A program made the position numbers and the translations under genes. 64,000 nucleotides of DNA from Nitrosopumilus sp. (GTDB lineage Archaea; Thermoproteota; Nitrososphaeria; Nitrososphaerales; Nitrosopumilaceae), in NCBI GenBank assembly GCA_965224195.1, contig OZ245040.1, positions 128,001-192,000 of the forward strand, read 5' to 3'. Positions 1 through 64,000 of this stretch are shown in pieces (position 1 is the stretch's first letter; each line of letters opens with the position of its first letter). A model generated the notes under the pieces. That model searched no databases and had not been told where the DNA came from. It saw nothing but the letters and a program-made list of their open reading frames with translations.

Positions 1-735
1 GTTGCATATACAATGTCAATGAAAGATTTCTTGGTTAGTGGAAAAATTGATTATATCCAAAGACCAAATGATACAGAAATTAGAAAAAATCGATTGACCC
101 CAATTCAAACACGTGAAGCCTTTACACAAGCAGGATGGAAAACTATTTGTGCATTTCAAACTAGAAATCCACCCCATGTAGCACATGAAATGTTACAAAA
201 AACATCAATTACAACTCGTGATGGTGTGTTTGTAAATCCAGTAATTGGAAAGAAAAAATCTGGTGATTTTGTAGATGAAGTTATTGTAAAATGCTATGAA
301 ACCATGATAAAATCATACTATCCTGAAAATAGATGCCAACTAGGAACATTACATACTCAAATGAAATATGCAGGTCCAAGAGAAGCAATACATCATGCAA
401 TTATGAGACAAAACTATGGTTGTACTCATATCATAATTGGACGTGATCATGCAGGTGTTGGAAAGTTCTATGATCCAATGGCAGCACAAAAAATCTTTAA
501 TGATTATCCAGAGTTAGAAATTTCTCCGGTATTTTTCCCACCATTCTTTTATTGTAGAAAATGTCTTACATACACTACTCCAAAGGCATGTCCACATGAC
601 AATGACGTTAAAGAACAAATTAGTGGAACTGCATTAAGAGAAATGATTCAAAATGGTCAGGCACCATCAGAATTCATTCTAAGACCAGAAGTTGCAAAAG
701 TAATTTTGGATCATCCAAAACCATTTGTTGATTAG
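1..735 (+). CDS. sat: Sulfate adenylyltransferase (ATP sulfurylase), 5' end outside window
   Basis: [44 protein letters not shown] and ISGT motifs; frame open from base 1. Confidence 0.95.
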
Positions 736-765
736 ATTTTTATTCAATCAGATTTACTCTAGCTT

Positions 766-1434
766 GTGAAGTACCTCTTTACGATAATCTTACTTGCTGA
801 AATTTCTGTATACCCTGTGTTTGCTCAGGAAACAACTAATCCATCATTAATCATTGATACATTAGAAATTCCTTCAGATGAATTTAACACAGTATTACGA
901 GAATCACCAATGAGAGTTTTAGATGATGTTCATGCTGTTAGTTGGCAAGTAACAGTTGATAATAATCTAGTATATGCAAATCCAGAAGGAAATGCAGTTC
1001 TTAGACTTTATGATCAAGAGACGCATGATGAATTTATTGAAGTCGGAATGGGACCAGAACCTGACAATAAATTTTGGGTAGCTGTTCAAACTCCAAAAGA
1101 AGGATACATTGTAGTTCATAGTGATTTAGACAGAGGATGGTATCCACAAGCAAAATCTATCATATCTTATACTGATAGAGCAGGACTAACTGTAAATAAT
1201 GGGGCTAGAATTGTTGTTACAAATCTGGATATTGGTCAATTTGCTACTCACTCATATTCTGTTCATGGAATGGCAGGCTCTACGGATCCACCTGCAGTGA
1301 GTTCTGGTAGTATGATAATAGAATTTCTATCAGGTGATCCTGCAAAGAACATATTTGCATTATATCCATTTGTTATGGCGGCAGGTGTAGGAATTATAGT
1401 TGCAGTGTTATTTGTAACAAAAAAGCGATCGTAG
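766..1434 (+). CDS. Secreted hypothetical protein with C-terminal TM anchor
   Basis: Signal peptide (VFAQE), C-terminal hydrophobic helix followed by KKRS. Confidence 0.75.
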   Translation: MKYLFTIILLAEISVYPVFAQETTNPSLIIDTLEIPSDEFNTVLRESPMRVLDDVHAVSWQVTVDNNLVYANPEGNAVLRLYDQETHDEFIEVGMGPEPDNKFWVAVQTPKEGYIVVHSDLDRGWYPQAKSIISYTDRAGLTVNNGARIVVTNLDIGQFATHSYSVHGMAGSTDPPAVSSGSMIIEFLSGDPAKNIFALYPFVMAAGVGIIVAVLFVTKKRS

Positions 1435-1572
1435 TAAATTTCAATTTAAGCATATATTTTAAAGTCAAAATCCTTCCTAATGTAATTAAATTTTAGTACA
1501 TACTAGATGTTTTTTTTACCACTTTTGGAACATTCCACGTATCGTTATAAGTATAAAAACTAGAATTTTTTT

Positions 1573-4500
1573 ATGAAAACAAATAGTGTAGGATTATTCT
1601 TAGTGGCACTATTGTTAATTAGTTCAATACTTTCTCCTTCTATACAACAAGCATTTGCGGTTCTAGATGTTATTCTAAATGGAACAACAGAGACAATTAC
1701 ATCAGATGAAACTCATGGAAATCTTACTATTGAAAATAGTGCTACATTAATTGTACAAAGTGGAACAACACTAAGTCTTACTGGAATTTTAACTATTGAA
1801 AATGGTGGTAAATTAATTGTTGAAAATGATGCTAATATTGAATTAGTTGGTAATGATAACCTTAATGGTATTGTTAATCAAATTGGTGGAGACATTGATC
1901 AGTTTGGTACCATTACAAACGAAAATCCACTAACATTAATTTTGGTTAATCAAGGAAGCTGGATTGTGTTTTGTGGTATTTTAGAACTAAATGGTTTACA
2001 ATGGACAGGAACCCCTGCAACTTTTGAATGTATTGAAGAAATTATTCTCCCAATTACTGAAGTTCCTGAAGGAACTACATATGTTGTTGATGATCAAGGA
2101 GGAAAAATTGTAGTAATTGAAAATAATCTTCTCGTCAAAGGACTTTTACTTAATTCTGGTTTTCTGTCAAATAGGGCACTAATCACACTTGATGATTCTA
2201 TAGGTAGTGGAACAATTGATCTTTCTGGAGGTGGCACACTTCAAAATGTTTGTGGAAATTTCCTTACTAGAGGACTTACTGGATCTGGTGATGTAATGGG
2301 TGCTAACAACATTGTTCTTACTTGTAATTCACCTACTGCAAACGATGATAATTATTCTGTGGACGAAGATAATATTTTATCAGAACCATCTAATGGAATT
2401 TTATTTAATGATGTTCAAGCTGTAAATGAAAACATTCCTGGTGATGATCCAACATTATTTGCGTTATTACTTTCTACTCCTTCAAATGGTGTTGCATCAG
2501 TAAATATTGATGGTAGTTTTACTTATTCTCCAAGTCCTGAATTTTTTGGAAATGATTTTTTCAGTTATTCAATAGTTGATGGAAATGGAGGAATAGACTC
2601 TGCAACAGTGTTTATCACAATTAATTCTGTTAATGATTCTCCAACTGCAAATGATGATGTTGATTCTACTGATGAAGATACTCCAGTAACAATTCCTGTA
2701 CTAGACAATGATAGTGATCTTGAAAATGATCCACTTACAGTAACTGATTCTACTGATGGCTCTAATGGTTCTACTACTACAGATGGAACCACTGTAACTT
2801 ACACACCAAATGCGGACTTTTTTGGTTCTGATTCTTTTACATATACAATGACTGATGATGATGGTTCAGATTCTGCAACGGTAACAATTAATGTTGCTAT
2901 GATAAATGATCCACCTAAAGTTTCAATTATTTCTCCTCTTAACAATGATGCATTCTTAGTTGGTGAATCCATTACATTTGTTGGAAGTGCATTGGATACT
3001 GAGGACGGAATTTTATCATCTAACTTGGATTGGTTTTCTAACCTAGATGGTGCATTAGGTACTGGTGAATCACTAACTTTGTTAAATCTCTCAGAAGGAA
3101 TTCATAACATTCAAACTACAACATCTGATTCAAACGGATCTAGTGATACTGATTTTATTTCTATAACTGTACAAGTTGATCTCTCTACCATGGAATTCTG
3201 TGATAACAAAACAATTCATGAACTTGAGAAATATGCAAACAAAGGAAAATACAACTTGATTAATAATAGAAATGGTCCAAGTACTACTTTAACTGGTACT
3301 GATAAAGCTGATCTTATCTTTGCTGGCGACTTTGGTGATATAATTGAAGGAAAAGGCGGCAATGATTGTATCATCAGAGTTTGCAAATGATGATCTTTCT
3401 GGTGGTAGTGGTAATGATGAAATCTTTGGATTAAGCGGAGATGATCTTATTTTCGGTAATGCTGGAAATGATTTCTTAGATGGTGGTAGTGATAATGATA
3501 CAATTGAATCTGGTAAAGGTAATAACAAAATTTTAGCTGGTAGTGGCGATGATGAAGTTCTTGCTGGTAAAGGTAATGACAAGATAGATGGTGGTGCAGG
3601 TGATGATTTGATTGAAGGAAAAGGCGGTAATGATGAGATTAGAGGAGGCACTGGTGATGATGAAATCTTAGGTGGTGCCGGTAATGACAAGATAGATGGT
3701 GGTCCTGAAGAGGATGTTATTGAAGGAAACGGTGGCAATGACCACATCAAAGGTGGTGCAGGTGAAGACGACTTGAAAGGAAACGGTGGTAATGACAGAA
3801 TTGAAGGCGGCGATGACAATGATGTAATTTCTGGTGGTAATGGCGATGATGAAATCTTTGGTGGTAGTACTTACACTAGATATGACAAACATGATGATGA
3901 TAACGATGATTACAAAGACAAGAAACATGACAAAGACAAGAAACATGACAAAGACAAGAAACATGACAAAGACAAGAAACATGACAAAGACAAGAAACAT
4001 GACAAAGACAAGAAACATGACGATGAAAACAATGGAGATGATACCATCTCTGGAGGTGCCGGTAATGACAAGATATCTGGTGGAAATGGTGATGATATAA
4101 TTTCTGGTAATGGTGATAATGATAAAATAGATGGTGATAACGGTAATGACATAATTAAAGGCGGTGGAAGAAATGATCACATCAAAGGTGGTAACGGTGA
4201 TGATGATCTAAAAGGTGGTAACGGTGATGATCATGTTGACGGTGATGACGGTAATGATGTAATTGCTGGCGGTAAAGGTAATGATAAACTACATGGTAAA
4301 AATGGCAATGATATAATCAAAGGTGGCGCAGATAATGATGATCTAAAAGGTGGTAACGGTGATGATGATCTAAAAGGTAATGCTGGTAATGATAAACTCA
4401 ATGGTGAAAAAGGTATTGACATGTTAAACGGTGGTTCTGGCGAAGACAAATGTCATCAAGATGATGATGACACTGAAAAATTGTGAAAATGGAGATGGAA

Positions 4501-5012
4501 ATCCTATACCCGACAACTTTGTATCAAATGGAAGCTTTGAAACACCTGTAATTACTAATGAAAATGGTTGGAATACCTTCCCAACAGGAACATCTGATTT
4601 ACACTGGACTGTCACTGCAGTATCTTCTGACTGTGCTGAAGAATTAGAAATTCAGCGTCAAATATTGGAGGGTCCTGATGAGGGCTTACAGCACGCAGAA
4701 CTTGATGCACATTGCTCAGTGAGTATATCCCAAACCATTGATACTGTTGCTGGAAAAAAATATGAATTAAGTTATGCATCAAAAGAAAGACCTAACACTT
4801 CTACTCAAACAAATGGATTATTAGTTAACTTGAATGGTGACGAAATTTCTGAAATTTCAAACATGTCCTCTGATTGGAAAACTAAAAAACATAAATTTAT
4901 TGTAATTGGTTTTACTACAATTGAATTTGTTGATATTGGAACATCAGATAGCTATGGTACATTCTTAGATGATGTCAAAGTTACATTGTATTCTGATAAA
5001 CACAACGACTAA
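1573..5012 (+). pseudogene. Large secreted adhesin-like protein (cadherin-like Ig/tandem-95 repeats, RTX Ca-binding nonapeptide repeats, DUF642-like C-terminal domain) split into three ORFs (1573-3390, 3344-4486, 4431-5012)
   Basis: Signal peptide; PTANDD...FTYTP...FFGSDSFTY Ig repeats; GGxGNDxI repeats start at end of ORF1 and continue in ORF2; NGSFETP...GTFLDDVKV in ORF3; frameshifts near 3376-3386 and at the A5 run near 4476-4480. Confidence 0.8.
3912..4019 (+). repeat. 18-bp coding tandem repeat x6 (DKKHDK-type)
   Basis: acaaagacaagaaacatg repeated six times exactly. Confidence 0.95.
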
Positions 5013-5055
5013 GAGAATTTCTAAATAAAATCCTATAGTTAAAAACTAAATTATT

Positions 5056-5442
5056 CTAAAGAATTGTAATTTGTGCAGAAGCTTCAGTATCAATCAAAAC
5101 TTTCATTTCTGTTTCTAATGCATCAAATTCTTTTTTTGAAATTATTACAAGTGGTATATTTGCTAAAGCACATCCAGTAGCTACTGTAAGATCTGCTTTT
5201 TTACAAATCATTGCAAGTGGTGCTGTTTCATTTGATTTTATTGAATAGATTGTGTATGCACCAACACTACTTCCTACACCTGATGGAAAAATAAGAACTG
5301 TATCTTTCATTGATTTTTGATATAAATCATGATTTTTGTCACTAATAATTCCAGTTTTTTTATCAACTGTACCCAAAAAATTAATTGGGTTTTCAGATTT
5401 TAAAATAATTCCCTTCACTTTTCCTGAAACTAAAACTTTCAT
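5056..5442 (-). CDS. Aconitase X swivel subunit (DUF126; phosphomevalonate dehydratase small subunit)
   Basis: INFLGTVDKKTG and GVGSSVG motifs; 4-bp overlap with large subunit gene. Confidence 0.85.
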   Translation of the reverse strand: MKVLVSGKVKGIILKSENPINFLGTVDKKTGIISDKNHDLYQKSMKDTVLIFPSGVGSSVGAYTIYSIKSNETAPLAMICKKADLTVATGCALANIPLVIISKKEFDALETEMKVLIDTEASAQITIL

Positions 5443-6593
5443 CTTGTCTCATCTTCAACTATTTGTAATAGAGGTTTTAGATTGACATCTACACCATTAG
5501 AATTTTTAAGATAAAATGCTCCCTTGATACTATTAGTTGTAACTGCATCAACACTATCTTTACCAATTAATGGGGACAAACATGTGCAGCAATCAGATAG
5601 AATTTCACATCCTGCACGTTCAAGTTCTGCAGTATATCCAATTTTTGTTGATTGTTCTTTTACTGTTCTGGGCATAAACACCATACATCTTTTTTGAAAA
5701 GAACGACCCTTTAGTTTAGCAGTAAGATCAGATATTTCATCTAGTCCTAATTGAGGACTACCAAGTGTAACGATATCCCCTTTTTCTGCAGTGTTTAATT
5801 CATCATGAATATTTTGCATTTCTTTTTCGTCGAAATCTATTTTTTCACAATCAGATTCACCTTCTCCAAAAATAAATTTAGCACAAGTTCCGGATGTTCC
5901 CATTCCACCACACATTGCTTTGGTTTGTCGTTTATCCATTTCTCCTATTCCTGAAATATTTACAGATGTATCACCAATTTTTCCTGCGAAAAATCCAAGC
6001 ATTCCATATGTCAATTCATTTGGATTATTGACTTTCATTCTAATTGTAATATTTGGGGAACCCTCTTTTCTTAATGAAGAATATGGACTTTTTCCAACAA
6101 TCGCACTAGCTAATGCGCTAAATGCACTTTCTTTGTTTGTCTTTAGATTATCAAATGAATTTGCATGAATTGCTGCGTTGCTTTCTGCAAATGCAACTTG
6201 AGTTCCATCTTTTGGAATATCAAATATTTCATAAGGAATACATGAAAATGAAGGAATAACACCCATTGTTTCATATGAATTTCTAATGGAAAGTTGTTTT
6301 GAGATAAAATTATCATCCAAGCCATAATTTTTTACATTATCTATATCGAATCCCATTGGATTCAAAGTAGTTTTTATTTTAACACGTGCATTTTTGCTTA
6401 TGGTGGATAGAAATTTTTCACCGGCATCACCAATTGTATTGTAATTTACTCCTGAAAGATGAGCCCATTCTATTGGAATTAGTTTTTCAGCATCAGTTGC
6501 CTCACCAGTTGCAACTAGAATCCTATAAGCTGTCTCTAAAACTTCCCCCTGTTCACCTTTTAATGCAGATTCTTCCTCTTTAGTTAATTCCAA
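5439..6593 (-). CDS. Aconitase X catalytic subunit (DUF521; phosphomevalonate dehydratase large subunit)
   Basis: AHLSGVNYNTIG, TTLNP, FSCIPY, AFAESNA, LGSPQ, TNSIKGAFY motifs. Confidence 0.85.
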   Translation of the reverse strand: MELTKEEESALKGEQGEVLETAYRILVATGEATDAEKLIPIEWAHLSGVNYNTIGDAGEKFLSTISKNARVKIKTTLNPMGFDIDNVKNYGLDDNFISKQLSIRNSYETMGVIPSFSCIPYEIFDIPKDGTQVAFAESNAAIHANSFDNLKTNKESAFSALASAIVGKSPYSSLRKEGSPNITIRMKVNNPNELTYGMLGFFAGKIGDTSVNISGIGEMDKRQTKAMCGGMGTSGTCAKFIFGEGESDCEKIDFDEKEMQNIHDELNTAEKGDIVTLGSPQLGLDEISDLTAKLKGRSFQKRCMVFMPRTVKEQSTKIGYTAELERAGCEILSDCCTCLSPLIGKDSVDAVTTNSIKGAFYLKNSNGVDVNLKPLLQIVEDETR

Positions 6594-6624
6594 CAGAATT
6601 CTTTTGTTATTACAGTTATAATAC

Positions 6625-7293
6625 TTGTACGTAGTTTTTCAGTTGGAAATGCAAAAAATACTTTCTGGAATGACAAAGACAATGAATGCAGTAAAGCCTC
6701 CAAGAATAACTGCATTAAGAGATCTTCACGATGCAGAAACTGGACCATTTAGTATTTTGATTGGAACCATATTATCTGCAAGAACTAAAGATGAAGCTAC
6801 AACAAAAGCTGTTAAAGAATTATTTTCAATATATAAAAATCCCAAGCAATTATCAAATGCGAAAGTAAAAGATATTGAAAAAATCATAAAATCTATTGGA
6901 TTTTACCATGTAAAATCTAAAAGAATAATTGAAGTAGCCAAAATTATAGATTCAAAATATCATGGAATCGTGCCTGATGACTTGGAAACTTTAGTTAAAC
7001 TTCCTGGAGTAGGTAGAAAAACCGCTAATTGTGTTCTAGTATACGCATTTGAAAAATCTGCAATTCCAGTTGATATTCATGTACACAGAATATCAAACAG
7101 ATTAGGTCTTGTTGAAACAAAAACTCCTGAGGAAACAGAACAAGAATTAATGAAAAAAATACCAAAAAAATTTTGGATTGATATTAATGATACATTTGTA
7201 ATGTATGGACAAAATATTTGTAAGCCTATTTCTCCAATGTGTGATGTTTGTAAAATAAAAAAAAATTGCAAATTCTATAAATCTAAAAACTAA
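6625..7293 (+). CDS. nth: Endonuclease III (start probably ATG 6649)
   Basis: HhH LPGVGRKTAN, VDIHVHRI, CxxxxxxCxxCxxxxxC 4Fe-4S motif. Confidence 0.95.
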   Translation: MYVVFQLEMQKILSGMTKTMNAVKPPRITALRDLHDAETGPFSILIGTILSARTKDEATTKAVKELFSIYKNPKQLSNAKVKDIEKIIKSIGFYHVKSKRIIEVAKIIDSKYHGIVPDDLETLVKLPGVGRKTANCVLVYAFEKSAIPVDIHVHRISNRLGLVETKTPEETEQELMKKIPKKFWIDINDTFVMYGQNICKPISPMCDVCKIKKNCKFYKSKN

Positions 7294-7358
7294 ATTATCA
7301 TTTAATTTGTAAAAGAATAAATAAAAAACAAGTTAATTTATAAAAAAATAAAATTAAC

Positions 7359-8063
7359 TTATTGGATTGTAATGGTCCATTTGACAGCTAAACTGTCACC
7401 GGCAGATACGGCTACACCGCCACCAGTTAGGTCTTGGATTGCAAACATTTCTGATTGAGTTCCAATTACACCTGTGGCTACACATGAGCCATCACCTGGT
7501 TCAGTTGTATCTTTGATTAAAATGTCTCCATTAAAGATTCCTGATTGTGTTACTGTTGTAGCATTGTTTACATCAAACTTGAAAGTATCTGTTCCAACAT
7601 CAAGTTCAACTTGTGTACCAGATCCAACATTAGTAACTGTTACATCTGGAACAACTAACTTTCTTGCCATCTCACCAGCGTTTGAAGTGCTGGCACATGT
7701 AGCAGTTGTAGCTGTATCTAATTCTACATCAGTGGCAGCAGCAGCACCATTTCCAATTGCGATATATTGAAATGCTGCATCATTTCCACAATCACCATCG
7801 GTGGTTGTGTCAAATAATCTTGCACCAGCACAATCGGTTCCATCTTCTACAACTACGTTGTCAGTTTGGAGGTATGCTTTTACATTGCCATTACTGTCAT
7901 ATGCGGTATATTCAAAATGTCCAAACATGCCCATTGCCTCTTGTGTTTGAGGAACTGAAGCTAATGCCATTGGAGATGATGAAACACCAGATAGACTGTA
8001 TGTCGTCATAGCTATTGCAAATAAACCTGCAAATAGTGCTATGCTTTTTGTTCTATTTATTAT
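7359..8063 (-). CDS. Secreted beta-rich protein, phage tail-collar-like motif pattern; signal peptide lies upstream of the tracked ATG at 8009
   Basis: Frame stays open upstream as IINRTKSIALFAGLFAIAM with only ATA available as start; DNVVV..G, YIAIGNG, GIFN, LAVKWTIT motifs. Confidence 0.6.
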   Translation of the reverse strand: MINRTKSIALFAGLFAIAMTTYSLSGVSSSPMALASVPQTQEAMGMFGHFEYTAYDSNGNVKAYLQTDNVVVEDGTDCAGARLFDTTTDGDCGNDAAFQYIAIGNGAAAATDVELDTATTATCASTSNAGEMARKLVVPDVTVTNVGSGTQVELDVGTDTFKFDVNNATTVTQSGIFNGDILIKDTTEPGDGSCVATGVIGTQSEMFAIQDLTGGGVAVSAGDSLAVKWTITIQ

Positions 8064-8135
8064 AGAGTATATTTTATTCTAGATTATAGGTATCATGGCA
8101 AAATATGACTAACTAATAGATCCATTTTGGCACTT

Positions 8136-8363
8136 TTATGAATTTTTGATTCCAATCTTTTCAGTAAATTCTACAGAGAATTCCTTACCTTCAGATTTTG
8201 GTTCTTCAATAACACTTTCTTCTACATTTGGTTCTTCAATAACACTTTCTTCTACATTTGGAATCTTCTCGGAATTTTCATTATTTTGTTCTGATGATAA
8301 TGAAAATCCAACTATCACAATAATGATTATGACTCCTATCCCTATTCCAATACCTTTCTTCAT
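8136..8363 (-). CDS. Small membrane-anchored acidic protein with 30-bp duplication
   Basis: MKKGIGIGIGVIIIIVIVGF helix; PNVEESVIEE x2. Confidence 0.6.
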   Translation of the reverse strand: MKKGIGIGIGVIIIIVIVGFSLSSEQNNENSEKIPNVEESVIEEPNVEESVIEEPKSEGKEFSVEFTEKIGIKNS

Positions 8364-8398
8364 GATTTTTAATCGTTTTACTGACTGTTTTTGCAGTA

Positions 8399-9146
8399 TT
8401 GTTTTCAATAACATTATTTTATGGTGATGTTTATGCGTTATCAGAACCTATACTAATTTCAATTTCTCCTACAATGAAAGATATTGTTCTTGATGGTAAA
8501 TGGGCATTTTTTACAGAATGGAAACCTACTAGTTTAACATATGTGACAAATGATGACAAACAAATGATACTTAGAACTGCACACTGAAAACTATATCTAT
8601 ATTTTTGTAGATTCTGTTGACGATTCTACTTTAGATGTGGGATTTGATCAAACAATAATTTGTTTTGATGGTGAAAACAATAAAAGTGATATTCCTGATA
8701 AAAATGATTTTTGTTTTTCATCTATTTTGAGAGATGATCAAGGAATTATTTTTCAAGGTAATTCTACAAATGAAAGTTCAAAATATTTTCAAAAAATTTT
8801 AATTCCAGAAAATTTTACCGCAATAAGTAATGTATCTGATGAAAATGATCGTTATACAAAAATTCCACATCCTGGATTTGAATTTAAAATACCCACAGAT
8901 CTAATTCAACGTTCAGATAATTATGGATTTTTTTTATCAGTGTATGATTCTGACTCTAATATTTTTTTTACTTATCCAGAAATATATCAAGATAATATTA
9001 TGAATATTCCCTCACCTAAACTATGGGGTGATCTTATTTCACCAGACAAATCATTACCTGAATTACATTACCCAATCATGATTTTTGTTATAATGACTAT
9101 ATCGATAATAATATTTCAAAGAAAAATATCTGTAGTTAAATTTTAA
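8399..9146 (+). pseudogene. Frameshifted secreted/membrane-anchored hypothetical protein
   Basis: ORFs 8399-8587 and 8637-9146 join via a frameshift near 8585 (RTAH / ENYIYIFVDS); C-terminal LPE motif plus TM helix. Confidence 0.65.
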
Positions 9147-9266
9147 AAAATTTGAAATATTTTGGATTTAACTCTTTTTTAATAAATTTAGGTTAACATT
9201 ATTTGTTTGAGCATAAATTTTATTATAAATTAATATTCATTTAGTTCTGGATGGGTTAACATAGGC

Positions 9267-10421
9267 ATGGTTCATAAAAATCCCCAAATCTCAATTATTT
9301 TACCCACGTATAACGAGTCTCAAAATATCGTAAATATATTAAAATCAATTCAAGCAAATATTCCTAAAGGAATCTATACTGAGACAATTGTTGTTGATGA
9401 TAACTCTCCTGATGGAACTGGCAAAATTGTAGAAGATCATATCTGTAATCTTAAAAAAATTGCAGAAAATTCTATAAATATAATTCATAGAAAAGCAAAA
9501 AATGGACTTTCTTCTGCAATATTAAACGGAATACAAAATGCAAAGGGTGAAACCATTGTAGTTATGGATTCTGATCTTTCACATCCCCCACAAATAATCC
9601 CAAAAATGATTGAAACATTCAAACAATATCAATGTGATCTTGTTGTAGCATCAAGATACATTACTGATGGACATATTCATGGATGGACAACTAAACGAAA
9701 ACTGATGAGTAAAGTTGCAACCATTATTGCAAAGAAAGGATTAGGTGTTAAAATAAAAGATCCAATGTCTGGATTTTTTGCTTTTAAAAAAAATATCATT
9801 AAAGAATTAAACTTTGATGGATTAGGCTATAAAATTCTTTTAGAAATTATTGTTAAAACAAAAGGAGTTAAAATTAAAGAAATTCCTTATACTTTTGAAA
9901 ACAGACAATTTGGTTCAAGCAAATTAGATAGTTCAACAATAATTGATTATTTTAAATCTGTTTTTAAATTATACAAGTATGGAAAAATTTCTGAAAAACA
10001 AGAAGGAAGAACTTCTGTAAGATTTCTTTCTAAGGCTGCAAGATTCTTTACTGTTGGCGCATTTGGACTTGCAATTAATTATTTAGTTTCTTTACTATTT
10101 GTTGATGGAATTTCTAATTTATGGTATATTCATGCAACATCAATAGGAATTATAGCATCAATGACTACGAATTTTATTTTAAATAAAATTTGGACTTTTA
10201 GTGATAAAGATTTTGCATTAATTAAAACATTAAAACAATATGGAAAGTTTGTAGGTTTTAGTTCTCTTGGTGCGCTTTTACAGTTAGGAATAGTATTCTA
10301 TCTAGTTGACATTCAGAATATTTCTTATCCAATTTCTTTGGTTGGTGCAGTAGGGTTAGCTGCATTTGGAAATTTTATACTAAACAAAAAATGGATTTTT
10401 AAAGAAAAATTGTGGAATTAA
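9267..10421 (+). CDS. Dolichol-phosphate mannosyltransferase-like GT2 fused to a GtrA membrane domain
   Basis: ILPTYNE, VVDDNSPDGT, MDSDLSHPP, DPMSGFF; four C-terminal TM helices with NFILNK. Confidence 0.9.
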   Translation: MVHKNPQISIILPTYNESQNIVNILKSIQANIPKGIYTETIVVDDNSPDGTGKIVEDHICNLKKIAENSINIIHRKAKNGLSSAILNGIQNAKGETIVVMDSDLSHPPQIIPKMIETFKQYQCDLVVASRYITDGHIHGWTTKRKLMSKVATIIAKKGLGVKIKDPMSGFFAFKKNIIKELNFDGLGYKILLEIIVKTKGVKIKEIPYTFENRQFGSSKLDSSTIIDYFKSVFKLYKYGKISEKQEGRTSVRFLSKAARFFTVGAFGLAINYLVSLLFVDGISNLWYIHATSIGIIASMTTNFILNKIWTFSDKDFALIKTLKQYGKFVGFSSLGALLQLGIVFYLVDIQNISYPISLVGAVGLAAFGNFILNKKWIFKEKLWN

Positions 10422-10468
10422 ATTTTTAAAAAATTAAAATAAAAAGAACTGACTTACGTCTTTCCTAA

Positions 10469-11119
10469 CTACTCAAAGGTAGAAGTAGAGGATTGTGACG
10501 AAAGTCCAGTTGAAGATGGTACAGATGGGAATTTATCTCCTATCTGTTGCTCAGCTACTGCAGATGCTTCTTGAAGAATCTTTTCGGTTTCTTCACTTGA
10601 AACATCAGACTCCATACTAAATGAGTCTCCTGCAAGTGAATCCATCATCAGTCCATTAAGTGTCTGGGTCATACTGTTCAATTCTGAATCAGCTTCTGGC
10701 ATGAATCTTCCTAGCGATGACTTCAATCCCTTCATTGTAGACATTGCTGGTCCAATTGCTACCATAGCATCACCAAGATCATGAATAGTTGTCAGTCTTA
10801 GTTGGACTTGTTCTAATGACATTCTTGCGTTGCCGAGCATCTTTGTAACTTTACGAATTTCAGCTAATTCGTTGGACAAAACTCTACTTGTGCTAGTATC
10901 ATGTTGTTGCATTGCAGTCACGACTCTTTGAAAGAGTTGCGCATCTCTTTCGTGCAGTTTACCTAACATAGAGTCCATTTTTGAGATTTGGACTTGTAGT
11001 TTGTTTACTGCTGTTTGAATACGTGGTTTTAATGCACCTTGAGGTTTTACTGCATCTCGTAGTTTGCCAGTTACGCTTTGGGTCTCTTGTCGAGCCCAAG
11101 TACTATCGAAGTTTGGCAT
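10469..11119 (-). CDS. cdvB: ESCRT-III/Snf7 family cell division protein, CdvB paralogue
   Basis: SNELAEIRKV, SLEQVQLRLTTIHDLGD, ILQEASAVAE motifs. Confidence 0.9.
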   Translation of the reverse strand: MPNFDSTWARQETQSVTGKLRDAVKPQGALKPRIQTAVNKLQVQISKMDSMLGKLHERDAQLFQRVVTAMQQHDTSTSRVLSNELAEIRKVTKMLGNARMSLEQVQLRLTTIHDLGDAMVAIGPAMSTMKGLKSSLGRFMPEADSELNSMTQTLNGLMMDSLAGDSFSMESDVSSEETEKILQEASAVAEQQIGDKFPSVPSSTGLSSQSSTSTFE

Positions 11120-11222
11120 GACATGGAATTTAGAAATTTAGTCTTAATCAACAGTGTAAATTTAGATCAGCTTTCGACTAAATTTAGCTAACAAACATTA
11201 GCTTTTATCTCTTGTATTATTT

Positions 11223-11987
11223 ATGGCTAAAATAGTAGTTTTTGATTCAGGTCTAGGCTCATTGTCAATAATTAAGGCCATGCAAAAAATTTCAAAGTCA
11301 GAGATTATCTACTTTGCAGACCAGGAAAATTTTCCTTATGGAAAAAAATCTCAGGCTCAACTTTCTAAAATTATTAAAAAGTCTATTAAAATACTTGATG
11401 CGCAATTCTCTCCAAACCTCATAGTTGTTGCATCAAATACGCCTAGTTTAATGCTAAATTTAACATCCAAAAAAATAATTAATGTAAAACCTCCTCTAAA
11501 AGAGGCTCAAAAAAAATCTAAGACAAAACGAATTGGAATATTAGCAACAAAAAGTGCAATTAACAGCAAAGGTTTAACACAATACATTAAAAAAAATAAT
11601 TTCTCAAAAGATTTCAAATTTTTTAAAATAAATGGATCAGAATTAGTTGAATTGGTAGAATCTGGAAAATTTCTTTTAAATAAAAAATATTCTCAAATAA
11701 TAATTAAAAAAATACTTGAACAAACAATATTAAAAAATAATATAGATACCGTTACACTTTCAAGTACTCATTTACTATTTTTAAAATCATTGTTAAAAAA
11801 ACAATTTCCAAAAATTAATTTTATTGACCCATCAAGACAAGTTGCAGAAAAAACACTAATTAAAACAAAAAATAACCAATCCAAAAAAAATTCTTTAAAA
11901 ATTTTTGCAACAGGAAATACCAAAACATTTCAAACAAAATTAAATAAAATAGGAATTAAAAACAAAGTTAATTTGTTTACTTCTTAG
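11223..11987 (+). CDS. murI: Glutamate racemase-like protein
   Basis: VFDSGLGSLS, PYGKKS, GILAT motifs; canonical ACNT and GCTH appear as ASNT and SSTH. Confidence 0.8.
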   Translation: MAKIVVFDSGLGSLSIIKAMQKISKSEIIYFADQENFPYGKKSQAQLSKIIKKSIKILDAQFSPNLIVVASNTPSLMLNLTSKKIINVKPPLKEAQKKSKTKRIGILATKSAINSKGLTQYIKKNNFSKDFKFFKINGSELVELVESGKFLLNKKYSQIIIKKILEQTILKNNIDTVTLSSTHLLFLKSLLKKQFPKINFIDPSRQVAEKTLIKTKNNQSKKNSLKIFATGNTKTFQTKLNKIGIKNKVNLFTS

Positions 11988-12738
11988 CTTTTCTATAACC
12001 ATGACTAAATTTTTTATCATATAGTTTTGAATATTCGTATGTTTTAGGATCTATTACATCACTGATTATGACAATTGCAGTACGTGTAATTTTTTCTTCT
12101 TTAATTTTTTTAGCAATATCCCCTAACGTTCCTTTGATAATTTTTTGATCAGGCCAGCTTGCTCTATAAACAACTGCAACTGGTGTAGATTTTTTATATC
12201 CTCCTTCAATTGCTTCTGTAACTAGCTTTGAAATTAATTGTATACTAAGATAAAAAATTAATGTAGCTTTGTGTTTTGCAAGCTCTGAAATTTTTTCGCG
12301 TTTTGGAACTTTAGTTCTAGATTCACCTCTTGTAACAATAATTGTTTGAGTAACTCCAGGAAGTGTTAATTGCATTCCAAGTGCAGCTGCTGAGGCTAAA
12401 AATGCAGTAACTCCAGGAATTACAGTTGATTTAATTCCTTTTTTCTCAAGATTGTCAATCTGTTCTTTGATTGCACCATAAATTGAAGGATCACCATCAT
12501 GTAATCTAACAACTAGTTTGTTTTTTTTTGCATTTTTGTATAACAAATCAAAAATTTCTTCTCTAACTAATTTGGCAGCATCATGCAGCTTTCCTTTCTT
12601 ACATAATTTTAAAATTGGTTCAGGAATTAAAGATCCAGAATATACAACAACATCTGCTTTTTGAATTAATTTTTTAGCTTTAACGGTGATTAGTTCAGGA
12701 TCACCTGGACCACAACCGACAAAAAAAACCTCAGACAC
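11977..12738 (-). CDS. cbiF: Cobalt-precorrin-4 C11-methyltransferase
   Basis: GCGPGDPELIT, RLHDGDPSIYGAIKEQ, YRASWPDQ, YSKLYDKKFSHGYR. Confidence 0.93.
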   Translation of the reverse strand: MSEVFFVGCGPGDPELITVKAKKLIQKADVVVYSGSLIPEPILKLCKKGKLHDAAKLVREEIFDLLYKNAKKNKLVVRLHDGDPSIYGAIKEQIDNLEKKGIKSTVIPGVTAFLASAAALGMQLTLPGVTQTIIVTRGESRTKVPKREKISELAKHKATLIFYLSIQLISKLVTEAIEGGYKKSTPVAVVYRASWPDQKIIKGTLGDIAKKIKEEKITRTAIVIISDVIDPKTYEYSKLYDKKFSHGYRKAKK

Positions 12739-13453
12739 GTTTTACCACCAAGATTGAGAAATATTTTGTTGTTAATGATGAATCATTTACTTCACCTAAT
12801 GTCATTTTTCTAATGATTTCATTTTCTGTTCCAAGATCTTGTCCTATTGCAAAAATAGAATTATCCGGGAATCCTGATTCTTTTAGAACCTCGATGACTT
12901 TATCAAAATATCTTCCATCTTTTAGGAAAATCATTGATTCAGAATGTTTTGCAATTTCTTTTACACTTGATAAATCATAACAAGATGGAATAATGGCAAC
13001 TTTCTCTGCACCTTCAGCTACACTTACACCAACTTTGGCTGCAAATGTAAACATGGAAACAATTCCAGGAATTACACTAATATCCATATCAGGATAATTT
13101 TCTTTAAGATCTTTGTGCATGTAGATCCAAGTACTATACAAGAAAGGATCACCTACAGTAAGATAAACAACATTTTTTCCAGTTAACACAGTTTCAGCCA
13201 TTATTTTGGCATTTTCCTTCCATGAGGCTTTAAGAATATTTTTGTCTTTAGTCATTGGAAAAATTAATTTTATAATTTCTTGATTTTTAGATTTATCAAT
13301 TATTGGTGAAACAACAGCTAATGCAATACTTGGTCTAGATTCGTTAGAAGCAGGACACATTATGATATCTGCATTCTGAATTGCTTTTACGGCCTTGACT
13401 GTAAGTAACTCAACATCTCCGGGACCGACTCCTATTCCAATTAATCCAGGCAT
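12731..13453 (-). CDS. cbiL: Cobalt-precorrin-2 C20-methyltransferase
   Basis: GVGPGDVELLTVKA, FPMTKD, GDPFLYST; operonic with cbiF and cbiT. Confidence 0.9.
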   Translation of the reverse strand: MPGLIGIGVGPGDVELLTVKAVKAIQNADIIMCPASNESRPSIALAVVSPIIDKSKNQEIIKLIFPMTKDKNILKASWKENAKIMAETVLTGKNVVYLTVGDPFLYSTWIYMHKDLKENYPDMDISVIPGIVSMFTFAAKVGVSVAEGAEKVAIIPSCYDLSSVKEIAKHSESMIFLKDGRYFDKVIEVLKESGFPDNSIFAIGQDLGTENEIIRKMTLGEVNDSSLTTKYFSILVVKRV

Positions 13454-13489
13454 AAAATGTATAATTTTCTTCCTAATTAAAAATCTAGA

Positions 13490-14080
13490 TTAAATCTTAG
13501 TAGCAGAAATGATGGTTACAGGATTTCTAGCAAGCATCATGGTTCCAGTACTGGTCTTTCTACTTTTAGATATAGTAACTTGAGTAATGTCAACAGCTTC
13601 AAATTCTAATTTTTCTAATACTTGTAATACTGAATACAAAGTCTCAATCAATATAATACCAACTACAATTCTACCTCCAGATTTTAACTTGTTTTCACAA
13701 AGTTCAACTATTTTTTTAGTATCTCCACCTGTGCCACCAATGAAAATAGTATCAGCTTTTTCAAGTTCATGAATTTTTTCTTTAGCATTTCCATGAATTA
13801 CTGAAATGTTAGCCAAACCAAATTTTTCAATATTCTTTTTGGTTAATTCTATAGCATTTTCATCGTAATCAACTGCTAAAACTTTTCCAGATGATTCTAT
13901 TTGATATGCAGCTTCAATAGAGATGGATCCACTACCACATCCAATGTCATAAACAACTTGTCCAGGTTTTAATCTAGCTTTGCTTATTTGAATAACTCTA
14001 ACTTCTTCTTTAGTGATGGGAACTTTTTCTGCCCTCTCAAATTCACTGTCAGGAATACCGGGAGTTTTAAATTTCCACAT
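13490..14080 (-). CDS. cbiT: Cobalt-precorrin-6B C15-methyltransferase (decarboxylating)
   Basis: GIPDSEF..PITKEEVR, DIGCGSGSIS, FIGGTGG, ARNPV. Confidence 0.92.
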   Translation of the reverse strand: MWKFKTPGIPDSEFERAEKVPITKEEVRVIQISKARLKPGQVVYDIGCGSGSISIEAAYQIESSGKVLAVDYDENAIELTKKNIEKFGLANISVIHGNAKEKIHELEKADTIFIGGTGGDTKKIVELCENKLKSGGRIVVGIILIETLYSVLQVLEKLEFEAVDITQVTISKSRKTSTGTMMLARNPVTIISATKI

Positions 14081-14105
14081 TTATTATTACCATTTAATTT
14101 CTAGA

Positions 14106-14585
14106 CTAGATGTTAATTCCACTAGTAGTGCTACCTAAATGAGTCAATGTATAACTTACAATCCATGAAAACAAGTATAAGAAAACATAACTCCCAATAG
14201 CTTGTGTAACAACTTTTTTTCTATCTGATGATGGTAATTGCATTTTCATTCCTTTAGCAATTATAATGGTCCCAAAAAATATTACTATCATAAATCCTAT
14301 TGATGCCCATCTTCTTCCTTCACCTTCTATACCTTCAAAGATGAAAGTTGCTGCAGTTCCTGCTATTATAGCCAAAGCAATGCGCATCCAAAATAATTTG
14401 TTTAATTTTTTATCTTTTTCACTTTTCTCAGCAATACTTACTGGAGATTCTCCTGATGGAGTATCTGGAATAGGTTCAGATTTTTCTGTTTCTGGCGTAT
14501 CTACAGGAACATCTTCAACTGATTTATTTTTTGATTCGTTAGGGTCTACTGTAGGTTCAGATTTTTTCTTTTTAAATTTTGCCAA
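14106..14585 (-). CDS. Three-TM membrane protein
   Basis: Charged N-terminus followed by three hydrophobic helices. Confidence 0.75.
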   Translation of the reverse strand: MAKFKKKKSEPTVDPNESKNKSVEDVPVDTPETEKSEPIPDTPSGESPVSIAEKSEKDKKLNKLFWMRIALAIIAGTAATFIFEGIEGEGRRWASIGFMIVIFFGTIIIAKGMKMQLPSSDRKKVVTQAIGSYVFLYLFSWIVSYTLTHLGSTTSGINI

Positions 14586-14688
14586 GTAATTTTCTAGCGT
14601 GTCTCAAGCAAACCATGTTTAATATCTTTGGTCAAAGTTTGAGCATTTCAAAGCAAGAGTATAATTTTAGACAAGAAACAGGTTAGTT

Positions 14689-16617
14689 ATGACACTATCA
14701 GGGATAGAATTACGATATTTAGTTGATACAATTACAGAACAAGTCCAAGGATACTATATCAGCAACATTTATGGAATTACTAAAGATAGTATTCTTTTCA
14801 AACTTCATCATACAGAAAAAAGTGATCTTTTCATGATGATTTCAACATCAGGTGTTTGGTTAACTGCAGTAAAAATTGATCAAATGGAACCAAACAGATT
14901 ACTCAAAAGGTTGCGAAATGATCTACTCAGATTGAAATTAAAAAAAATTGAACAAATTGGTGCAGAGAGAATAGCATATTTTATTTTTGAAGGATTCGGA
15001 AAAGAGTTAGTTTTAGTAGGAGAATTTTTTGGAGATGGAAATATTTTACTATGTAACAATGAAATGAAAATTCTTGCATTACAGCATTCAATAGATGTTA
15101 GACATAGAAAACTAAGTGTAGGTTTAGAATATACTCAACCTCCTGTTAGTGGGTTAGATATTTTTGATTTGAAAGAATCCGACTTTGATGAACTTAGATC
15201 AACAGATTTAGTTGCCGCAAAATGGTTTGGAAGAACTTTGGGTTTACCAAAAAAGTATGTTGAAGCTGTTTTTGAAACTGCACAAATTGATGGAAAAAGG
15301 ATTGGGAATTTATTATCAGAAGAAGAAATAAAGAAAATTTTTGAAACCATAAAAAAGATTGTTTCAGATGTTGTATCTGGAAATCATGATGCTGTAATAG
15401 TTAGAAATGAAAAAACAGAAGTTCTTCCTTTAAAATTAGAAAAACTAGAAGGAGAAATAACACAGGCAAATAGTTTCATTGAAGGACTGGATACTGTATT
15501 CACTGAAAATATTATAGAAAAAGGAAAATTAGTACAATCAAGTGGGTCTGATAAAAAAATTAAAGAATTACAAACGCAAATCTCTGAACAGGAAAAAGCT
15601 ATTGAAACTGTAAAGGAAAGATCAAAAAACATAACAGATGTAGCAAATTCACTTTTTGAAATGGTATCAAAAGGAATTTTTTCAATTGAAGATATTTCTG
15701 CTCAGGAAATATTGACAACTCACAATGCAAAATTAGTTAGTGAAAAAGGAATTTCATTAATTGTTGTTCAAGATGAAAAAATAAAGATAAACACTCAATC
15801 TCCACTTCAATCAATTGCATCGGTGTTATTCAATGAAGCAAAAAAACAATCAGGTGCAATCTCTTCAATCCAATCAATTAAAGAGAAAACGGAGAAAAAA
15901 TTAGAAAAATTCCAAAACAAAACAGAATCTGAAAAAGATCTTTTTGTAGTTACAGAAATCAGAAAGAAAAGTTGGTACGAAAGATACAGATGGTTCTTTA
16001 CAACTGATGGTTATCTTACCGTAGGTGGAAGAGATGCTGCTTCAAACTCGGCTGTAGTAAGAAAACATTTAGTAAAAAATGATAAAATATTTCATGGTGA
16101 TATTTTTGGTTCACCGTTTTTTATTTTAAAAGATGCTGAACATGCACCTGATACAAGTATGAATGAAATTGCACATGCAACTGTATGCTTTAGCAGAGCT
16201 TGGAGAGAAGGACTGTATGGTGTAAGTGCTTATTGGATTCATCCTGATCAAGTAAAAAAATCTGCATCGAGTGGCGAATTTTTACCTAAAGGATCATTTA
16301 CTATTGAAGGACAAAGAAATTTTATAAAATCTGAAACTCTTAGACTAGCTGTAGGTATCATCAAACAAGATGATGATTATGTTTTAACATGCGGTCCTCC
16401 TGAACCAATTAAAAAATATTCTACATTGTATGCAATTATTGAACCACATGGTTCAGAAATGGCTGAAACAGCTAAAAAAATTAGAATTGAATTTTCTAAA
16501 TTGGAAGAAGAAATTGCAAAAAATATTCCTATAGATGATTATGTACGTGCATTACCAGCTGGAAAAAGCCAAATTATTAAAGTAGAATATGGTGATGCAA
16601 CTCTACTTCCTTTGTAA
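14689..16617 (+). CDS. rqcH: Ribosome quality control NFACT protein (Rqc2/RqcH/NEMF family)
   Basis: GEFFGDGNILL, WYERYRWFFTTDG..GGRDAASN, FHGDIFGSP, GEFLPKGSFTIEGQRN. Confidence 0.9.
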   Translation: MTLSGIELRYLVDTITEQVQGYYISNIYGITKDSILFKLHHTEKSDLFMMISTSGVWLTAVKIDQMEPNRLLKRLRNDLLRLKLKKIEQIGAERIAYFIFEGFGKELVLVGEFFGDGNILLCNNEMKILALQHSIDVRHRKLSVGLEYTQPPVSGLDIFDLKESDFDELRSTDLVAAKWFGRTLGLPKKYVEAVFETAQIDGKRIGNLLSEEEIKKIFETIKKIVSDVVSGNHDAVIVRNEKTEVLPLKLEKLEGEITQANSFIEGLDTVFTENIIEKGKLVQSSGSDKKIKELQTQISEQEKAIETVKERSKNITDVANSLFEMVSKGIFSIEDISAQEILTTHNAKLVSEKGISLIVVQDEKIKINTQSPLQSIASVLFNEAKKQSGAISSIQSIKEKTEKKLEKFQNKTESEKDLFVVTEIRKKSWYERYRWFFTTDGYLTVGGRDAASNSAVVRKHLVKNDKIFHGDIFGSPFFILKDAEHAPDTSMNEIAHATVCFSRAWREGLYGVSAYWIHPDQVKKSASSGEFLPKGSFTIEGQRNFIKSETLRLAVGIIKQDDDYVLTCGPPEPIKKYSTLYAIIEPHGSEMAETAKKIRIEFSKLEEEIAKNIPIDDYVRALPAGKSQIIKVEYGDATLLPL

Positions 16618-16637
16618 ATACTAAATATTTTTTTAGT

Positions 16638-17002
16638 TACAACACTACTCACTACAACACTACTCACTACAACACTACTCACTACAACACTACTCACTAC
16701 AACACTACTCACTACAACATTACTCACTACAACATTACTCACTACAACATTACTCACTACAACATTACTCACTACAACATTACTCACTACAACATTACTC
16801 ACTACAACATTACTCACTACAACACTACTCACTACAACATTACTCACTACAACACTACTCACTACAACATTACTCACTACAACATTACTCACTACAACAC
16901 TACTCACTACAACACTACTCACTACAACACTACTCACTACAACACTACTCACTACAACACTACTCACTACAACACTACTCACTACAACACTACTCACTAC
17001 AA
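16638..17002. repeat. Intergenic minisatellite, 24 x 15 bp TACAACAYTACTCAC
   Basis: Counted directly; variant order C5 T7 C T C T2 C7. Confidence 0.97.
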
Positions 17003-18362
17003 TATTTTATTTTTTTTTAAAAATTAAAATTTTTTTCCTACAAATTATCATCATAAATTACTATGATTCATTATTTTAGATTTAATTCCTGTATTTCCTC
17101 AAAAAATCAGAGATCCAAATTGGATCAAAGTATCATCTTAATGTCCATCATGGAATCAGTCTTTTAGGTACATTTCCACCTTCTTTATCGCTTTTTGTGA
17201 ATCATTTTTTGTTGGTGTAGAAGAAGATGAGGTGTTTACCTTAGACTATCTTTTGGATAGCATTGATGGGTTTTTGGATCCCCTAGAGAATTCTCTACAC
17301 CAAATTCTTGCAAATCAAATTCTACACCAAGAAATTTTTGCAAATATTTGTGTGGAGGATTTCTTTAATTGAAAGCTCTTCTATCTTTTATTGCAATTTT
17401 GTTGTTAACAACATCTAGCTTACCAGCTGGATTTGCAGACATTACACCAGTTGATTCATCAAATATTACATTAGTAGAACAACCAATTATACAAACAAGA
17501 AAAACAATTTCTATAAATCTTGACGAAATTGTAGGATTATCAACTGATACACCAAAGAAAAATGAAATTCAAAATACAACTTTTTTCATTGCATATAACA
17601 CATCAAAAATAATTCATCTTGATGAAGATCTATCTATGAAATCATCAACACATGATCAAAAAGTTCATTATGATTATGTTACAATACAACCACAACCAAC
17701 AGTTGAAAGAATTTTACAAACAGACAAACTTTGTGATGATCGAAAAAAGAATCTTAAAGTTGATTTACTTAATTTTGATGATTTAGATCAACAAAAATCT
17801 GATAATTTAATTTCAATTGATTCCACAATTTTACAAACAACCTTTTTTGCTGATCCCTTTAATCTTGTTTTTAATCTTATATCTGAACAAAATCTTTTAG
17901 AATTTGTAAATATTTTTGAAGAACAATCTATTACAAATATTTATAATTCTGTTTCAAATTTTGATCCATCTTTTCTTTTTGATAATTCTTTTGTTGTTGT
18001 TATATTTGCTCCACTTGTTTTCTTTTTGTTTATTTTTGCTGAGGATGTTAAATTTAAATTTGAAAAAGTTCGTCCTTTCCTTTCTTTTATTTTCATTGTA
18101 ATTATTTTATCAACCGTTGTTGTAACACCTTACTCTGTTTCATCTGTATATTGGCCTGAAGCTTATGCTGATACTGATAACATGGATGAATCAATTTATG
18201 ATAACACAACTGCCTCAACAGATAACATCTCATCTTCTTCTACACCAGCTGAAGATACAGAAACTGTTGAGGATTCAACCTCTGTTCACACTGATGCCTC
18301 AGTAGGCTCAACCTCATCTTCTTCTACACCAGCCGAAGATACCGAGTCTACTGAGGTTTCAT

Positions 18363-18690
18363 CTACAAACAGTACAGCAACTGAAGTTATTCCTACAAAC
18401 AGTACAGCAACTGAAGTTATTCCTACAAACAGTACAGCAACTGAAGTTATTCCTACAAACAGTACTACAACCGACATCATTCCAGTCAACGGTACAGTCA
18501 TCCCAGGCACAAACTCCACTGACATCATTCCAGTCAACGGTACCATTTGTAGGATTGAGAAAGTCAGAATCTGTAAAGCCACAAACTCCACTGACATCAT
18601 TCCAGTCAACGGTACAGTCATCCCAGGCACAAACTCCACTGACATCATTCCAGTCAACGGCACAGTCATCCCAGGTACAAATAGTACTAT
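18363..18690 (+). repeat. Coding tandem repeats: 30 bp (TNSTATEVIP) x3 and 48 bp (TNSTDIIPVNGTVIPG) array
   Basis: Visible in DNA and in translation; N-glycosylation sequon rich. Confidence 0.9.
18508..18615. other. 36-bp direct repeat / 36-bp foreign insert / 36-bp direct repeat
   Basis: cacaaactccactgacatcattccagtcaacggtac at 18508-18543 and 18580-18615 flanks catttgtaggattgagaaagtcagaatctgtaaagc. Confidence 0.85.
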
Positions 18691-18875
18691 AGTCATCGTT
18701 CCTAATGCTACTGAATCATGGTCATTTGACACTCAGATTAACGGTTCCAGATTCATAGGAGATGTCTACATTGAGGAGAGTGATTCCAGCCTAATTTTAG
18801 ATGGTGATGGTTATCTTTCAAATGATGGTAATTCAACAAGTGATTTATCCAATATCTCAGTCACCGCTTGGGTTA

Positions 18876-19572
18876 ATCCTGATTCATTCATGAAATTATT
18901 GGGTTATGCGAGAATCTATTTTGGACTGCCATTCAGACAAACAGAAGGAATGATTCGTGCATATTGTAATAGAATTCCAGCAGTTCCTGATTTTACACCA
19001 GTCCACAAGAGAGTAGACAAGCTTGACATCAAAATTGATAATTCCATTGGAGATAACAATGAAATCATTTTAGCAATTATAGTACAGGAATCAAGGTTAC
19101 AAACAGATGCGACAGAAATGGTACATGAGAAGAGGGTTTCTAAAAATCCATGTTGGTGCTGATGCCAGAACTAGTACAACAAGCATTGTATAAAGGAAAT
19201 GCAGTCAAGGTACTGGCTGATGGTGCATATGATTCAGAAAACAACTTCTCATATCTGTACCACAATACAGATGCACTACCTGCAATCAAAGTAAGAAAGA
19301 CATCATCTCTCAAAACAAAATGTTATCCGAGAAGGAAATCAGTTTTGGCTCAGATATTTAATTATGAACTGTGGAGGCGCAGCGTTAGCTATGGGGACAG
19401 ATGGATTGTAGAGTGTGCGTTTTCAGCGTTTGAGAGAATGTTTGGCAATATGTCACGGCTCACAAGAGAAAATACATGGTAAAGGAATTAAAATTAAAAG
19501 CCGGGCTGTACGATATGCTTGCAGGTGTTTGAGGGAATGAAATTAGTTGGAAATGATTTGTTCGACAGAGTA
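18876..19572 (+). mobile_element. Degenerate 5'-truncated copy of the IS5-family element at 21889-22880
   Basis: SFMKLLGYARIYFGLPFRQTEG and LADGAYDSENNF match the intact copy; ends in TIR atttgttcgacagagta; internal deletions and frameshifts. Confidence 0.9.
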
Positions 19573-20072
19573 CAAGAAATCATAAACGAGTTGAAATTCC
19601 ACAAATGAATGACATTATAATATCTGAATTTATCCATGAACTGGCCCGAGTGTTGATTCCGTCTGGCCACCTGTTCTTATGGTTGGACAAGTTTCATCTA
19701 TGTACCAATTTCAAGGATTGGTTTAGCTCAACATGTCTTCATGCTGTTGATATGATTACCTGGAATAAACAAAAAATTGGGCTGGGTTATCGTGCAAGAC
19801 ATACAAGTGAATTTTTAATGGTATTGCAAAAAGAACCCAAACGAGCTAAAGGATGCTGGACATTAAGAAATATCCCCGATGTTTGGGGTGAAAAAGTCCC
19901 CCCCTCAAAAAAATATCATCATACAAAGCCAATAGGCTTACAATCCAAACTTATCGAAGCTGTATCAAACAAAGAAGATTTAGTCATTGATCCAGCTGTT
20001 GGCTCATTTTCTGTTTTAGATTCATGCATTGCAACAGAGAGAAATTTTCTTGGCTGTGATATTAGAGGATAA
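19573..20072 (+). pseudogene. N4/N6 DNA methyltransferase (beta class), N-terminus removed by IS
   Basis: RVLIPSG, TWNKQKIGLG, HHTKP, LVIDPAVGS, FLGCDI; the DPPY-type motif IV region is absent. Confidence 0.75.
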
Positions 20073-20073
20073 A

Positions 20074-20742
20074 TTGGTTAGATTATCAGATACAAAAGAA
20101 AAGAAATGCCAGGGTGAGGCATATTTTAGATGTTTTGGAAATTAACAACTAGCATCTATTTTGAGTAGAACACAGGCATTGATAATCAAATATGGAACTG
20201 ATCTTGAACATATGATTTTAGACAGAGTGCATACAATAGACAATCTTGATGATCATTTGGCATCATCAACAATTCATCAAGAAATAACAGTTGTGCCAAA
20301 AAAAGCTATCAAAAAATCAGAAATTGTTAGTTTTGATGGGGTAGAACCAGATTTTATGATATTTGTGGAAAAGGACAACCTGAAAGCTTGTCATTTGGTA
20401 GAGCTCAAAGATGGTTGTGCATTTGATACGAAATCATCAGCAGCTGAAAAAGAACATCTGCATGAATTTATAAGAAAAAATGCTCAGAAATTACAATATA
20501 CGTTTGAAGGGCATATCTGTTGTTTCAATGAACAATCAAGGGAAGGAATCATCAAGGGATTTAAAAACAAAATAACTGATGAGGATGCCCTGACAGGCAG
20601 AGAATTTTGTGAATTATTACAGATTGATTATGACGAAATTGTAAATACATGCAGTAAAGACCGCAATGAAAACCTGCAATTCTTTATCAACAATCTAATC
20701 AAAGATGAGAAAATACTGAAAGAACTGCAAAAAATTATTTAA
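20074..20742 (+). pseudogene. Putative type II restriction endonuclease with nonsense codon
   Basis: Adjacent to MTase; EPDF...VELKDG PD-(D/E)xK motif; TTG 20074 is in frame with ORF 20161 but TAA lies at 20143-20145. Confidence 0.65.
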
Positions 20743-20789
20743 ATCTCAATTTGGAGAAAATTCATATCCCCCGATAAGTTGACAGAACC

Positions 20790-20870
20790 GCAATTAAAAG
20801 GATTTTTTCCAGACCTAATTGTAATTACTGATGGAACAGAGCAGCCAATACCTATGTTTAAGAGAAAAAT
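20790..20870 (+). mobile_element. Tiny diverged remnant of a DDE_Tnp_4-type transposase
   Basis: FFPDLIVITDGTEQPIP matches FFPELVAITDGTEQPIP of the 1.07-kb IS. Confidence 0.7.
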
Positions 20871-21220
20871 TACCCCCAGATATTATTTTACGCAGTTTTG
20901 GTGGAGAATATTTCTTTTTTCTTTCTTCATAATTAGCATTAAACCAATGATCCATTTCTTTTGGTTTAGTCATAAAATAAACAATAAGATAATGTGTTTC
21001 AACCAAATCACGTAATGACGATAATGATTGTAATTCAAAACCACTATAGCACAATAACATTAATGCATGTGTTATTTTATGTGCTCTTGAAAGTAATTCA
21101 CAAAGTACAGGAAAGACTTCAATCTCAGAAGTATTTTGTAAATGTGTGATACATTGTAATGAATGTTTGATTGTTGTAATTAAATCATCATATCGTGAAT
21201 CAATATCTTCACATAGTTTT
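20815..21220 (-). pseudogene. Fragment of a helical hypothetical protein (DUF5677-like pattern)
   Basis: Frame open upstream of 21060; GFELQSLSSLRDLVETHYLIVYF pattern; no proper start. Confidence 0.35.
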
Positions 21221-21314
21221 TTTGGTCTATGTGTGTTTTATTTAATAATTCAATTAAGAAATCATTCATTTATCTAGATATTATGATGTAAAGTGAATAT
21301 AAAAAAAATTATTT

Positions 21315-21569
21315 CTATATTATTTTAATACAATCTTTTACCATTTTTTCATATTCCTTTTGTTTATCAGGATCATCAAAGATTACCTCAAAGAGTCCAC
21401 TCATATTATTAGCAGGTTCTGATATAATCTTTTTTTGTGAATCTACAATATCTATGATTTCTAATACACAGAGAGGATGCCCATCTGTGTATGAATAAAA
21501 CATAGCGACTGAAACTATTGATATTAAGATTATTGAAACTATAATAATTAAGATTTTTTTTGTGTTCAT
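21315..21569 (-). CDS. Small membrane-anchored hypothetical protein
   Basis: N-terminal TM helix; lies directly downstream of the interrupted gene. Confidence 0.55.
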   Translation of the reverse strand: MNTKKILIIIVSIILISIVSVAMFYSYTDGHPLCVLEIIDIVDSQKKIISEPANNMSGLFEVIFDDPDKQKEYEKMVKDCIKII

Positions 21570-21888
21570 GATAAAAAAAGAAGTTAGTTTCCTCCGAAGT
21601 CAACTGCCATGTAACCAATCATGTTATTACTGAAAGTAGTTGCTTTCGTAGGATCTGTTGGTACACTATACCATCCATTAGTCCAAACAAGGACAACATC
21701 TCCGTTATGGATATACGGACAATACTCGTACATGATTCCAGTATTGGTATTCCATGTATGATAACATCCTTGGTTTGGTGTAGTGACAGGATACCAAGTT
21801 TCTAATGCATCATCAAACTTGTAGATGTTGCTTGATGTATTACAGAAAGGCCATGAATTTTTATCCAATTCGTCAGGATATGAAATTC

Positions 21889-22880
21889 TACTCTGTCGAA
21901 CAAATCATTTCTAACTAGTTTTTGATTTCATTCCCTCAAGCACCTGCAAACAGATTGTACAGCTCGACTTTTAATTTTAATTCCTTTGCCATGTATTTTC
22001 TTTTGTGAGCCATGACATACTCACCAAACATCCTTTTGAATGTTGAAAACACACACTCTACAATCCACCTGTCCCCATAGCTGACGCTGCGCTTCCACAA
22101 ATCCAAATTATACATTTGAGCTAAGACTGATTTCTTTCTCGGATAACATTTTGTTTTGAGAGATGATGTCTTTCTAACTTTGATTGCAGGCAGTGCATCT
22201 GTGTTGTGATATAGATATGAGAAGTTGTTTTCTGAATCATATGCGCCATCAGCTAGAACCTTGATTACATTTCCTTTTTGTGATGCCTGCTGTACCAGTT
22301 CTGGCAGATGTGCAGCATCATGGGATGAATCATCTGTTATTTTCAGTGAAACTATTTTCTTTGATTTGACATCGGCACCAACATGGATTTTTAGAAATCC
22401 TCTCCTCATGTGCCATTTCTGTCTCATCCATTCGCCCCTGTTTGCAACCTTGATTCCTGTGCTGTCAATTGCCAAAATGATTTCATTATTATCTCCAATG
22501 GAATCATCAGTTTTGATGTCAAGCTTGTTTATTCTCTTGTGGATTGATGTGAAATCAGGAACTGCTGGAACTCTATTACAATATGCACGTATCATTCCTT
22601 CTGTTTGTCTGAATGGTAATCCAAAATAGATTCTAGCATAACCCAATAATTTCATGAATGAATCAGGATAGTCAAACTTTCTACCTCTTTTGTTGTGATT
22701 CATGACCTCTAATTCTTTATGCCAGTTATCAATAGCATCAAATGACATTATGATCTCGCCTCTTCTGACTAGTTTTTCATTGTATTGATTCCAGTTAACC
22801 ATGAGAATGGTCAGAATGTGAGATCCAAAGCTATTGTTATGAAATAAAGTTGATCAGATTGTTATTTGTTCGACAAAGTA
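21889..22880 (-). mobile_element. Intact IS5-family element (ISH1/IS903-like), 992 bp, 8-bp TSD
   Basis: TIRs TACTCTGTCGAACAAAT / ATTTGTTCGACAAAGTA; TSD tgaaattc at 21881-21888 and 22881-22888. Confidence 0.92.
21936..22802 (-). CDS. IS5-family DDE transposase
   Basis: NWNQYNEKLVRRG, AIDSTGIK, LADGAYDS, RWIVECVFSTFKRMFG. Confidence 0.95.
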   Translation of the reverse strand: MVNWNQYNEKLVRRGEIIMSFDAIDNWHKELEVMNHNKRGRKFDYPDSFMKLLGYARIYFGLPFRQTEGMIRAYCNRVPAVPDFTSIHKRINKLDIKTDDSIGDNNEIILAIDSTGIKVANRGEWMRQKWHMRRGFLKIHVGADVKSKKIVSLKITDDSSHDAAHLPELVQQASQKGNVIKVLADGAYDSENNFSYLYHNTDALPAIKVRKTSSLKTKCYPRKKSVLAQMYNLDLWKRSVSYGDRWIVECVFSTFKRMFGEYVMAHKRKYMAKELKLKVELYNLFAGA

Positions 22881-23223
22881 TGAAATTCCACCATTCATCC
22901 ACACACCAGAAAGATGTGATATTACGAATCCTGCAGTAGTTGCAGTTTTACTTGTAAATCCACATACTGCATGAGTTCCAATTGTAGCCCATTTGTTGTC
23001 TAGTGACTCAAGATATGCACCATTGTCTTTTGGTGGTTCAACTCCTTTTGTGAGTTCTGTCATGTCTTCTGCACCACTATATCTTGATTTCAATTCATTT
23101 TGCATATTCATCTAGCTTCACTTTAGCCATATCTCTTTAGCCTATGATTAATCTACTATATATAATAAACATTTAGGATTGAGCTATGCTCATATGTAAT
23201 ACACTATACCTAAAACGTAAGAA

Positions 23224-23508
23224 ATGAATACAAACTCTAGAAAACAAAAAGCAACTCAAATAATATCTCAAATAAAATCAATTAGAAAAATTACAAAGAA
23301 TCATTATGTTGTTGAATCTCAAAACTCAGATAACAAATACAATGTCAAAAAATTAAAAGATACAGATGTATGGACTTGTGAATGTGGAGATTTTCATTAT
23401 CGATTACGAACCCAAGACAACAAGCACTGTAAGCATATTCAGAGTTGTATTATTCTAAAAGAGAATATCATTACTTGGATCATTCTGAGCCAGGGGACAA
23501 GAGAATAG
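23224..23508 (+). pseudogene. SWIM zinc-finger fragment, probably the N-terminus of a truncated transposase-associated protein
   Basis: YVVESQ...WTCECGDF...CKHI motif, then abrupt end. Confidence 0.55.
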
Positions 23509-23858
23509 AGAACTGATGTATAGAGAAGTTATATTTTTGGTTATGGTACTAATGGATTCAAATGACTCTCTTCTAGTTCTTCAAGATAGCCCTTGATTTC
23601 TTTGCCACAGAATTTGGCTTTGGAATTACCCTTATTGTTACTACAGTCTTCAACGGTTTGTTTGTAAACAATGGACTAAACATGGTAGTTTTTTGGATTA
23701 GACACAAATTCATCAAAAATGGGCATAATTTGCACCCATTTTTAGAAATTTTTTAAGTTTCAATTTATTTCATAATAATTAAAATTTCTTTTTTAGGCTC
23801 ATCATAAATTTTTATGGATTTTAACAATGTACCATTCTTTGAAAATTCTTCATGTATT

Positions 23859-24927
23859 AGATGAGTTGCGTAATTACAAACAGAAATCTAACTTTTCTGT
23901 CATTTAATTCTTAATTTTATGGAATTGCAATGAATTCTTCTTTCCATTTAATCTTGAAATTGACAGTCCCACAAACAATTTCACTTGTCACATCATATCT
24001 GCATAATTTGTTTCTAAACACATCGCGATTTATCCGAAATTGCCTGACTTGTGCAATAGCATGTTCAACTTTTATTCTAATTTTTGACTGCATCTTGTTC
24101 CACTCCTTTTGAGTAACAGTCAATTTTTTTCCTTTCTTTTTCTTGTATGGCAAAACACTTGCCTGTTCTGGAAAGTCTTTTTCCATCCCCAAATATCCAA
24201 GATCATAAGACTGCGACAACCCTTCAGACAATGTTGGATGCTTTGATTTGTAAATTCTGTAATCATGATGGCTGCCAGGCGAATGTGCAGATTTGTGGAT
24301 TGTTATCCCATCAAGATTTATGGCGATTTGATTTTGTACTGCATGTTTTTTCTTTTTGCCTGAATGGTGTGTCTTTCTTTTCTTTTTGTTTTTTGGTCTT
24401 GGGATGGGCTGTTATGTGCCATCAGTGATTGCAATTAATTCCGGAAAGAATTCTTGCAATTCCTGCATGCTGTTAATCTTTTTTGAATCTGCATATTTTT
24501 TGGCAGGAATTATAATGGATTGCTTCACTGCAGGCTCCAAACATCTGATGTTTCTCATTACGTTTGGTTTGTCCAAATCAAATGTCATCCCTGGCATATC
24601 ATATGTTGTGTACATTCTGTAGTACATGAAAAACATTAGAATTCTGCCTTTGAAGGACAAGTCAAACTTGTGTCCTGCACCAATGTCTCTTTCTCTATTT
24701 TTGGACAATCCCTTTTGTTCTGCAGTTTTGCAATTTTTCTTTATTTCTTTGTATAGGGAATCAAACTGTGGAACAGTTAGTCCTGCTATTGACAGGAATT
24801 GTTTTGGTTTTTTTGCCAGTTTTGCGTAATTAAACATGAATTGAAAATAATTCAGTCTTAGCTTTGGATCTTATGATTAGAAAATGTTGAGATTATGCTC
24901 AAATTGGACTAGTTGCACAACTCATCT
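23859..24927 (-). mobile_element. IS5-family (DDE_Tnp_4, ISL2-like) element copy 1, 1069 bp, transposase inactivated by nonsense codon
   Basis: TIRs AGATGAGTTG...CAACTCATCT; ORFs 24412-24837 and 23917-24231 are one frame broken by TAA after DGT. Confidence 0.92.
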
Positions 24928-24985
24928 AGTATTATCGTCATGGATTTATCAGAAATTTTCAATAAATTTTGGTTTTTTTAAATTA

Positions 24986-25630
24986 CTAACCAGTAATAGA
25001 TAATGGAAGAACTGAATGTCGATATCCCTCCCGCTGAGAAATATATTTTGCTGAAAGCATATCTCGTTTTCCTCGCTGATTAAAATTTTTAATTTTCATA
25101 CTTGTTTTTCTTTCATCTACAAATTCTAATTCAAATGATGAACAATATTTTAGATTAAGCATTTTTACAATTTGTTTTGCAATATGCATATTTCCATCAC
25201 CAATTTTTAAAATTTTTCTTTTTGCTCTAAGACCACCTAAAATTCCAATAATATGAAAAACTAATTCTTCAATAGAATTATGAACTGATCTCTCAATTTC
25301 TATACCATAGTAAAATATGGACAACCCAATTCTCTGACCAGGATCAACTCCTAAAATTAGATTTTCTTCTTCAAAACTAAGATTAAGTTTTTGTATCATT
25401 ATACCTCCAAGTACCGTAGAATGATATTCAAGAACATCTTCATGAAGTAAAATTTTCTCACATTTTTTAGGAGATTCTTTCAGAGTCGTAAGTATAAGAT
25501 TTCCAGGATAATCCTGAATTTCTCCTGGAAGTATAGAATCAAAAGACAAATTGAGACTTTTTAAATAAGTCGAAAATCTATAGTATGGTTTACCATAGGT
25601 AGTAGCAATTCCAATACGTGAATTCTGTAA
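24986..25630 (-). CDS. Conserved RNase H-like (RuvC/YqgF-type) hypothetical protein; start uncertain
   Basis: ILGVDPGQRIG, KIGDG, FVDERKTS, RDMLSA; frame open upstream of 25549 to LQNSRIG with TTA where a start is expected. Confidence 0.65.
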   Translation of the reverse strand, partial: LQNSRIGIATTYGKPYYRFSTYLKSLNLSFDSILPGEIQDYPGNLILTTLKESPKKCEKILLHEDVLEYHSTVLGGIMIQKLNLSFEEENLILGVDPGQRIGLSIFYYGIEIERSVHNSIEELVFHIIGILGGLRAKRKILKIGDGNMHIAKQIVKMLNLKYCSSFELEFVDERKTSMKIKNFNQRGKRDMLSAKYISQREGYRHSVLPLSITG

Positions 25631-25669
25631 GGGATCGATAATTGATGAAAGGAAAGATGAAATTTAGGT

Positions 25670-25996
25670 TTATGCTTTCAAAACTGTTGACACTACACGT
25701 TTGACTGCTTCATCAAAATTTGCATCAATTTTAGATTGGATTTCAGATAATTTTACATCACCCTCTTGAGAGATTTTTGTAGATTCAGTAGTAGCCTTGT
25801 CTTTAGAAGCAGTGATGATAACTTCAGCTTCTTTAGTAGCCATTTCACGAGTTTTTTCTAGTAAATTATCAATTTCAGTAATAGCCTTTACAGATAGTTG
25901 TTTTTTCATATCACCAACTTTGCTATTTAGAGAATCTAGATCATCTTCTAAGGCATTCAATGATTTGATAATTCCTGTGACTTTGGATTCAGCCAT
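25670..25996 (-). CDS. Coiled-coil protein (A-type ATPase subunit H/G-like)
   Basis: Helical, EK-rich, ends NFDEAVKRVVSTVL; likely start MAESK. Confidence 0.6.
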   Translation of the reverse strand: MAESKVTGIIKSLNALEDDLDSLNSKVGDMKKQLSVKAITEIDNLLEKTREMATKEAEVIITASKDKATTESTKISQEGDVKLSEIQSKIDANFDEAVKRVVSTVLKA

Positions 25997-26113
25997 GCTA
26001 CTCATTATGCTCTGAATCGGATAATCCATTACTTAAATCATTCATTTCCTAGGCGTGATCTATGGTAAAATCAGGATTTTAGGCATGATTTTGGACAAAT
26101 TCTAGAAATTGTT

Positions 26114-26590
26114 TTAATCACTGTATACTTCGTTTTTCTTTTTATTGAATTTGTTGTATCCTTCTTTGTCATAACCCAGGTGATTATATCCTAGCCCATC
26201 ATACCCATTACTATCAAACCCATCTTCATCATACCCGTCTAAATCAAACCCATCTTTGTCGTACCCTCCTAGGTCATACCCATTTTTGTTAAACCCATCT
26301 TTATCAAAAGCAATTTTTGTATCAATGTGAATTCCATCTATAGAAAACCCCCGATTATCAAACCCATCTTTGTCGTATCCATTTTTGTAGTATCCTTTTT
26401 TGTTAAACCCATCTTTATTGTAACCCTTGAAATCGAATCCATCTTCATCATACCCGTCTTTGTATCCTTTTTTGTCATACCCATTTTTGTCATAACCATT
26501 TTTGCCATAACCATTTTTGCCATAACCATTTTTGCCATAACCATCTAGGTCATATCCATGCTTGTCATACGTATGACTAAATCTATCCAA
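26114..26590 (-). CDS. G[YF][DN]xx pentapeptide-repeat protein
   Basis: GYDKD/GFNKN repeats; 15-bp DNA repeats. Confidence 0.75.
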   Translation of the reverse strand: MDRFSHTYDKHGYDLDGYGKNGYGKNGYGKNGYDKNGYDKKGYKDGYDEDGFDFKGYNKDGFNKKGYYKNGYDKDGFDNRGFSIDGIHIDTKIAFDKDGFNKNGYDLGGYDKDGFDLDGYDEDGFDSNGYDGLGYNHLGYDKEGYNKFNKKKNEVYSD

Positions 26591-26686
26591 TAAACCTATA
26601 ACAGAATTTCATGAATTCAATTCAGATAAGCATTTTTACACCTATCTGCGTCCATTTTTATTCAAAAATTCTCTATCTTGTTGAGA

Positions 26687-27755
26687 AGATGAGTTGTGCA
26701 ACTAGTCCAATTTGAGCATAATCTCAACATTTTCTAATCATAAGATCCAAAGCTAAGACTGAATTATTTTCAATTCATGTTTAATTACGCAAAACTGGCA
26801 AAAAAACCAAAACAATTCCTGTCAATAGCAGGACTAACTGTTCCACAGTTTGATTCCCTATACAAAGAAATAAAGAAAAATTGCAAAACTGCAGAACAAA
26901 AGGGATTGTCCAAAAATAGAGAAAGAGACATTGGTGCAGGACACAAGTTTGACTTGTCCTTCAAAGGCAGAATTCTAATGTTTTTCATGTACTACAGAAT
27001 GTACACAACATATGATATGCCAGGGATGACATTTGATTTGGACAAACCAAACGTAATGAGAAACATCAGATGTTTGGAGCCTGCAGTGAAGCAATCCATT
27101 ATAATTCCTGCCAAAAAATATGCAGATTCAAAAAAGATTAACAGCATGCAGGAATTGCAAGAATTCTTTCCGGAATTAATTGCAATCACTGATGGCACAT
27201 AACAGCCCATCCCAAGACCAAAAAACAAAAAGAAAAGAAAGACACACCATTCAGGCAAAAAGAAAAAACATGCAGTACAAAATCAAATCGCCATAAATCT
27301 TGATGGGATAACAATCCACAAATCTGCACATTCGCCTGGCAGCCATCATGATTACAGAATTTACAAATCAAAGCATCCAACATTGTCTGAAGGGTTGTCG
27401 CAGTCTTATGATCTTGGATATTTGGGGATGGAAAAAGACTTTCCAGAACAGGCAAGTGTTTTGCCATACAAGAAAAAGAAAGGAAAAAAATTGACTGTTA
27501 CTCAAAAGGAGTGGAACAAGATGCAGTCAAAAATTAGAATAAAAGTTGAACATGCTATTGCACAAGTCAGGCAATTTCGGATAAATCGCGATGTGTTTAG
27601 AAACAAATTATGCAGATATGATGTGACAAGTGAAATTGTTTGTGGGACTGTCAATTTCAAGATTAAATGGAAAGAAGAATTCATTGCAATTCCATAAAAT
27701 TAAGAATTAAATGACAGAAAAGTTAGATTTCTGTTTGTAATTACGCAACTCATCT
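26687..27755 (+). mobile_element. IS5-family (DDE_Tnp_4) element copy 2, 1069 bp, 3-bp TSD AGA, same nonsense codon as copy 1
   Basis: Reverse complement of copy 1 with identical translations; TAA at 27200-27202; aga flanks both ends. Confidence 0.93.
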
Positions 27756-27822
27756 AGAGTTTACACTCTAAACATATTGTCAAACAATTCATTCTCAGGA
27801 ACAAGAATTGGCTATTCTGAGA

Positions 27823-28170
27823 TTATCCTGTTGTTAAAAGCAGGATAGCTCGTGCAAGATCGCCTTCAGCTTCTTCTAAAGCACTTTTGGCTTTTTCTTC
27901 ATCGACACCAGCTTGTTGGCTTACAAGCTGAATATCTTCTTCTGAGTAAATTGGAACTTCCAATTCTCTTTCTTCATAACTATCAGAAGTTACTGTAAAA
28001 ATCGAATTATCTTTTGCTTTCATTTCAGTAACAGAAGGCTTGGAAATAATGATGTATTTTTTATCAGTTTTAATTATAACTTCTTGAACATTAGATAATT
28101 CGTTCATATCCAAACCCATCTTATCCATCATTCTCCGCATTTCGCGGTTTCCTCCGCCTCCTCGCATCAT
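27823..28170 (-). CDS. nac: Nascent polypeptide-associated complex protein
   Basis: MRRMMDKMGLDM...VQEVIIK; UBA-like tail EDIQLVSQQAGV..GDLARAI. Confidence 0.93.
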   Translation of the reverse strand: MMRGGGGNREMRRMMDKMGLDMNELSNVQEVIIKTDKKYIIISKPSVTEMKAKDNSIFTVTSDSYEERELEVPIYSEEDIQLVSQQAGVDEEKAKSALEEAEGDLARAILLLTTG

Positions 28171-28640
28171 GATGTTATTTCCTCGTTACGACTTTTTAAA
28201 CTATCTCTGATCTTTATGGCTACACCTCTGTCAAAATCAGAAATCATATCAGATGGCAAAAGTGCTCTTCCTACTGCTATTACCTTATTTTTGAACAATA
28301 CAGGAGTATCTGCAGATATTTTAACATTTTTTCCACATGATATAACATGTTTACAAAATACTGATCTGCCCTGTTCAACAAAAGGAGCAGCATCAGAATT
28401 TATCTCAATACAATTGTCTTTAAATTTTTTATTTTTCAATAACATTTGAGCAAAATGAATACTAATTGCAAGACTTCCATCAATTCTCAAAGTACATAGG
28501 AATTTCCCTTTTTGTGAAATGGTTCGAATTCTACCTGTTTTTCTAGAAAAAGTTATTTCAATATCTTTTGGTAATAATTTTGATGTACCATTTCCAAATA
28601 ATGCATCAAGAGAATGCTGGAGTTTAACGATATGATCCAA
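28167..28640 (-). CDS. PUA-domain protein (split archaeosine TGT C-terminal module)
   Basis: SRKTGRIR, GRSVFCKHV, IAVGRA, RGVAIKIR. Confidence 0.8.
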   Translation of the reverse strand: MDHIVKLQHSLDALFGNGTSKLLPKDIEITFSRKTGRIRTISQKGKFLCTLRIDGSLAISIHFAQMLLKNKKFKDNCIEINSDAAPFVEQGRSVFCKHVISCGKNVKISADTPVLFKNKVIAVGRALLPSDMISDFDRGVAIKIRDSLKSRNEEITS

Positions 28641-28732
28641 TACTCATAGCAGGATTTTTTTTAAATATTAGTTCAATGCTAGTCTATATCAAAAAGATCA
28701 AACTATATAGAATAAAATTTTCCCTTTAGATT

Positions 28733-29779
28733 ATGGAAGATGGGGGCGAAACTAGAAAAATACAGTTTACCGGTAAATCATCATACATAGTTTCATTACC
28801 AAAACAATGGGTTATGGAATTAGGTCTCAAACAAGGAGATCAAATCAGAATGATTCGAAAAGATTCATCAACATTAGAGATTTATCCACCAAAATTTGAA
28901 TCCAGAACTCAGAAAAAAGAAGATGCCATAATAGAGATTGATGAAGGAGCAGAAGCAGCATCCATTGTTAGAAAATTAATTTCGTTATACTTTTTAGGAT
29001 ACAAGACCATTAATGTAAAACCTAAAAATGGTAGATTAAGTCCACATCAAAGAAACACAGTGAAAGAAGCTGTAAAACGAATGTTAATGGGTTCTGAAAT
29101 AATTGCAGATTCTACAAGTGGAATTACAGTTCAAGTTCTTGTTAATTTATTAGAATTATCAGTAGATGGTGCTTTCAAGCGAATGATTCACCTAGCAAAG
29201 TCAATGTCAAGTGATGCAATTTTAGCTGTAAAAGAAAATAACTTAGAATTAGCTCAAGAAATCATCAATACAGATGATGAAGTAGATAGATTTGGATTTT
29301 ATATTATTCGACAATTAAAGATTGCAATTCAAAATGAGCATATGCTAAAAGAGATGGGTTTTAGAAATGCTAGAAATTGCTTAGGATATAGGCTCATTGT
29401 AAAAAACATAGAAAGAACAGGAGATCATGCTGCATTCATAGCAAAAGATTTGATTGAATTTAAAAAACCTGTAAAAAAAGAGATTTTACAAAAATTACAA
29501 GAAATGAATGAATTTTGCTTAATTGTTTTAGATGATTCATGCCTTGCATTATTCAAAGAAGATTACAATCAGGCTGAAAAAACCATCACAAAAATTGAGG
29601 AAATTTCAAAATTTGAAAAAAAAGTAAGAGATGCTTCAAAATCATTAAAAGATGATGAAGAAATTTACAGGATAAGAAGAATGACTGAAAATATTCGAAG
29701 AGTTGCTGAATATGCTAGTGATATAGCTGAAATAGTTTTGAACATGAATATTGAAAAAACACTGAAAAAATCAGATTAA
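28733..29779 (+). CDS. phoU: AbrB-PhoU phosphate uptake regulator
   Basis: RKIQFTGKSSYIVSLPKQW, DDEVDR, IERTGDHA. Confidence 0.9.
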   Translation: MEDGGETRKIQFTGKSSYIVSLPKQWVMELGLKQGDQIRMIRKDSSTLEIYPPKFESRTQKKEDAIIEIDEGAEAASIVRKLISLYFLGYKTINVKPKNGRLSPHQRNTVKEAVKRMLMGSEIIADSTSGITVQVLVNLLELSVDGAFKRMIHLAKSMSSDAILAVKENNLELAQEIINTDDEVDRFGFYIIRQLKIAIQNEHMLKEMGFRNARNCLGYRLIVKNIERTGDHAAFIAKDLIEFKKPVKKEILQKLQEMNEFCLIVLDDSCLALFKEDYNQAEKTITKIEEISKFEKKVRDASKSLKDDEEIYRIRRMTENIRRVAEYASDIAEIVLNMNIEKTLKKSD

Positions 29780-29835
29780 TTTCCTAAATATGTCCAATAC
29801 AATTATCTTAGATTCAATTTAAAAAATGAATTAGA

Positions 29836-30957
29836 ATGAATTCTGCAATTTTAATCACATATGATCTAGAAGACTCAATAAATGAGGCAAAGGGACTATG
29901 TGATGCTGCAGAATATCAAGTAGTCCACGTAATAACCCAAGATTATCTTCAGAAGCCAAAGTATGGCATTAGTGGTGGGACACTGGAAAAATTACAAGAA
30001 ATTACAGATAAGTTAAGACCAGATATCATAGTATTTGATGAGATTTTAAAACCAAGTCAAAATTATAATCTTGCTACAGAATTACACAGAGAAGTATTAG
30101 ACAGAGAAGCATTAATTCTGGAGATTTTTGAAAGTAGAGCTTCAAGTGCAGAATCAAAATTACAAGTAAAATTAGCACAGTTGCGATATGAAATGGCAAG
30201 AGCTAAAGAGAAAGTTAGACTTGCAAACATGGGTGAACAACCTGGATTTATGGGTATAGGGAAATTTGAGGTTGATGTGTATTACAATGATATCAAACAT
30301 AGAATGCAAACAATAAGATCAAAACTTGAAAAAGCTGGAAAACAAAGAGAGCTTCACAGACAGGGAAGGAAAAGAATGGGATTTAAAACAATATCACTTG
30401 CAGGTTATACTTCTGCAGGAAAAACTACATTATTTAACAAAACTACAGGAGAAACAAGAACACAGAGTAAAGAACTTTTTACAACTCTAACTACAACTAC
30501 GCGAAGGTTGACGATAGATCAAGAACCATTTTTAATTGCAGATACGGTTGGTTTTATCAGTAAACTGCCAGCTTACATGATTGATGCATTCAAATCAACA
30601 TTAGAAGAATTGATACATACAGATGTAATAATTCTCGTAATTGATATCAATGATTCAATATCTGAATTAAAAAAGAAATTTTCTAGTTGTATGAGAACTT
30701 TGAGTGAATTAGGAGTAGAACAAGACAAGGTAGTTTATGCTTTAAACAAATCGGATTTATTACAAAATGATGAAATTCAACGAAAAATTGATTTCCTTAA
30801 TTTAACTGAAAATAAAAAATTGATTTCAGTATCTGCAAAAACTGGGAAAAATATCACACAATTAAAAAAATTAATCAAAGAAATTATTGAAAGTCAGAAT
30901 TATCATAAACCAAAAAATAATGCATGGGAAGGAGCGAATAAAACATTTGGTAATTGA
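29836..30957 (+). CDS. hflX: GTPase HflX
   Basis: [31 protein letters not shown]. Confidence 0.95.
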
Positions 30958-31480
30958 AGTAGTTAGAATAGGACAACGTGTTGTAAGAGATGACAGGGTA
31001 ACTACGCATGTAGCACTTGTTTCAAGAGGATTTGGTGCAGAGCGAATTTACATGACAGAGGTAAATCCAGAAATCAAAGATACTATTGAAAAAATCAACA
31101 ATACATGGGGAGGTAATTTTCAAGTGGAATTTATTGAAAAATGGAAAACAATTGTAAAAAAGAAAAAAGATGAAGGTTTCAAAGTTGTTCATCTATCAAT
31201 GTATGGTGAAAATATCAATGATGGTGAAGAAAAAATTGGAAATGAAGAAAATCTCTTGATTGTTGTAGGTGCTGAAAAAGTTCCAAGGGAGATTTATGAA
31301 TTAGCAGACTATAATGTTGGGGTTGGAAGTCAACCACATTCAGAGATTAGTGCTTTAGCAATTCTTTTAGATCGAATCCAAAAAGGCAAACAATTTGAGA
31401 AAAAATTTCCTAATGCAAAAAGAAAGATCATTCCTACCAAAAATGGCAAAAATGTGCAAGTAAAAGAAACAAGGGATTAA
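30947..31480 (+). CDS. trm56: tRNA (cytidine56-2'-O)-methyltransferase
   Basis: [37 protein letters not shown]; likely TTG start near 30947. Confidence 0.92.
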
Positions 31481-31506
31481 TAGTAGAAAATCAGGAGTCA
31501 TTAGAG

Positions 31507-32022
31507 TTGGTAGACAAATACGAAGATCCTTTTGTTAGAATCGCCTCTATGATTGGAGGAGATGAATATCTCAAAGTAGCAAGATCTCTTCTAAAAGCTG
31601 AAGATGCTACAGATGAAGAAATTGCTAGTTCTACGGGTCTCCGAATCAATATGGTAAGAAAAGTATTGTATGATCTATTTGGAAAATCTCTCATTACTGG
31701 AATTAGAGTTAAAGATGAAAGAAAAGGATGGTTTGTCTACAGATGGAGAACAAGAAGAGAAGAAGTAGAACATTTTATTGAAAATCAAAAAAAGAAAATC
31801 GATGAAAGATTACAGCAGAGATTAGACTATGAAAACGCATCAGATTTCTATCACTGTGGAAACGAAGATTGTCCTAGAGTAACATTTGAAAGCGCTCTTA
31901 ATGGGATGTTCAAATGCCCATCGTGCCAAAATGTTTTGAATCTAAAAAAGAATGATAAATCTAGAAAAGCATATCAAAAGAAAATTGATGAGATCAAACA
32001 AGATATGCAACAAACATTTTGA
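31507..32022 (+). CDS. tfe: Transcription initiation factor E alpha
   Basis: TDEEIA..VRKVLYDL..GWFVYRW winged helix plus Zn ribbon (FKCPSC). Confidence 0.93.
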   Translation: MVDKYEDPFVRIASMIGGDEYLKVARSLLKAEDATDEEIASSTGLRINMVRKVLYDLFGKSLITGIRVKDERKGWFVYRWRTRREEVEHFIENQKKKIDERLQQRLDYENASDFYHCGNEDCPRVTFESALNGMFKCPSCQNVLNLKKNDKSRKAYQKKIDEIKQDMQQTF

Positions 32023-32084
32023 TTAGATTAAAATTTTGAAAGACAAGTTACTAGAATAAATAGGAGAAGCTCTTCGGAAGATCC

Positions 32085-33476
32085 TTGAGTCAAATTACCA
32101 CTGTAAATCCAGCAACAGGTGAAGATATTGCAAACTATTCTCCAATGGATAAGAATCAGGTATTTGATTTAGTAGGAAAAGCAAAAAGAGCATATCCAGA
32201 ATGGAAAAAAGATTATGAGAAACGAAGAGGTTACGTTTACAATTTAGTTGAATATCTAAAGAAGAATAAAACAAAACTAGCAAAAATTGCTACATCTGAA
32301 ATGGGTAAACCACTCAAAGAATCAATTGGAGAGGTTGAAAAATGTGCATGGGCTTTAGAATTTTATGCAGATCATGGAGATAGCTTTCTTTCTGATGAAG
32401 TATTAAACACAGATGCAAGAAAAAGTTTTCTAACTTTTGAACCACTGGGAGTAATAGGCTCAATTATGCCATGGAATTTTCCTTATTGGCAAGCATTAAG
32501 ATTTGCAGCTCCTTGTCTAATGGCAGGTAATGTGATTGTAATGAAACCCTCTAGAGTAACAATGCAATCAGGTATTGAAATTGAAAAGGCATTTACCGAA
32601 TCTGGAATGCCTGATAGAATTTTTCAAACAGTAGTTGGAAGTGTAGAATCTGCAAATCATTTAATTGATTCTGACGTTAATGCAGTTACATTTACTGGCA
32701 GTACTAATGCAGGTGCAAAAGTAGGCGAAAGAGCTGCAAAGCATTTAAAAAAATGTGTTTTGGAATTAGGAGGAAGTGATCCTTTCATAGTATTGGATGA
32801 TGCAATTATTGAAAAAGCAGCAGAAGGTGCAGTCAAAGGCAGATTCATCAATTGTGGTCAAAGTTGTATTGCATCAAAAAGATTTTTTGTTGGGAAAAAT
32901 ATTGCAGAAGAATTTATTGAGTTATTTATCAAGAAAGCATCTAAGCTCAAAATAGGTGATCCAATGTCAATTGAAACAGATATTGGTCCATTATCAAGTA
33001 AAGATGGATTAGAAACAATCTCTGGAATAGTTGAAGATGCAAAAGAGAAAGGTGCAGAAATTCTTCTTGGCGGTTCTCAAATAGAAGAAAAAGGATTCTT
33101 TTACAAACCAACTATCCTAAAAAATGTAAAACCAAATATGAGAATAGCACAAGAAGAAACTTTTGGACCAGTGGCTCCAATTACAATTGTTGAAAATGAA
33201 AGTGAGGCAGTTAAGTTAGCAAATGAGAGTGAATTTGGTCTTGGTGCAAGTATATGGACAAAAGATCTTGCTAAAGCAGATAAAATGTCTAGACGAATTG
33301 AATCAGGTATAGTAAGTGTCAATAATGTAGTAATTTCAGACCCACGAATTCCGTTTGGAGGGATAAAACATAGTGGATTTGGAAGGGAACTATCAAGATA
33401 TGGGATGTTAGAATTTATAAATTTGAAATCAGTTAGATTTTATGATAATTTAACACATCATCATTACGTAGAATAG
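32085..33476 (+). CDS. NAD(P)-dependent succinate-semialdehyde dehydrogenase-like aldehyde dehydrogenase
   Basis: IMPWNFP, FTGST, LELGGSDP, GQSCIA, EETFGP, PFGGIKHSGFGRE. Confidence 0.92.
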   Translation: MSQITTVNPATGEDIANYSPMDKNQVFDLVGKAKRAYPEWKKDYEKRRGYVYNLVEYLKKNKTKLAKIATSEMGKPLKESIGEVEKCAWALEFYADHGDSFLSDEVLNTDARKSFLTFEPLGVIGSIMPWNFPYWQALRFAAPCLMAGNVIVMKPSRVTMQSGIEIEKAFTESGMPDRIFQTVVGSVESANHLIDSDVNAVTFTGSTNAGAKVGERAAKHLKKCVLELGGSDPFIVLDDAIIEKAAEGAVKGRFINCGQSCIASKRFFVGKNIAEEFIELFIKKASKLKIGDPMSIETDIGPLSSKDGLETISGIVEDAKEKGAEILLGGSQIEEKGFFYKPTILKNVKPNMRIAQEETFGPVAPITIVENESEAVKLANESEFGLGASIWTKDLAKADKMSRRIESGIVSVNNVVISDPRIPFGGIKHSGFGRELSRYGMLEFINLKSVRFYDNLTHHHYVE

Positions 33477-33498
33477 ATTATTTTATTATTCTAAAATA

Positions 33499-33798
33499 TT
33501 AGTCGTCTGAATCAAAATCATCATCTAATTCTTCCTCTAAATCTTCATCATCATCACATTCTTCCAATTCAACATGTGTTGGATTGCCATCATCTCCAAA
33601 AAAAATCTCAACACAGACATCTGTAGCTAAAGTGGATACTAGAATTTCTGCAAGTTCTTTAGGAAAATTTCCTAATCTACTAGGATCTGATGAGTATCTA
33701 TAGGAGGTGATTTCATCTTCATGATAAAAATCAAATTCAATATCTCCATGAGTAAATTTTCTTACTGTTGTTACTTGACCAAATATACTGTGGGTCAA
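33499..33798 (-). CDS. Conserved acidic hypothetical protein
   Basis: Clean ORF directly downstream of the hemerythrin gene. Confidence 0.7.
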   Translation of the reverse strand: MTHSIFGQVTTVRKFTHGDIEFDFYHEDEITSYRYSSDPSRLGNFPKELAEILVSTLATDVCVEIFFGDDGNPTHVELEECDDDEDLEEELDDDFDSDD

Positions 33799-33800
33799 AT

Positions 33801-34357
33801 CTAACTACCTTGTTGAGAAATATCTTTTGTAAGATCTTCTGCTAGTTGTTCATAATGTTCCCTAGTTTTACCAATCTCATCAAGTTTTGATTTTTCAATT
33901 TCGGTTAATTCTTTATCAACTTTTTCTGAAACATATTGTAATCTTGCTTCTGCCATCATGAATAATTTATTATTCTCTTTCCACAAATGCTCAGTGATAT
34001 GTTCAACATATTGTTGCATATCACTCACTAATTTTGTTGAATCACCTGTTGAAAGATATTCTTTAGCTGACAATTCCATTTCTGCATCAATCTCTCGTGA
34101 GCGTTGATGATCAATTAGCATCATAGCAATTGGTCCCATGTTAGTAGGTAAACCAGCTTGCTCTAAAGCTGGAAATAATGATTTTTCTTCTTTACTATGA
34201 TGACAAACATCTGTAAAGTTTTTTGAAAAATCAATTACTGGTAATAATATTGATTCAGGAATCTGTTTACCATCATTTAGTAATTGAACAGTAGATTCCA
34301 TTGCTTTGATGACTTTTTCTATTAATTCGTGATCGCGTCTTAGTGATTAGTAGACAT
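33801..34357 (-). pseudogene. Hemerythrin-domain protein with 1-nt deletion just after the start
   Basis: HHSKEE, DHQRSR, HLWKEN; ATG at 34357 is out of frame with SLRRDHELIEKV (atg tct act aa tca). Confidence 0.7.
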
Positions 34358-34455
34358 AATTAATTGAAATAAAATCCAATATCTATATCTTATTCATTTT
34401 AAAAAAATAATTAAAAGATAGAAATTAGTTAACTATGATTTGTTAACGTGTGGGT

Positions 34456-34695
34456 TTAACGATTAGAAAGGCTGTTTGCTTTAACAAATGTCCAAATCTT
34501 TTTGGTCATTTCACTTGGTGCAATTGGTTTCTTACCAAAGACTTGTTCTACTGTTTCAGAACGTCCTGCAAAACTAATTGCATATCCGCCAAATGCTGGT
34601 TTTTTAGATTTTAATTTGGTTGCTTTTCTTTTTGGAGCTGCTTTTCTTTTTGGAGCTGCTTTTCTTTTTGTTGTAGTTTTCTTTTTTACTGCCAT
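34456..34695 (-). CDS. Basic H1-like tail plus short SWIB-like domain protein
   Basis: KRKAAP repeats; VFGKKPIAPSEMTKKIWTFVKANSL. Confidence 0.75.
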   Translation of the reverse strand: MAVKKKTTTKRKAAPKRKAAPKRKATKLKSKKPAFGGYAISFAGRSETVEQVFGKKPIAPSEMTKKIWTFVKANSLSNR

Positions 34696-34730
34696 TTCTT
34701 GTAATTTTATTTCAAAGAAAGTATAATAAC

Positions 34731-35387
34731 TTACACTTTTAGATAATTCAAAACAAGATGACTTTTGAGCCTCTTGACAGATTTGAGTTGTAGATTTGGG
34801 GATTTAGAGATTTTATCAAATCCACTACCTTGAACAAAGGATATCGAATCATTTCCTCCAATTACAAAAGGAGAAAGCGTAATTATTAATTCATCAAATA
34901 TATTTTGTTTAATAAATTCCCAATTCACTGTACCACCACCTTCAACCAATATTGTTTTGATTTTTTTCTCTGAAAGTTTTTTTAATAGAGATTTGATATT
35001 GACTGACTTTTCTCCAGTAACAATTACTTGGACTGGGAAATTTTTTAATTTTTGAAGATTTAATTTGGTAATTTTTTTTGATACAGCTATTATGGTTGGC
35101 ACGTTTACAGATGTTTGCAAAATTTTTGATTTAATAGAAATATCACCTTTAGAATCTAAAATTATCCTAATAGGGTTTTTTCCTTTAGTATAACGTACAG
35201 TTAACAAAGGATCATCACGCATTAGAGTATTTTTTCCAATAATTATTGCATCAGCTTTTGTTCTTAGTTTGTGTAATCTATGAAGATCTTGATTGGAAGA
35301 AAATTTTGAATCTCCTGTTTTAGTAGCAATTTTTCCATCAACAGATATTGCTGCACTCAAAATAATATATGGCTTAAATTTTTCCAT
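34731..35387 (-). CDS. arfC: 2,5-diamino-6-ribosylamino-4(3H)-pyrimidinone 5'-phosphate reductase
   Basis: AAISVDGKIA, DDPLLTVR, LVEGGG; last gene of rib operon. Confidence 0.88.
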   Translation of the reverse strand: MEKFKPYIILSAAISVDGKIATKTGDSKFSSNQDLHRLHKLRTKADAIIIGKNTLMRDDPLLTVRYTKGKNPIRIILDSKGDISIKSKILQTSVNVPTIIAVSKKITKLNLQKLKNFPVQVIVTGEKSVNIKSLLKKLSEKKIKTILVEGGGTVNWEFIKQNIFDELIITLSPFVIGGNDSISFVQGSGFDKISKSPNLQLKSVKRLKSHLVLNYLKV

Positions 35388-36564
35388 GTACTATTTTTCC
35401 TCCAATCATTACTGCCTTTATTGTAGATTCAGATGCTCTATGTACAATTGATGCATGTGGATCATGTATTGGTTCTAAATCTAATGCATGTTTATCTAAA
35501 AATATACAATCAGCAAATTTTCCAGATTCAATACTTCCAATATTTTTATTTAAAATTTTTCCACCATTTACAGTTGCCATTTTAAGAATTTCTTTAGCAT
35601 CAATTCTTTTTTTATGTAACCCCATAGTTACTTTCCAAATAAAATCCATTTCTCTAAACATGTCAGGAGAGTTTATCATCACATTATCTGTGCCTAAAGC
35701 TAGAATACATCCAGATTTTTGTATTAAATCAATATCAGGAATTCCTTCAGCAAGCGATGAATTAGCTCTAGGACAAATTACAATACCTCTTGTTTTTTTA
35801 GATGTGATTTCAAGATCAGATTTTGAGGCATATGTCATGTGAACTAAAAAGTCAGGTTTTAGTGTTAAAGCTCTAATTATTTCAGATTTTCCAGTTATTT
35901 TTTTTGATTGAGTAATACTTTGTTTAGTTTCAGCAGAATGAATTGCTCTAATTTTTGATATTTTTGAATAATAATTCAATACAGAATTACTGTTTTCATT
36001 TGCACCACTCACACCAATGCCATCACATTTTTTGAGTAGTTCAAATAATTCAGAAGATTTTACGCTTGGAAATGATAAATTTTTTCTAATTTCTTTAGCA
36101 TCTTGATAAAATTCCATTCGACCTAAAATTATTGAACGTAAAGGAACATCTTCAAGGACTTTTTTTAATAAAATGACACCATCTAGCCCACCTTCCCTAA
36201 AATCAACAAACGTAGTAATTCCCTTTCTAAGCATTGAATGGCAAGTATTTTTCATAAAATTTCCCAGTATTTCATTTGATGTGTTTTTTAGAATTTTTGA
36301 TTTTGCTCCAAAGACTGGATGAATTTTTTCATTTACTGTATTGTTTAAAGAAACATCTTTTCCTACAGAATCTCCAATATGCGTATGAGCATTAATGAAT
36401 CCAGGTATCATTAAGAGTCCTTCACAATCTACACATTCTTCTTTTAAAATTGGTTTAATTTTTGAATGAATTTTTTTAAATTTATTGTTTTGAATTCTGA
36501 TATCAGTATTTGAAACATAATCTAATTCTTGACCAGTTAAAGCACTGATATTTTTTATTAACAT
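35374..36564 (-). CDS. Metal-dependent amidohydrolase within riboflavin operon
   Basis: PGFINAHTH, IHSAE, VHMT, CPRAN, LGTDN. Confidence 0.85.
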   Translation of the reverse strand: MLIKNISALTGQELDYVSNTDIRIQNNKFKKIHSKIKPILKEECVDCEGLLMIPGFINAHTHIGDSVGKDVSLNNTVNEKIHPVFGAKSKILKNTSNEILGNFMKNTCHSMLRKGITTFVDFREGGLDGVILLKKVLEDVPLRSIILGRMEFYQDAKEIRKNLSFPSVKSSELFELLKKCDGIGVSGANENSNSVLNYYSKISKIRAIHSAETKQSITQSKKITGKSEIIRALTLKPDFLVHMTYASKSDLEITSKKTRGIVICPRANSSLAEGIPDIDLIQKSGCILALGTDNVMINSPDMFREMDFIWKVTMGLHKKRIDAKEILKMATVNGGKILNKNIGSIESGKFADCIFLDKHALDLEPIHDPHASIVHRASESTIKAVMIGGKIVHGKI

Positions 36565-37310
36565 GATAATTCATAAACTTCAGGTTTTTCTTTCCCTGAA
36601 TCACGAATTTTACGTATTGTATCAAGAGATTTTGTGGCTAATTTTACTGCCTCTCTACCGGTATTTGCATTACCAATGCCACAATTCAATAAAATCTCAT
36701 CTTCATTTTTTTCAAGATTAATGAAATCTTGAACGGATTCTTTTGCTTCATCAGTCGATACAACCATAAAATTATCTCCACCCATAAAAAATGTAAGAGA
36801 ATTTTTTTCTAAAAAGAATTTAGACATTTTTGAATACAATCCAAAAATTATTGATAAAATTTCATAAGGAGAATTAGTTTTTCGTTTGGATGTAAGATCA
36901 TCAACATCTAGATGCATTATTGAAACTTTACAATCAAATTTATCATAAACAAAACCAAAAATATTATGTTCAAGGTTTAAAACAATTTTATTTTGTTTTC
37001 CTTCATATGCTTTAAGATTTGCTTCAAAAGGTGAATTGCCATAACCGATAGAAATGGTTAATCCAACTACAAATAATTTTTTAAGAGTTTTTTGAATTTG
37101 AATATGTTCCTCTAAATCTAAGCCATTTGAAACTACAAAAAATTCATCTCCTCTATTTAGAAAAACTATGCAATTTTTTTCAGAAAATAATCTTTGCACT
37201 TCTTTGTAGATAGATGCTTGAAGCATTTGCAGTTCATGTTCTCTATCACTACCAAGAGTTAGTGTCCATGTACCATATTCTGTGATTTTTAAAATGCTTA
37301 GTTGAATCAT
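36558..37310 (-). CDS. gch3: GTP cyclohydrolase III
   Basis: YGTWTLTLGSDREHELQMLQA, HLDVDD, FMGGDNF. Confidence 0.92.
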   Translation of the reverse strand: MIQLSILKITEYGTWTLTLGSDREHELQMLQASIYKEVQRLFSEKNCIVFLNRGDEFFVVSNGLDLEEHIQIQKTLKKLFVVGLTISIGYGNSPFEANLKAYEGKQNKIVLNLEHNIFGFVYDKFDCKVSIMHLDVDDLTSKRKTNSPYEILSIIFGLYSKMSKFFLEKNSLTFFMGGDNFMVVSTDEAKESVQDFINLEKNEDEILLNCGIGNANTGREAVKLATKSLDTIRKIRDSGKEKPEVYELSC

Positions 37311-37723
37311 TTTTGAATCCTTTTTAATTCATCAGAAATTTTTACAACTGCTTCTACTGCTCGTTCTGCAACGGGTCTAATTCTGGCATAAGCATGTCTT
37401 TCCTGCATTCCTGGACCTGAAATTCCTAAAGATACAGGTTTTTGATATTTTAATGACAAATCTGTTAATGCTTGGGCAGCTGCATGTGAGATTACTTCAT
37501 CATGTTTTGTTTGCCCCTTAATGATAGCACCCAAGGTGACTACAGCATCAATATCTTTTTTCTGCAATAATGAATCAACTATGATAGGCATATCATAGGC
37601 TCCTAGAACCATACAAGTGAAAGATATTTTTAATTTCATTAGTTCTGCTTTTTCTTTAGCAATAGAAAGCATTCTAGACGTTATTTCCTCATTGAATTCC
37701 GAAACTACTATTGCTATGTTCAA
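37307..37723 (-). CDS. ribH: Lumazine synthase
   Basis: IVVSEFN, GAYDMP, GAIIKGQTKHD, KPVSLGISGPG. Confidence 0.95.
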   Translation of the reverse strand: MNIAIVVSEFNEEITSRMLSIAKEKAELMKLKISFTCMVLGAYDMPIIVDSLLQKKDIDAVVTLGAIIKGQTKHDEVISHAAAQALTDLSLKYQKPVSLGISGPGMQERHAYARIRPVAERAVEAVVKISDELKRIQK

Positions 37724-37725
37724 AA

Positions 37726-38391
37726 CTAATTCACCTTAGCGTATTCTAGTAACTCTTTTCCATCAATCAATGGAATTCCGTTTTGTTTTGCAAATTTTTC
37801 AGCCTTATCCACAGATAATGCGGTATAAGTTTCAGCATCCATCATTTCACATATTGCAGTTACCGGAGTTAAACCTGCAATTTGTGCTAAATAAACAGAC
37901 ATCTCTGTATGTCCTTGGCGTGCAGCTAACAAACCTTTGGATGCTATCAATAGTGGAACATGTCCAGGAGTTTTAAAAGATGATGCAAATTTTTTCTGTT
38001 TGTTTTCAACATTATAGATTTTTGCCATTTCATTAATTGTCAATGCCCTATCTTTATCAGTAATTCCGGTGTATGTTTGGTAATGATTTACAGATAATGA
38101 AAAAGTTGGATGATCTCCATAAGGAGCTAATCCCATAATCATCTCTTTGTTTGAAATTGAAGACTCGGCAAGAATTTCATGCATATATTGTAAATCAAGA
38201 GATGCTGCAAAATTATTCTCAATTGCAATGCATAATAGTCCACCAGCATGCTGACGCATTCTTGCAACATGTTCAGGAGTCACAAATTCTGCAGCCACTA
38301 CCATATCAATTTCATTTTCTCTCCCTGCAGAGTCAAACAATAAAACAAATTCTTCACGTTTCAAAGATTGTAACGCAAAGTCAAGTGACAT
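37726..38391 (-). CDS. ribB: 3,4-dihydroxy-2-butanone-4-phosphate synthase
   Basis: DSAGRENEID, TGITDKDRA, PGHVPLL, RQGHTE, ICEMM. Confidence 0.95.
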   Translation of the reverse strand: MSLDFALQSLKREEFVLLFDSAGRENEIDMVVAAEFVTPEHVARMRQHAGGLLCIAIENNFAASLDLQYMHEILAESSISNKEMIMGLAPYGDHPTFSLSVNHYQTYTGITDKDRALTINEMAKIYNVENKQKKFASSFKTPGHVPLLIASKGLLAARQGHTEMSVYLAQIAGLTPVTAICEMMDAETYTALSVDKAEKFAKQNGIPLIDGKELLEYAKVN

Positions 38392-38468
38392 ATGAAAAAA
38401 CTTCTTAATCTAATTATAAAGTTTACTAAAAAATTGGTAGTTACCACTAAATTTGTAGATAATTGGCT

Positions 38469-39053
38469 TTACTTTAAGATATATTTGCCAAGAATGTCAG
38501 TTTCAATATTAACTTTATCGCCAACCTTTTTTGTGTAAAAATTTGTAACCTCAACTGTATGAGGTATCAAAGATATTGAGGCTAGTGAATTTTTTATGTC
38601 GACAACTGTCAAACTAATTCCATCTATAGCGATAGAACCTTTTTTCACTACAAATTTAGATAACTTTTTTGGAACTTCAAACCAAACTTGTACTTCTTTA
38701 GGTTTTTTTAGAATTTTTTTAATTATTGCAACGCCATCTACATGACCTAAAACAAAATGCCCTTCAAGTCTATCACCTGCTTTTAAACTACGTTCAATAT
38801 TTACAATTCCTCCAATCTTTAAATTTCCAAGATCAGTTTTTTTGGTAGTCTCTTCGATCATTTCAAAAATACAACTTGATTTAGAAAGTTTAGTTGCGGT
38901 AAGACAAACTCCATTTAGAGCAACACTTTGTCCAATTTTTAGCCCTTTTGCATGTTTTCCTAAATTTATAGTCATTTGAATAGCACTTCTATTTTTTGTA
39001 TTTTTAGAAATTTTTTCTACTTTACCAATTCCTTCAACAATTCCAGTAAACAT
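38469..39053 (-). CDS. ribE: Riboflavin synthase (bacterial-type alpha)
   Basis: MFTGIVE, NGVCLT, GHFVLGHVD, KGSIAIDGISLT. Confidence 0.95.
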   Translation of the reverse strand: MFTGIVEGIGKVEKISKNTKNRSAIQMTINLGKHAKGLKIGQSVALNGVCLTATKLSKSSCIFEMIEETTKKTDLGNLKIGGIVNIERSLKAGDRLEGHFVLGHVDGVAIIKKILKKPKEVQVWFEVPKKLSKFVVKKGSIAIDGISLTVVDIKNSLASISLIPHTVEVTNFYTKKVGDKVNIETDILGKYILK

Positions 39054-39122
39054 TAGAACATCTATAAATCATATCTATAAAATCCTTCACGTATTTACAA
39101 ATAATTTAGATTATCTACAAAA

Positions 39123-39827
39123 TTATTCAGAATCTGACGTCTTAAATTCATCATTACAAAATTGATGAAAAATAGAACATTTATTTTTCTTTGCGTCGTT
39201 TTTAATTTTTTCCATATCCTTATTGAGAACTCCTTGAACAGCTAAAAACGCATCATCATCCATTTTCAATTTTTCAAATAAGCATGATTTGGCAAGTGAG
39301 AGTTCTTTTAATTTTGGATCAATCATTTGTGCTTTATCATAGTAATCTATGGCATCATGATAGTTTTCTAAATGACTTAATGAAATTGCTTTATTCATTA
39401 AAGCCGTAACATCGTTTGAATCTATTAGGAGTGATGTATCATAGCATTCAAGGGCTTCTTTATGACGATTTAATTCATTTAGCGACAAACCCATACTGTT
39501 TAGAGCCCATGTATCCTTTGAATTAGTTGAAAGAATTTGCTGACATAATTCTAAAACTTGTTCATATTGTTTCAAATTTTCAAGAGCAAAAATCTTATTT
39601 TTTAAGGCATATGTATCAAAATTTTTTATTTCTAAAACCTTATTGCAATAATCAATAGATTCTTCATATTTTTTCAGATAAATCAAAGATAATGAGATGT
39701 TTTGTAATGCAAGCATATCATTTGGAATTTTTTCCAGCAATCCTTTGCAATATGTGTACATCTCCTCATATTTTTTAGCATTGAACATACTAGTTATCAC
39801 ACTTGAAGGATCAAGAAGATCTACCAT
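39123..39827 (-). CDS. TPR-repeat protein
   Basis: Repeated ALxNxGxxL..YEEA..CYD helices. Confidence 0.85.
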   Translation of the reverse strand: MVDLLDPSSVITSMFNAKKYEEMYTYCKGLLEKIPNDMLALQNISLSLIYLKKYEESIDYCNKVLEIKNFDTYALKNKIFALENLKQYEQVLELCQQILSTNSKDTWALNSMGLSLNELNRHKEALECYDTSLLIDSNDVTALMNKAISLSHLENYHDAIDYYDKAQMIDPKLKELSLAKSCLFEKLKMDDDAFLAVQGVLNKDMEKIKNDAKKNKCSIFHQFCNDEFKTSDSE

Positions 39828-39893
39828 CGTATATTTAGAGAATTTTCATTATCTTTAATCTATTCTAATTAAATAGAAATTTAAAAAATTGAA

Positions 39894-40037
39894 TTATTTC
39901 AAAGTTTTACGAAGTGTTTCATTCAAAACTTTAGAATAACTATATGACGATTGTTCTTGTTGAATTAGTTTTGCTTGACGTAGTCTAAGTTTTTTGTCAA
40001 GATCCTCATCAATCATTATTGTTACACGTTTACCCAT
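39894..40037 (-). CDS. Small ribbon-helix-helix-like protein (47 aa, not in ORF track)
   Basis: Hand translation [47 protein letters not shown]. Confidence 0.75.
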
Positions 40038-40084
40038 TTGTATCAAAAGTATTGTATGAAATTTTCAATATAAAACTATCTGGC

Positions 40085-40261
40085 TATCCTGAAAGTAAAA
40101 TTGAGGAACTAGTTAGAAAGAATTTTGACATGAAACCATCTGGAATCATATCTCAATTAGATTTGAAAAGACCTATTTACAAAAAAACTGCTGCTTATGG
40201 TCATTTTGGAAGAAATGAGCCAGAGTTTACTTGGGAAAAACCGATAAATCTAAAACATTAA
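40085..40261 (+). pseudogene. metK: Isolated 3' fragment of bacterial-type SAM synthetase
   Basis: [36 protein letters not shown]-terminal signature only. Confidence 0.85.
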
Positions 40262-40297
40262 AGCAACCTGCCGGATTGTAATAATTTTGGGTGATTA

Positions 40298-42362
40298 TCA
40301 ATTATATGGTAGTGAGGTAGGAGCACCTGACACGCCATCTGAATCTATTGCAGTGACTGTGACTGAACTGCACGACTGGATAGTGGCGTAAAGATCTTTT
40401 AAATAAGAAGTGTCTCTGTTTGATGGAGTACCAAATTCACTTATCCTCTGCGCTGTTAAAGTAAAACTACCAGTAACTTGGGTGTTAGTAGTACAGGTGT
40501 AATCTATTCTATAACTAGCAGTTGGTGAAACATTTGGTAGAGTGGATGGATACCATTTTTCGAGTGAGAGGATATTAAAATGTGTGTAATAGCTGCCACC
40601 CTCAATAGGACCTGGATAGGATGATTTTACAGCAACAGGACTGTGCATACCATCAGTGTTTTCGGCATGTATACCAACATTACATTTGGTGGTTGGGTTA
40701 GCATCAGCTGAATCAGTAAGCCTTGCTTGTGTAACACCATCAGATTGTGTTATGGTTTTAACACCATCTGTACCATCATTGCAGCTAAAAGTCACCTCAT
40801 AATGCTTGAGAGAGCCAGAGCCAAAGGATGCAGGTGCATCCCAATCCAGCAGGACACCATAGTCCGTGCTAAACCGAAGATTCGTGGGTGCAGGTGGAGC
40901 AGTAAGTGGACTAAGGTCTACAAGAGTACTGGTACTGTCAGAGTTTGAAGCTGCAACTGAGACTGAACTGCATGAGTCAATCTCATACGAGGCAGTAAGG
41001 AGAACAAATGGGTCTGCCAGTGCATCGTATTGTAATACAGTATACGTAGACGTACCAGTATCAGCAGCTCCACTAACAGGTGCGCATGTGTAAGTTACAG
41101 CATAGGATGCCAGTGGGGAGGTTCCGGTGCTGAGAGGAGCAGTCCATTTTTTTACCTTGAGCTTCTCGCCATCAATGGCATAGCCCCCACCAGTGATAGG
41201 ATCAGGTGCTACTGGTTGCGATACAGGTGGTGTAGCATCTGCGTTATGAGATGGTACCGTATATTCAATAATAGTAACGCGATGTACAAATTCAATATCG
41301 GCATCTGTACCATAGTATAGAGTGAGTGCAATAGTATACGTATATCCAGGAACAATGTCTTTAATTATGTGTGATGTTGATCTATTGCCATCTACAAAGT
41401 TCTTCGTACCAAAAGGTATGAATCCGGATGAACCCTCAGTTGGATCATTCCATTCCAGATTATAAGCAAATACATCACTGGATATTGGATGCCATGACAC
41501 CTCGATTGCATCACTGCCATCCATTGCAGCAGTTAATTGTATATTATCTGGTAGGTCTTTTAGAGGGGCGGTTAATGTAATTGTACTATTAATACCACCA
41601 CTATTAAGATATATTGGAGTTACATGAAACGTGCATAAGCCGTTTATATCCAAATTATCTATAGACGTAAATGTAAAGTCAGTAGTAAAGGTAGTATAGG
41701 TATTACCAGTAGCAGGACAATTGTATGAGATACTATAATAATGTACTACTTTATTATCTGAATTTGCTGGTGCTTTCCATGTTAAAGTGACTTTACTATC
41801 ACCTGTTTTTTCTATCTCTAAATTTTGTACTTTAGGATGATCTGATGATGCATCATCTGCAGTTGTTGTCGGGGATTGTCTGGTCTCCCTGATTTTGGGC
41901 TGCTCTGCTGCATTATCGTTATTGTCATTGCCGTTAATATTATTGTTAATATTATAATTATCATTATTATTTGCAGGCAGTACAACTGTCACATTATCAG
42001 ACCTGCCATTATCGACATCATATGCCCTGATGTGAACTTTACATGACTTATCATTAGCCACACCAAACGTGTAGAATGTATCACTGCCTGAAACCTTTAC
42101 CTTCTTTTGCTTCTTGCCATTAGAATCATCTGTATATGACAGGCACTTGCTTTTTATGAAATAGTTCTCAATGCCTTCCTGCGCATCCCACGATAACGTG
42201 GCAGTTGTACCATCACCGCTGCGCGCTATTGCAACATTTTGTGGGAGACCCCCCCCCCCCCGCTTTTAATGCAAATGCTTCAGAGGACTGGGCTGCAGTT
42301 AGTGCAACTACGGTAATCATTGTTACTGCCAAAACTGCAACCAAAAATATGTTAATGCTCAA
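40298..42362 (-). CDS. Secreted fibronectin type III repeat protein, out of frame at a G13 tract
   Basis: TTG-start signal peptide MSINIFLVAVLAVT..EAFA; FN3 motifs (LTWKAP, LDWDAP, PAPTNL); visibly higher GC than flanks. Confidence 0.8.
42249..42261 (-). repeat. Homopolymer G13 on the coding strand, right after the signal peptide
   Basis: 13 C on + strand; 12 or 15 would restore the frame. Confidence 0.9.
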
Positions 42363-42703
42363 TGAGTTCCCTGCATTGCATGGACTATAAAAATATTTTT
42401 ATCTGTGGTTCTGCAGACATCCTTCTCCTATTCTGGAAAAATAACAGAATCAGATGAGGAAAATGTGATTGCAGTTTCATTGATGAATTCCATGAGTAAA
42501 AATCCTGAAACAGCCCAAAATCTTAAATTATTACAGGATAGGAGAATCGATCATTAATTCAATTGATTCTAACCAAAAATATCAAAACTCAATTCGATGA
42601 AATATCACCATTTTTTTTCTTTAATTGACTAAAAATCATTCACAAGGTCAGCTTTGAGATGCAATGTAACTTTTTATTCCCATTTTGAAAAGTAAATCAT
42701 AAA

Positions 42704-43171
42704 ATGTTTGATAAATTCAAAAATGAAGAAGGAGAAGAAATGGTAGAAGAAAGAACTGATAATGATAATACTGAAGAATCCAATTCTACAATAGAATCAA
42801 CCAGTCAAATTGGAATTGGAGAATTAATGGGTAAACGGGCAAAATTAGAAGAAGCAATAGATTACGTTGGTTTAATGATTAAAAATCTAAAAGATAAGAG
42901 AACTTTACTTGAAAAAGATATTGAAGAAGAATCAGTTGACATAAAGAATCTGAAAGAAAAGCTTCAGAAAGTTAGTGAATACATTGAGGAAGAAAACAGA
43001 GGAATTGCAGAACTTGCCAATAAGAGACAAAAAGTTGAAAATGAGGCAGATGAAGTAGGTTCCATCATCAACACATTGAGAGATAGACTTTCTGGTGTTG
43101 ATAGAGTAATTGATGATGAAGGTAGTAGAGTCAAAAAAATTAAAGAATCTAGAGATTCATTTAATGAATAA
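42704..43171 (+). CDS. Conserved coiled-coil protein
   Basis: Heptad-rich, acidic. Confidence 0.8.
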   Translation: MFDKFKNEEGEEMVEERTDNDNTEESNSTIESTSQIGIGELMGKRAKLEEAIDYVGLMIKNLKDKRTLLEKDIEEESVDIKNLKEKLQKVSEYIEEENRGIAELANKRQKVENEADEVGSIINTLRDRLSGVDRVIDDEGSRVKKIKESRDSFNE

Positions 43172-43181
43172 ATTTTAAAAA

Positions 43182-43823
43182 TTAAAGATATTTGCTAGTA
43201 GTTGCTTCTTGAGTATCTGTTGGAACCGAAGGGAACATTTGTCCTGCTGAAGTTTCAGCAACTGCAGCAGCTTCTTTTAAGATACTTTCAGATTCTGCAC
43301 TGGTTGTTTCATCCATTCCAAATGCTACATCTCCTGAGAAACTTTCTGTCATAAAGCCACCAAGCATTTCTGCCATTTGACCAATTTCTTGCTCAGCACC
43401 TGGCATAATTTTTCCAAGAGAAGATTTTAGATTTTTCATCAATCCCATTGTTGGCATTATAGCTACTACAGTATCTCCAAGATCACTGCATGTAATTAAT
43501 CGTAATTCTATTTGTTCTAATGCTATTCTAGCACTACTCAAAATTTTTGTCACCTTTCTTACTTCAGCTAATTCATTTCCAAGAACTTTGCTTGTTTGAT
43601 TATCATGTTTTTGTGTTGCATCTACGATTCGTTGGAATAATTTTGCATCACGCTCTTGTAAACTGGATAGCATAGTATCTAATTTTTTAATTTGTAGTTG
43701 TAATTTCTTAATTCCTTCTTGAACTCTTGGTTTTAAGGCGCCTTTAGGCTTGATAGTGTCATTGATTTTTTCACTAATTCCAGGCTTTGATTGCTTTGAC
43801 CATTTATCGGATAATCCAGGCAT
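43182..43823 (-). CDS. cdvB: Second ESCRT-III/Snf7 CdvB paralogue (start MPGLS at 43823)
   Basis: KPKGALKPR, NELAEVRKV, ALEQIELRL; clearly homologous to 10469-11119. Confidence 0.9.
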   Translation of the reverse strand: MPGLSDKWSKQSKPGISEKINDTIKPKGALKPRVQEGIKKLQLQIKKLDTMLSSLQERDAKLFQRIVDATQKHDNQTSKVLGNELAEVRKVTKILSSARIALEQIELRLITCSDLGDTVVAIMPTMGLMKNLKSSLGKIMPGAEQEIGQMAEMLGGFMTESFSGDVAFGMDETTSAESESILKEAAAVAETSAGQMFPSVPTDTQEATTSKYL

Positions 43824-44002
43824 GAGTTTGATTTTAGAATATGTACTTAATTTCCTGTGTAAAAAATGGTTCACAGATCATAAAAAATTACTAGCTAAAA
43901 TTGAGAATTTTGAATACAAGTTCCTGATAAATCAAATTTCATAAAGGATACAAAAAAAAGTTTCTAATTAAAAAGCGTGATTTCAAATTAAAGTAAGAAA
44001 AT

Positions 44003-44293
44003 TTAGAATATATCTTTAGAATTCATTGATTTTATGATTCCATCATGTTTTTTATACTCTAACTGTAAATTATGTTCTAATCGTTTCATAGTTTCTAAAT
44101 GAGTTTCTTGATTTTCAGATTTAGGATTTTTTAATTCATATTTCTTATGCTCATCGAGTTTGTTGATTCTTTCTTCATTAACTTTTAGCTGTTGATCTAG
44201 TAAGTCTAATTAAATTTTACAATTTTTACACACTAATGATCTGTCTGTTTCTACATTAAACATAGAACTACATTTTTTACAAATAAAATCCAT
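44003..44293 (-). pseudogene. Zn-ribbon/coiled-coil protein with internal TAA
   Basis: Hand translation MDFICKKC..VCKNCKI*LDLLDQQLK...; one in-frame stop. Confidence 0.55.
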
Positions 44294-44361
44294 TTATAAA
44301 AAATCTATAATGATTCTAAAATTAAGCGTATTAATAGAATGTATTTTTATAATAGAATTTA

Positions 44362-44805
44362 ATGCATATTTTATTGAATAAAAAAATTATTATAATTCCC
44401 ATAGTTGCCATATTAGCAATAATTTTAGTAAGTTTTTCAGCAAATGAAACAAGCGAAAAAAATAATATTTTATTTCATGTAACACTTGCAGATCCTAATC
44501 TTTATGTTAATGGTGTTTATACTGAAGAATTCACTCTTGAGAAAGGTGAATATTTTTTTAGATTTGTTCCAAATGGTAGTAGTCCAAAAATTTTATCAAT
44601 TACATTAAACGGAGATACATTTGATTATTCTAAAGACTTTCATCTAATAGGAACACCACATCAAACTGGAATCTCTGAATATTTTACATGGGATTATAAT
44701 GGACAGAAAAATATTATCAATTCAGAAATGCAAAAGGTTTCAATTACAATTAATGCAAACGGAGAAACTATTGGTTCAGTATCTGTAGATATCTTAGAAA
44801 ATTAA
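44362..44805 (+). CDS. Membrane-anchored hypothetical protein
   Basis: N-terminal TM; FHVTLADP..FRFVPNGSSP. Confidence 0.75.
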   Translation: MHILLNKKIIIIPIVAILAIILVSFSANETSEKNNILFHVTLADPNLYVNGVYTEEFTLEKGEYFFRFVPNGSSPKILSITLNGDTFDYSKDFHLIGTPHQTGISEYFTWDYNGQKNIINSEMQKVSITINANGETIGSVSVDILEN

Positions 44806-44809
44806 AAAG

Positions 44810-44902
44810 GCGTATTCCCCTTTGTTACAGAACAATGAGAGATTTCCTCTCTTAGTCAGTTGTTAAACAACTGAACACCTTTTCCGTTCTGCGGGGCTAC
44901 GC
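44810..44902 (-). ncRNA. Candidate structured small RNA, about 93 nt
   Basis: GC-elevated intergenic segment with nested stems; BRE/TATA-like GAAAGATATAAT about 25 nt upstream; T5 run downstream. Confidence 0.5.
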
Positions 44903-45066
44903 TGGTTTAGTCGATAACAATTATATCTTTCGACATTAATTATAATAGGAACTTCAAGTATTTAAAATTTAATATAAAATTTTATAAAAAATCATTAATT
45001 TTTATATAATTTTTTATGACTATTTTTAATTAATGGATCTATAAATTACGAATTTTTGTTTGGATA

Positions 45067-45885
45067 TTGTTGAGATTAACAGGTAAAATTGCTCTAGTAA
45101 CTGGTGGAAGTCGTGGAATAGGATTAGCAACTGCAAAAATCCTATCAGAAAATGGTACGACAGTAGCAATTACTGCAAAAGACAAAGACAGATTAGAAAA
45201 TGCAGTAAAAGAGATTCCTAATGCTATAGGTATTGCAGGTAACATTAGAAATTCAAAAGATGTAAAAAATGTTGTAAATAAAATAATTGAAAAATTTGGT
45301 AAATTAGATATTCTTGTAAATAATGCTGGAATCTTTCCCAAAATAAAACAATTACACGAAATTGATGAAGATGAATGGAATGAGGTATTAGATGTAAATC
45401 TCACAGGACAGTATAGATTTACCAAGGAAGCAATTCCTTATTTACAGAAAACATCTGGTTCAATAATTAACATTTCATCAGATGCTGGAATAAAGGCATA
45501 TCAAGGATTTAATGCAGACGCATATTCTGCATCAAAAGCTGCGTTGATTTTATTAACAAAATGTTGGGCATTAGAATACTCTAAAGATAAGATCAGAGTT
45601 AATTGCATTTGTCCAGAGGACTTGTCCTGCATCGAATCAAGCAGGGTGGTAGCCTAAAGATAAGATCAGAGTTAATTGCATTTGTCCAGGGTAGTGGATA
45701 CAGATATGACAAAACCATTTTTGAAGACTGAAAAAGACAAGGAATTCATAAATGGTGAACATCCTATTGGTAGGATTGGACAACCTAGTGAAGTTGGAAA
45801 AGCAGTTTTGTATTTTGCCTCAGACGATGCATTATGGACAACAGGTGCAATATTGACTGTAGATGGAGGGGAATCAATTAAATGA
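45067..45885 (+). pseudogene. SDR family oxidoreductase disrupted by a duplication-plus-insert
   Basis: TGGSRGIG, NNAG, YSASK; C-terminal VVDTDM..HPIGRIG..VDGG separated by a 73-bp insertion and a 1-nt loss. Confidence 0.9.
45581..45689. other. 36-bp direct repeat / 37-bp foreign insert / 36-bp direct repeat
   Basis: ctaaagataagatcagagttaattgcatttgtccag at 45581-45616 and 45654-45689 flanks aggacttgtcctgcatcgaatcaagcagggtggtagc. Confidence 0.92.
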
Positions 45886-45925
45886 ATTCACAGGGATTTA
45901 ATACAACACCAAAGGAGAAAACACA

Positions 45926-46132
45926 ATGAAAGACAGAAAAGCAAAAGCAAAATTGATTATACTTTTAGGAATTATTTGGATAGTTATTACACTGCCTCTA
46001 CCATGGATAATAAATAATCCAGAGGTATCAACTGCACAATTCAATACTATACTTGCCATCATTGGCGTAATGTCAATTCCATTCATTATTCTCGGAGTGG
46101 TCTGGACTCTAAAGCCAGAACTCACAACTTAG
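45926..46132 (+). CDS. Small two-TM membrane protein
   Basis: Two hydrophobic helices; good RBS (aggag). Confidence 0.7.
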   Translation: MKDRKAKAKLIILLGIIWIVITLPLPWIINNPEVSTAQFNTILAIIGVMSIPFIILGVVWTLKPELTT

Positions 46133-46142
46133 GTAATTTCAA

Positions 46143-46955
46143 TTGCAAGATATCCCAATTTCTGATAAGATTCCTGAATTAGATATTGCTATCAAGGCTG
46201 CAATTGAAGCAGGTAATGCAATTCTAGAGATTTATCAGAAAAACTACAAAACATCTACAAAAAATGATGATTCTCCAATTACAGATGCTGATTTGAAAAG
46301 CAACGAGGTCATTAAAGAGATTTTATCACAAACAAAACATTGGATATTATCTGAAGAAGATAAAGATGATCTAGGTAGATTATCACAAGAGACAATTTGG
46401 ATAGTAGATCCTCTTGATGGGACTTCAGATTTCATTGACAAAACAGGTGAGTTTACAGTTATGATTTCCTTAATTAAAAATAAAAAACCAATTCTTGGTG
46501 TAATTGGATGGCCTACAGAAAATACATTGTTTGTTGCTCAAAAAGGTAGTGGAGCATTTAGATTTTCAAATGAAAAATGGGAAAAAATTTCTGTTACTAA
46601 AACTTCAGAAGTCCCAAAATGTAGAACTGTAGGCTCTAGACATCATTTATCTGAGAAAGAAAAATCATTCATTAAAAAATTAGGTATTGAAGATTTCACA
46701 AGTATTGGTAGTTCATTAAAAGTTGGAAAGATTAGTTCTGGTGAAGCTGAAGCATACATTACAACAACAAATAAAATGAAAGAGTGGGATTCGGCCGCTT
46801 CATATTGTATAATTTCAGAAGCTGGAGGTAAAATGACAGATATGTTAGGAAATGATCTTACATACAATAACAAAGATGTGTATCATCAAAACGGAATTCT
46901 TGTCACAAACGGTTTAGTTCATAATAAAATAATTGAAGAATTTAAAAAATTATAG
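46143..46955 (+). CDS. cysQ: 3'(2'),5'-bisphosphate nucleotidase
   Basis: SPITDAD, LSEE, WIVDPLDGT, GSSLK, EWDSAA. Confidence 0.92.
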   Translation: MQDIPISDKIPELDIAIKAAIEAGNAILEIYQKNYKTSTKNDDSPITDADLKSNEVIKEILSQTKHWILSEEDKDDLGRLSQETIWIVDPLDGTSDFIDKTGEFTVMISLIKNKKPILGVIGWPTENTLFVAQKGSGAFRFSNEKWEKISVTKTSEVPKCRTVGSRHHLSEKEKSFIKKLGIEDFTSIGSSLKVGKISSGEAEAYITTTNKMKEWDSAASYCIISEAGGKMTDMLGNDLTYNNKDVYHQNGILVTNGLVHNKIIEEFKKL

Positions 46956-47465
46956 TAGGTTTCTTCCTTTAAGGAAGTCCTTTACTTTTTGTGCGCTGTC
47001 TGAAAGTGAATCATGTTCTGTATCAACTACCAAATCTGTTTTTTCTGGAGCTTCATAAGGATCATCAATTCCGGTAAATCCTTTGATTTCTCCTTTTCTA
47101 GCCTTGGCATACATACCTTTGACATCTCTTTCTTCACATTTTTCTAGTGAACATTTTACATAACATTCTGCAAACTGATCACCTGCATCGATAATTTCTC
47201 TAGCATTTTCTCTGTTCTCAAAATATGGAGATACAAGAGATACTACACTTGGAACACCGTGATTTAACAAAAGCTTTGCCAAATGAGCAACTTTTTTGTT
47301 ATGCTCATCACGTCCTGCTTTTGAAAAGTCTTTTAAAGAGAACCATTCTCTTAGTTCATCACCATCAAGCATTGCCAAATTTGGAATATCTTTTTGCAAA
47401 TCTTTTACAATCGTAGTCTTTCCTGAACAAGGAAGACCCGTCATCCAAAGAATGAAAGGTTTCAT
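46950..47465 (-). CDS. cysC: Adenylyl-sulfate kinase (start MKPF at 47465)
   Basis: WMTGLPCSGKTT, LDGDELR, RDVKGMY, FTGIDDPYEAP. Confidence 0.95.
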   Translation of the reverse strand: MKPFILWMTGLPCSGKTTIVKDLQKDIPNLAMLDGDELREWFSLKDFSKAGRDEHNKKVAHLAKLLLNHGVPSVVSLVSPYFENRENAREIIDAGDQFAECYVKCSLEKCEERDVKGMYAKARKGEIKGFTGIDDPYEAPEKTDLVVDTEHDSLSDSAQKVKDFLKGRNLL

Positions 47466-47501
47466 GAATAAAATTTCTAAATAACCCATAAAGAGCTTAC
47501 G

Positions 47502-48059
47502 TTAATTTTTAGCCCAGGTTTGATTTTCCAAATAATCAATATCTGCAATTAGTTCCTCAACTTTTTTTACAATTGCAAAAATTGATCGATATTGTTCATA
47601 CATTTCAATTTCTTCTTCTTTTGATAAAACTTCAGCCTCTGCAGTATCAAAAAATTTGTCTTCTTTGTTAAGATGATCATTTAGAAAAATTGCATATGCT
47701 CTCAGATATCTTGATACAGGTTCTTGTGCATCCTCGCCATTTTTCCATCTTTTTAGATGATCTGATATTTGTCTAGCAATATTCCTTCCAAATTCATGCT
47801 CAATCATAAATTTTCGAATTTCTTCTTTTAAAGAATCATAGCTTGCAACACATGGAAAATACGAGTCTTCCTCTCTTGAATGATGAATTGTATCTACAAA
47901 TTCTGAAATTACTATAGTAATTTTTGTTAGATCTGAGAAGGAAATTGTTGTGCCTTTGTATAGCTCTGCAGCACATTTTGATACTATTTTCTCTAATCGA
48001 CGAACTTGATCATGATCAGTACGAAGTTGATTTGTAGCACTCATAATATTTGTCTCCAA
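47502..48059 (-). CDS. Hemerythrin-domain protein
   Basis: LRTDHD, HHSREE, EHEFGR, HLNKED. Confidence 0.88.
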   Translation of the reverse strand: METNIMSATNQLRTDHDQVRRLEKIVSKCAAELYKGTTISFSDLTKITIVISEFVDTIHHSREEDSYFPCVASYDSLKEEIRKFMIEHEFGRNIARQISDHLKRWKNGEDAQEPVSRYLRAYAIFLNDHLNKEDKFFDTAEAEVLSKEEEIEMYEQYRSIFAIVKKVEELIADIDYLENQTWAKN

Positions 48060-48145
48060 TATGTTATTTAAAAATCAGATAAAGCCTAAAAATACTTAAT
48101 TTTCGGGTTTAACTTTTATCCAGATGTATTTACATTCAGACATTA

Positions 48146-49618
48146 ATGAATCTCATAATTTTATCGATTTTGAATTTGTTTAGAGGTCAAACAGGAGATA
48201 TTACACCATTGTCAAATTTTGATACAAGTATGATTTTTGATAAAATTACAGAGTTACAAAAATCTATTATATCGTTATCAAATAATGATGGACCAATTGC
48301 TGAAGCTCATGTAATTTTACTTGCAGCAGGTGTAGTAATTTTTCTAGGAGTGGCAGGAGAAGCATTCTTCAAAAAAACTGGTATACCTGATGTGGCATTT
48401 TTAATGATTCTTGGAGTAATTATCGGACCAGTATTTGGATTAATTCAACCAGAAGCTGTAATTCAAGTTGTTCCGTATTTTGCAGCTCTTGCGTTGATTA
48501 TCATCATGTTTGATGGTGGTCTAAATCTAGATATCAAACATGTTATCAAAACTGCACATTTTTCAGTAACATTAGCTGTTCTTGGTTTTGTTCTATCTGT
48601 AGTAATGATTTCTATTGCTGCTCATTTTGCTTTAGGATGGGCATGGTTAGACAGCATACTATTAGCTTCTATTGTAGGTGGAAGTAGTTCTGCGATAGTT
48701 TTTGGACTGGTTAGAAATATCAAAATTTCAGAAGAAACTAAATCAATGCTTAGTTTTGAATCAGCACTAACTGATATTTTAGCCACCATTGTTGCATTCA
48801 TTTTATTTGAAGCAATTCTAGCAGGACACTTTGATCTTCAAACATTACAAGAGACTATTGGACGTGCAGTTATAGTTGGTCTAGTACTTGGATTTGGGGT
48901 TGGAATTCCTTGGATGTATATTTCAACTAAATTTAGTAATGCACAACACGCTTACATGCTTACGTTAGGCGTTTTGTTTGTTTTATTCTTCTTGGCAAAT
49001 TCGTTTGGAGAATCAGGAGCACTAACTGCACTAGTATTCGGTTTAATGATTGGAAACAAAAATCATCTTGCAAAAATTCTCAGATTCAAATTACCACGAA
49101 TTGAGTTGGATGATCCTACACATAATCAACTGACATTTTTGGTACGATCATTTTTCTTTGTGTTTGTAGGATTGATGGCAAGTTTTGGACAAATAGAATA
49201 TCTGATATTTGGAGTTTTGATGACAATTGCTGTATACTTTGGAAGAATATTAGTTGTAAAGATTACATTAACAAAACGATTTTCACTTTTGGATAGAGCT
49301 GTAACAAAGTCTATGATTCCTAGAGGTTTAGCTGCTGCAGTACTTGCAACTTATCCAATTACCATGGGATTACCAAATGCAGACGCATATCCACAACTGA
49401 TATTTTTTATTATTTTATCATCAGTAGTAATTACAACGATTGGCTTAGGAAAATCAAAGAAAATTCCTCCGCCAGAATCTGTTGAAGGTGGATTTGTTAC
49501 ACCTCCAGAGGAACCTAAAGATGATTCAGTAATTATAGATACAACATCTGAAAATTTGGTTGATACCATTGAAGGTGGGTTTATCAAAGAAAAACCTGAT
49601 GAAGCTCAAAAGAAATAG
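48146..49618 (+). CDS. Cation:proton antiporter (CPA1/NhaP-like)
   Basis: About 12 TMs; MFDGG, FESALTD, PRGLAAAVLA. Confidence 0.9.
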   Translation: MNLIILSILNLFRGQTGDITPLSNFDTSMIFDKITELQKSIISLSNNDGPIAEAHVILLAAGVVIFLGVAGEAFFKKTGIPDVAFLMILGVIIGPVFGLIQPEAVIQVVPYFAALALIIIMFDGGLNLDIKHVIKTAHFSVTLAVLGFVLSVVMISIAAHFALGWAWLDSILLASIVGGSSSAIVFGLVRNIKISEETKSMLSFESALTDILATIVAFILFEAILAGHFDLQTLQETIGRAVIVGLVLGFGVGIPWMYISTKFSNAQHAYMLTLGVLFVLFFLANSFGESGALTALVFGLMIGNKNHLAKILRFKLPRIELDDPTHNQLTFLVRSFFFVFVGLMASFGQIEYLIFGVLMTIAVYFGRILVVKITLTKRFSLLDRAVTKSMIPRGLAAAVLATYPITMGLPNADAYPQLIFFIILSSVVITTIGLGKSKKIPPPESVEGGFVTPPEEPKDDSVIIDTTSENLVDTIEGGFIKEKPDEAQKK

Positions 49619-49648
49619 AACTATGCAGAACTTATCCAGATTAGAAAA

Positions 49649-49948
49649 TTAAGATTGTAATTTTTTTGTTATTGATTGAAGATATTTTTCGTTGTATTCG
49701 TTGAATAGTTGAATTTTATTCTGAGCTAGAGCCATCGCACCAGGCCTGGTGTTAATATGATTTTCAGCGATTTTTTGTTCTTCTAAGAGTTTCTCAAGAT
49801 TCATTTTTGGTACTGATTCTAATTCTACAAGTAATGTAGAAAGTTCTTTTTCAAGATTCTCTTTGGTATAAGGAAGTGCAGGTGGATCAGCACCTATAAT
49901 TTCTTTAGTTGTAATATTCCCAAATACTTTCTTATCCAAATCAAGCAA
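49649..49948 (-). CDS. Conserved hypothetical protein
   Basis: Clean ORF with typical codon use. Confidence 0.65.
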   Translation of the reverse strand: MLDLDKKVFGNITTKEIIGADPPALPYTKENLEKELSTLLVELESVPKMNLEKLLEEQKIAENHINTRPGAMALAQNKIQLFNEYNEKYLQSITKKLQS

Positions 49949-50112
49949 TAATGAAAAGTAAAATTAGCAGTATAAATTCAATTTCATTTTAATCAAATTT
50001 GAAAATATGAGCGCACTGTAATCAAATGTTTTATCTTTAGATAATTTTACACTATTTCATAACGCCTAAAAATCAAAGTTTTACTTATAAGAAATCAAAT
50101 GCTAGTTTAGTT

Positions 50113-50385
50113 ATGGCAATTCCTACAGATGTAGAAGAAGTTGTTGAAAAACATATTAAATTAATGATTTCTCAGACTGAAACATATCTGCCATTTATCA
50201 GAGTTGCATTTCCATATTCAAATAATATTGCAGACGGAGTATACAATCTAATTATTGGAAGTGCATTATCGATATTTGTTAATCAATTTGCAATGAAAAT
50301 GAAAAATCCAACTGTAGATGATTTTACAGAATTTGGAAAAATTGCTTTAAAATATAGAGATCAAGTTGATCAGTTTTTTAAATAA
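50113..50385 (+). CDS. Conserved hypothetical protein
   Basis: Clean ORF with upstream TATA-like ttataa. Confidence 0.7.
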   Translation: MAIPTDVEEVVEKHIKLMISQTETYLPFIRVAFPYSNNIADGVYNLIIGSALSIFVNQFAMKMKNPTVDDFTEFGKIALKYRDQVDQFFK

Positions 50386-50616
50386 TTAAGCTATTTCGCC
50401 TAGAAAATGTATAGTATCATTTGTTACAACAACAGTTCTATCTTTTGGAACATGATATAATTTTTTTGAACCGTTTGACGATTGAACGATTAGTTTTGAA
50501 AATGGATCTTTAAGTGATTTGTATAGAATTCCTTTATCCCCTACTGATTGTGACCAATGAGTACCTTGTACAAAAGAGATTGTTTGAAATTTTACAACTT
50601 GATATGAATAGACCAT
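50386..50616 (-). CDS. Small hypothetical protein downstream of crcB
   Basis: Co-oriented, 6 bp from crcB. Confidence 0.65.
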   Translation of the reverse strand: MVYSYQVVKFQTISFVQGTHWSQSVGDKGILYKSLKDPFSKLIVQSSNGSKKLYHVPKDRTVVVTNDTIHFLGEIA

Positions 50617-50622
50617 TTCTAA

Positions 50623-51003
50623 TTAATTGTTAATTATCGCACTCATTAATGACTTTCCACCAATCAGTGCTGCAATTGAAAGGCTAATGTTAGCTATCAA
50701 GTTTATTGCAAATGTGCCATAATGGCTTTGTTCAAGAAGAGTATTAGATTCAAGTGCAAGTCCTGACATCGTGGTAAGTGAACCACAGAATCCTATAGCA
50801 GCAAATAGAGAATATTTTCCATCAAGATGCCATTGTTGAGACATTACAATAAAGGCACCAAGGATAAATGCTCCAAGTACATTAACTGCCAAAACATTGA
50901 CAGGTATTGTATTGAAAAGTAAAGGAGATTCAATGACTTTGAATCTTAGATACGCTCCAAGTACAGAACCTACTGCAAGAAAAACAAATTCTAAACCTTT
51001 CAT
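50623..51003 (-). CDS. crcB: Fluoride channel Fluc/CrcB
   Basis: GSVLGAYLR, VNVLGAF, GFCGSLTTMS. Confidence 0.92.
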   Translation of the reverse strand: MKGLEFVFLAVGSVLGAYLRFKVIESPLLFNTIPVNVLAVNVLGAFILGAFIVMSQQWHLDGKYSLFAAIGFCGSLTTMSGLALESNTLLEQSHYGTFAINLIANISLSIAALIGGKSLMSAIINN

Positions 51004-51049
51004 CTACACAACTGAATTAATTGACATTATTAGTGCTATTTGGATAAAT

Positions 51050-51072
51050 TTTAGGCATAATTTATGCCTAAA
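51050..51072. promoter_or_regulatory. Perfect 11-bp inverted repeat, candidate operator
   Basis: TTTAGGCATAA-T-TTATGCCTAAA between divergent crcB and DUF1059 genes. Confidence 0.5.
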
Positions 51073-51134
51073 CAGTTTTTATTTAAAAAAATGTATTCAC
51101 AGTTTTTATAGGTTCAATATTTTTTCCAGACTGA

Positions 51135-51326
51135 ATGACATTAAAGTTGAGATGTGAAGACTATGGTTTTGAATGTGAATACATTATTGATGAAGAAAAA
51201 ACTTTAGGTCTTATTGAAAAACTTAGAAATCATTTTGAAGAAGAGCACGGAATTGATTATACTATTGAGGCAGTTACTCAAATGATTACCAATCGTGGAC
51301 ATTCTTTAGAATCAATTAAGAAATAA
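51135..51326 (+). CDS. DUF1059 small metal-binding protein
   Basis: LRCEDYGFECEY...HFEEEHG. Confidence 0.8.
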   Translation: MTLKLRCEDYGFECEYIIDEEKTLGLIEKLRNHFEEEHGIDYTIEAVTQMITNRGHSLESIKK

Positions 51327-51362
51327 ACTTCTTAAAGAAATTATTTTCATTTTTAATATTTA

Positions 51363-51806
51363 TTATAATTGTATTATAGGAGAAAATATTTTTTCATATA
51401 TTATTTCTTTAAGTTGATTTGCCAAATCCATTATTACTCTAACTTGTTCTAATGTAATTTCCTTAAGACTTTGTATTGAATTATTTAGTTCTAATATTTC
51501 TGCTTGTAATCTAGATTTTTCATTATTAAGCGAGAATATTTGGTTTTGTAGATTTTTGTTTTGTTGTTTTAAATTATCATTTTCTTTAGTTAATCTTTTT
51601 ACCTTATCTGAATCAGATTCATGTGGAAAAGGATCTGGTGCAGGATCTGGTGCAGGATCTGGCATTCTAATGGGCTCGGGTATAGGACTAGGTTCTGGTA
51701 TTTGTGGTGGTCCTGGTTCTTGTTCTGTTTCAATGGCAAAAGTAATTTGTGTAAAACTAACAAATGCAAATAGGGCAATTATGCCAAAAATAAGACTAGT
51801 TTTCAT
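51363..51806 (-). CDS. Secreted Pro-rich coiled-coil protein
   Basis: Signal peptide, PEP/PDPA linker, heptads. Confidence 0.75.
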   Translation of the reverse strand: MKTSLIFGIIALFAFVSFTQITFAIETEQEPGPPQIPEPSPIPEPIRMPDPAPDPAPDPFPHESDSDKVKRLTKENDNLKQQNKNLQNQIFSLNNEKSRLQAEILELNNSIQSLKEITLEQVRVIMDLANQLKEIIYEKIFSPIIQL

Positions 51807-51973
51807 ATTATAATTTCACAAAAACGTTACGGCAGTTTTGTATAAGAATATGATTATTGATTTCTAAGAACTAGTAATTTGTCCAATTAATTGTTGAACA
51901 ATCCGTCAAACATTGCACAGTTTTCCCATTCTGACTTTCAAAAAAATTCATCGAACCTTTCCTGGAGAGAATA

Positions 51974-53198
51974 ATGGCTAGACGTAGACTGAAACTATAT
52001 GGAAAAAAGGCAACGTCTAATGATATTCTAGAGGAGGTTAACAGACTCCTTTACGCTAAAGGAAACAGACCATACCCACTAAAGCCTTCAGAGATTGCTA
52101 ACGCAATTGGTATGTCTCGTCAGTCTGTTTACAATTACATCAAAAAACTCTCAAATCGAGGAAATATGGTCCGACTCCAGTCTGGTCATTTCTTTTTGCC
52201 AAAGGCAAATGATACAGAATTTCGCCAGTTCAACAAACTACACAAATTCACATCTGATCCGCTCGTTTCTGAATGGATGGATGATTTACTCACCAGACGG
52301 CAAGGACTTCCCCTAAAAGTATGGAAGACTAGACTCCGCTCAGTTGAAACAATCTGCAATACATGCAAAGTGACTCCATATGATCTTACAATCTCTAAAA
52401 AGAAAACAGAAAAAATTATGCGAACATTTGCAAAACATTTCCAAAATGGGGAGATTATTTGTTCAAACAGTGGGTAAAGGAAATTCATTAGGGATGAACA
52501 CAACAGTGTATGCCAAAGTACAAGCAATTCGTGATTTTTGTTCATTTTATGATGTTACCTGGAGAAAAGGAGTAACTGGAATAATGTCTCAAAAAACTCC
52601 ACATCATGGAAAATATGCTGATGTTAGATTAACTGATGAAGAACTTGAGAATGCTGATAATTTCATCAAGGAAAAATGGGGATTGGATTCAGATGTGTAT
52701 AGGTGGTTTTGGATTGGAATAGAATCCTGTGCCAGATTCAGTGCATTATACAATATGAAAAACAAATTTACAAAATTTGAAACAAAATCTAAAAAAATTA
52801 TTGTTTTAATGTCAGTTTTTGAATCAAAGACTGAAGATATCCGTGGAGGAAAATGGACCAAATTTATCACAAGACCAGAAACTCAAAAAAGTCTTGAATT
52901 AATCAAGAGTAGGAATTGTAATAGAATCTATGAATCAAATCTATCAAAATTTCCATTCAAAAAAGAAATGTATCAAAAATTATTAGAAATTTATCGATAT
53001 TTAGGGAAAACTGAAGCCTATTTTCAGCATCATCCATCCCACGTTCTAAGGCATATTGGTGCCCATTATTGGCTTTCAAAAACGAATTACAATTATGGAA
53101 TAATAGCTGAAGTTGGGGGATGGTATACTATAGATGAATTAAAGAAGAGTTATGGGCAAATTCCTCCAGAAAAAATTTTAGAGGTGATTAGTTTATGA
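51974..53198 (+). pseudogene. HTH plus tyrosine recombinase/integrase, frameshifted near 52473
   Basis: HTH EIANAIGMSRQSVYNYI; catalytic ARF, K, HVLRH, GGW...SYG; one extra G in agtgggtaa. Confidence 0.8.
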
Positions 53199-53214
53199 TT
53201 ACCATCAAACTATC

Positions 53215-54273
53215 AGATGAGTTGTGCAATTAGTCCAATTTGAGTATAATCTCAACATTTTCTAATCATAAGATCCAAAGCTAAGGCTGAATTATTTTCA
53301 ATTCATGTTTAATTGCACAAAACTGGCAAAAAAACCAAAACAATTCCTGTCAATAGCAGGACTAACTGTTCCACAATTTGATTCCCTATACAACGAAATA
53401 AAGAAAAATTGCAAAACTGCAGAACAAAAGGGACTGTCCAAAAACAGAGAAAGAGACATTGGTGCAGGACACAAGTTTGACTTGTCCTTCAAAGGCAGAA
53501 TTCTAATGTTTTTCATGTACTACAGAATGTACACAACATATGACATGCCAGGGATGACATTTGATTTGGACAAACCAAACGTAATGAGAAACATCGGATG
53601 TTTGGAGCCTGCAGTGAAGCAGTCCATATAATTGCTGCCAAAAAATATGCAGATTCAAAAGAGATTAACGGCATGCAGGAATTCTTTCCGGAATTAGTTG
53701 CAATCACTGATGGCACAGAACAGCCCATCCCAAGACCAAAAAACAAAAAGAAAAGAAAGGCACGCCATTCAGGCAAAAAGAAAAAGCATGCAGTACAAAA
53801 TCAAGTCGCCATAAATCCTGATGGGATAACAATCCACAAATCTGCACATTCGCCTGGCAGCCATCATGATTACAGAATTTACAAATCAAAGCATCCAACA
53901 TTATCTGAAAGGTTGCTGCAGTTTTATGATCCTGGATGTTTGGGGACGGAAAAAGACTTTCCAGAACAGGCAAGTGTTTTGCCATGCAAGAAAAAGAAAG
54001 GAAAAAAATTGACTGTTGCTCAAAAGGAGTGGAACAAGATGCAGTCAAAAATTAGAATAAAAGTTGGACGTGTCATTGCACAAATCAGGCAATTTCGGAT
54101 AAATCGCGATGTGTTTAGAAACAAATTATGCAGATATGATGTGATAAGTGAAATTGTTTGTGGGACTGTCAGTTTCAAGATTAAATGGAAAGAAGAATTC
54201 ATTGCAATTCCATAAAATTAAGAATTAAATGACAGAAAAGTTAGATTTTTGCTTGTAATTGCGCAACTCATCT
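53215..54273 (+). mobile_element. IS5-family (DDE_Tnp_4) element copy 3, 1059 bp, frameshifted
   Basis: Same TIRs; retains GAA at the site of the nonsense codon but has 1-nt and 9-nt deletions. Confidence 0.92.
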
Positions 54274-55172
54274 ATTATACATCATATATATTCTAAATCT
54301 TCTTTTTTAGATTTGCGACTTGTTTTTCCAAAGATGTGATTCTTTTTTCTAATTTTGTGACTACTTTGGCTGCTCTTTTTTCTAATTTGGCCAGTCTACG
54401 TTCCTGTTACTGCTCATGTTGTTTGTCAGTCAGTTTTACCATGAATAATTTATGGATATTTTGAACTTAAGAGTATTGTAAAACAAAAAGCAATCAAAAC
54501 AAGGACATGAATGGAATCAAAAATTCCACTAGTCTCTGCCAAAAACTCCTGCAATTGATAGCATCTCCTCGTTGTATTAGTTATGTCAAAATCGTATTTA
54601 ATGATGATCTTAATTTTGAGAATAATGATAAAAATTGAAACTTAAGACCAACAACGATTAGTTACTTGGTGAGAGTTTCAATAGTTTTAGTTTGAAAATA
54701 TAGTATTTAGATCGTACTGAGAAATTCTACTAATCAATCCTACCTGTTCCTTTTATTGTAAATTACTCTAGTGTCATTACAAGTTATTTGTTATACCAGT
54801 CCAGAGGTTGGGTAAATTTGGCCCAATCTTTTCATTTTAAATCTAGTACTGACAATTACAATCAGCTACAAAGCAATACTAGCTATCAAAATTACAAAAA
54901 ATTACGAAGTAAATTCCAAATTGTACTAGAATAATTTACGAACAAACAGCTACAAAATCACACTTGTCAAAGATTGAACTGCCATACAACACTCTTTTGT
55001 TACAATTTACACAAATATCATCTTGTGTTAATTTGTCAAGGATTGTAATGGATTGTCAAATGGTATGCCCATGATATCGTGAAATTTTCACTAATGGACA
55101 GTCAATTAGACGGTCAATGTCTAACAGTAGGTGTGATAATGGGGTAACCGAAAACTCTAAGAATGAAAAATA

Positions 55173-55403
55173 TTATTTATAGAAATCAGGTTCTTGATCT
55201 CTTTTCTGCTTTGGAAGATCTTCCATAACGGCTTGAACTACTTCATTATGATTATACGTTAAATGTCTGAGAAACTTTGCTGATTCATCTGCTCTAGTTT
55301 TTTCATCTGCAAATAACATTTCAGGACTACTCAATCCAGTCATCATTTCATTGCATTCTTTGCATGGTTCAAAGTCAAGATAGAGTTTCATATTTCTCGT
55401 CAT
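55173..55403 (-). CDS. Small CxxC/His metal-binding hypothetical protein
   Basis: PCKEC, HLTYNH; downstream of cdc48. Confidence 0.7.
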   Translation of the reverse strand: MTRNMKLYLDFEPCKECNEMMTGLSSPEMLFADEKTRADESAKFLRHLTYNHNEVVQAVMEDLPKQKRDQEPDFYK

Positions 55404-55420
55404 TTTTCTTAGTATTTAGA

Positions 55421-57562
55421 CTATTTTATGGATTGAGGTATAGGTGCCTCTTTCTTTCTAGGTCTAATCTTATCCACAGCGTCAATTAGATCTTGTTGTG
55501 TAATCTTGATCTCCTTGACATTCTTTGACTTGCCAGAAACATATCTCTTCAAAGCTGTAATAGCTGCTCTACTTGCGACTGCTGTAATCTCAGCTCCACT
55601 AAAATCATCAGTAATTTTTACAATTTCTGAGATTTTTACATCATTTGCAAGAGGCTTTTTCTTTATATGAATCTCAAAGATATGCTGTCTTCCTTTTTCA
55701 TCAGGATTTGGAACTTTGATGATTCTATCAAATCTACCTGGTCTGAGAAGTGCTTCATCAACAATATCCAATCTATTTGTTGCACCAATTATCAACACGT
55801 TGTTTAGTTCTTCTAGTCCATCAATTTCTGTTAGAATTTGAGACACTACATTTTCTGTAACATGTGAATCAGAGCCTCCACTTCCTCTTCTTGGAACAAG
55901 TGCATCGACTTCATCTAAGAATATAATACATGGAGCTGCTTGTCGTGCTTTTCTGAATATTTCTCTGACACCTTTTTCAGATTCTCCTACCCATTTTGAG
56001 AGTAGTTCAGGACCCTTGATGCTGATAAAATTAGATTCTGTCATTTTTGCAAGAGCTTTTGCTATCATTGTCTTACCAGTTCCTGGAGGACCATAAAGTA
56101 AAATTCCCTTTGGAGATTCTACATCGACATAATCATACGCATCCTTGTATTTGATTGGCCACTCAACAGCTTCTTTGAGTTCTTCCTTTAATTCATCTAA
56201 ACCACCAACATCATCCCAACTTACGTTTGGAATTTGGACTTGGACTTCTCTAAGTGCACTTGGACTGACTTCTTTTAGTGCATCTCTAAAGTCATCACTT
56301 GTAATTTGGATCTTTTCAAGTATTTCTGATGAAATTTTTTCTTCGTCATAGTCAATCTCAGGGAGAATTCTACGGAGCGATTTCATTGCAGCTTCTTTGA
56401 CTAAAACTTCCAAATCAGCTCCTACAAATCCATGTGTAGTTTTTGAGATTTGTTTTAAATCTACTTTTTCATCAATGGGCATTCCACGTGTATGAATTGA
56501 AAGAATGTCAAATCTTCCTTCATCATCAGGAATTTCAATTTCAATTTCTCTATCAAATCTACCTGGTCTTCTAAGCGCAGGATCAATTGAATCTGGTCTG
56601 TTAGTAGCTGCAATTACAACAACTTTACCTCTAGACTTCATTCCATCCATTAGAGTTAGTAATTGTGAAACAATTCTTTTCTCTAGTTCACCAGAAACTT
56701 CATCTCTCTTTGGAGCAATAGAATCAATCTCATCAATGAAAATTATGCTAGGAGCATTTTCTTCAGCTTGAGTAAAGATTTCTCTAATTCGCTCTTCACT
56801 TTCTCCATAATGTTTGCCCATTATTTCAGGACCACTTAGCGAGATAAAGTGGGCATTTGTTTCGCCAGCTACGGCCTTTGCTAATAGTGTCTTACCAGTT
56901 CCTGGAAGACCATACAAGAGTACGCCTTTTGGTGCTTCCACTCCTATTTTATCAAATAATTCAGGATGCCGCATTGGCAATTCCACCATTTCACGAATTT
57001 TTTGAACCTCTTTTTTCAAACCCCCAAGTTCGTCATATGTTATTCTTGGAACAGAAGAATCAACTGCTTTAGTCATTGCTCCAAGTTTGAATACTGTGTT
57101 TTCAGTTACAAAAACAGGTTTTGATGGTTTTGTACTTGTTATAATAAACTGAACCCTTCCACCCATCTGTGTATTAAGAGATACTGAATCTCCAGTTGTA
57201 AATACATGATTGAGATAATTGTAAATCATATATTCTTGTAATCCTTCTGCAGCAATCTTTTCAGTTGGAGATAAAACAATTTGTTCAGCATTCACAGCTT
57301 CAACTGTTTTTAGTAAAATCTTATCACCAATTCCAGCTCCAATATTTTGTCTTGCCATTCCATCTATTTTGATAATACCTGAACCATATTCTTCAGGTGC
57401 ACCGGGCCAAAGTTTTACATGTGTTTTTTTGTTGTATGTGAGTTCTAATATTTGTCCGGTATTCCATTTTTGATCTTCAATAATTTTAGGATCAACTATA
57501 GCTCTCCCCCTTCCAACATGTTGTTGTGGGCTTTCTTCAATTTTTAAAATTACTTCACTCAT
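55421..57562 (-). CDS. cdc48: CDC48/VAT AAA+ ATPase
   Basis: Two AAA modules (GxPGTGKT, DEID/DEVD, RPGRFDR) and N-domain. Confidence 0.96.
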
Positions 57563-57590
57563 ATTATTACCTCAAAAATTAACGAGGGGT

Positions 57591-58091
57591 TTATTCAACC
57601 TCCACCGTTTTGCTTTTTGGTTTTTCCTCTTCAGCTAATTTGAAGACGATTTGTAAAACTCCATTTTTGTAAGAAGCTTTTGCAGAGTTTTCATCAACTT
57701 TGTGTTGTACAGGAACTTTTACATGATATTTTTTTTCATCATGTCCTGCTGAAAGATCAACTGTTTTGTTTTCAACAACAATTTTGACATCAGATTTATC
57801 AACTCCTGGCATCTCAGCTATGAGTTTTACTACTTTTTCTTTTTCATCGACAATCGTGTCAACTAGTGGTTCTCGTGTATCAAAAGTTGGAGCAAGGCTT
57901 GGTTTAGCATTTCCATATTCGTTTACAACAGGTTTTCCATCAGGACCAACAGTCATTGTATAACCGTAATAATGTGGACCTGATTCAGAACCATTTCCCT
58001 TGAATTCCTCAAAAACGTCATCTGTGTTAAAAAAAGTGTTTGACATTTTTTTGAAGATTCTATCAAATTCGCTATCAAAGAAATTTGTCAT
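57591..58091 (-). CDS. hsp20: Archaeal small heat shock protein
   Basis: YYGYTMTVGPDGKP, REPLVD, AEMPGV, ASYKNGVL. Confidence 0.95.
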   Translation of the reverse strand: MTNFFDSEFDRIFKKMSNTFFNTDDVFEEFKGNGSESGPHYYGYTMTVGPDGKPVVNEYGNAKPSLAPTFDTREPLVDTIVDEKEKVVKLIAEMPGVDKSDVKIVVENKTVDLSAGHDEKKYHVKVPVQHKVDENSAKASYKNGVLQIVFKLAEEEKPKSKTVEVE

Positions 58092-58104
58092 ATTTATCTA
58101 CTAT

Positions 58105-58122
58105 ATGTAATATATATTACAT
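58105..58122. promoter_or_regulatory. 18-bp palindrome upstream of hsp20-cdc48, candidate heat-shock operator
   Basis: ATGTAATATATATTACAT is its own reverse complement. Confidence 0.4.
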
Positions 58123-58195
58123 TATATAAAGATTATTGGTATTTCTCTGATTTCTTACATAATCCTATTATAACTGACATGATATAATAATCTTA

Positions 58196-58861
58196 ATGAG
58201 GGTATCAAGCGTGTCTATTCCTGAAGTTGTAAGAGAGATTATCAGTAGGAATCGTTCAATTTCTGATTGCATGAAGATGGATTTGATAAATTACACAGCA
58301 CTGGCAGTAAAGATTCAACCAGATATAGAAAAAATTCTAGGAAACTCTGTTAATCTCAATACAGTAGTTGTTGCCATTAAGAGATATGCTGATTCGTTTG
58401 AAATTAAAGAAGATGTCAAAGAAGAATCAGTTTTGAAAAATGCAAGATTGGCATTAACTGATGGAATAATGGATGTTAAATTTTCCATAAAAGATTCTAA
58501 TCAAATGGATCCAATGGTAATTTTAGACAAATTCTCTAAAGTAACTAATAACTATGATTTTTTTAGGATGTCTGATTCGTTTAGATTTTTGGCAGAAGAT
58601 ATGGATGACATTAGACAAATCTTCAATAGCGTTCCAGAAAGAGATGATATGTTTAGTACTGGACTTGCAAAAATTAGAATTTCAATACCAAACTCTCAAA
58701 ATCAATCAGACGTAGTATCCTATGTTGCTGAGGTATTACATGCAAATGGAGTAGAATTAGTAAATGCATTTTTCAGTCAGGATAACATTACAATTATACT
58801 CAACGAGAGAGATTCATCAAGGGCATATGATATCTTACATTCCGATATCATGAGGACCTGA
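58196..58861 (+). CDS. Archaeal regulatory protein with C-terminal ACT domain
   Basis: DLINYTALA..AIKRY N-domain; ACT-like tail. Confidence 0.8.
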   Translation: MRVSSVSIPEVVREIISRNRSISDCMKMDLINYTALAVKIQPDIEKILGNSVNLNTVVVAIKRYADSFEIKEDVKEESVLKNARLALTDGIMDVKFSIKDSNQMDPMVILDKFSKVTNNYDFFRMSDSFRFLAEDMDDIRQIFNSVPERDDMFSTGLAKIRISIPNSQNQSDVVSYVAEVLHANGVELVNAFFSQDNITIILNERDSSRAYDILHSDIMRT

Positions 58862-58915
58862 GTATAGTAGTGAATTTAATAAAAATTATTCTTATAGCAT
58901 ATATTCACCCAATTT

Positions 58916-60289
58916 ATGGAAAAGACACAATTGGCAAGAAATAAGAAAAAAATTGTAATTTTAGGGGGTGGATTTGCCGGAGTAGAATGTGCTAGACGGT
59001 TAGAAAAAGAATTTGGAAATAATCCTGAAATAGAACTGGTAATGGTAAGTGAAGATAATTTTCTATTATTTACACCAATGCTGCCACAGGTAGCGTCTGG
59101 AATGATTGAAACTAGGCATATTGTTTTACCAATTAGAACTATTTGTAAAAAAACAAAATTCTATGAAAGTCGAATCAAAAACATTGATCCGTATGGAAAA
59201 ATTGTAACATTATGGGGAACTGGAGATAAAAGAAGCATCTCATTACATTATGATTTTCTAGTTGTTGCATTAGGTAGTGAAACTAACTTTTTTGGAATGG
59301 CTGATGTTGAGAAAAATGCATACACAATGAAGACACTCAATGACGCTGTAATGTTAAGAAATAGAGTTATCGATATGTTAGAACAAGCAGAAAATGAAAC
59401 CAATCCAATTCTTCGAAAAAGTTTTCTAAATTTTGTAGTGGTAGGTGGTGGATTTGCAGGAATTGAAACTGCAGGAGAATTGATGGATCTTTTATTGGAC
59501 GCAAGAAAATATTATCCAACAATTCACAAAGACGATATCAAAGTAATTGTGTTAGAGGCTTTAGGAATGATCCTTCCTGGATTTAATACAAAACTGGCAA
59601 ACTTTGCTAAAGACAAGATGGTAGAAAGAGGAATTGACATTAGACTAAAAACTGCAGTTACTAGTTTTGATGGAAATGAAGTTACTACAAAGTCATTAGA
59701 TGAAAATCTAAAGGATTCAATTGATACATCTGAAATTAATTCAATAATTACAAAGACATTGATTTGGACTGCAGGTGTTACTCCAGTTAATACGATTAAG
59801 AGATCAATGTTCAAAACAGAAAAAGGAAAAGTTTTGGTAAATGATTTTCTAGAAGTTGCTGATTTTCCTGGAGTGTTTGCTATAGGTGATTGTGCATTGC
59901 ATATTGATCCCCAAACACAAAGACCGTTACCTCCAACTGCTCAAATTGCGGAAGCTCAAGCAAAAATCGCTGTCAAAAATTTAATTTCTTTAATTAAAAA
60001 TTCTACAAAAGAAAAATTTGTTTATCATTCCAAAGGCCAAATGGCAATTATTGGAAAAAGATCAGGAATTGCCACATTTTTAGGAATGAATATTTCAGGA
60101 TTTTGGGCTTGGTTAATTTGGAGAAATGTTTACCTCTCAAAAATTACAACATTTGACAAAAAAACTCGCGTATTTCTTGATTGGGTAATAGATTTGTTCT
60201 TTGATAGAGATATTTCAAGATTAAAGTTAATGAAACGTGAAACTGAAAAAGAATACAAGTTACTTGATGAAGTAGATGATATTTGGTAA
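58916..60289 (+). CDS. NDH-2-like NAD(P)/FAD oxidoreductase
   Basis: GGGFAG twice, FTPMLP, WTAGV, FAIGDCA, PPTAQIA. Confidence 0.9.
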   Translation: MEKTQLARNKKKIVILGGGFAGVECARRLEKEFGNNPEIELVMVSEDNFLLFTPMLPQVASGMIETRHIVLPIRTICKKTKFYESRIKNIDPYGKIVTLWGTGDKRSISLHYDFLVVALGSETNFFGMADVEKNAYTMKTLNDAVMLRNRVIDMLEQAENETNPILRKSFLNFVVVGGGFAGIETAGELMDLLLDARKYYPTIHKDDIKVIVLEALGMILPGFNTKLANFAKDKMVERGIDIRLKTAVTSFDGNEVTTKSLDENLKDSIDTSEINSIITKTLIWTAGVTPVNTIKRSMFKTEKGKVLVNDFLEVADFPGVFAIGDCALHIDPQTQRPLPPTAQIAEAQAKIAVKNLISLIKNSTKEKFVYHSKGQMAIIGKRSGIATFLGMNISGFWAWLIWRNVYLSKITTFDKKTRVFLDWVIDLFFDRDISRLKLMKRETEKEYKLLDEVDDIW

Positions 60290-60301
60290 AAAGAGAATCT
60301 G

Positions 60302-61822
60302 TTATTTTCTAATTTTATAAATAACTAATGCTGGTGCTGCAAAATACATTCCAACATTCATCAAAATAATTCCAATTCCATATGATAACATTTTTTCTTC
60401 AGAATCAATTTCAACGTAATTTAAAATTGATAATGTGGATAACATCGGAGTAATAGAAAGTTTTACAAATTCTTTGAAAAGGGGGTTTTCACGCTCCATA
60501 TCGGCAATTACAGGTGAAAATGAATAATAGAATTGGTTAAAGCCACTCATGAAAGCAATTCCAGACTCTGTTGATAATATAGTATTGTCTCTAAGTTCTC
60601 TTAGTTGTTGAATGTGTGGTGCCATTTCAGAACCATATGCTGCAGTTGCAATCAAACATCCGCCATTTTCTTCAGGATTAGATTCTGGTACTATTATTGA
60701 AAAAGATTCTATGGTTTCATCAAATTTTGGAAGTTGAGAATTAAAATCATCTACACCATTACTATATGCAAGGGTATAGAATTTTTCATTATCATAAAAT
60801 ATAATTTCTTTAAATTGAACTTCATAATTTTCTCCATTTGATGAAAAGAATCCTTTTGCTTCAGTAACATATGCATCATATTCATTTATCATCATCTTAT
60901 TCTGTAAAGTAACTTCTAATTCTCCTTTTTCTATTACAGGTTTAATTGTTTCAAGTTTTTCAGAAATAAGTTCATCAAATGTTCGTTGATTTGTTTCTTG
61001 TACTGTTAATGAAATAACTGGATTCATTGCACCTGTTTTTGGACCTACTGCAACTACATCAGGAGAATTTGGTTGTGTCTTGTCTTGTTCTTGTAATAAC
61101 CAACCTTCAGGTACACTTAGTTTAATTTGATGTTCTGTACTTTGATATTCTTGATTGCCTGTTGATGGGGTTATAACTGATTGAGTACGTTCAGGATCTT
61201 TTAATTCAAGAGAATTTGAAATCTCAGAAATACTAACTACTGTGGTTTTTGTAATTCTGACTTGTTCGGGATCCAATGGTTTATCATTACCATCTGTTGG
61301 TATCGCTGCAATTTTGTCAAGTGTATCAAAACTTTCTTCAGTTACAATTCTACCAAATACAGTGTATTGTTCATCAAGGAAATTAGAATCAGCATGAACT
61401 ATGAAAAATTGAGAACCACCACTATCTGGATCAGCAGATCTTGCCATTGAAACAATTCCACGATTATGTTTTATTGTGTTAAACTCTGCATCTACACTTG
61501 TATCTGGACCACCAGTTCCCCAAGAGTTAGGATCACCATCAATAGTATTTGGATCGCCACCCTGAATCATAAATCCAGGAATGATTCTATGAAATAATAC
61601 ACCGTCATAAAATCCTGTTTGAGATAATATTATAAAATTTTCAACATGTTTTGGAGCATCATTTGGAAAAAATTCTATGACAATTTCTCCAGAACTAGTT
61701 TCTAAGATAACTACAGGATCTAGAATGTTAATTTCATTAAATTCAACTGTTTGTGCAAATGTGTAGCTGCCTGAACTAACTACAAATAATGAAAATATTA
61801 AGACCGTGAAAATTTTATTCAA
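60302..61822 (-). CDS. Secreted cyclophilin-type PPIase with CFI-box-CTERM anchor
   Basis: FHRIIPGFMIQGGDP, SMARS..GSQFFI; GGCLIATAAYGSE. Confidence 0.92.
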   Translation of the reverse strand: MNKIFTVLIFSLFVVSSGSYTFAQTVEFNEINILDPVVILETSSGEIVIEFFPNDAPKHVENFIILSQTGFYDGVLFHRIIPGFMIQGGDPNTIDGDPNSWGTGGPDTSVDAEFNTIKHNRGIVSMARSADPDSGGSQFFIVHADSNFLDEQYTVFGRIVTEESFDTLDKIAAIPTDGNDKPLDPEQVRITKTTVVSISEISNSLELKDPERTQSVITPSTGNQEYQSTEHQIKLSVPEGWLLQEQDKTQPNSPDVVAVGPKTGAMNPVISLTVQETNQRTFDELISEKLETIKPVIEKGELEVTLQNKMMINEYDAYVTEAKGFFSSNGENYEVQFKEIIFYDNEKFYTLAYSNGVDDFNSQLPKFDETIESFSIIVPESNPEENGGCLIATAAYGSEMAPHIQQLRELRDNTILSTESGIAFMSGFNQFYYSFSPVIADMERENPLFKEFVKLSITPMLSTLSILNYVEIDSEEKMLSYGIGIILMNVGMYFAAPALVIYKIRK

Positions 61823-61894
61823 TAATTTTTTTCAATATTGCTTACTTAAAAGCTAATTGTATTAGTTTTTAATAAAGTTCAATAATCAACCCAT

Positions 61895-62377
61895 ATGCAA
61901 TCTGATGAGAAAATTCAAGCACATATAGTTTCAATTTGGCGAGAATCTAAAAAATTCTTTTCAATTGGTGGAAAAGAAGGCATGTTGGTACTAACTGACA
62001 AACATTTGATGTTTGTACATAAAACAAAATCTAAAATGAATTGGTGGAAAGCCATTACTCAAAGACAAGTAGTTAATTTCATCAAATCAAAAAATACTAT
62101 GATTCGTCATGATGGCTATAATGAAGAAGATTTGATGAATGATTGTGAAGATAAACGAAATACTGAATTAAGTTTTGATGATATTTCTAGTATTAGTTTT
62201 ACAGAAAAAGATTGGGGAAGTTCATTACAATTAGAGTTTCAAAAAGATGAAAAATTTCAGTATTCAATTGCCCAAGATTGGGTAAAATATCCTGCAAAAG
62301 AGCCTACAAAATACATGAAAGTGGATTGGGAGCCTTTTGTGCAATATATTAAAGACAGGCAGAAATTTACCAAGTAA
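61895..62377 (+). CDS. Conserved hypothetical (PH-like) protein
   Basis: GMLVLTDKHLMF; operonic with cbiE. Confidence 0.7.
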   Translation: MQSDEKIQAHIVSIWRESKKFFSIGGKEGMLVLTDKHLMFVHKTKSKMNWWKAITQRQVVNFIKSKNTMIRHDGYNEEDLMNDCEDKRNTELSFDDISSISFTEKDWGSSLQLEFQKDEKFQYSIAQDWVKYPAKEPTKYMKVDWEPFVQYIKDRQKFTK

Positions 62378-62379
62378 AA

Positions 62380-63096
62380 TTGAGTAAAGTTTACGCTGTA
62401 GGTGTTGGACCTGGTTCTCCAAAATATGTTACAGGAATTGTAAAAGAAATAATTCAGAGTTGTGATGTAATTATTGGTTACAAATACACATTGAAAACAA
62501 TAGAAGATTTGACTATAGGAAAAGAAGTTTATGAAATCACTATGAATGATCAAGAAGATTCTTATCAAAAAATTCTTCCAAAGTTGGGTGATAGGACTCT
62601 AGTCATACCATTTACTGGTGATGTTAATTTTTCCGAATCTGAAGTTGTTGATAGATTAATTGAAATTTTTGGTGATGTTGAAATTATTCCAGGAATTAGT
62701 TCAATACAGGTTGCTGCATCAAGGGCAAAAGTTCCGCTTGATAAATCAAAAATAATTACGATGCATGTTACAACTCCAATTGAAGATAAGAAATTAGAAT
62801 TGCAAAAAGCATTGATTGATGGTTTTAGTGTGATTTTAGTACCGAGACCTTGGCCAAAACAACCAGACAAACATTTCATGCCTTCAGAAATTGCAATTTA
62901 TCTTAGAGAGTATAATTTTGAGACTGATAAGATGAAAGTTCATGTTTATGAAGCAATAACTACTGAAAATGAAACGAGTTTTGAGGGAACAATAAAAGAA
63001 TTAGAAGGAAAAGAATTTTCGGATTTATCTGTAATGGTGTTTAATCAAGTGAGCCTTGATTCATACATGAATTATAGATGGCAATGGGAAAATTAA
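62380..63096 (+). CDS. cbiE: Cobalt-precorrin-7 C5-methyltransferase
   Basis: GVGPGSPKYVT, TGDVNFS, IPGISSIQVAASR. Confidence 0.88.
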   Translation: MSKVYAVGVGPGSPKYVTGIVKEIIQSCDVIIGYKYTLKTIEDLTIGKEVYEITMNDQEDSYQKILPKLGDRTLVIPFTGDVNFSESEVVDRLIEIFGDVEIIPGISSIQVAASRAKVPLDKSKIITMHVTTPIEDKKLELQKALIDGFSVILVPRPWPKQPDKHFMPSEIAIYLREYNFETDKMKVHVYEAITTENETSFEGTIKELEGKEFSDLSVMVFNQVSLDSYMNYRWQWEN

Positions 63097-63989
63097 TTAC
63101 CTAAATTTTGACCTGTGCCTAAAATCAAATTATCTGAGCTTGGAAATACATAGACTACAATTTTCATCCATGGATAATCTGGATCATATAATCTGTAAAA
63201 TCCTGTATCATCAAATGTAATAGTGACAGATTCATTTGGAGTAATTATGCCAGTGGAAATTCTTCCATCTGGTATGAATGTAACATAACGATCACTATTT
63301 TCTTTACCACTAATAATATTATGTGAGACTAGATCATCATTTACTATTGTAATGGTAGCACCAGGTTCAACTGAAATTCTATCATGTGAGAAAAATCCTA
63401 ATCCTATGGAACTATTTTGCTGTCCAGGAGCTGTGTTAACAGGAATCCCTTGAGTTGAGGAATATTTGAGAATGTGAATTACAGTTTCATCAGATGTTAT
63501 AGATTCTGAAGAAATAGAATCAATTTTAATTAAACTAGATAATTTTATAGTGTAAATTATTTTGTAAGCATCATCAGACGTTGTAATTCTACCAGTAAAT
63601 CCATAAACTGATGCATCTTTACTTTCACTAACTAGTCTTCCAAAAAAGCTAATTGATGTATCAAATCCACTTGAACTTTCACTTTCTCCACTAATTCGAA
63701 TGTATTTTCCTTCACGCAAAAATTTGCCTTCCAAATTAGAAACTATAAATTCTTCATCATCTAAGGTGATAAAACCATCTTCTGTTAGAAAGTTAATTGT
63801 GCTTCCACGTTGATCCTATGAAGGCAAACCTAGATCAATTTCAGATATTCGTATAATTTCCTCAGTTACTGTAAAACCTGAACCCTCTAAAAGAAATGCC
63901 TGATTCTCAGAAATTTCAGCAAATGATTCATTTACAAAATAACCTGATGAAACCACAAGTAAAGCTAGTAATGTAATGACTGCCCTCAT
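63093..63989 (-). pseudogene. Secreted protein with C-terminal cupredoxin-like domain, TAG at 63816-63818
   Basis: ATG 63989 with signal peptide is in frame with ORF 63093-63734; one amber stop; NDDLVSHNI..G.Y..YDPDYPWM. Confidence 0.75.
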
Positions 63990-64000
63990 GATCAATTTTA

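What the first reader, a model, noticed from the sequence alone, without database searches (positions are those of the whole stretch)
45581..45689. Repeat-spacer-repeat scar in an SDR gene: candidate natural off-target CRISPR spacer integration (neo-CRISPR), event 1
Seen: a 37-bp insert (21/37 GC, far above the local level) sits between two exact 36-bp copies of the gene's own coding sequence and kills the gene. A second, unrelated event of the same geometry is at 18508-18615 (36/36/36), and both inserts end in AGC on the + strand. Established: Cas1-Cas2 integrates prespacers of about 30-40 bp by staggered attack that duplicates a repeat-length target, and off-target integration producing neo-arrays has been shown experimentally in E. 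coli. IS TSDs are much shorter and slippage does not import foreign DNA. Inference: a promiscuous Cas1-type integrase (CRISPR adaptation module or casposase-related) encoded elsewhere is writing spacer-sized DNA into housekeeping loci, and the scars are fixed. Two in 64 kb predicts many genome-wide, acting as an array-independent memory or a mutagenic force.
Basis: partly seen in the sequence, partly recalled or inferred. Interest (0 to 1): 0.9.

Follow-up and report, generated by a model that had tools for sequence, protein, structure and literature searches.

The report
Stray CRISPR spacer insertions across genome
A marine ammonia-oxidising archaeon (Nitrosopumilus) carries dozens of scars where its own CRISPR spacer-insertion enzymes appear to have pasted spacer-sized DNA into ordinary genes instead of the CRISPR array, and one such scar broke the dehydrogenase gene in this window.

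Summary
Window 45581-45616 and 45654-45689 are identical 36-bp copies of SDR coding sequence around a 37-bp insert. Ten relatives carry one copy, no insert and an open frame. Unitigs from two runs hold both junctions at flank depth.

It is one of about 33-41 scars of the same geometry in this 2.06-Mb Nitrosopumilus genome. That geometry equals the genome's own CRISPR unit. There are three arrays (repeats 36, 30 and 37 bp; spacers about 36 bp), each beside an intact cas1-cas2 (type I-G and two I-B).

Inserts are unrelated to each other. Seven of 33 are copies of other chromosomal loci, against 0 of 288 array spacers. A second species with only type I-G has about 23-26 scars in 1.6 Mb. An I-B-only species has 2 in 0.4 Mb, at its own array period. 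A genome with no Cas1 hit has 0 in 0.8 Mb. Target sites share a motif resembling the spacer-side end of the I-G repeat.

Verdict: natural off-target Cas1-Cas2 integration, abundant and mutagenic. No scar has grown into an array, so "memory" is unsupported.

The parts
45581..45616 (+). copy 1 of the duplicated 36-bp target (SDR coding sequence)
   Evidence: 100% identical to 45654-45689; relatives have this sequence once
45617..45653 (+). 37-bp spacer-like insert, copied from a multicopy mobile element of the same chromosome
   Evidence: 36/37 identical to G000:C1:1512390-1512426 and 34/37 to 794137-794173, both inside a ~230-aa PD-(D/E)XK gene of an element with at least 7 copies; absent from relatives; extra unitig depth here comes from the donor copies
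45654..45689 (+). copy 2 of the duplicated target; read one base out of frame, it supplies in-frame stops (TAA at 45655-45657)
45680..45691 (-). match to the target-site motif (C.C[TA]|G[TC][TA][GA][CG]AA[TA]) shared by scars of two species
   Evidence: held-out PWM score 7.0, above the 95th percentile (6.16) of random sites; the motif lies 2 nt inside the duplication
45067..45657 (+). truncated SDR gene, N-terminal part
   Evidence: ORF; adh_short E 4e-55, profile 1-180/195
45691..45885 (+). SDR gene, C-terminal remainder; one base is missing at its start compared with relatives
   Evidence: adh_short_C2 175-234/236; relatives read ...CCAGGNGTAGT..., an extra base after 45690
18508..18543 (+). 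event 2, copy 1 of the duplicated 36-bp target inside a 48-bp tandem-repeat gene
18544..18579 (+). event 2, 36-bp insert of unknown origin
   Evidence: no match in self, phages, viral contigs or metagenome contigs
18580..18615 (+). event 2, copy 2 of the target
   Evidence: neighbouring repeat units (e.g. 18628-18663) are uninterrupted
17369..19162 (+). 597-aa repeat-rich ORF that carries event 2 as an in-frame 72-nt insertion

Best explanation
The scar is the product of one full-site spacer integration by the organism's own CRISPR adaptation complex at a non-CRISPR site. A Cas1-Cas2 complex, most likely the type I-G Cas4/Cas1 fusion with Cas2, carried a 37-nt prespacer cut from a multicopy mobile element. 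It attacked the two strands of the SDR gene 36 bp apart, which is the spacing it uses on its 36-bp repeat. Gap repair then duplicated the 36-bp target on both sides of the insert. The site was probably chosen because one end weakly resembles the spacer-side end of the repeat (...ATTGAAGC). The same reaction has happened about 33-41 times in this chromosome and comparably often in a second species. Because the new 'repeats' are ordinary gene sequence, they are presumably not processed into crRNA. That would make self-derived inserts harmless and leave the scars as neutral or deleterious mutations. Shown: the geometry, the empty sites, the donors, the cas genes, the comparative pattern and the motif. 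Inferred: the enzyme identity, the order of steps and the lack of crRNA processing.
For: Geometry. The finding is dup 36 / insert 37. Across 33 core scars the dup is 34-39 nt and start-to-start spacing 70-76, mode 72-73. Array A1 has a 36-bp repeat with period 72 (30) or 73 (31) of 89. Array A3 has a 37-bp repeat with period 72 (38) or 73 (40) of 131.

Peak. 25 of 29 non-multiple-of-3 hits fall at offsets 70-76.

Machinery. There are 3 Cas1 and 3 Cas2 genes with no internal stops, one pair beside each array. They type as I-G Cas4g/Cas1g (714.7 bits, cut-off 560) with Cas3g and Csb1/2, I-B and I-B with Cas1b at 436 bits. No mismatched repeat was found in A1 (90 repeats) or A3 (132), which suggests young arrays.

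Real DNA. Unitig depth at the junctions is 407 and 397 against flanks of 415-486 in X18, and 111 and 110 against 104-108 in X19.

Empty site. 10 of 11 relatives' loci examined have one target copy and no insert.

Inserts. They are mutually unrelated and none equals an array spacer. Mean G+C is 0.404, like array spacers (0.40-0.42) and unlike the genome (0.336). 7 of 33 have near-full-length donors elsewhere in the chromosome, against 0 of 288 array spacers (Fisher p 6.5e-8).

Comparative pattern. G118 has only an I-G Cas1 and a 164-repeat array. It has 23 core scars plus 3 shorter ones in 1.6 Mb. 17 of its 21 non-multiple-of-3 hits are at 70-76, and its offsets mirror its own array periods of 71-76. 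4 of its 26 inserts are self-derived, against 0 of 163 array spacers. G087 (I-B only) has 2 scars in 0.4 Mb, both at d=71, its own array mode. G002 has no hit to the Cas4/Cas1 profile and 0 scars in 0.8 Mb; 12.8 would be expected at G000's density.

Target motif. C at -2 in 18/30 (p 1e-6) and A at +6 in 23/30 (p 2e-6). The 26 held-out sites score above random (p 6.5e-4).

Insert ends. They resemble array-spacer ends: T first in 26/56, C last in only 6/56, C at -4 in 18/56.

Published biochemistry. Off-target integration at repeat-like sites occurs in vitro (PMC6698737, passages). Spacer-side integration by I-G Cas4/1-Cas2 is the less specific step (PMC10504553, passages).
Against: No experiment links any Cas1 to these scars; the link is geometric and comparative. 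In G000 the I-G and the 37-bp I-B systems have the same period, so the responsible module cannot be assigned per event. The two G087 scars show that I-B can probably do it as well.

Whole-length similarity of targets to the repeat is weak (G000 p 0.0035, G118 p 0.18), and the motif is degenerate. Donor flanks of 6-7 G000 and 4 G118 self-derived inserts show no consistent PAM. That is unexpected if Cas4 selected the prespacers.

Duplication length varies (32-39 nt, and a few events of 43-53 nt). G118 has two events with 31-32-nt duplications although no 30-bp-repeat array was seen in the fetched part.

The negative control G002 has a very different G+C (0.52), and only 0.8 of its 2.2 Mb was scanned. 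Only 0.42 Mb of G087 was scanned. The runs that hold the junctions may be the data the assembly was built from, so they exclude a mis-join but are not an independent isolate.
Confidence: 0.88

Rival explanations
1. The scars are functional neo-CRISPR units: each repeat-spacer-repeat is transcribed and used as an array-independent immune memory or regulator, and can grow into new arrays.
For: The scars have the repeat-spacer-repeat form. Nivala et al. 2018 reportedly saw off-target sites grow into neo-arrays in E. coli; I know this only through citing papers. One MGE-borne repeat mimic at G000:C1:1626224-1626330 has a spacer and a partial second repeat.
Against: 0 of 56 scars in two genomes has a third copy of its target, apart from event 2's tandem-repeat paralogs. 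The duplicated sequences are arbitrary gene sequence and lack the repeat's hairpin. 7 of 33 and 4 of 26 inserts target the host's own chromosome, which would be autoimmune if they were used. 13 of 41 scars break ORFs. No RNA data were available (one search lists no RNA run).
Confidence: 0.05
2. Another enzyme makes the scars, for example an integrase or nuclease of the abundant mobile elements in these genomes (IS copies, the PD-(D/E)XK element) or a casposase-like Cas1, and it only coincidentally matches the CRISPR geometry.
For: G000 is rich in mobile elements: an IS of ~1.07 kb with at least 25 copies, and the donor element with at least 7 copies. Casposase-like Cas1 hits exist in other genomes of the genus. 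The hotspot at 882-923 kb is rich in mobile elements.
Against: G000 has only three Cas1 hits, all in cas operons. The inserts share no sequence, so they are not one element. Scar spacing tracks each genome's own array period: 72-73 in G000, 71-76 in G118, 71 in G087. Insert ends share the array-spacer signature. Casposon and IS target duplications are much shorter; this is recalled knowledge, not tested here.
Confidence: 0.05
3. Assembly, polishing or library artefact (chimeric reads, adapter or barcode insertion).
For: Exact duplications next to short foreign inserts can in principle come from chimeric amplification. The runs that hold the junctions may be the assembly's own data (note).
Against: Junction unitigs sit at full flank depth in two runs. 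13 of 41 events have 1-3 mismatches between the two copies, i.e. they have aged. The inserts match chromosomal loci of the same organism, not adapters. The same pattern appears in two other independently assembled species and not in a fourth.
Confidence: 0.01

Closest known systems
Off-target ('non-canonical') spacer integration and neo-CRISPR formation by type I-E Cas1-Cas2 in E. coli (Nivala, Shipman and Church 2018; the paper was not held; known here only from citing passages and from recall)
   Same: Spacer-length DNA is inserted at a non-CRISPR chromosomal site with duplication of a repeat-length target. Sites resemble features of the natural integration site. It is described as potentially deleterious.
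   Different: That work used overexpressed Cas1-Cas2 in a laboratory strain, and natural evidence was called 'circumstantial ... in two other species' (10.1101/148544, passage). Here the events are fixed in natural archaeal genomes, number tens per genome, involve type I-G and I-B systems without IHF, sit inside genes, and none has grown into an array.
In vitro off-target integration by Pyrococcus furiosus Cas1-Cas2 (PMC6698737; passages read)
   Same: An archaeal Cas1-Cas2 integrates at non-CRISPR sites that share sequence features with the repeat. Repeat-end motifs plus spacing define the two attack sites.
   Different: That is a plasmid assay with purified proteins; this is chromosomal, heritable and seen across species. 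The motif found here resembles the spacer-side end of the I-G repeat.
Type I-G Cas4/Cas1-Cas2 adaptation (PMC10504553; passages read)
   Same: The same protein family (a Cas4/Cas1 fusion over the NCBIfam cut-off). The repeat ends in ...ATTGAAGC, like the M. barkeri repeat quoted there. The spacer-side reaction is reported as less specific, with products at nonspecific locations.
   Different: The paper reports PAM-dependent, oriented integration into a leader-repeat plasmid. The self-derived scar inserts here show no consistent PAM.
Ectopic spacer acquisition inside arrays (PMC7999890; search listing and abstract start only)
   Same: Integration away from the leader-proximal repeat.
   Different: Ectopic events still use genuine repeats within an array; the scars here use ordinary gene sequence.
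Casposon integration by family 1 casposase of Ca. Nitrosopumilus koreensis (PMC8464041; search listing and abstract start only)
   Same: A Cas1-family integrase acting in the same genus and generating target duplications.
   Different: Casposons are kilobase elements with their own casposase and a specific target. G000 has no casposase-like Cas1, and the inserts here are 34-40 nt and all different.

Membership tests
Off-target Cas1-Cas2 spacer integration scar | Target duplication of about the length of the organism's CRISPR repeat | tested here: met
   Finding: 36 bp, against A1 repeat 36 and A3 repeat 37. 33 core scars: 34-39 bp.
Off-target Cas1-Cas2 spacer integration scar | Insert of spacer length, heterogeneous in sequence | tested here: met
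   37 bp, against array spacers of mode 36-37. No insert-to-insert match longer than 11 nt among the 43 inserts compared.
Off-target Cas1-Cas2 spacer integration scar | Intact cas1 and cas2 in the same genome | tested here: met
   3 Cas1 and 3 Cas2, no internal stops, each pair next to an array.
Off-target Cas1-Cas2 spacer integration scar | Empty site (one target copy, no insert) in relatives | tested here: met
   10 of 11 relatives' loci examined; empty-site joints in low-depth relatives in X19 and X1. Tested for the finding's event only; event 2 has no usable ortholog.
Off-target Cas1-Cas2 spacer integration scar | Insert is a copy of a protospacer elsewhere (mobile element, virus or self) | tested here: met
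   36/37 match to a multicopy element. 7 of 33 G000 and 4 of 26 G118 inserts have donors. The rest have no known donor.
Off-target Cas1-Cas2 spacer integration scar | Target sites resemble the natural integration site | tested here: met
   The motif resembles the spacer-side end of the I-G repeat and is cross-validated (p 6.5e-4). It is degenerate, and whole-length similarity is weak.
Off-target Cas1-Cas2 spacer integration scar | Dependence on Cas1-Cas2 activity | tested here: inconclusive
   Comparative only: 0 scars in 0.8 Mb of a genome with no Cas1 hit, against 14-16 per Mb in two I-G genomes and 5 per Mb in an I-B genome. No experiment was possible.
Off-target Cas1-Cas2 spacer integration scar | PAM next to the protospacer (expected if Cas4 selected the prespacer) | tested here: not met
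   No consistent trinucleotide beside 6-7 G000 donors or 4 G118 donors, in either orientation. The sample is small and several systems are involved.
Bona fide CRISPR array / growing neo-CRISPR array | Three or more repeats, a leader, and repeats shared with a Cas6/crRNA system | tested here: not met
   Two copies only. 0 of 56 scars has a genuine third copy. The repeats are SDR coding sequence.
MITE / IS insertion with target-site duplication | Multicopy insert with conserved ends | tested here: not met
   The inserts are all different. The finding's insert matches an internal gene segment of its donor, not an element end.
Slippage / tandem duplication | The inserted material is a copy of adjacent sequence | tested here: not met
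   The insert is unrelated to its flanks. Best internal periodicity is 0.40 for the finding, against 0.6 or more for true tandem repeats.

The most novel reading that the evidence does not exclude
In Nitrosopumilus, CRISPR adaptation modules (type I-G Cas4/Cas1-Cas2 above all, and probably I-B too) are a pervasive natural mutagen. About one stray chromosomal integration is retained for every 6-9 array spacers (33-41 against 288 in G000; 26 against 163 in G118). These integrations knock out or lengthen genes and leave an unselected fossil record of what the adaptation machinery captures, self DNA included, before interference purges it. The scars would then give a direct, sequence-only readout of naive prespacer choice and integrase target preference in uncultured archaea. 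They would also put a measurable cost on keeping CRISPR adaptation switched on. Repeat mimics carried by a multicopy mobile element, one of which has itself gained a spacer, may be decoys or seeds in the same process.
Probability: 0.6. Interest if true: 0.88.

Novelty: new variant of a known kind. Interest (0 to 1): 0.8.

Why it matters
Off-target spacer integration has been shown with overexpressed E. coli Cas1-Cas2 and in vitro. Whether it matters in nature has stayed open: one citing preprint calls the natural evidence circumstantial.

Here it is abundant, heritable and gene-breaking in at least two, probably three, species of a globally important group of marine nitrifiers. It also tracks the presence and the geometry of each genome's own CRISPR system.

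This gives three things:
- A concrete fitness cost of CRISPR adaptation. That bears on why many lineages lose or silence cas1-cas2.
- A natural data set of unselected acquisitions (self against foreign, end processing, target motif) for type I-G and I-B systems that are hard to study in culture.
- A simple sequence signature (repeat-length duplication plus spacer-length insert at the genome's own array period) that can be searched for in any genome.

It also warns annotators that two-repeat 'questionable CRISPRs' inside genes can be real integration scars and not noise.

Tried and rejected
Whole-length similarity of the duplicated targets to the I-G or I-B repeat is weak (G000 against A1 p 0.0035, G118 p 0.18, G000 against A3 p 0.2). 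A symmetric half-site profile was nearly flat. Only orientation by the first duplicated base exposed the motif.

I found no consistent PAM among the donors of self-derived inserts, in either orientation, so I could not assign events to a module by PAM.

Proximity to arrays is at most a weak trend: 7 events within 30 kb against 4.0 expected (p 0.09), and 19 within 100 kb against 12.3 (p 0.02).

The origin of event 2's insert is unknown. There was no match in self, in GenBank phages (one search gave the same result for the finding's insert), in viral contigs (exact 36-mer) or in metagenome contigs (exact 36-mer). An exact-match scan misses diverged donors.

The empty site of event 2 could not be tested. 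Only 2 of the 40 relatives searched matched, with short low-identity pieces.

Rows dropped before counts:
- 18 of 59 candidate loci at offsets 66-82 were flagged tandem (internal periodicity 0.6 or more).
- Event 690211 (d 76, 2 mismatches, insert matching 4 paralogous places) was left out of the 33 'core' events.
- Eight atypical events are counted in the 41 but not in the 33: 778950, 798295, 912673, 923061, 1129506, 1228750, 1619794 and 1911472. Their duplications are 30 or 42-57 nt, or d is 66.
- In G118, 5 tandem rows and the two near-tandem rows 1030798 and 1030900 were dropped. Three events with d 66-68 are reported separately.

Events with 30-nt duplications in G000 (912673, 1228750) fit array A2's 30-bp repeat. 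However, G118 has 31-32-nt events without such an array in the fetched part, so I make no attribution.

Papers. Nivala et al. 2018 was not held; what I say of it comes from citing passages and recall, and its supplements and any natural-genome tables were not seen.
Full report
**1. The observation**

Window 45581-45616 and 45654-45689 are identical 36-nt direct repeats with a 37-nt insert between them. The repeats are coding sequence of a short-chain dehydrogenase. The upstream ORF (45067-45657) matches Pfam adh_short over profile positions 1-180 of 195 (E 4e-55). The stretch 45691-45885 matches adh_short_C2 positions 175-234 of 236. Copy 2 is read one base out of register and supplies a TAA at 45655-45657, so the gene is broken.

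The insert has 20/37 G+C, against 0.336 for the genome.

The second event named in the finding (18508/18544/18580; 36/36/36) is equally exact. It adds 72 nt in frame to a repeat-rich 597-aa ORF, which stays open.

**2. It is real DNA and a derived state**

The window is G000:C1:128001-192000 of a 2.07-Mb, two-contig genome.

A search of 40 relatives found the SDR gene in 28 of them. In the best hits the two halves of the query align to overlapping coordinates. A local alignment of 11 relatives' loci shows the following:
- In 10 of them (L008-L017) there is one copy of the target, no insert, and the frame ...TGT CCA GGN GTA GTN GAT....
- The eleventh (G009) has a different rearrangement at the same place.

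G000 also lacks one base just right of copy 2. I cannot say whether that happened at integration or later.

Logan unitigs of two runs labelled with one organism (X18, X19) carry the left junction (45587-45646) and the right junction (45618-45683). Their depths are 407 and 397 in X18, and 111 and 110 in X19. These equal the flank depths (415-486 in X18; 104-108 in X19).

A low-depth, diverged relative in X19 and a marine metagenome (X1) carry the empty-site joint, with the extra bases GA or GT. The bridging unitigs have 30 letters on their shorter side, one short of the tool's 31-letter rule. These runs may also be the assembly's own data. They therefore exclude a mis-join, but they are not an independent isolate.

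**3. It is one of many**

An exact-repeat scan found 47 isolated pairs of 25 nt or more. Of these, 28 have start-to-start spacing 71-75.

A mismatch-tolerant scan (at least 32 of 34 matches, every offset 40-130, arrays masked) gives hits at multiples of three (coding tandem repeats) and otherwise almost only at 70-76:

| Offset | Hits |
|---|---|
| 70 | 2 |
| 71 | 4 |
| 73 | 11 |
| 74 | 6 |
| 76 | 2 |
| All 56 other non-multiple-of-3 offsets together | 4 |

This gives binomial p 1e-23.

After removing 18 tandem loci from 59 candidates, 41 events remain. Of these, 33 are 'core' (duplication 34-39 nt, spacing 70-76).

Of the 41, the two copies are identical in 28, differ at one position in 10 and at two or three positions in 3. 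The events are therefore of different ages.

**4. The geometry is that of the genome's own CRISPR systems**

G000 has three arrays:

| Array | Repeats | Repeat length | Commonest period | Type | Evidence for type |
|---|---|---|---|---|---|
| A1 | 90 | 36 bp | 72 (30) and 73 (31) of 89 | I-G | Cas4g/Cas1g fusion 714.7 bits (cut-off 560), Cas3g, Csb2, Csb1 |
| A2 | 69 | 30 bp | 66 and 67 | I-B | Cas1b 436 bits, Cas4, Cas6, Cas3, Cas5b, Cas7 |
| A3 | 132 | 37 bp | 72 (38) and 73 (40) of 131 | I-B-like | Cas7/Csh2, Cas5b, Cas3, Cas1, Cas2, Cas4 |

Each array lies next to an uninterrupted cas1-cas2. Record titles of close relatives place the genus as Nitrosopumilus.

Mean G+C of array spacers is 0.40-0.42, and of the core inserts 0.404.

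**5. What the inserts are**

- The 43 inserts compared share nothing with each other beyond 11 nt, and none equals an array spacer. They are not a transposable family.
- Seven of the 33 core inserts are near-full-length copies of other places in the same chromosome.
- The finding's insert is 36/37 identical to C1:1512390-1512426 and 34/37 identical to 794137-794173.
- Both of these lie inside a ~230-aa PD-(D/E)XK nuclease gene. That gene belongs to an element present in at least seven copies.
- Among the 288 array spacers, only one 18-nt partial self-match was found.
- The contrast, 7 of 33 against 0 of 288 (Fisher p 6.5e-8), is what one expects if array spacers against self are purged by interference and stray inserts are never used.

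**6. Other genomes**

The I-G Cas4/Cas1 fusion is over its curated cut-off in 10 of the 121 genus genomes searched. I compared three relatives:

| Genome | Cas1 content | DNA scanned | Scars found |
|---|---|---|---|
| G118 | I-G only; 164-repeat, 36-bp array, periods 71-76 | 1.6 of 1.87 Mb | 23 core (d 71-76) plus 3 with d 66-68 |
| G087 | only an A3-like I-B Cas1; 36-bp repeat, period 70 (10), 71 (33), 72 (19) | 0.40 Mb, plus 20 kb for the array | 2 clean scars, 37/34 and 36/35, both d=71 |
| G002 | no hit to the Cas4/Cas1 profile | 0.8 Mb | 0 (12.8 expected at G000's density, Poisson 3e-6) |

In G118, hits at non-multiple-of-3 offsets were 71: 4, 73: 6, 74: 6 and 76: 1, against 4 hits at all other such offsets. 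Four of its 26 inserts are copies of other loci, against 0 of its 163 array spacers.

Caveats: G002's G+C is 0.52, unlike the others, and both G087 and G002 were only partly scanned.

**7. Target choice**

I pooled 56 sites (33 from G000, 23 from G118) and oriented the 30 whose first duplicated base is G (or whose last is C). Enrichment appears at positions not used for the orientation:

| Position | Base | Count | p |
|---|---|---|---|
| -4 | C | 15/30 | 1e-5 |
| -2 | C | 18/30 | 1e-6 |
| +2 | T | 17/30 | 8e-4 |
| +6 | A | 23/30 | 2e-6 |
| +7 | A | 18/30 | 1e-3 |

The null was matched random sites. The consensus G-Y-W-R-S-A-A-W resembles GCTTCAAT. That is the reverse complement of the ...ATTGAAGC end of the I-G repeat, i.e. 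its spacer-side end.

A weight matrix built from these 30 sites scores the 26 held-out sites above random (mean 3.81 against 1.71, p 6.5e-4). The motif usually lies 1-2 nt inside the duplication. The finding's own site scores 7.0, above the 95th percentile of the null at 6.16.

This fits published work. Off-target sites of P. furiosus Cas1-Cas2 share features with the repeat (PMC6698737). For I-G Cas4/1-Cas2, the spacer-side reaction is the less specific step (PMC10504553).

Oriented by this motif, the inserts start with T in 26 of 56, have G at +3 in 23 of 56 (p 5e-5) and C at -4 in 18 of 56, and end in C in only 6 of 56. Array spacers show the same T-first, C-at-(-3/-4), C-poor-last pattern. 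So 'AGC' at the end of the two window inserts is a coincidence.

**8. Consequences**

Of the 41 events, 13 break an ORF of 100 aa or more that reappears when the scar is removed in silico. Another 12 are tolerated in-frame insertions, and 16 are intergenic or unclear.

Eight events lie within 41 kb (882-923 kb; p 0.0006). This stretch is richer in repeated elements (17% repeated elsewhere) and poorer in long ORFs (0.76 against a mean of 0.85). It is probably an island where insertions are tolerated.

No scar has a genuine third copy of its target, so I see no growth into arrays.

**9. Explanation and rivals**

The best explanation is off-target full-site integration by the organism's own Cas1-Cas2. 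The type I-G Cas4/Cas1-Cas2 is the most likely agent for this event, for three reasons: the 36-bp duplication, the I-G-like motif, and the I-G-only species showing the same density. The two G087 scars suggest that I-B modules do it as well.

Three things are not shown: enzyme dependence, the order of the two attacks, and the absence of crRNA processing.

The rivals each fail at least one test. They are functional neo-CRISPR memory, another integrase, and an artefact. Details are in the rival and membership sections.

**10. Comparison with what is known**

The kind of event is known from E. coli with overexpressed Cas1-Cas2 and from in vitro assays. Nivala et al. 2018 was not held. According to a citing preprint, natural evidence was 'circumstantial' in two species.

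My six literature searches listed no report of abundant, gene-breaking natural scars, or of any in Nitrosopumilus or for type I-G. The library is incomplete, and supplements were closed.

I therefore rate it a new variant of a known kind. The chemistry is the same. The setting is new (natural, archaeal, I-G and I-B) and so is the scale (about one scar per 6-9 array spacers). It also has a new use, as an unselected record of adaptation.

**11. Limits**

- Only one scar was checked against reads and against relatives.
- Two of the three comparison genomes were partly scanned.
- Per-event assignment to a module is not possible in G000.
- No PAM emerged.

Noticed in passing
G000:C1 about 1512.85-1513.05 kb, 790.4-790.65 kb, 793.5-793.8 kb and 1626.1-1626.33 kb (outside the window): Every printed copy of the multicopy PD-(D/E)XK element that donated the finding's insert carries a conserved block of about 200 bp with solitary CRISPR-repeat mimics. 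One resembles the 3' part of the A2 repeat. One is an I-G-like repeat with a different stem. One is close to the A1 repeat. In the 1626-kb copy the last mimic is a full repeat followed by a 39-nt spacer and a partial second repeat, i.e. a spacer acquired at a repeat carried by a mobile element. These could be decoys, anti-CRISPR RNA genes or seeds of arrays.
   Followed up: partly
L018 = G009:C1:737184-740539 (relative): In G009, which also has a type I-G system, the same SDR gene is disrupted at the same position (right after ...TGTCCCGGA). The disruption is an inversion of about 158 bp (G009:C1:739034-739192 aligns in reverse). It is a second independent lesion at the same site.
   Followed up: no
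window 45690-45691: G000 lacks one base here compared with all relatives and with metagenome contigs. With the 73-nt scar this makes a net +72, so the downstream SDR part is back in the upstream frame, although stops in copy 2 still end translation. It may be a repair error at integration, or it may be coincidence.
   Followed up: partly
window about 23858-24928, 26687-27760 and 53215-54274 (G000:C1:151858-152928, 154687-155760, 181215-182274): Three copies of an IS-like element of ~1.07 kb that has at least 25 copies at 95-98% identity across the chromosome. An IS6-family transposase also lies in the I-B cas region.
   Followed up: no
G000:C1:882000-924000 (outside the window): A hotspot of 8 scars in 41 kb (p 0.0006). 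It is rich in mobile elements and has fewer long ORFs than average. In G118 similar clusters occur at 1503-1519 kb (4 scars) and 1335-1340 kb (3 scars).
   Followed up: partly
window 3400-4430, 16548-17087, 18170-18711 and 26162-26580: There are several long coding tandem-repeat tracts with periods 15, 18, 27/54, 30, 48 and 84. They are typical of repeat-rich surface or acidic proteins. They account for the multiple-of-3 background in the offset scans.
   Followed up: no
G002 (relative, L120-L159): The tool lists G002 as the same genus, but its G+C is 0.52 against 0.32-0.36 for G000, G118 and G087. This makes it an imperfect negative control.
   Followed up: no
genus-wide: Many genomes of the genus carry Cas1-like ORFs of about 410-450 aa that score 110-130 bits against the Cas1 part of the I-G profile, several per genome (e.g. 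G048, G100, G109). They are probably casposases. G000 has none.
   Followed up: no
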